Shown one piece after another: positions 1 through 20,000 of a stretch of DNA of 20,000 nucleotides. Below the pieces are notes generated by a model. That model made no database searches. It was not told where the DNA came from and saw nothing but the letters and a program-made list of their open reading frames with translations. Within the stretch, counting starts at the first letter, position 1. Every line of letters starts with the position of its first letter. The position numbers and the translations under genes are program-made. The stretch comes from an uncultured virus (IMG/VR IMGVR_UViG_2585428069_000013) (Duplodnaviria > Heunggongvirae > Uroviricota > Caudoviricetes): the IMG/VR virus record IMGVR_UViG_2585428069_000013. One strand, written 5' to 3'.

Positions 1-48
1 ATTTGGAAGTTTCATTTTTATACATCTATTAGCTATCTCTATCGCCAC
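1..48 (-). CDS. 5' fragment of the next CBASS gene (by position possibly the Cap3/JAB peptidase), truncated by the window edge
   Basis: Open frame from GTG at 48 (MAIEIANRCIKMKLPN...; alternative ATG at 15) overlaps the Cap2 stop and runs off the edge. Identity is inferred only from type II CBASS gene order. Confidence 0.35.
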   Translation of the reverse strand, partial: MAIEIANRCIKMKLPN

Positions 49-1675
49 AGCATTGACACTTCCCTTCTTTAAAAGTATTTCCTTGATTAATTACAGAAGT
101 AGGCTCTATATCTATTAAACAATTATCTTCAAATTCACCCCTAAAGGTTCTCTTAACCGTATCTAATATAACACTCGTCGTTCTTAATAGAATTTCAGTA
201 CCATAAGCAACTCTTGTAGCTCCGCAGCCATTTCTAATAGTGTTTTGTGTTACTAATTCATCTGGTAATTTATTTGCGCTATTATTTACTAAATCGCCTT
301 CTTTATTGGTATATAAACATTCAAAACATCCTTTCTTTGAATAGTCAACTTTCAAAATATGGCTATTTGTTCCTCCTGCTTCAAGCCAAGAATATATTAC
401 TGGTTTATCATAGTTAAACTCTTTAAAAACAGTATTAGCCATAAGTTGGACATCACTGTTCCCTACCGTAAAAATTATCATATCAAAACCATGCATATCT
501 TTTTTTAGAATTTCTTGAGTGAGGTATTCATCTTTTTCATTTACAATAATTTCCGGATGCATTAATTCCAAATCATATTTCATAGCTATCACTTTACTGA
601 TATTACTCCATGAAAGCCTTGCTCTGTGGCGCATTATATTTGCTTCTTCTAATGTGTCTTCATCATATAAAGTTAAATTCTTTATTCCTAACTTCACCAA
701 CTCTGTTGCCAAATAGCTTCCAAGGGATCCAACACCAACTATGGCAACCTTTTTATCAACTATTGATGTATCATTTCCGATTTGTTCATTTAAAAATAAA
801 TAATCGCAACGTTTTGTTTCTACTAGTTCAATTTTTTCAATTGCATTTCCCAATTTATCCATAAGTGTTTCTGTTTTTAAATTTTTAAAATATACCAGGC
901 AGCAAAAGTTAATTCTATGATTTAAAACCATCATTTCAAATATAAGAAACGCTCTATTAGATTTTACCTTTACTTTTTTTATAGATTCATATGTCTCATG
1001 GCCTATTCGTGCTACATCTCTTCCTTTAACAATTTTCAAAATCTCATCAATTTTCCAAAGCTTATCTTTTACTGGTGGCAATATCCTTCTATTATCTGTA
1101 ATTGGAATATAGAATGCACATATATTATGTACAAAGCTCCATGCATCTTTGTCATTCAGCTTAATTCCATTTGTTACGGCTCTAAACATCTTATTTTTAT
1201 TTTGGTAAACATTCATACTTTGAAACACTCTATCCGAAGCAACATATAATCTCAAAGGAATATCATAATTTACTAGTTGATTCCAATAGTACAAAAATTC
1301 TTTTTGAAATTCTTCCTCTATTTCCAATGGTGATAAAGATAATAGATGAATAAGACGGTCTATGGTATCAATTATTTTTTCTTCGTATGACATTAAGTAA
1401 TTAATTATATCTCCTGATTCATGAAGACATACTAAACGATATTTCTGCTTATCTTTATCTATTGGAATTTCAAATTGCATTATATGCGGATAATCATATT
1501 GACTATCATTCTTTACTAAAATAAATGGTTTGCTAGTCCTTTTTTCTTCTTTTGAATACCAAATGCCATATTCCTTATCCTTGAGTTTGAAAAATACAAT
1601 ATCATCTTCTTCGCATAAAATTTGTATTTCATCATATGTAGATAGTATCTCTTTAATAATTTGATTCTCCACCAA
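29..1675 (-). CDS. cap2: CBASS Cap2-like E2-E1 (ThiF) ubiquitin-transferase-like protein
   Basis: N-terminal E2-like YPHI...VCL motif. ThiF nucleotide-binding motif VAIVGVGSLGS...YDEDTLEEANIMRH. Zn-site CFEC and CQCC, and candidate catalytic Cys in NGCGATR. Lies directly downstream of a CD-NTase. Start moved from 1720 to TTG 1675 (or GTG 1672) because of an AAGGAG RBS at about 1683-1688. Confidence 0.88.
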   Translation of the reverse strand: MVENQIIKEILSTYDEIQILCEEDDIVFFKLKDKEYGIWYSKEEKRTSKPFILVKNDSQYDYPHIMQFEIPIDKDKQKYRLVCLHESGDIINYLMSYEEKIIDTIDRLIHLLSLSPLEIEEEFQKEFLYYWNQLVNYDIPLRLYVASDRVFQSMNVYQNKNKMFRAVTNGIKLNDKDAWSFVHNICAFYIPITDNRRILPPVKDKLWKIDEILKIVKGRDVARIGHETYESIKKVKVKSNRAFLIFEMMVLNHRINFCCLVYFKNLKTETLMDKLGNAIEKIELVETKRCDYLFLNEQIGNDTSIVDKKVAIVGVGSLGSYLATELVKLGIKNLTLYDEDTLEEANIMRHRARLSWSNISKVIAMKYDLELMHPEIIVNEKDEYLTQEILKKDMHGFDMIIFTVGNSDVQLMANTVFKEFNYDKPVIYSWLEAGGTNSHILKVDYSKKGCFECLYTNKEGDLVNNSANKLPDELVTQNTIRNGCGATRVAYGTEILLRTTSVILDTVKRTFRGEFEDNCLIDIEPTSVINQGNTFKEGKCQCCGDRDS

Positions 1676-2711
1676 AATTATGCTCCTTTTTACTAGATGC
1701 GTTTGATGATGTTGATACATTTACTTGTTTTACCGGCACTTTAAATTCATCGCCAAAAACTTTTTGTACACTTAACCCTGCATCGTGTTCAGATTCTTCA
1801 TTACATGCATCAGTTAAATTTTGTAATGCCGTATTTAATTTATCATAAAATTTAACTCCATATGTATCACTGCTATCTTTCATCTTCTTAAAAACATCTG
1901 TCCACGGTGTTACAGGTAAAGATCTTGAAATATTTGCTTTTACAAGCACTCCATTTTCATATGTTAAAGAAAATTTGTTAATAATACCTTGAATTGTTTT
2001 TTGTAAGGATGATAAATCATCATCTCCTTCGGAGCTTGTACTTGCAATAAAGCAATCGCATGCAAGAAGAGTAAGTCCTATACTTGGTGGCACTTCATGA
2101 TCCAAAGTTGAATTATAATATTTCTCTAATTTCCACTTCTTAATATAGCGGATGATTCTTCTTAGTTGATTATTACCATTGATCTTACCTATAAGATAGT
2201 CATTTAGTCCTTTAGGATCTGCTGGTTCCCATGAATAATTACCTTCAGTTGCAAATTCCCTACCTCTGGCAAGATATATATTCCCATTATGCTTTGCATA
2301 CAATGGTAGATCTATATGCATCCATTCAGTTCCATTTTCAACATAGGATACATTTAAACATGGTTCTTTAATAGTAACAGATCTATTCCATAAATTTATC
2401 GCATCCCTACCATATCCTTTAATTTTTCTTGGATCACTATTTTGATCGATATCAAGTGGAAACATAACTGCAACATCTCTATCAATACTTCCACCATGAT
2501 TATTCTTAATTGTAGTATGCAACTTATAACTTCCCTGATCAAATATTTCAATATCACTCTTTTTTACTTCAATATCATGTTTTTCGCATTCCGATGGAAA
2601 ATTACTCTTAAAATTATTCTCCAAAGTTTCCCTTTTTTCTATAAGGTCTTCAACCTCTGTGTCGATTGTAATTTCTTTGTAGAAATCTTCAAACTGCTTT
2701 TTTAATTTCAT
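1653..2711 (-). CDS. cGAS/DncV-like nucleotidyltransferase (CD-NTase, CBASS cyclase)
   Basis: QGSYKLHTTIK...DRDVAV nucleotidyltransferase motif, third Asp in HIDLPLY, plus ADPKGL, LRRIIRYIKKW and PPSIGLT motifs. C-terminal HNFGG. AGGAGG RBS upstream. Clade not assigned. Confidence 0.92.
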   Translation of the reverse strand: MKLKKQFEDFYKEITIDTEVEDLIEKRETLENNFKSNFPSECEKHDIEVKKSDIEIFDQGSYKLHTTIKNNHGGSIDRDVAVMFPLDIDQNSDPRKIKGYGRDAINLWNRSVTIKEPCLNVSYVENGTEWMHIDLPLYAKHNGNIYLARGREFATEGNYSWEPADPKGLNDYLIGKINGNNQLRRIIRYIKKWKLEKYYNSTLDHEVPPSIGLTLLACDCFIASTSSEGDDDLSSLQKTIQGIINKFSLTYENGVLVKANISRSLPVTPWTDVFKKMKDSSDTYGVKFYDKLNTALQNLTDACNEESEHDAGLSVQKVFGDEFKVPVKQVNVSTSSNASSKKEHNFGGESNY

Positions 2712-3024
2712 AATGTAACTCCTCCTAACTTTTTATTACCAGTCATTTTTGTGAACGATTATTTGAATAGATAAAACAGCTACACCTATACTTGAGAAAA
2801 ATGTTTCATTTCAGATCTGGTATTCAAACTTTCACTTAATATAGAACTTATAAGTATTCTTGGCCTAAAATCATTAAAACACGACCTTTCATAATTGAAT
2901 TAAATAAAATTTTCAAGTTACACAGATAATGAACTGTTATCAATAATTTAATACCTTCTTAAACTTCCGGTTATAGACATTAGATATATTACATAATTCA
3001 TTGATTAATTTGCATATAATACAA

Positions 3025-3049
3025 ATTCTACAAATTAACCTAAATTCCT
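3025..3049 (-). promoter_or_regulatory. Putative SigH-type promoter upstream of the CBASS operon
   Basis: Minus strand AGGAATT-N11-GTAGAAT matches the Firmicute sigma-H consensus (AGGAWWW-N11/12-RNNGAAT), about 310 bp upstream of the CD-NTase ATG. Confidence 0.5.
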
Positions 3050-3089
3050 CCATACACAGCTAAATTTGTACTATTTTAATACCAAACTT

Positions 3090-3115
3090 AAAAAAGGTAG
3101 CCCCCTCGCTACCTT
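3090..3115 (-). terminator. Rho-independent terminator
   Basis: AAGGTAGC/GCTACCTT stem with a 6-nt loop, followed by a U-run on the minus strand. Separates the CBASS upstream region from read-through. Confidence 0.6.
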
Positions 3116-3243
3116 ATATAAATATTCAGTCTATTATTCTTATAATCTTATACTGGTGACACAAGATAAGAATGCTTCGTCATATTTGATTAATAGATAT
3201 GCTTAAAATTCTTCTTTATAGTATGTTGAAAATGCGGTGGTAA

Positions 3244-3552
3244 TTAATACTTTTTGATATGTTGAAAATTATTTACTTCAACATCCCCTTCTCCATGCAC
3301 TGCAATTTTAAACAAACAACACCTAATCCAAGATTGTTGTCCGACATATGGTTTTATCCGTATTTTAAGTACAAAAATGAATGAACGATAAGCATTAGGT
3401 TTCTCCACTCTTAAAATATCAATGTTCCAAGGGGCAACTGTCGGTACATCAGTTAGAAATTTTGTAAAATAATCCTCTACTGATTTCTGTATAAATGGCA
3501 TAAGTAGAGAGCAGAAAATATCTTGATATAGTTCTTACTTTGAAATTTCGAC
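3244..3552 (-). pseudogene. DUF3888-like gene remnant
   Basis: Frame extends upstream of the ORF call as VEISK*ELYQDIFCSLLMPFIQKSVEDYF...PTVAPWNIDILRVEKP...PYVG, resembling DUF3888 proteins. In-frame TAA at 3535-3537, and no signal peptide or RBS. Confidence 0.65.
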
Positions 3553-3758
3553 AGACTTTTAAATAATATTATTGATACTCCTTGTCTTTTCTTTATCAGT
3601 AATCTTTCTGTATTCTTAAAAACTTTTGTAGATTTTGCTCATGGTGCTTCAGTACCTCATCTATTTTCTTTTTTATATCACGTTTTTCTCAAAAAAAATA
3701 TGCTAATATGGAATAATCGAAAAATAAAACACTCAAAAGTACACATTTCTCTCCGTTC

Positions 3759-3956
3759 CCATTACTTACTACTTAAAAAGGACAAATATATATGATATAA
3801 TACAATTAAGCGAAAAGTAAACGATACCAATATGATAGCGTTTATTAAGCAAGGGATAATGAGAGGTCTCCTTGCTCTTTTTTTATTTCCTATATTATAC
3901 CTACCCTACTTCCATTACTTACTACTGAAAACGAATGCAGTGATATGGTATATATT
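3759..3956 (+). repeat. Duplicated promoter module (two copies, 153 bp apart)
   Basis: CCATTACTTACTACT at 3759-3773 and 3912-3926. Each is followed by nAAAA and, at the same offset, TATG(A/G)TATA (3791-3799 and 3944-3952), an extended -10-like box. Confidence 0.8.
3807..3884 (+). ncRNA. Putative small RNA 1 (about 75-80 nt)
   Basis: Downstream of TGATATAAT (3793-3801). Has a TAAACG...CGTTTA hairpin, then an AGCAAGG/CCTTGCT terminator stem with a U-run. No ORF. Confidence 0.5.
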
Positions 3957-3959
3957 ATT

Positions 3960-4035
3960 AGAAAAAACATTTCTACACATTTTTAAACACTCTTAAAACA
4001 AGGCATACTATGGGGGTAGGATGCCTTGTTTTTTT
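3960..4035 (+). ncRNA. Putative small RNA 2 (about 75 nt)
   Basis: Downstream of the second promoter copy and ends in the AAAACAAGGCAT/ATGCCTTGTTTT hairpin with a U-run. Confidence 0.4.
3995..4035. terminator. Bidirectional intrinsic terminator
   Basis: 12-bp perfect inverted repeat AAAACAAGGCAT/ATGCCTTGTTTT, just past the stop of the minus-strand SNase-like gene. Confidence 0.8.
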
Positions 4036-4047
4036 GTTTTCCTTTAG

Positions 4048-4773
4048 TTATTTTACTATATTATTAATAGCATCTTTCATTGAACTTACACCACTACTAA
4101 TGCCTTTTTTCAGTTCATCAGCAGCAGTTTCAGTTGCTTTAGGCACTTCGCTTTTTATCACATCTGAAACCTTCTTGGTAGTTGGGCTTACAGTATCTTG
4201 TATTGTTATGCTTCCCTTATCCTTAACATACTGCCAAATCCCCGCTCCTTCTTCCTTTGCATTATTTTCAACTGATAGATAATACTGGCTAGTTTGAGGA
4301 TTCTGTTTTAAATCATGAGCTGTGATAGCAACAGCAAGTCCAGTACGTAACAAGCCACCACCAAATAAAATGTGTTTTATATAAATATAAGCTGCTATTT
4401 TGCCATACTCCCTTATCTGAGGACTATATTTCTCTTCATAGTAATAGAGTTCTACCACCTGCCCCTGTAATTCAGCTTTAGTTAATTCCATAGCCTTATC
4501 CTTCATTTCTACAGGTATATATAACCCTAATAAACTAACAGTTTCAACCTTATCCCCTGTTCTCACTATAAGAGTGCTGCCATCCAAGACCTTCTCTACT
4601 GTTCCACTTATAGATGCCATTCCTTCTGTTCCTTTAATATCAGATATAAGATTATTGGGAGGCTTGGGAGTTCTGCTTATGAAATAATAACAACTGGATA
4701 TAAAAACACAAAAAATTAAGTATACTAATACATTTATCTTCTTTTGCGTCTTAGTTATCTTATGCTTTATCAT
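4048..4773 (-). CDS. Membrane-anchored thermonuclease (SNase)-fold protein with a degenerate active site
   Basis: N-terminal TM helix. VEKVLDGSTLIV...VSLLGLYIP...YGKIAAYIY...LLRTGLA...AKEEGAGIW follows the SNase pattern but catalytic positions are substituted. Confidence 0.8.
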   Translation of the reverse strand: MIKHKITKTQKKINVLVYLIFCVFISSCYYFISRTPKPPNNLISDIKGTEGMASISGTVEKVLDGSTLIVRTGDKVETVSLLGLYIPVEMKDKAMELTKAELQGQVVELYYYEEKYSPQIREYGKIAAYIYIKHILFGGGLLRTGLAVAITAHDLKQNPQTSQYYLSVENNAKEEGAGIWQYVKDKGSITIQDTVSPTTKKVSDVIKSEVPKATETAADELKKGISSGVSSMKDAINNIVK

Positions 4774-4870
4774 TATTTACCTCACATCAATAATTTTAAA
4801 TCTAGAAATTAGTTGAATCTCCTCCACCACCAAAACTATCACAACTACTATAGCTAAAATATGAATAGTG

Positions 4871-6286
4871 TTACTTTCTCCTTATTTCTTTATTCAATGC
4901 TTGATAAATGTACTCATAAGCCTCTAATTTTAGGTCACTTAGGTTATCTACATTAAAGTATTTTAATATCAAGCCCTCATACATTCCTCTATCTCCCTTG
5001 CCTTTAATGTCAAGTTCATCTATTAAAGCTCTTAAAGAGATTATTTCAAGATGACTAACCTTTCTGCTCTCCTTATCATCAGATGAATACTTTTCAAAAC
5101 AGGAAATCAACCGGTCATTACCTATAAAAACAGCCTGCTGCAATATCTTCTCTAAGTTCACCTGTTTATCTATGCAATCAAAGTATCTTAACTTGTTATA
5201 AACTTCCATATAATTTTGAATTATTTTATCAGCACATAACTTTACTGGATATGGCTTAGCTCCTTGGTTATGTGCATTTAAAATATTTTCAATTACTCCC
5301 CAATACTTTTCATCAATCCTGGTATCAGTTTTGAAGGTAGATATATGATGATAAATATTACTTAATCTCAACACTGGCACATCAGATTGGTTGTCTATCT
5401 TTATGGCCGGATTAACAAATACAATAATAGGGTTGATGTTGATATAAGGTAAATTCACACCTTGCCTTTTCAATTCTTCATTTAATAATCTTTGTGTTAA
5501 GCCTATATGCCTGTAAGTCTGACTTGTAACATCATTTACCTCCATTACATCTCCTTCAGCACTAAGTCGGCTCCAAAGACCATCCTTGCTAACCTTAATC
5601 TTGCCTCTACGCCCTACTCCAAAATTTTTGACCTCTATGCAAAAGATTCCTCTTTCACTTATAACTAAATTATCAGATTCAACAGTATTACTCTCTACAA
5701 TTAGCCTTATATTACTTAGATTTAATAATTTATCCCTATATAGGTCCAGCTCTCTATCTACAGAGTTTTCTCCGTAAATTCCTACTTTAGCATTATAGGA
5801 TTGCTTGGCAGCCCCTTTTACTGCCCTCTCATATTCATTTATGAGTATCCCTAAGTCATTCTTTAAAACAGGAATTGTGGCATTTAGTTGAAGTCCTCTA
5901 AGGTGAGGCAATTTATTGTAATCAGCACTTTTCGCAAGGGGAGCAATCTTACTAATCTTGTTATAATATTGCTTATAAACATTGATGTTATCAGATATTC
6001 TTAATAATTTTTCTTTTTCTTCTCTGTAGAAATCCCTCTGCTCATATAAGGTTAGTCTTACTTCTTTATATTTATAATCTGCTATTGGAGTTCTCATATA
6101 GTATAAATCTGCAGTAACTTTTACAGTAGGGGCACTTTGAATTACTTGTTTGGGAACTTCTTTATCAGAAGGAGATGTATTCGGTTTTTCCGCTTCTTCT
6201 TTGTATATATTTATCTGCAGAGCTGATGGCACGTTTTTAACTTCCCTCTTGAACGCTTTGAATAAATCCTTAAAGCCCAAACTCAT
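4871..6286 (-). CDS. NERD-domain (PD-(D/E)xK) nuclease-related protein
   Basis: GIYGENSV...ESDNLVISERGIFCIEVKN...SQTYRH...PIIVF matches the NERD pattern. GAGGGAGG RBS. Confidence 0.85.
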   Translation of the reverse strand: MSLGFKDLFKAFKREVKNVPSALQINIYKEEAEKPNTSPSDKEVPKQVIQSAPTVKVTADLYYMRTPIADYKYKEVRLTLYEQRDFYREEKEKLLRISDNINVYKQYYNKISKIAPLAKSADYNKLPHLRGLQLNATIPVLKNDLGILINEYERAVKGAAKQSYNAKVGIYGENSVDRELDLYRDKLLNLSNIRLIVESNTVESDNLVISERGIFCIEVKNFGVGRRGKIKVSKDGLWSRLSAEGDVMEVNDVTSQTYRHIGLTQRLLNEELKRQGVNLPYININPIIVFVNPAIKIDNQSDVPVLRLSNIYHHISTFKTDTRIDEKYWGVIENILNAHNQGAKPYPVKLCADKIIQNYMEVYNKLRYFDCIDKQVNLEKILQQAVFIGNDRLISCFEKYSSDDKESRKVSHLEIISLRALIDELDIKGKGDRGMYEGLILKYFNVDNLSDLKLEAYEYIYQALNKEIRRK

Positions 6287-6339
6287 ATCCTCCCTCTTAT
6301 ATAAAATTCAAGCCTCCCATTTGAGAGAGGCTGATATTA

Positions 6340-6594
6340 TTATTGCTTATTCTGATTTTTCATAGATTCCATTATTTCTGGATGTATCTGCAACATCTGA
6401 TATGTCCACTCCATTGTCTTTCTGCTTTTCTTAATCATTATAGTATCTGTAATAGCTCCTAAAACAAGACAACCCAAAATTATTAGAGTATAAGTTGGGT
6501 ATTCCATTCTTAACTTATAGGCAACAAAAGCAATGATACAATAGCATATATCCATAACAAAAACGCTTAAACTTATTTTAAATTTATTTGGCAT
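6340..6594 (-). CDS. Small two-TM membrane protein
   Basis: Two hydrophobic segments. GGGAGGG RBS supports the ATG at 6594 (MPNKF...) rather than 6609. Confidence 0.65.
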   Translation of the reverse strand: MPNKFKISLSVFVMDICYCIIAFVAYKLRMEYPTYTLIILGCLVLGAITDTIMIKKSRKTMEWTYQMLQIHPEIMESMKNQNKQ

Positions 6595-6618
6595 GATTTG
6601 CCCTCCCATTAATTAAAA

Positions 6619-6894
6619 TTAAAATCCTCCATTGTGGGGATCATTGAAGCTATTTCCGTTATGCATGTCATACCCACCACTTTCAAAAGGAGTTACACTT
6701 TTCCTTGATTTCTCCATAGACCAATCTACAAACTGTTGATGTTGTTGCCTTTCCATTTCTTCTTTAACTTGAATATCATTAATACAATTATTTGAGGAAT
6801 GATTGCCCTTTCTTGCATTTGATATAAACCCAAATATAACCACTCCACAAACTACAAAAAACATACATCAAATTAGTACAAACATAGAAAACAT
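6619..6894 (-). pseudogene. Small single-TM protein with an in-frame TGA at codon 9
   Basis: RBS GAGGGAAG precedes ATG 6894, which reads MFSMFVLI*CMFFVVCG... with TGA at 6868-6870. The listed ORF starts downstream at an ATG with no RBS. Confidence 0.6.
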
Positions 6895-6904
6895 AGCTTC
6901 CCTC

Positions 6905-7564
6905 CTAAAATTTAATTATATTTGATAAAAATTGATTTACAGTAATCGTTGATTTTAATGATACTGAAAGCACTCCTAGAACATATACTGCTAAAAGTCC
7001 ATATTCCATAAAATCATTTCCGCTCTTATATGTTATAAGAGGTATTCTAATCCTTTTGCCACCTAGAAGATAAAGAGCTAATCCGTTGCTTGTACACATA
7101 TCTAAAAGATAGTGTGAAGCTAATCCACATGCATAAGGTATAATGTATTCTTTAGGTAAACTTAAAAGATATAATGGAACTGTTAATAATAGTCCTCCTA
7201 GTATTGGATCATGGAATATTGTTCTGTGATAACTGAACATATGAAGTCCACTCCATATGCTAAATTTATAATTAACTTTACATGAAAGAATTGACATTAC
7301 TAGGATAATCCCTATGTATTTCAATACTGCTATTGGCGAAGATATTAAAATGGCTCCGGCTAATCCCTTAACAATATTTCTTTGCTTTGCACTAACGGGG
7401 AACAACCACTTATTTATTTTTGAATGTTCTTCATCTATATCTGGAATCATAGCCCCTACCAAAGCTGCTGCCACTACTATTATTGGATTGATGTTTAAGT
7501 GCATTGAATGTGTTAAAGCTACTCCTGTAACTACTCCAGCTATTGCATGGCTTTGTCCCTTCAT
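6905..7564 (-). CDS. YdjM-like membrane-bound metal-dependent hydrolase
   Basis: SHA...PDIDEEHS...HRTIFHD...SHYLLDMCT..G motif set with multiple TM segments. Confidence 0.85.
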   Translation of the reverse strand: MKGQSHAIAGVVTGVALTHSMHLNINPIIVVAAALVGAMIPDIDEEHSKINKWLFPVSAKQRNIVKGLAGAILISSPIAVLKYIGIILVMSILSCKVNYKFSIWSGLHMFSYHRTIFHDPILGGLLLTVPLYLLSLPKEYIIPYACGLASHYLLDMCTSNGLALYLLGGKRIRIPLITYKSGNDFMEYGLLAVYVLGVLSVSLKSTITVNQFLSNIIKF

Positions 7565-7620
7565 TGTAGTTCCACCTTCTTTCGTAAAATTTATTTATTT
7601 TCTTTTATATCATATATATA

Positions 7621-7649
7621 ATTATAACACAATAAATTTGTTTATTCAA
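7621..7649 (-). promoter_or_regulatory. Sigma-A promoter for the ydjM-like/NERD/SNase operon
   Basis: TTGAAT-N17-TATAAT with extended TG. Confidence 0.7.
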
Positions 7650-7790
7650 ATACATCTTTGTTATTTAAATAGTGACTATAAAAAACCGAAGTGGTTGTAC
7701 TCCCTCCCCGGTTTAAAATAAATTCATCTTACTGATATAGTTTAAAAATAGTTACTGCCTTGATGAATCACACTTGGACTTATTCTCAAA

Positions 7791-8642
7791 CTAATAAATT
7801 AAATTTGTATACTTAATTATTTTATTTTTTTCTACTGTTTCTATAAACTCATTAATAGTGTTGTAAAAATCTATTGTTTCATTAAGAAATTGCAAATAAT
7901 AAAGACCTATATATTTTCTAAAAATAATTAGATTCTCTTTTTCTTCGGAATCATCGTATTTGAGACAATCAATATACCCTATTAAATCATCACAATAAAA
8001 ATCAGAAGTCACTGTATCAATTATATCCTTACCTCCTTTAAGTTGATAAAAAGAAGATAGGTTATTAATACCGTAACTTGAAATGCAAGCACATAAATCA
8101 TCAATAGGTTTATTAAACTGCTCAATGCTATGTATTAGATTGCTTTGATTTACTTGTAAAAGATATTCTCCAACAGCCTGCTCATACTTATATTTAATTT
8201 CATAATCACTTTGACTTTCAGCATCTTTATCGTAAACATATCCATCATCAACCTCTAAGCTTTTATCAATAATGCTGAGCAATACAATAAAGTCTGGCCA
8301 TAAGAACTGAGTTTTATCACCTAGTTCCTTAAAATAATCTACATTTTTTAGAATGTCCATATGATGATAAAGTATAAATAGTATATTTTTTCGCAAATCA
8401 TAGTAGAGCGCCATGTTTAACTTTGTATTATAAAATGAATTTAGATAGTAAAAGATAATTGCTCCAGCCACTCCTATTGCAAGCTGATTAATAACATATA
8501 ATATGGATTCTGCTATATGATATGTTATATCCCCATAAAGAAACATAGGAGGTAATGTATCTAATAACATAATTATTTTATACAATGCTATTATTACAAT
8601 ACAGAATATAAATATTTTTTTAAACGACATTACTTTTTTCAT
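7791..8642 (-). CDS. Hypothetical protein, two N-terminal TM helices plus an acidic helical domain
   Basis: 283-aa ORF with AAGGGG RBS and two hydrophobic segments. No recognised motif. Confidence 0.7.
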   Translation of the reverse strand: MKKVMSFKKIFIFCIVIIALYKIIMLLDTLPPMFLYGDITYHIAESILYVINQLAIGVAGAIIFYYLNSFYNTKLNMALYYDLRKNILFILYHHMDILKNVDYFKELGDKTQFLWPDFIVLLSIIDKSLEVDDGYVYDKDAESQSDYEIKYKYEQAVGEYLLQVNQSNLIHSIEQFNKPIDDLCACISSYGINNLSSFYQLKGGKDIIDTVTSDFYCDDLIGYIDCLKYDDSEEKENLIIFRKYIGLYYLQFLNETIDFYNTINEFIETVEKNKIIKYTNLIY

Positions 8643-8934
8643 TGTATACCCCTTTACTCACATTTTTTATATGAAAATCATACCATACTTTTAATACCAT
8701 ACCATTAACATTATCCAGTAATAATAATCTAATAGCCTAATATTTATATTGGAATTCCTATATAATAAAAAAACCTTCCCACCAAGGAAAGGTTCCCAAA
8801 TTAGCATATTTAATTTATCTAATTATCAGTGAAAAGAAGCCTTGTTTCTGATAGATTATCTATCTCAAGCTACTTTGTTATATTACGTTTAGTATCATTT
8901 TAACTTGTCCAGTAATATTCAAATAGTTCGTTAC

Positions 8935-8963
8935 TTGACTTTTTAGTACATTTTTGGTAAAAT
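8935..8963 (+). promoter_or_regulatory. Sigma-A promoter
   Basis: TTGACT-N17-TAAAAT with extended TG, followed by an AGGAGG RBS and ATG 8999. Confidence 0.75.
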
Positions 8964-8998
8964 AATTATATTAATTAGTCATAGGAGGAACAACGCTT

Positions 8999-9763
8999 AT
9001 GAATGCCATTCAAATTGAAAAACAAATTGAATCCGAACTAGGTATAGATGAAAAGAACATTAATGAAATTTTTAAATGTATTGTAAAGGGTTCTACTGAA
9101 GATGTACGTGCGAAACGTAACCTTTTTCCATCACCTACCTATAATGCTAGATATAATGATATATGGGATTCTATTAATGCTAAATGTGCTGCAACATTTA
9201 ATGATGGATACATTGTTACAATGCACCATAGAGGAATTTATGAATTTATTACTATCTTAAATACATCATCATCTTGTGTATATATCTTGATGAAGGATAA
9301 CAATTTTAATAAGGTTATTTCAGGAGGTTCTGTAAGTGATACTCATTATATGAAGTGTCTAACACTTATCAACAATGACTTGAAATCATATCCTCAAGTG
9401 TATGGACAGATAAGTTTTGATTTACCACAAAGTGATAAATTAAAAGATAAAAAAGACTCTATTAAGGGCACAATAATACAGAAGATAAATGGATCTGCTA
9501 ACCGTTTCGTTGTTATAACTTTTGAACCTGATATTAATACAGGTATTAAGTCTATTTATGTAAATGTTGTTGCAGACAATACTTCTACTAAGTATCGTAA
9601 AGATTGGACTTCTTCAATTAAAGCAATTGAGGTTCCTGAATATGATGAATCTACATATGATAAGAGGAATTTGGATACTGACGTTGATAATGTTTCTACT
9701 TTTGATGCTCCTGCTGAGGTTAAAATCAAGAGGAGGATACAAGATGTGAGGTCCAAAAAATAA
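8999..9763 (+). CDS. DUF5986-like protein; candidate toxin of a RosmerTA-like pair
   Basis: IWDSIN...RGIYEFITI...YILMKDNNF...HYMKCL...QISF pattern resembles DUF5986 proteins (from memory of the family, not searched). Apparently co-transcribed with the XRE-peptidase gene. Confidence 0.6.
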   Translation: MNAIQIEKQIESELGIDEKNINEIFKCIVKGSTEDVRAKRNLFPSPTYNARYNDIWDSINAKCAATFNDGYIVTMHHRGIYEFITILNTSSSCVYILMKDNNFNKVISGGSVSDTHYMKCLTLINNDLKSYPQVYGQISFDLPQSDKLKDKKDSIKGTIIQKINGSANRFVVITFEPDINTGIKSIYVNVVADNTSTKYRKDWTSSIKAIEVPEYDESTYDKRNLDTDVDNVSTFDAPAEVKIKRRIQDVRSKK

Positions 9764-9784
9764 AGTTAACCGAGGTACAAGATT

Positions 9785-10945
9785 ATGTCTATAGAAAATT
9801 TTAATGGAGAACGCTTAAAAGCAGCTCGAACAATTAGATGTCTTTCTAGCACTGAGCTCGCTAAACTAATAGGTGTTTCTAAGCAAGCTATTTGGCAATT
9901 TGAGAATCAAGGTAAGGTACAGCCTAAACCTGAAAACCTTTTTATATTGGCTCAAAAACTTAACTTTCCAACTAGCTTTTTTTTAGAGGAAAACTGGCAG
10001 GATGTTTCTGCTGGAAACTGTTTTTATAGAGCTGGATCTTCCATCACTAAAAAGCAAAAGGAAGCTCAGAAACAATTAAATATTATACGAGGAAAAATGT
10101 ACTCTTTTTTAGATGAGTACATTGAATTTCCTTCTCTAAACTTGTTTCAGCTATCCAAGGAAGACCATCTAAGTGATGATATTATTGAAAATTTAGCAGA
10201 AGATGCTCGTAATTATTATAATATGGAAGATTTACCAATAGGCAATATGATTAACTTTATGGAAAATAACGGGATACTACTCTCACAGTTTCTGTTGCCT
10301 GATGTTAAATTTGATGCAGTCAGTCAGTTTATTTCTATAGATGGATTAAAAAAAATTCCAATTACACCTTATAATGCAGCAATACCTTCTTTTTGTAGAG
10401 TTCAATTCACTTTAGCACATGAATTAGGACATTGGATTTTAGGTCATATGGATTCTGACGAAGACTCTCTCTCAACGGAAGATTATAAGGAGAATGAACA
10501 TGATGCTAATTTGTTTGCATCTTCCTTTTTATTACCAAGAGATGCTTTTCTAAAGGATTTGCCACAAAATCCAAACTTATACGTTTTTGTTGAGTTAAAG
10601 AAAAAATGGAGAGTATCTATACAGGCAATGATTTATAGAGCACATTATTTAGGTAGAATTAACTATAATCAGTATCAATATTTAATGAAACAAATCTCAA
10701 AAAATGGTTGGAGGACGCATGAACCTCTTGATGATGAATTTATTATTCCTAAACCTACACTTCTCAGAAAAGCTATTGAGATGCTAGTTGATCAGAATGT
10801 TATAACAAAAAAAGACTTGTTGTCTAAATTAAAACTACATTGTGGTTCCTTAAACATTGATATGTATGAAGAATTGGCAGGTTTGCCAAAAGGCTACTTA
10901 AACATAACAACAACTACTGAACCTAAAATACTATTAAAGAAATAG
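9785..10945 (+). CDS. XRE HTH plus ImmA/IrrE (peptidase M78) zinc metallopeptidase fusion
   Basis: FNGERLKAAR...ELAKLIGVSKQAIWQFEN HTH. RVQFTLAHELGH (HExxH), EHDANLFASSFLLP and LKKKWRVSIQAMIYRA. Confidence 0.92.
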   Translation: MSIENFNGERLKAARTIRCLSSTELAKLIGVSKQAIWQFENQGKVQPKPENLFILAQKLNFPTSFFLEENWQDVSAGNCFYRAGSSITKKQKEAQKQLNIIRGKMYSFLDEYIEFPSLNLFQLSKEDHLSDDIIENLAEDARNYYNMEDLPIGNMINFMENNGILLSQFLLPDVKFDAVSQFISIDGLKKIPITPYNAAIPSFCRVQFTLAHELGHWILGHMDSDEDSLSTEDYKENEHDANLFASSFLLPRDAFLKDLPQNPNLYVFVELKKKWRVSIQAMIYRAHYLGRINYNQYQYLMKQISKNGWRTHEPLDDEFIIPKPTLLRKAIEMLVDQNVITKKDLLSKLKLHCGSLNIDMYEELAGLPKGYLNITTTTEPKILLKK

Positions 10946-10980
10946 TATTCTGATATAAAAATGTTTAATTATAATCCACA

Positions 10981-11025
10981 TAAAAATACCTACTGGCAAT
11001 TTTTGTTTGCTAGTAGGTATTTTTA
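10981..11025. terminator. Bidirectional intrinsic terminator
   Basis: AAAAATACCTACTGGCAA / TTGCTAGTAGGTATTTTT long stem between convergent gene blocks. Confidence 0.85.
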
Positions 11026-11457
11026 TTCTGAAGTTTCAATTTGCTCTAAATGCTGAGGATTATCTTCCCTGTTTAAAATAATTTTTCTCCGCTTTTTCGC
11101 AAAATCACTCCGACTTAATTCTATCTATACCAATATACTATTAATTAGAGAAATTGTTACTTAACCCCTAGAGAATCTCATTGTCACACCAGATACAGTA
11201 GTATATCATAAGTTACTAGCTTAAATTTAAGCTAAAATTATATTACCAATACTTATATATTCGCCTCCATCTCTAGATCTAACACCAGTAGTTTACTGTT
11301 AACTTTATAAATGCAGTGCATAAAATAATTAGCTCTGTACCTATAGATGTTATCGCTTCTATCCGTATTTTCAAATTAAGCAATTTATACTAATTATTAT
11401 TAGTTTAAAAATATTTAAGTTTTATGACTTTATAATTAATAAACACCGTAACGTCAT

Positions 11458-11919
11458 CTAGTTTCCAATAGAAACAAGCCTTGTCCCTGATAAATTATCT
11501 ATTTCAATCTGTTGGTTTGTAAAAATGCCTTTATAGTTAAACTTCATAACTGCAACAAAAGTAGGATGGTCTATTGCCTTTGTAGCTCCTGTTACTGGGT
11601 TTGTATAGTTAGTTAAAGTATGAGTATTAACTGCTCTATAATCTATTACATATACAAACAAATCAGACTTTGCACTGGATAAATTCTCTGATAAGTAAGT
11701 CTCAAAAGCCGTTTTAGAGGCCACAGGATCTATCTCAAATATTCCTTGTGCAATTTTATTGGGATCTTTATCTACTTGAAGTGTAGCTGCCTTAGTTGCT
11801 ATATCTAAAGCATTTTTAACTTCTTCTTTGTACATACTAGCTTTCTTCACATCATAAACTAAGGCAGAAAAAACTATAAATATTATTACCCACATAATTG
11901 TCTTTAAACTCGTATCCAT
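11458..11919 (-). CDS. TadG/TadE-like pseudopilin
   Basis: N-terminal hydrophobic helix followed by VKNALDIATKAA, similar to the L..A.D.AA.A.A pattern of Tad proteins. Lies in the pilin/TadC-like cluster. Confidence 0.55.
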   Translation of the reverse strand: MDTSLKTIMWVIIFIVFSALVYDVKKASMYKEEVKNALDIATKAATLQVDKDPNKIAQGIFEIDPVASKTAFETYLSENLSSAKSDLFVYVIDYRAVNTHTLTNYTNPVTGATKAIDHPTFVAVMKFNYKGIFTNQQIEIDNLSGTRLVSIGN

Positions 11920-11924
11920 ATTAC

Positions 11925-12389
11925 TTACCTCAACCTTTCACTCATTACAGTTCTTTTAGAACCATGACTGATAATACTATTGCCTCCTAAAAAACTACTC
12001 ATGCTAGTCATAGTTGTATCTTCTGATGAGGTGATTATTAAATAGATTTTACTACCTCTAGGTGCAAAGTTAGGAGTAGCTGGATATGGAGTTTGATTAA
12101 ATGGAGTGACAGGATAGACCTTACTTGAAATGTTAGTTCCATTAATATCAAAAGCTTGTAATGTTATTGTTAGTTTTGATGTATCGAAGCCAGCCTTCCC
12201 TAAGTCAGCTTTTAAGTCAGTAATATTCTGAGCAGTAAATCCTCCTTGAACTGCAGCCTGCTCTGCATAAGCCTTTGAAATATCCACCATTGGAGTTTGG
12301 TGTACAAAATATATCCCTACTGCAAAGAGTGCCATTCCTAAAATAAACTTCATTATAAACGTCCACGAAAAAACTAAGGTTTCATCCAT
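11925..12389 (-). CDS. TadE-like pseudopilin
   Basis: N-terminal hydrophobic helix, then AEQAAVQGGFT, and a C-terminal SE motif. GGAGGGGAGGGG RBS. Tad-like context. Confidence 0.5.
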   Translation of the reverse strand: MDETLVFSWTFIMKFILGMALFAVGIYFVHQTPMVDISKAYAEQAAVQGGFTAQNITDLKADLGKAGFDTSKLTITLQAFDINGTNISSKVYPVTPFNQTPYPATPNFAPRGSKIYLIITSSEDTTMTSMSSFLGGNSIISHGSKRTVMSERLR

Positions 12390-12421
12390 TAAATGCCCCT
12401 CCCCTCCATCTATAAAATTTT

Positions 12422-12445
12422 AGGGATAGAATCTCATCTACCCCT
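12422..12445 (-). other. Intergenic stem-loop after the pilin gene (mRNA stabiliser or attenuator)
   Basis: AGGGATAGA/TCTACCCCT near-perfect inverted repeat between the pilin and TadE-like genes. Confidence 0.45.
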
Positions 12446-12464
12446 AATAAAACTCTATACATTT

Positions 12465-12629
12465 TTACGGTGCTACTACATTACCACTTGTACTGAAGTC
12501 TACTGTTTGGATTCTTGTTGTTTGAGCACTAATCTTAGTGTAAACTGGCTTAGCTACTGCTGTTGCGATTAATCCTAATAATACAATTGCTATAATCATA
12601 TAAAACGCTTTCTTTAAATCTAATTCCAT
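12465..12629 (-). CDS. Flp-like small pilin, intact copy (54 aa)
   Basis: MELDLKKAFYMIIAIVLLGLIATAVAKPVY... has a single hydrophobic helix. Start at 12629 is supported by an AAGGAAGGAG RBS and by the paralogue starting at the same codon. Pilin function inferred from size and context. Confidence 0.65.
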   Translation of the reverse strand: MELDLKKAFYMIIAIVLLGLIATAVAKPVYTKISAQTTRIQTVDFSTSGNVVAP

Positions 12630-12777
12630 TTTTTCTTTATCTCCTTCCTTATATCTAGTGTATATCCCTATACACTGATTGATTTTACTTATTTTATACA
12701 TAGACTACATATAAACTATGTAGTCCGTAATTTATTGTTCTGTGAATACCCTATTGATAATTTTATGGATAAATTAA

Positions 12778-13152
12778 TTATATTTTTTCATATAACTTAC
12801 CTCTTAGAATTTCTAACTGTTCCTTTAACTTCTTGTTTTCATCTTCAAGTTCCTTAATTTTTTTATCTTTTGCCATTATAATAATATCCTTCGATTTAGC
12901 TGTCTTATCATACTTAGCCCTTTGGTTCATAGTTCTACTTGTTTGTTTATCTCTAAGTTCTTCAATTCTTTTCTTTATATCTTCATTGTTATAAAGAAAA
13001 GTTTTAGAAACTCCACTTAAATTACATACACTATTAAAATTAATCTTCTGTTCAGTCAAAGAAAGTTCTCTAATGGCTTTATCAACCTTTTCTAAAGTTA
13101 ATTCTGTTTTCTGTTTTGCGTATTCTTTTAATCCTTTAGTACTTCCAGCCAT
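12778..13152 (-). CDS. tnpC: Tn554-type TnpC (DUF6262-like) protein
   Basis: KINFNSVCNLSGVSKTFLY HTH-like segment and a C-terminal coiled coil. Third gene of the trio. Confidence 0.8.
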   Translation of the reverse strand: MAGSTKGLKEYAKQKTELTLEKVDKAIRELSLTEQKINFNSVCNLSGVSKTFLYNNEDIKKRIEELRDKQTSRTMNQRAKYDKTAKSKDIIIMAKDKKIKELEDENKKLKEQLEILRGKLYEKI

Positions 13153-15134
13153 TAGATTGCATCCTCCCTTGATTTACCGTTTTTATGAACTAATTTGTGT
13201 TCTCTAACTTTTTCTAGTGTTTTCTCTAATATATCTAAATACTGTTTATTCTTTTCTGCCCAAAGCTCTCTACCACATCTATTACTTATTTCTATTTGAC
13301 TTTTAACCTTTTCTATTTCTTCCTCATATTCAGGAATATTTTCAATTGTAGTACAGAAACTCGCACAAGTTAAGCAATGATTCATCTGTTGTTTACAAGG
13401 CAATTTAGAAGCTTTAAAACATACTCCAAACGGTACTTTTACTGCATCTAAGTTTTTCTTAACATATTCATATCTTATAAGGTTTTGTCCAGCATCAGAA
13501 GTTAAATCTATCTTTTGAAGTTCGTTAGTTTTAGTGTCAACTTTAAATAATTCTAAATCCTCTGTATCCTTCCATTTTTCATAAAGAACATTTTCACTAA
13601 CAGTAGCATAATGAACTGTCATTTGAAGGCTTTGATGACCTAAAATCTGTTGTATAATACTAATTCCCATACCTTGTTCTACATACTCTTTAGCTCTTGT
13701 ATGTCTTAATGAGTGAAGTCTAAAGTGATATAACTCACCTTTAACATCTCTAATATCTTTTTGTTCAATAAGTCTTTGAATTGTAAGTAATAAAGATGTC
13801 TTATTTAATGGCTTTCCTTTCAACTTACCTTTATAAGTATTGAATAAATACTTTTTAGCATTGTTTTCTTCTGTACTTAAATCTTTAGCTTTATCAATAG
13901 CTTTTTGAACCATCTCAGCAACCTTATCCCTAATGGGAATTTTAAGTTGTGCTATACCTGTTTTAGTTATTTCGCCACAAAGATAGTAATTATATTTTTC
14001 TTCTTTGCTGTTCCAAGTTAACTCTAGACAATTATGATATCTAAGGTTTAATATATCAGTGCCTCGCCAACCTGTTTCTCTAAGAAGAATGTAAATAGGA
14101 ATATACTGAGGTCTATCCAAATCCATAATATTGTTATCTAATTGTTTTAATATAGGCTCTGGAACGAATTTAGCTTTTTTAACTTCATCCTTATTTAATT
14201 CTCTTTTAGGAATATCATCTTGAAATATTAAAAATGACACTTCTTTTTTAGGATACTTATCATATTGAGCCATTTGAATATATTCTAAAAATGTCCTTAA
14301 ATAAGATACAAATTTACATCTATAAGTTGGGTTTTTATCTTTATAATCATTACCTAACCAATATAAATAGTTCTCTATATCTTGTCTTGATAAACTTTCT
14401 ATAAAACCATCTTTATACCCATTAGAATAAAAAATAATAAAAAAATAATTTAAATGGCTTATTATCTGGTGACAATGATTCCAACTTTTTTTAGTAATTA
14501 TAGTTTTTAAATACCTTTTTACAATATCTCTATAATAAATTGGAATACTTATAAAATTAATATGACCATTTACTCCATGAACTCCACTAGCAGGGATTTT
14601 AGCCCCTTTAATATTCTTTGAATACCATATATCTTTTTCAGTTTCTTCTCTATCATCATATAAATCCTTAACAAACATTATTAACTGATTAATAGAAGAA
14701 ATGTAGCTGGAACTTCCACTTGGTGTTTTTAATGTTTCGTTAGTACAAACATAATTTAATAAATATAACTTCCACTTATCTAAAAATTCTTGTATAACAA
14801 CTTCATTAAATGAGTTTATTTGATAAAAATATCTATCTAAAAAATTTCCTAAAGGATTAATTCTGTAAGAGTAATTTAATATGGTTTCTTTTTTTAACAA
14901 TTTATTCTTTACTAAATATAAGATAAAAAATTTAAATTCCGTTTTTAGAGAATCATTATGAATATGAGAAAAATCTATGTATCTGCTTTTGTAAACTTTC
15001 TTGCCAATAAAAAATTCTTCAGTAAAATCCCACTTATCATTTTTTAACCAGTATCCATCATCTTGTTTTAAATACTCAATTATTTCATCATATTTACTTT
15101 GTTCATTGTGTTTTATCTGCTGTAAATTCTTCAC
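13152..15134 (-). CDS. tnpB: Tn554-type TnpB tyrosine recombinase (unrelated to IS605 TnpB)
   Basis: ETGWR, KT, HSLRH, LGH and HY catalytic set, with a C-terminal Cys cluster (GVC...PC...HCLTCASFC). Confidence 0.9.
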   Translation of the reverse strand: MKNLQQIKHNEQSKYDEIIEYLKQDDGYWLKNDKWDFTEEFFIGKKVYKSRYIDFSHIHNDSLKTEFKFFILYLVKNKLLKKETILNYSYRINPLGNFLDRYFYQINSFNEVVIQEFLDKWKLYLLNYVCTNETLKTPSGSSSYISSINQLIMFVKDLYDDREETEKDIWYSKNIKGAKIPASGVHGVNGHINFISIPIYYRDIVKRYLKTIITKKSWNHCHQIISHLNYFFIIFYSNGYKDGFIESLSRQDIENYLYWLGNDYKDKNPTYRCKFVSYLRTFLEYIQMAQYDKYPKKEVSFLIFQDDIPKRELNKDEVKKAKFVPEPILKQLDNNIMDLDRPQYIPIYILLRETGWRGTDILNLRYHNCLELTWNSKEEKYNYYLCGEITKTGIAQLKIPIRDKVAEMVQKAIDKAKDLSTEENNAKKYLFNTYKGKLKGKPLNKTSLLLTIQRLIEQKDIRDVKGELYHFRLHSLRHTRAKEYVEQGMGISIIQQILGHQSLQMTVHYATVSENVLYEKWKDTEDLELFKVDTKTNELQKIDLTSDAGQNLIRYEYVKKNLDAVKVPFGVCFKASKLPCKQQMNHCLTCASFCTTIENIPEYEEEIEKVKSQIEISNRCGRELWAEKNKQYLDILEKTLEKVREHKLVHKNGKSREDAI

Positions 15135-16262
15135 CTATTCTTCCACCTCTTTATAAATATCTAAGTTTAAATTCGGTTGAGTTTTATTGAACTCTTCCGT
15201 TATTTCTTTATCAGAAGGGTGAATATAGGTGTTCATAGTTGTATAAATATTTTTGTGTCCTGCTCTTACTCTAAGCAGTTCTGGTTGCCATCCAGCCATT
15301 CTTAATAGAGTCAAAGAGCTGTGCCTAAACATATGTGGTGTAACATATATATTTATTTTCTTTTTTAATGTTCTAAATAGATTATCTACATCTACATAAT
15401 CCATAGCTTTGTATTTGTTATTGCCACTTATCTTTATAAAAATATGATTAGTCTCTACTTCTTCATTATGGTATTCAGCTATATATTCCATAAACATATC
15501 AGCTAAATTTTGTGATATATCTATTCTTCTAGGACTTGATACTGTCTTAATTTCTGCATTATTTTCAAGCTGTCCTCGGTCTTGTAAGTCAATAATCATA
15601 TCACTTATATCAATATCTTCAATCCATAATGACAAAGCTTCGCCTATTCTCATACCTGTTTCATAAAGTAGTGATAACAAAAACTTATCTCTTAAATTAC
15701 TACAAGCTCTTACGAGCATTCCTATTTCTTTTTTAGTAAGTGTCTTAGGTTTACTCTTAGGAACTTTTAGCTTTAGTATATTGCTTGTAATCTTCTTCTG
15801 TTCATAAGCTATTCCATATAAAAATCCTTTGAAATTTCTGCTTGGAGTAGACACAAACTTTTTAAGTCTATCTGAAATATTATTGCTATATTCCTCATGT
15901 CTTAAAATATAGTCATAAAAAGCTAAAACTGTATTAACTATAATATTTATTGTTCTTGGACTTCTTGCTGAATCAACTTGGTTTGTTGGTATTACTTTTA
16001 AGCTCTTATATGGGTTCTGCAACCAGTTCACGAATAAAGCCAAATCATCAATAGTCACTTTTTGAAAATCTAATTCTCTTTGTTGTAGATACTCAAAATA
16101 TAACTTCAAATGTTGACAATACATTCTAAGTGTATTCCTTGCATAATTGGTGTTATCTTTAAACCTAATAAACTTTAATATAGGTTCTATTGGTAGTCCA
16201 TCATCATTAGCTACAAAGTATCTCTCTTTATCGTCTTCTGTTCTTGCTTTTACTACTTCCAT
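15135..16262 (-). CDS. tnpA: Tn554-type TnpA tyrosine recombinase
   Basis: ETGMRIGE, IKT, HMFRH, GH and TYIH catalytic set. AGGAG RBS. Confidence 0.9.
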   Translation of the reverse strand: MEVVKARTEDDKERYFVANDDGLPIEPILKFIRFKDNTNYARNTLRMYCQHLKLYFEYLQQRELDFQKVTIDDLALFVNWLQNPYKSLKVIPTNQVDSARSPRTINIIVNTVLAFYDYILRHEEYSNNISDRLKKFVSTPSRNFKGFLYGIAYEQKKITSNILKLKVPKSKPKTLTKKEIGMLVRACSNLRDKFLLSLLYETGMRIGEALSLWIEDIDISDMIIDLQDRGQLENNAEIKTVSSPRRIDISQNLADMFMEYIAEYHNEEVETNHIFIKISGNNKYKAMDYVDVDNLFRTLKKKINIYVTPHMFRHSSLTLLRMAGWQPELLRVRAGHKNIYTTMNTYIHPSDKEITEEFNKTQPNLNLDIYKEVEE

Positions 16263-16710
16263 ATTTCTATATACACTCCTATGATTTATTGATTTATAAT
16301 CATAGGGTTTACTACAGCTACTAAATTTATTCTAACTATTTATATAGTAATTTAAGTTATATATCTATATAAGAATGTATTACAGAATACTATAACTATC
16401 ATCTAATCAACTACACTATATTCCTTTATATATCTTTAATAATTTATTTGATTGATTATTATTTAAAAACTTAAGTTAAGGTGCTACTACATTACCGCTA
16501 GTGCTGAAATCTACTGTTTGGATTCTTCTTGTTTGGGCGTTTATCTTTGTATAAACAGGTTTTGTTACGGCAGTTGCGATTATCATATAAAAAGCTTTCT
16601 TTAACCCTCCTGTGCGAAATTCTCCCATCCTCTATAGGTGGGAGATGGATAGCACTTGCCGATAGGCAACAGATGCTTTATCCTATCGTGGCAAGAATTT
16701 TTTCCTTCTT

Positions 16711-18003
16711 CTATAAATGGGGATGATTTGCCGTTCCCAAAGCAACTTCTTTGTATATCCAATTGTTATTCCTGCTTATAAGACTTACATTATCCGTACT
16801 TATTTGCTTATATTTTGGTGACACTTGCAAATAGTTACCTTCTATATCCTGCACATATACCATATTACCTGTAAATCCAGATACAAAACCTGTATTTGAT
16901 CCAATTTTCACCTTATCAAACAAACACCATTTCTTCCCTTTAGATATTATTTCCTTAGTGTTCTTGCTGTTACGTTTAGATGTTATATTCGGTTCTTTCC
17001 TGCCTTTTCTTGCTATTGCTTCATGTAAACTTCTTTTCTTTTTTCTAACTTGTTTTATAAGATACCAGTTATCTAATCTCTTAACGGTTGAGTTTCCTGT
17101 GATACATAATGCGTCTATTCTATGTTCTTTAGGTAAATTATTGGTTATCCTAGTATTTTTAGTGATGTACCCATAAGTTAAATTTACATTTGAGTACAAC
17201 TCCTTTAGCTTATTATAAAAACTCCAACGCATTATTCCCATAAATGCTGCATCTCTAAATGATTGACCACGTTTTAGGTTTAGCTTTAGTTTCCCTGAAT
17301 GATAGTCCTTATGGCAATCTTCACAAAGTGTAATTAAGTTATCGGGGCTATCACCTCCAGTTTTCCTTGATTCTATGTGATGTACATTAAGTATCTTCCC
17401 TTTACAATTTTTCTTACCTTGGCATTTATGACCATCCCTAAAAATTACGTATTCTCTTACATTCCAGAATCCTAGTTGATTTCCTTGCTGGTACTTTTCG
17501 CCTTGTATATCTGGATTCTTAATCTTCTGTATATCAAAACTTGCTACCTCAATAATAATTTTGCTGATAGGTAGTAGGCTATGGACTTTATTTACAACTT
17601 TCAAATGAGTACCAATCTTGTTTTCTATTGATGGAGCTAACCACCCTTCTGTTTTTTTTCTATTTTCAAATCTAGGCTGCCTATATCTGGTTTTCCTACT
17701 TCGTCTCGAACGTCTAAATTGCCTTTTAGTTGCTAATAATTCTACAATATCAGTTCTCAATTTTAGTTCAGCAGAAAATAGCTCACATTTATATGTTGTT
17801 GCAGATAAACCAATTGTTCTATTTCCTGCATCAACACCTAATATTGTTTCCTGTGTTGTTTCTCCCGTAGCATATAATAACTGTATTGTAAAAGGCTCAT
17901 AAGTTATGATCTTTGCTTTTTTCTGTTTTAGGAATATTCTTGCTTTTCTTTGTGTTGTTGGCATTAGTGGTTGATTTCTTTGATTTTTGACGTATACTCT
18001 CAA
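16711..18003 (-). CDS. iscB: RNA-guided endonuclease IscB (430 aa)
   Basis: PLMP motif, RuvC-I LGVDAG, Arg-rich bridge helix, RuvC-II IIIEVASFD, HNH VHHI...NLITLCEDCHKDYH and RuvC-III HRIDA. True start is TTG 18003 with an AAAGGAGG RBS. Confidence 0.95.
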   Translation of the reverse strand: MRVYVKNQRNQPLMPTTQRKARIFLKQKKAKIITYEPFTIQLLYATGETTQETILGVDAGNRTIGLSATTYKCELFSAELKLRTDIVELLATKRQFRRSRRSRKTRYRQPRFENRKKTEGWLAPSIENKIGTHLKVVNKVHSLLPISKIIIEVASFDIQKIKNPDIQGEKYQQGNQLGFWNVREYVIFRDGHKCQGKKNCKGKILNVHHIESRKTGGDSPDNLITLCEDCHKDYHSGKLKLNLKRGQSFRDAAFMGIMRWSFYNKLKELYSNVNLTYGYITKNTRITNNLPKEHRIDALCITGNSTVKRLDNWYLIKQVRKKKRSLHEAIARKGRKEPNITSKRNSKNTKEIISKGKKWCLFDKVKIGSNTGFVSGFTGNMVYVQDIEGNYLQVSPKYKQISTDNVSLISRNNNWIYKEVALGTANHPHL

Positions 18004-18019
18004 GTTACGTCCTCCTTTC

Positions 18020-18247
18020 GGATTTATTTGCCCTTCGCCAATGTTGGAAAGCCTTCGCAATGTGGTTGACCGTTCCTTACCCTCAGAACTTTTACAGAGC
18101 CACGAAAGAGCCAAAAACTAGAGCATCATTCTTGGGTTTCTACATGCAATCCAACGTAGTATTTTTTTCGCTACTTAGGCTAGTCAACTAGGGCTTCAAA
18201 GAATTTCTTCTCCAAGCTACCACTTCTTCAAGTGGGGGTTAGTTGAC
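18020..18247 (-). ncRNA. omegaRNA (HEARO-like) scaffold; the guide would come from flank 18248 to about 18265
   Basis: Starts GTCAACTAACCCCCAC... and pairs with ...AGTTGACTAGCCTAAG. Contains ACTACGTT and AACATTGGCGAAGGG motifs typical of iscB-upstream RNAs. 3' end approximate. Confidence 0.85.
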
Positions 18248-18326
18248 ATCTAATTCCACACACTTCACCTCCATTACACCATATTTTTTAAAATTTAAGC
18301 TTTAATTAATTCTTAAATACAATTAT

Positions 18327-18355
18327 ATTTTATCATACTTCAATTTTATTTACAA
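18327..18355 (-). promoter_or_regulatory. Sigma-A promoter of the pilin genes, now reading into omegaRNA-iscB
   Basis: TTGTAA-N17-TAAAAT with extended TG, about 70 bp upstream of the pilin GTG. Confidence 0.6.
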
Positions 18356-18481
18356 TAATTTTGTTGTTTAATTTATGTTTATTTAATTTACATATTAATC
18401 GTACTTATTACATACAACTAGTATAGTCATACCTTATAAACCTTTATACATAAGGGATTTCCTCTGTATACCCATATACCT

Positions 18482-19627
18482 TTATATTGTATTCTTGATA
18501 ATATCAAAGAATGGTAGCATGATAAGTAATATTAACAGAAGGATTAATGGAAATTGCAGTAATGTAAGCCTTATTCTTTTATTTCTATTTTTCTGCTTAT
18601 TCATTGTTTCTTCCATGGCTAAACGTAGATTTCTCTGTATTTTTAGAATCTGATTATTAGTAGCTTTATCAGAATTTAAGCACTGTTTTAAAATTGTAAT
18701 GAACTTGGTAAACTCAGAGTTATCTACTTCTGTTACAAGCTCATCTAAAGCTTTCACTGGACTTGAAGTATACATATTTAAACACTGCTGAAAATTAGAT
18801 CTTAATACTTTTGATTGAGCTTTCATCTGCTGAAGCAAGGAAACAACGTTTATATTCTCTTTATTCATCAGAAGTATTGTTACCGCCTCAATTTTCGCAA
18901 ATTCTTTTTCAATCTTGGCAATTCTAATTGACTTCCTAAAGCCGAATATTAAGTCTATTATCCCTGTAGATAGTAAAGCAAGTAACAATAAAATACCTAC
19001 ATTTGCTGGAGATATAATGGTCATGTTATAGGCTTGAAGTAGTGTTTGTAATACTTTACGAGCGGTTTCATCTTTATTGTCTTGAATGCTGAGTTCTTCC
19101 CTTGCATCCCCAATTATTGCAGCAAGCTCACCTACCTTATTTTTCTTAAAATAGGTTTTATAATTAGGTGCTTTCTCCAGTGTTTTTTGTAATAAGCTAT
19201 CATAGATAGAATTACTTCCTTTTACATCTGTATCTGTATTTCCCATTATTAAAGTAACTGCATTATTGTTATCTGATTGCTCTAATATCCCCTTTTCTCT
19301 TAAGGTATTCATATTTACATAAACACCAAAAATGAATATAAAGGATATTATAAAAAACACTACTTTTATAATTGCTACTTTTTCTAAGGATAGTCTTATT
19401 CCTGCTTTTAAAAGTTTTTTTCTTTCCTTTTCATATCTAACTGAATCCTTTTTAGGTGTCATCATTTTAATTAAAAATGATCCCTCAATCTTACTTATAA
19501 ATTCCTCTCTGCTATCCTTTTCGTACATGTATTTATTAATAGTATTCTTCAATCTTTGTCTAGGTAAGGGTATCAATGTTAGTAACAACAATGCCCCTAC
19601 TCCAGCCAATATATAAACTATAGTCAT
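18482..19627 (-). CDS. TadC-like (T2SS F-fold) pilus platform membrane protein
   Basis: N-terminal TM, RKKLLKAGI motif, further TMs, a cytoplasmic helical domain (KALDELVTEVDNSEFTKFITILKQ) and a C-terminal FPLILL...MLP TM, as in TadC. GGAGG spacing favours ATG 19627. Confidence 0.65.
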   Translation of the reverse strand: MTIVYILAGVGALLLLTLIPLPRQRLKNTINKYMYEKDSREEFISKIEGSFLIKMMTPKKDSVRYEKERKKLLKAGIRLSLEKVAIIKVVFFIISFIFIFGVYVNMNTLREKGILEQSDNNNAVTLIMGNTDTDVKGSNSIYDSLLQKTLEKAPNYKTYFKKNKVGELAAIIGDAREELSIQDNKDETARKVLQTLLQAYNMTIISPANVGILLLLALLSTGIIDLIFGFRKSIRIAKIEKEFAKIEAVTILLMNKENINVVSLLQQMKAQSKVLRSNFQQCLNMYTSSPVKALDELVTEVDNSEFTKFITILKQCLNSDKATNNQILKIQRNLRLAMEETMNKQKNRNKRIRLTLLQFPLILLLILLIMLPFFDIIKNTI

Positions 19628-19651
19628 ATCCACCCCTCCCCTTTATAAAGT

Positions 19652-20000
19652 GATAGTGTAAAGTTTTTTACACTATTTCTTTAATTTATTCTTTATATAT
19701 CAAGGGTTACAGAGTTTTTTGAATAAAAAAAACAATGCCCCCCTTTTTTCTGTTATAATTGAATCTTCGAACCTCCAAAATAACATCCAAAGGAAAGGAC
19801 ATTGTATGGATTCAATTATAACTTATTTACTTTTATATAACAAATACCTTTTGAAAGTAATTTCTCAATTACTTTTGTTTATTGCTAAACATATTCCCCT
19901 AAAGCAGTGGGCTTTTGAGGATTCACATAGTCCTGAATACCAAAAGTTTAAAGTGGATAAGCTACCTAAAATTTTCAATCCAGAACCTGTTGATTATCAA
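19652..20000 (+). mobile_element. Left part of a clostridial DDE-type insertion sequence
   Basis: ATAGTGTAAA-N4-TTTACACTAT inverted repeat at 19653-19676 as candidate end, TGTTATAAT -10 box, then the transposase start. Left boundary inferred. Confidence 0.6.
19806..20000 (+). CDS. DDE-type integrase/transposase, N-terminal fragment (runs off the window)
   Basis: AAGGAAAGGA RBS. MDSIITYLLLYNKYLLKVISQLLLFIAKHIPLKQWAFEDSHSPEYQKFKVDKLP resembles the N-terminus of clostridial DDE transposases. Not in the ORF track, and the catalytic domain is not visible. Confidence 0.7.
   Translation, partial: MDSIITYLLLYNKYLLKVISQLLLFIAKHIPLKQWAFEDSHSPEYQKFKVDKLPKIFNPEPVDYQ

Follow-up and report, generated by a model that had tools for sequence, protein, structure and literature searches.

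An IscB element with two left ends in tandem, a modest variant of known IS200/IS605 behaviour

One TnpA excises several families of element ends, and excision depends on pairing between guide and motif, according to the accessible text of Meers et al. (10.1101/2023.03.14.532601). The same text reports that flexible spacing is tolerated and proposes that this allows outside sequence to be captured (10.1101/2023.03.14.532601). In IS608, guide bases 1 and 2 pair with motif bases 2 and 1 (PMC3201880, accessible portion). For OrufIscB, the accessible portion of the source gives a TAM of NTAAA, with any first base and ATAAA as the best, and cutting in vitro by the wild type with guides down to 11 nt (PMC13180657). 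Central to the persistence of such elements is that transposase target and nuclease TAM agree, and how either side changes is at stake.

Here we describe an IscB element within a window of 20,000 nt (the whole stretch of DNA that was analysed). It is probably a non-autonomous element that has kept its own decayed left end and gained an intact one by nesting in an IS605-family element, after which the composite jumped. In the accessible literature on nested or captured IscB/IS605 ends or on a TTAAA TAM, no description of a natural double-ended IscB element was found.

Element layout, interrupted gene and other copies

The element spans 16605 to 18247 and lies within a small pilin-like gene. The features are as follows.

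12465..12629, minus strand: intact paralog of the interrupted gene (MELDLKKAFY...), about 4 kb away, showing the empty junction
16476..16604, minus strand: 3′ remnant of the split pilin-like gene (LKKAFY...VVAP), shorter by 24 nt than its intact paralog
16600..16604, plus strand: TTTAA motif at the outer junction, where the insertion took place (read on the minus strand as the IscB TAM TTAAA), with CC from 16605
16605..16655, plus strand: outer left end of the IS605 family, with a 13-nt tail, guide AATT (16618-16621) and hairpin 16622-16644
16656..16669, plus strand: small hairpin TTGCC-GATA-GGCAA, a standard module of the outer-end family and the left arm of the third stem
16670..16681, plus strand: linker, putatively left from the host element, ending in TTTAT
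16677..16681, plus strand: inner junction motif TTTAT, with CC from 16682
16682..16732, plus strand: inner left end, decayed, with a 14-nt tail, guide AATT (16696-16699) and a broken hairpin overlapping the iscB stop
16711..18003, minus strand: iscB, 430 aa, with the PLMP motif and the RuvC and HNH catalytic positions present
18023..18247, minus strand: omegaRNA scaffold (HEARO), full length, model positions 1-211 (107.2 bits, gathering score 83)
18213..18247, plus strand: right end, with guide CAAG, hairpin 18220-18235 and cleavage motif TGAC (18244-18247), from the sequence and the pairing rule in PMC3201880
18248..18269, minus strand: 5′ remnant (VELD) of the split gene together with its upstream flank, from which the omegaRNA guide is predicted to be drawn

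The two left ends lie in tandem on the plus strand, offset by 77 bp, in agreement with the nested ends placed here by the first-pass annotation. When the flanks were compared with the intact paralog, no target duplication was found. The flanks VELD and LKKAFY rejoin as in the paralog, and at the outer end only, so the element was inserted by its outer end, as had already been read from the gene junction. The insertion lies directly 3′ of the motif, and the right-end guide CAAG predicts TGAC, found at 18244-18247; both are IS200/IS605 features.

The pilin label is based on gene size, a hydrophobic segment and a neighbour resembling T2SSF/TadC (a match below the naming bar). Pfam gave no support for it, and no match to the gene was found in 11 other genomes of the genus or in viral contigs. 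Between both pilin-like copies, at 12778-16262, lies a three-gene unit (two tyrosine recombinases and DUF6262) that we take to resemble Tn554/RIT elements; in runs X2, X4 and X5 the two copies adjoin each other. Neighbouring genes for ThiF/E1-like and nucleotidyltransferase-like proteins at 29-2711 presumably resemble, by eye, a CBASS-type defence pair.

The iscB product has the features of an IscB OMEGA protein, namely a PLMP/RRXRR N-terminus (Pfam RRXRR, 1.8e-63), a split RuvC and an HNH domain (7.1e-08). D58, E152, H209, H294 and D297 line up with their counterparts in solved IscBs, residues that we take to be catalytic. The predicted omegaRNA lies upstream of iscB and would draw its guide from the flank, as in OMEGA systems. 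An Rfam scan of 16300-18500 (E up to 1) returned HEARO alone and no group I intron, which does not fit an IStron.

No tnpA was found within the element, which is thus not an autonomous IS200/IS605 element. PF01797 had three matches in the genome, a broken remnant on contig C7 and two genes unlike the IS605 tnpA query. No intact IS605 tnpA was found in the assembly (25 contigs, 8000 bases withheld), and the element is therefore likely immobile at present.

Assembled contigs from 4 of 22 listed runs were compared at this locus. The double end is present at one and the same position in X2 and X4 (from one study) and in X5 (from another), with 4 sequence differences across approximately 1 kb, and these copies reflect one insertion rather than independent ones; X6 covers 16422-16669 alone. 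Base 16604, the motif base next to the cut, is changed to C in X2 and X4, and in X5 the small gene also occurs intact as a tandem copy, including the 24 nt. The contigs of X2, X4 and X5 have no cover at 18162-18255, a stretch that takes in the right junction, and such a gap is uninformative. None of the 22 loose ends listed, with 31 more beyond the listing, fell at the inner junction, and no assembled contig skips the element as an excision joint would (contigs drop rare variants).

The two left ends and the predicted target motif

The outer end follows the IS200/IS605 left-end pattern, with guide AATT predicting the TTAA observed. Its hairpin folded at -10.1 kcal/mol (DNA folding of the minus-strand piece; z -3.31; 1 of 200 shuffles as good), whereas the inner region folded at -3.2 (z +0.34; 116 of 200 shuffles as good), which bears out the earlier description of an intact outer and a decayed inner hairpin. 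Folding of top-strand 52-mers gave -10.1 for the outer and -2.9 for the inner end. The mean for 22 single-ended relatives was -9.8, including one mis-extracted end and several clipped long-loop ends. At the inner end AATT again predicts TTAA, but the flank reads TTAT.

When the 202-nt end region was searched against other genomes of the family (380 scored, 20 unscored, two candidates scored per genome), 91 of the 380 matched, nearly always by the outer segment alone; among the matches listed, none outside the genome that holds the window spanned both ends. Outer-type ends were parsed by pattern in 19 of the 45 loci listed (18 with TTAA, 1 with TTAG), and the guide was AATT in all. A tnpA (query residues 10-94) lay just inside the end in 10 of 38 outer-type loci, and one outer-type locus, L046, has an open tnpA frame of 133 aa. 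The owner of the outer end was found to be a TTTAA-targeting IS605 tnpA-tnpB family (L045, L046, L172, L173, L178): judged by its sequence, the outer end is the left end of this widespread family. It also occurs singly at IscB genes. The second IscB of the genome (contig C13, 73% aa identity) has an outer-type end alone, with TTTAA, the L016 IscB uses one singly, and P0128 (cluster of P0003, 82%) reads straight through its C-terminus into one. The outer 77 bp consist of a left end and the small hairpin and lack a right end of their own, unlike a PATE mini-element.

A stand-alone outer-type left end at G000 C5:218730-218805 is almost fully palindromic, with TTTAA on both sides. Symmetry of this kind, with an overwritten guide, is suggested for the IscB ends of C3 and L016 too.

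The third stem, proposed earlier to bridge the two ends, does fold (-8.5, z -2.78; 1 of 200 shuffles as good), but as a special bridge it was rejected: its left arm is the small hairpin of the family, and the single TnpB ends L150 and L151 carry both a near-identical tail and that hairpin.

Aligned with the inner end, the single ends of L017 (84% aa identity), L026 and L321, all at TTTAA, keep the same register, and the homology with L017 runs on into the coding sequence. On this alignment, the inner end is the own left end of this IscB lineage, since decayed. The 90% protein cluster has six further members, the closest proteins (P0121-P0126); five of them end in ANHPHL or ANHLHL at the protein level, so the right arm of the inner end is common to those five. 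The relatives lack the 130-bp double structure as a normal end, whereas its general presence was what the first-pass annotation had named as refuting its reading.

The fourth guide base of IS608 pairs with the fourth motif base. The guide rule held in many ends (AAGT or AATT with TTAA; GATA, GAAA or GAGA with TCAT), and the exceptions among single-ended elements were L010 and L023.

In the C-terminal class of the window IscB, 38 recognisable single ends were found among 56 other distinct ends (18 of 56 gave no end by pattern, in a test that gave ATAA an equal chance). The flank was TTAA in 37, TTGA in 1 and ATAA in none; the 37 are not independent, 10 being copies of one family. The window IscB keeps 40 of the 41 C-terminal columns conserved in these 37 members, and on such evidence the outer motif TTAA is the class motif. 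Because the C-terminal domain aligns with no solved IscB, the TAM was read from flanks alone; it is likely TTAAA, or possibly NTAAA as in OrufIscB. The first TAM base is the sole difference between ATAAA and TTAAA here, and OrufIscB tolerates any base there.

These counts bear on the model of the first-pass annotation, in which the inner end targeted TTTAT, the IscB recognises ATAAA and capture of a TTTAA end uncoupled transposase from nuclease. The capture and the use of the outer end were supported; the uncoupling was not, given that 37 of 38 class ends have TTAA. The outer end thus carries the motif of the class whatever the inner target was, TTTAT included, and its capture would preserve or restore coupling. 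The model draws on the normal 14-nt spacing at the inner junction, on the pairing of AACA with TTAT seen in L088 (an IscB of another class) and on the position of the guide within a decayed, T-rich stretch. It also draws on the inner 14-nt tail, which resembles ends whose target ends in T: it is alike at 13 of 14 positions with the TCAT-type TnpB ends C13 and L151 (guide GATA) and at 10 of 14 with L017. A family pattern search for the tail gave 34 places, 30 with loci, in which the ends were C13, L150 and L151 alone, all with TTCAT and guide GATA; among viral matches 0 of 35 resembled an end. Against the model, neither the loci examined nor the genome yielded a TTAT-type end with a tail of this family, ATAA adjoins 0 of 38 class ends, the present guide predicts TTAA, and the protein has the C-terminal domain usual among TTAA-flanked members. 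Taken as a whole, the model is unlikely. At the window locus the motif was likely unchanged by the end swap, and coupling would be kept, not broken.

How the inner TTTAT arose is a separate matter. At the linker offset, other outer-type ends had TTAA in 0 of 19 and TTAT in 1 of 19 by strict pattern, and TTAT was seen by eye in L138, L180 and L191. This native TTAT and the tail likeness both favour a native TTAT target, so the inner end may have been of TTAT type or have come in by a near-cognate insertion. We tentatively place first a later mutation of TTTAA, only slightly ahead of a true TTAT-type end whose guide mutated afterwards; a near-cognate insertion is a little less likely again, and a deletion improbable.

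Off-consensus motifs were noticed at five places in a tally that was not systematic. Four differ at the base adjoining the left-end cut (X2/X4 TTTAC, L016 TTTAG, L182 TTTAG and the inner TTTAT), and L280 differs elsewhere. Changes at that base may reflect element locking or error-prone repair.

Close IscB relatives were found in 0 of 11 other genomes of the genus, and samples of the family, class and phylum gave distant ones alone. In a tree of 48 rows, the window clade fell in an open group with P0002, P0004, P0013 and P0003/P0128; the tree does not give the order of end swaps. Across loci L001-L366, IscBs that are 60-70% identical in the N-terminal part form two classes by their C-terminal part, with TTAA flanks in the first and mostly ATGA flanks in the second, which suggests an exchange of the TAM-reading module.

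The predicted guide (18248-18258) has an 11-nt match adjoining TTAAA in the paralog (12613-12628), the longest TAM-adjacent guide match in the genome. Self-targeting of, or homing into, the paralog is possible, because OrufIscB cuts in vitro with 11-nt guides.

Proposed history and nested ends elsewhere

The capture of an outside end by the window element is supported. In the history that we propose, the IscB element would first have landed 77 bp within the left end of an element that targets TTTAA. A TnpA supplied in trans would then have paired the IscB right end with the left end of the host, and the composite would have moved into the TTTAA site in the pilin-like gene. Having become redundant or unusable, the inner end would have decayed afterwards. 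Excision at the outer end would leave a TTAAA joint that is predicted to be cut by this IscB, and it is for this reason that coupling is considered kept.

The same final left side would be expected had the IS605 element been first in the pilin-like gene and received the IscB element inside its left end, and had the remainder of the host element later been lost (recombination between its right end and that of the IscB element is one way), with no composite jump. In favour of this, every copy seen, in runs X2, X4 and X5, sits at one site; against it, the full-length omegaRNA abuts the gene fragment from model position 1 with no host remnant, so the deletion would need to be exact, and we regard it as improbable. 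Equally improbable is an origin of the double end by recombination of two IscB elements or by local end duplication: the outer tail is alike in 47 of 54 columns with that of the C13 IscB of the same genome, and a C13-like element is present in runs X2, X4 and X5 as well, but the inner and outer ends are alike in only 35 of 54 columns (aligned with the inner window shifted by one base) and are each closer to a different family, which argues against local duplication. Moreover, no base is missing from the tip of the inner end, as expected of a TnpA joint.

Nesting followed by a composite jump may have a second instance. L031, an IscB of the TTAAA class, has a double-ended region (L031:2795-2964) with an intact TTTAA inner end, then 164 nt, then an intact TTCAT outer end with guide GATA. 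The 164-nt stretch begins with the 3′ half of another omegaRNA (86% to C3 over 76 nt), and the IscB end was inserted at a TTAAA within that omegaRNA. The upstream flank is an unrelated gene, the 5′ half of the second omegaRNA is absent, and a search for the empty site gave no plasmid match. From its arrangement, L031 fits the same nesting route with a real change of motif and is a better candidate than the window for a true target switch.

When 180 distinct IscB 3′ ends were scanned, an end was found in 61 and two ends in 2, by a strict test that misses decayed ends, including the inner one of the window. L029 was considered as double-ended and rejected, its weak GTTAC site lying inside a coding frame. 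At L308:510-560, an IscB left end at TTTAA is followed by an apparent TnpB-type right end, a possible further nested insertion.

More generally, though less likely than not, nesting in IS200/IS605 elements could be a recurring one-step swap of the left end that can change the insertion motif with the nuclease unchanged. The window element would then be a swap that keeps its motif, and L031 one that truly uncouples transposase and nuclease and lets one element jump to either motif. A natural intermediate of an end swap shows a one-step route and offers ready substrates, with two ends per element, at two loci and with different outcomes. There is also a practical warning: a TAM read from the first end after iscB would be ATAAA here, compared with the class motif TTAAA.

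Comparison with known systems

The window feature is a real, modest variant of known IS200/IS605 behaviour. The ISGst5 (IscB) and ISGst1-4 (TnpB) elements of Geobacillus stearothermophilus, as the accessible text describes them (10.1101/2023.03.14.532601), are likewise non-autonomous members of the IS605 family, with an omegaRNA upstream of iscB in ISGst5, a left-end motif read by a DNA guide and one TnpA for several end families. ISGst5 uses TTCAT and is described there with one left end per element, whereas the window element has a second left end and the class motif TTTAA. IS608 of Helicobacter pylori has a four-base guide 5′ of the hairpin that pairs with the cleavage tetranucleotide (PMC3201880, accessible portion), a rule that the outer and right ends obey. 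Unlike the window element, IS608 is described in that portion as TnpA plus TnpB with one left end; the inner end of the window departs from the rule at the base adjacent to the cut.

OrufIscB is, in the accessible portion of its source (PMC13180657), an IscB with an A-rich TAM, as is predicted for the window IscB. The similarity covers query residues 110-351 and stops before the C-terminal domain, so the OrufIscB TAM is not transferable to the window IscB. A further likeness is to the source family, found in the same genus and family: the IS605 tnpA-tnpB elements L045, L046, L172, L173 and L178 and the C7 remnant, in which the outer end is matched at 89-93% over approximately 70 nt, with the same guide and motif. 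The ends of that family lead into tnpA and tnpB, whereas that of the window leads, after 10 nt, into a second left end.
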